This document shows, one piece after another, positions 1-14,943 of a stretch of DNA of 14,943 nucleotides. Position numbers and translations under genes: made by a program. Below the pieces are notes generated by a model, which saw only the letters and a list, made by a program, of their open reading frames with translations, had not been told where the DNA came from and did not search any database. Source of the stretch: a virus (lineage: Duplodnaviria; Heunggongvirae; Uroviricota; Caudoviricetes); the IMG/VR virus record IMGVR_UViG_2713896791_000007. One strand, given 5' to 3'. Positions within the stretch are counted from its first letter, which is position 1. Each line of letters starts with the position of its first letter.

Positions 1-13086: not shown

Positions 13087-13098
13087 AGGTCGCCGCCC
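13087..13098 (-). other. cosN: the 12-nt cohesive end (GGGCGGCGACCT on the minus strand); left-end/right-end junction at 13098/13099
   Basis: Plus-strand aggtcgccgccc at 13087..13098 is the reverse complement of GGGCGGCGACCT. It is followed by cgtaacctgtcggatcg, the reverse complement of the lambda right-end sequence as recalled. Confidence 0.85.
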
Positions 13099-13115
13099 CG
13101 TAACCTGTCGGATCG

Positions 13116-13146
13116 NNNNNNNNNNNNNNNNNNNNNNNNNNNNNNN
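13116..13146. other. Run of 31 N (assembly gap or mask) 17 nt from cosN on the right-end side
   Basis: Literal n characters. Confidence 0.99.
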
Positions 13147-13176
13147 ACAACCCGCAACATCCGCTTTCCTAACCAA

Positions 13177-13311
13177 ATGATTGAACAAATTAACATCGCT
13201 CTTGATCAAAAAGGGTCCGGGAATTTCTCAGCCTGGGTCATTGAAGCCTGCCGTCGGAGGCTAACGTCAGAAAAGATAGCATATACATCAATTAAAAGTG
13301 ATGAAGAATGA
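13177..13311 (+). CDS. Small hypothetical protein with a ribbon-helix-helix-like pattern (possibly DUF3950/YlcI-like); 5' end may lie in the N run
   Basis: 44 codons from the ATG at 13177 (MIEQINIALDQKGSGNFSAWVIEACRRRLTSEKIAYTSIKSDEE). The frame is open upstream back to the N run (TTRNIRFPNQ precedes the Met). The pattern is a short basic beta-strand followed by two short helices. Confidence 0.45.
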   Translation: MIEQINIALDQKGSGNFSAWVIEACRRRLTSEKIAYTSIKSDEE

Positions 13312-13406
13312 ACATCCCGCGTTCTTCCCTCCGAACAGGACGATATTGTAAATTCACTTAATTACGAGGGCATTGCAGTAATTGAGTTGCAGTTTTACCA
13401 CTTTCC

Positions 13407-13440
13407 TGACAGTGACAGACTGCGTGTTGGCTCTGTCACA
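13407..13440. repeat. TGACAG repeat cluster: tandem direct TGACAG-TGACAG plus an inverted copy, forming the dyad GTGACAGA-N12-TCTGTCAC
   Basis: Plus-strand tgacagtgacagac...ctctgtcacag. The 8-bp arms at 13412..13419 and 13432..13439 are exact reverse complements. The cluster lies between convergent small ORFs. Confidence 0.5.
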
Positions 13441-13475
13441 GGTTAAGTAGTTTGAATGATTAGCAGTTATGGTGA

Positions 13476-13682
13476 TCAGTCAACCACCAGGGAATAATCC
13501 TTCATATTATTATCGTGCTTCACCAACGCTGCCTCAATTGCCCTGAATGCTTCCAGAGACACCTTATGTTCTATACATGCAATTACAACATCAGGGTAAC
13601 TCATAGAAATGGTGCTATTAAGCATATTTTTTACACGAATCAGATCCACGGAGGGATCATCAGCAGATTGTTCTTTATTCAT
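13476..13682 (-). CDS. Hypothetical 68-aa protein (same position as lambda orf lambdap79 / YbcW-like)
   Basis: 68-aa ORF ([68 protein letters not shown]) with GGAG 9 nt upstream of its ATG. It is divergent from the YbcV-like ORF. Confidence 0.7.
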
Positions 13683-13730
13683 TTTGTCGCTCCATGCGCT
13701 TGCTCTTCATCTAGCGGTTAAAATATTACT

Positions 13731-13756
13731 TCAAATCTTTCTGTATGAAGATTTGA
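13731..13756. promoter_or_regulatory. Perfect 9-bp inverted repeat TCAAATCTT-N8-AAGATTTGA in the divergent intergenic region (candidate operator)
   Basis: Plus-strand tcaaatctt at 13731..13739 and aagatttga at 13748..13756 are exact reverse complements. The site lies between the divergently oriented 68-aa ORF and the YbcV-like ORF. Confidence 0.4.
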
Positions 13757-13967
13757 GCACGTTGGCCTTACATACATCTGTCGGTTGTATTTCCCTCCAG
13801 AATGCCAGCAGGACCGCACTTTGTTACACAACCAATACTATTAATTGAAAACATTCCTAATATTTGACATAAATCATCAACAAAACACAAAGAGGTCAGA
13901 CCAGATTGAAACGATAAAAACGATAATGCAAACTACGCGCCCTCGTATCACATGGAAGGTTTTACCA

Positions 13968-14378
13968 ATGGCTCAGGTTGCCATTTTTAAAGAAATATTC
14001 GATCAAGTGCGAAAAGATTTAAACTGTGAATTGTTTTATTCTGAACTAAAACGTCACAATGTCTCACATTATATTTACTATCTAGCCACAGATAATATTC
14101 ACATTGTGTTAGAAAACGATAACACTGTGTTAATAAAAGGACTTAAAAAGGTTGTAAATGTTAAATTCTCAAGAAATACGCATCTTATAGAAACGTCCTT
14201 TGATAGGTTGAAATCAAGAGAAATCACATTTCAGCAATACAGGGAAAATCTTGCTAAAGCAGGAGTTTTCCGATGGGTTACAAATATCCACGAACATAAA
14301 AGATATTACTATACCTTTGATAATTCATTACTATTTACTGAGAGCATTCAGAACACTACACAAATCTTTCCACGCTAA
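13968..14378 (+). CDS. ybcV: DUF1398/YbcV-like hypothetical protein (lambda 'putative envelope protein' position); the longest ORF starts at a TTG at 13845
   Basis: The ORF track gives a 177-aa ORF at 13845..14378 starting with TTG and lacking a Shine-Dalgarno. The internal ATG at 13968 ([38 protein letters not shown]...) is preceded by GGAAGG at a spacing of 8 and gives 136 aa. The protein has no evident signal peptide or transmembrane segment. Confidence 0.7.
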
Positions 14379-14418
14379 ATCATAACGTCCGGTTTCTTCC
14401 GTGTCAGCACCGGGGCGT

Positions 14419-14427
14419 TGGCATAAT
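14419..14427 (+). promoter_or_regulatory. Candidate extended -10 promoter element (TGgCATAAT) reading toward bor
   Basis: Plus-strand tggcataat at 14419..14427 fits the TGnTATAAT pattern. There is no convincing -35. It lies about 240 nt upstream of the bor ATG. Confidence 0.25.
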
Positions 14428-14668
14428 GCAATACGTGTACGCGCTAAACCCTGTGTGCATCGTTTTTAATTATTCCCGGACACTCCCGCAGAGAAGTTCC
14501 CCGTCAGGGCTGTGGACATAGTTAATCCGGGAATACAATGACGATTCATCGCACCTGACATACATTAATAAATATTAACAATATGAAATTTCAACTCATT
14601 GTTTAGGGTTTGTTTAATTTTCTACACATACGATTCTGCGAACTTCAAAAAGCATCGGGAATAACACC

Positions 14669-14943
14669 ATGAAAAAAATGCTACTCGCTACTGCGCTGGC
14701 CCTGCTTATTACAGGATGTGCTCAACAGACGTTTACTGTTCAAAACAAACAGACAGCAGTAGCACCAAAGGAAACCATCACCCATCATTTCTTCGTTTCT
14801 GGAATTGGGCAGAAGAAAACTGTCGATGCAGCCAAAATTTGTGGCGGCACAGAAAATGTTGTTAAAACAGAAACCCAGCAAACATTCGTAAATGGATTGC
14901 TCGGTTTTATTACTTTAGGCATTTATACTCCGCTGGAAGCGCG
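14669..14943 (+). CDS. bor: Bor outer-membrane lipoprotein (serum resistance, Iss family); 3' end beyond the window
   Basis: The ATG at 14669 follows GGGA. The product begins MKKMLLATALALLITGCAQQTFTVQNKQTAVAPKETITHHFFVSGIGQKKTVDAAKICGG..., with a lipoprotein signal peptide and lipobox LITG-C. No stop codon occurs before the window end. Confidence 0.9.
   Translation, partial: MKKMLLATALALLITGCAQQTFTVQNKQTAVAPKETITHHFFVSGIGQKKTVDAAKICGGTENVVKTETQQTFVNGLLGFITLGIYTPLEA

Follow-up and report, generated by a model that had tools for sequence, protein, structure and literature searches.

A conserved DUF3950 (YlcI/YnfO) gene on the cosQ side of lambda-type cos and its possible role as a ribbon-helix-helix repressor

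The small open reading frame (ORF) next to the packaging site in a 14,943-nucleotide stretch of viral DNA (IMG/VR record IMGVR_UViG_2713896791_000007, the whole of which we call the window) is a genuine protein-coding gene held under strong purifying selection and, judged by its family scores, is the lambda-type allele of ylcI, a member of the DUF3950 (YlcI/YnfO) family. Taking the full chain of inference together, we give a probability of roughly 0.55 to the reading that its product is a small dimeric ribbon-helix-helix (RHH) repressor or autoregulator made from an independently transcribed accessory gene. Both the gene and its family are already catalogued and do not constitute a new kind of system; what would be gained is a function for a known DUF. 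The case has some weight nevertheless, since lambda, the most-studied temperate phage, has here a strongly conserved gene about 200 bp from cos that is missing from its classical map.

The window contains a lambda-type phage or prophage segment that runs in the reverse of the standard map orientation. Terminase gene A (10464-12389) and Nu1, the nohD-type gene for the terminase small subunit (12364-12909; annotated in the related loci L001 and L083), are both on the minus strand, and the ORF is on the plus strand, opposite the late operon, just as the first-pass annotation had placed it. Nu1 and the ORF are divergent, with cos between them. At 13088-13099 (minus strand) stands aggtcgccgccc, with reverse complement GGGCGGCGACCT, which from established lambda knowledge we take to be the cohesive-end sequence of cosN. 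Between 13099 and 13100 the left end of lambda meets its right end, and positions 13100-13115 are the reverse complement of the final bases of the classical lambda record J02459 (equal to the start of locus L002), from where the lambda right end continues onward. The visible part of the ylcI-like gene, comprising codons 11-64 and the stop codon, occupies 13147-13311 (plus strand). It is followed by a convergent ybcW-like gene of the lambdap79 type (13476-13682, minus strand; 68 aa, PHROG 657, annotated as ybcW in L083) and then by a ybcV-like DUF1398 gene (13926-14378, plus strand), which is given by the ORF list and by the L083 annotation.

The 5′ end of the gene is hidden by a run of 31 N (13116-13146) that does not preserve length, as it stands for 212 bp in E. 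coli prophages whose two flanking sequences match the window with 100% identity. Window positions 12801-13115 correspond to L083 2402-2716 and positions 13147-13500 to L083 2929-3282, and L083 2717-2928 is missing from the window. Hidden under the run are the first 10 codons (ATG TCA ACG..., MSTKNRTRRT), all of the gene's upstream region, and cos on its cosQ side. The visible frame (13147-13308, plus strand) translates to TTRNIRFPNQMIEQINIALDQKGSGNFSAWVIEACRRRLTSEKIAYTSIKSDEE, in agreement with the peptide first quoted for it, and ends with a stop codon at 13309-13311; read together with the identical-flank relative, the complete product has 64 amino acids and begins with MSTKNRTRRT. The allele at 13147-13311 is 100% identical to L083 2929-3093, annotated as ylcI (WP_001298906.1). 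The gene had been described as lying immediately beside cos, and it is indeed the closest gene to cos on the cosQ side, but its ATG is about 199 bp from the nick and the gene does not abut cos.

Family membership is well supported by curated profiles. The window fragment matches Pfam DUF3950 (PF13132) with 71.9 bits (E=3.8e-20, cutoff 25), the 64-aa protein taken from the closest relative matches NCBIfam NF041551 (YlcI_YnfO_N) with 36.6 bits (cutoff 30), and all 21 diverse members that we compared match DUF3950, which bears out the family name that the first-pass annotation had given. The same is true of its statement that no function is assigned: the product belongs to PHROG 949, labelled "unknown function," and our literature search found no functional study of YlcI, YnfO, or DUF3950. 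The core motif NFSAWV is present in the window, and its residues N36, F37, S38, A39, W40, and V41 are invariant across the 21 members. Lambda itself has the gene, 98% identical, on the complement of about 48109-48303. That it is unannotated there holds for J02459, which has no feature at this site, but not for other lambda records, in which a hypothetical protein is annotated, nor for RefSeq, in which the identical allele is named ylcI ("YlcI/YnfO family protein," WP_001298906.1) and lies between nohD and ybcW.

About 86% of the complete E. coli genomes carry the YlcI family, frequently as several copies (4683 of 5426 genomes matched a 581-base query that runs from the end of Nu1 through cos and the ORF into the start of ybcW, with a median of two places per genome). 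The family is nonetheless small, with 106 representatives at 50% identity among 1.8 billion proteins, and its genuine genomic loci are all enterobacterial, confined to Enterobacterales. Apparent homologs from Staphylococcus, Streptomyces, a spider, and other sources were set aside, being lambda DNA (95-100% identity) that frequently makes up contigs of about 3.5 kb; we read them as contamination by sequencing-control lambda DNA and not as a sign of a wide host range.

The first-pass annotation had named disruption of the reading frame in close relatives as counter-evidence; the frame is intact in 159 of the 163 loci that were fetched, the other four being cut contigs. These loci encode 56 distinct proteins, mostly of 51-77 aa, with identities reaching down to about 35-40%. 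Computed on the 28 best-aligned core codons, at pS of 0.2-0.8, pN/pS is 0.064 in the lambdoid group, 0.146 in the satellite group, and 0.087, 0.074, and 0.055 in the Pantoea, Buttiauxella, and Tatumella groups, respectively. An ORF whose frame is kept in 159/163 loci with pN/pS of 0.05-0.15 is far beyond what chance would give. It might be argued that the ORF is non-coding and that conservation of the DNA reflects a role in cos or in an antisense RNA, given that classical lambda annotation omits the ORF and that it overlaps a convergently transcribed region; this is scarcely credible, as the same low ratios recur in five lineages at substantial pS, the frame is held down to 35-40% protein identity, and Rfam gave no match over the whole interval. 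The substitution pattern has effectively refuted such an explanation.

The protein would start with a basic N-terminal arm, MSTKNRTRRTTTR, and continue with NIRF as a short beta-strand, helix A (PNQMIEQINIALDQ), a turn of four residues (GSGN), then helix B (FSAWVIEACRRRL), and a variable tail, which would be the RHH plan of Arc and CopG; two chains would then pair their strands to form a ribbon that reads the major groove. This pattern had been noticed from the letters of the sequence, and it is in part sustained by modeling and profile comparison. An AF2 model of the window fragment (single chain, 17-sequence alignment) has a mean pLDDT of 77.6, with coil or extended chain at 1-8, a helix at 9-22, a four-residue turn, and a second helix at 27-52, so that the order of strand, helix, tight turn, and helix typical of the RHH superfamily is found within about 45 residues. 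DSSP assigns no strand in the monomer model, which is what one chain of an obligate RHH dimer would be expected to show. The best structural matches to the model are the RHH antitoxins MazE7, ParD2, TacA2, and TacA3; the top Foldseek match was ParD2, which did not reach significance, and neither the PDB nor BFVD yielded a significant Foldseek match.

Sequence comparison gives a similarly mixed picture. An hhalign comparison with an 18-sequence Arc-family profile gave P=9.3e-4 and a probability of 22% over 26 columns, laying NIRFP on NLRWP in register, and alignments with single Arc, CopG, and Mnt sequences had the correct register with probabilities of at most 6%; of these query sequences, that of P22 Arc was confirmed by 96-98% matches to PF03869 proteins. 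Profile searches of the PDB with two alignments returned nothing below E=0.48: with one, a CopG RHH chain came first, aligned over the whole domain with E=1.2, and with the other the CopG match was lost and a different match took its place. Against the initial reading of the pattern stands the Pfam scan of the 21 diverse members, in which no RHH family was matched, not even weakly, at E<=10.

The invariant positions R16, F17, I25, N36-V41, A44, and C45 belong to the strand, to the hydrophobic core, or to the beginning of helix B. RHH proteins usually have a G-x-S/T/N turn in which S, T, or N caps the N-terminus of helix B; in the YlcI family the capping Asn (N36) is invariant and the Gly at -2 is not conserved, the turn reading GSGN, SSEN, NSQN, or PSAN. 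Residues Gln9, Asn11, and Arg13, through which Arc contacts bases, would presumably correspond to YlcI residues 12, 14, and 16. Residue 16 is an invariant Arg, and residues 12 and 14 differ between subgroups, as is expected of positions that determine specificity. We regard an RHH fold as likely.

DNA upstream of the gene in other members hints indirectly at a binding function. In P4-like satellites, boxes of the form GGTG-N6/7-CAC lie at about -150, -100, -77, and -30 relative to the gene, a -10-like hexamer (TATAGT or TATGGT) immediately precedes the -30 box, and an ACGTCAA heptamer lies at about -65. The inner bases of the boxes are similar inside one element and different between elements, and they follow residue 12 of the protein: Thr is found with the core CAyATACAC, Tyr with TTTAAAC or TGTAAAC cores (in elements of Xenorhabdus, Serratia, and Pectobacterium), and Lys with GC-rich cores. 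The three Tyr lineages are not each other's closest relatives overall, as the Serratia and Pectobacterium Tyr proteins share 73-74% identity with non-Tyr proteins and 69-70% with the Xenorhabdus Tyr proteins. This covariation, which comprises few independent events, argues for a protein that itself reads DNA through its strand, and the tracking of residue 12 by the box cores is the best argument for such a role, although another satellite protein could be the one that binds the boxes. It also offers a testable rule, by which Tyr, Thr, and Lys at residue 12 would go with AT-rich, mixed, and GC-rich box cores, respectively.

Other subgroups have palindromes of their own just before the start codon (GTAAC-GGC-GTTAC, GTTAC-N6-GTAAC, and GATGGTA-GT-TACCATC). 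The GGTG boxes were searched for in the lambdoid copies and are absent there. In these copies, the upstream region that the N-run hides has a TATCGT hexamer flanked by an imperfect inverted repeat of 13 nt (-102 to -70) and, just inside cosQ, the perfect palindrome ATGATAAT-A-ATTATCAT (-164 to -148; L083 2735-2751). Only the ACGTCAA heptamer is common to lambdoid (-112) and satellite (about -65) upstream regions, and we do not take it as established homology. The satellite box arrays and the lambdoid dyad at -102 to -70 would thus be concrete binding targets for purified protein.

It may be asked whether YlcI is instead a small helical protein acting by protein-protein contacts, for example as an inhibitor of a protein of the host or of a rival element. 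Many small accessory prophage proteins act through such contacts, support for the RHH fold is moderate, and the invariant NFSAWV..AC motif, with its conserved Trp and Cys, is not among the RHH sequence features known to us. We consider this unlikely, though deserving of some weight, for it leaves unexplained the basic arm, the alternating strand with its invariant Arg16, and the boxes that co-vary with residue 12; the arm, the Arg, and the boxes are as predicted for a DNA-reading ribbon.

Genomic context separates the family from the packaging site. Throughout Escherichia and Shigella the gene is always about 390 bp from the Nu1 start and divergent from it. In the YlcI type it is followed by convergent ybcW and then ybcV, and in the YnfO type, with its 77-aa tail, a DUF1398 gene comes directly after it on the same strand (L033, L034, L037, L038). 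In P4-like satellites the gene has alpA and a 230-aa ORF on one side and a group of small genes plus a D5-type primase on the other, and it is read from the strand opposite to these genes, as in a Klebsiella element (L059) with AlpA (PF05930) and D5_N/Pox_D5 domains; the genes that a 2026 survey gives for capsid-forming PICIs include a "YlcI/YnfO family protein" (PMC13612085). Members in Pantoea, Tatumella, and Buttiauxella are chromosomal and lie beside transporter or metabolic genes. With homologs elsewhere lying away from cos and terminase, proximity to cos is a feature of the lambdoid copies and not of the family.

These observations bear on the suggestion that the protein interacts with cos, which the first-pass annotation had raised. 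A packaging accessory that binds cosQ or cosN, or the terminase, and tunes the start or end of packaging would agree with the position of the gene as the nearest to cos on the cosQ side, a position kept in lambdoid prophages of Escherichia and Shigella, and with the perfect palindrome just inside cosQ. Equally selected homologs are nevertheless found between alpA and the primase of satellites and on the Pantoea, Tatumella, and Buttiauxella chromosomes with no terminase or cos nearby, and a gene antisense to the late operon would not be expressed with the packaging genes. To our knowledge, decades of cos genetics have not required any factor encoded at this position. We therefore hold a role in packaging to be very unlikely, and under the repressor reading YlcI would be no packaging factor.

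A bolder idea, to which we attach very little probability, is that YlcI-family proteins are element-specific repressors that silence the icd-primase replication module of P4-like and capsid-forming PICI satellites through the GGTG-N6/7-CAC boxes, the lambdoid copy being a homolog engaged in cross-talk between helper and satellite. If so, the cos-side lambdoid copy would mimic the satellite repressor or compete with it, either blocking induction or being exploited as a signal, and the best-hidden conserved gene of lambda would turn out to be an anti-satellite or satellite-sensing factor.

The structural matches also bring to mind type II antitoxins, in which case an RHH protein would repress its own operon and neutralize an adjacent toxin such as YbcV/YdfO (DUF1398) or YbcW. 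MazE7, ParD2, TacA2, and TacA3 as best matches favor this, as does the DUF1398 gene placed directly after the DUF3950 gene, on the same strand, in YnfO-type prophages. The next gene in the window, ybcW, is convergent and not co-transcribed, and satellite and chromosomal homologs have neither a YbcV/YbcW-like neighbor nor any recurring same-strand partner downstream. The tail past helix B is moreover short (0-25 aa) and variable, unlike a conserved toxin-binding extension, and the PADLOC defense profiles match neither YlcI nor YbcW. An antitoxin role accordingly has only a slim chance of being correct.

Two dyad-symmetric sites downstream had been proposed as targets of the protein. Both are real: the first, GTGACAGA-N12-TCTGTCAC (13412-13439), has 8-bp perfect arms (13412-13419/13432-13439) in the gap where the ylcI-like gene and ybcW converge, and the second, TCAAATCTT-N8-AAGATTTGA (13731-13756), has 9-bp perfect arms (13731-13739/13748-13756) in the divergent gap between ybcW and ybcV. 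Their position does not suit the proposed action, as both are past the ylcI-like stop codon, by 101-128 bp and 420-445 bp, respectively, and not at the gene's promoter, and they are invariant. The first dyad is invariant in 68 of 120 loci and both are so wherever present, and sequences that do not vary give no covariation signal and hence offer no test. As RNA, both have modest stability (z from -1.4 to -2.7) without U-tails, the first reaching -17.1 kcal/mol on the plus strand (z -1.4) and -18.5 kcal/mol on the minus strand (z -2.1). The first dyad would most simply be a hairpin at the shared 3′ ends of the ylcI-like gene and ybcW; the second is not linked to the ylcI-like ORF. ExcludonFinder reported a convergent excludon formed by ybcW and ylcI, present in 50% or more of the K-12 RNA-seq samples (PMC12288877), which implies that the copy in the DLP12 prophage is transcribed and fits the first dyad as a 3′-end hairpin.

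Regulation of the neighboring cargo genes by YlcI, likewise proposed at first, has lost ground to a host regulator. In DLP12, PdhR binds AtcTGGTctgACCtcTT between ybcV and ybcW, and in a pdhR mutant ybcV and ybcW mRNA are down about 10-fold (PMC7660256), PdhR thus being the activator of these genes. The box is also in the window, where its core, TGGTCTGACC, stands at 13894-13903 (minus strand) in the ybcW/ybcV intergenic region as the one match against 0.01 expected, and it is a putative host-regulator site for the neighboring cargo genes.

A plausible scenario for the ylcI-like gene is that of an independently transcribed accessory ("moron"-like) unit, antisense to the late operon. Genes that are antisense to lytic operons and have their own promoter are typically accessory loci (PMC7067206). 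Against expression of the ylcI-like gene stands the classical view, in which cI, rexAB, lom, and bor are the only genes that a lambda lysogen expresses (PMC7067206). A promoter of the unit would be expected within the roughly 200 bp that separate cosQ from the ATG, an interval in which a scan on the gene's strand found no consensus sigma-70 promoter; a terminator scan from cos to ybcV found none for the gene. The protein, which would be expressed in the lysogen, would bind operators within the promoter region of its own gene and serve as a sequence-specific transcriptional repressor or autoregulator.

Four groups of known systems can be compared with the gene. The closest is YlcI of DLP12 and YnfO of Qin, which belong to the same family with scores exceeding the curated cutoffs and are in effect the same gene. 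YlcI of DLP12 has the same placement between a Nu1/nohD-type gene and ybcW/ybcV/bor, and the window allele departs from it by having Ile where Arg is found at residue 54, within the variable tail, and by nothing else substantive, whereas YnfO-type members have a different, 77-aa tail and no ybcW in between. Arc and Mnt of phage P22, together with CopG, are likewise small and follow the order strand, helix, turn, and helix; the N(I/L)R(F/W)P junction from strand to helix is in register between Arc and YlcI, and in both cases helix B starts directly after a polar capping residue. They are phage-borne, as here, and YlcI, like them, would probably act at palindromic or repeated operators. Unlike them, YlcI has no significant sequence similarity to the group, shows an invariant N-F-S without a conserved Gly where the G-x-S/T/N turn is usual, and contains in helix B a Trp and a Cys that are both invariant.

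The ParD, MazE7, and TacA (DUF1778) antitoxins provide the best structural matches to the YlcI model, from which YlcI differs in having neither a conserved toxin partner nor a C-terminal toxin-binding extension. Finally, the moron genes bor and lom resemble it in genomic setting: the ylcI-like gene belongs to the cluster that contains bor, at the lambda map's right end, it is likewise opposite the late operon, and it is likely to be transcribed independently in the prophage. Bor and Lom are envelope proteins whose phenotypes are known and whose expression in lysogens is documented, whereas YlcI, for which the signs of expression are indirect, is a predicted DNA binder.

The N-run beside cos (window 13116-13146) consists of 31 N standing for 212 bp, as read from an Escherichia coli prophage locus that is identical to the window on both flanks of the run (L083 2717-2928), and therefore distances measured across it, such as that from the ylcI-like DUF3950 gene to cos, are off by 181 bp. 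Hidden beneath the run are cosQ and the promoter region of the ylcI-like gene. Just inside cosQ lies a perfect palindrome, ATGATAAT-A-ATTATCAT (L083 2735-2751), whose lambda version reads GTGATAATGATTATCAT (about 36-52 in the lambda locus L002), and it is overlapped by a promoter-like GTGACA-16-TATCAT on the strand directed at cos and Nu1. The Fur box has the consensus GATAATGATAATCATTATC, and the palindrome resembles it by eye, with about 15 of 19 matches.

In P4-like satellites carrying homologues of the DUF3950 gene (L044-L076), arrays of GGTG-N6/7-CAC boxes with an invariant ACGTCAA are located 30-150 bp upstream of that gene, between it and a divergent block of small genes and primase (e.g., 2860-3000 in the Klebsiella locus L059). 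Each element has its own box cores, which co-vary with residue 12 of its DUF3950 protein. YnfO-type prophages (L033, L034, L037, L038, and L040; 3001-3700) lack ybcW and have a DUF3950 gene of 77 aa followed about 30 bp on, on the same strand, by a DUF1398 (YbcV/YdfO) gene, and a two-gene operon is possible. The DUF1398 protein bears the PHROG 413 label “head protein,” which looks doubtful because its gene sits among accessory genes. One representative of the family, P0185 (129 aa), joins an N-terminal DUF3950 domain to a C-terminal segment (…KKGMTQKAAAIAAGYSEKTAKVKGSQLAKDPHV…) that by eye is like the helix-turn-helix of a terminase small subunit; this protein could be a genuine fusion or could result from an artefactual frameshift.

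Near-identical lambda right-end DNA was also found in assemblies labelled Streptomyces, Cohnella, Pedobacter, Staphylococcus, Veillonella, a spider, and others (loci L003-L032, L041, and L043; proteins P0001-P0120), frequently on contigs some 3.5 kb long and in many cases as frameshifted variants. This pattern is consistent with contamination of public data by sequencing-control lambda DNA and noisy reads, which would swell the apparent host range of the YlcI/YnfO family. Within the tape-measure gene H, two 50-N runs (window 912-961 and 1264-1313) bracket a 302-bp segment (962-1263) that duplicates window 493-794 and matches L164 601-902 at 99.3%. Since the surrounding sequence is collinear with L164 109-1019 and 1105-1791, about 85 bp of gene H has been swapped for N50, repeat, and N50; the repeat looks like either an artefact of scaffolding or a genuine duplication within the tape-measure gene.

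The convergent neighbour of the ylcI-like gene is ybcW, of the lambdap79 type (window 13476-13682). A possible interaction with a defence system is suggested for it by the naming of lambdap79 six times in a preprint on an NADase immunity domain (bioRxiv, September 2026; 10.64898/2026.09.04.749371). In the ybcW/ybcV intergenic region, the minus strand carries a PdhR-box core, TGGTCTGACC (window 13894-13903), identical to the PdhR site of the K-12 prophage DLP12, through which PdhR activates both ybcW and ybcV (PMC7660256). If the box works as in DLP12, these prophage cargo genes would be wired to host pyruvate sensing.
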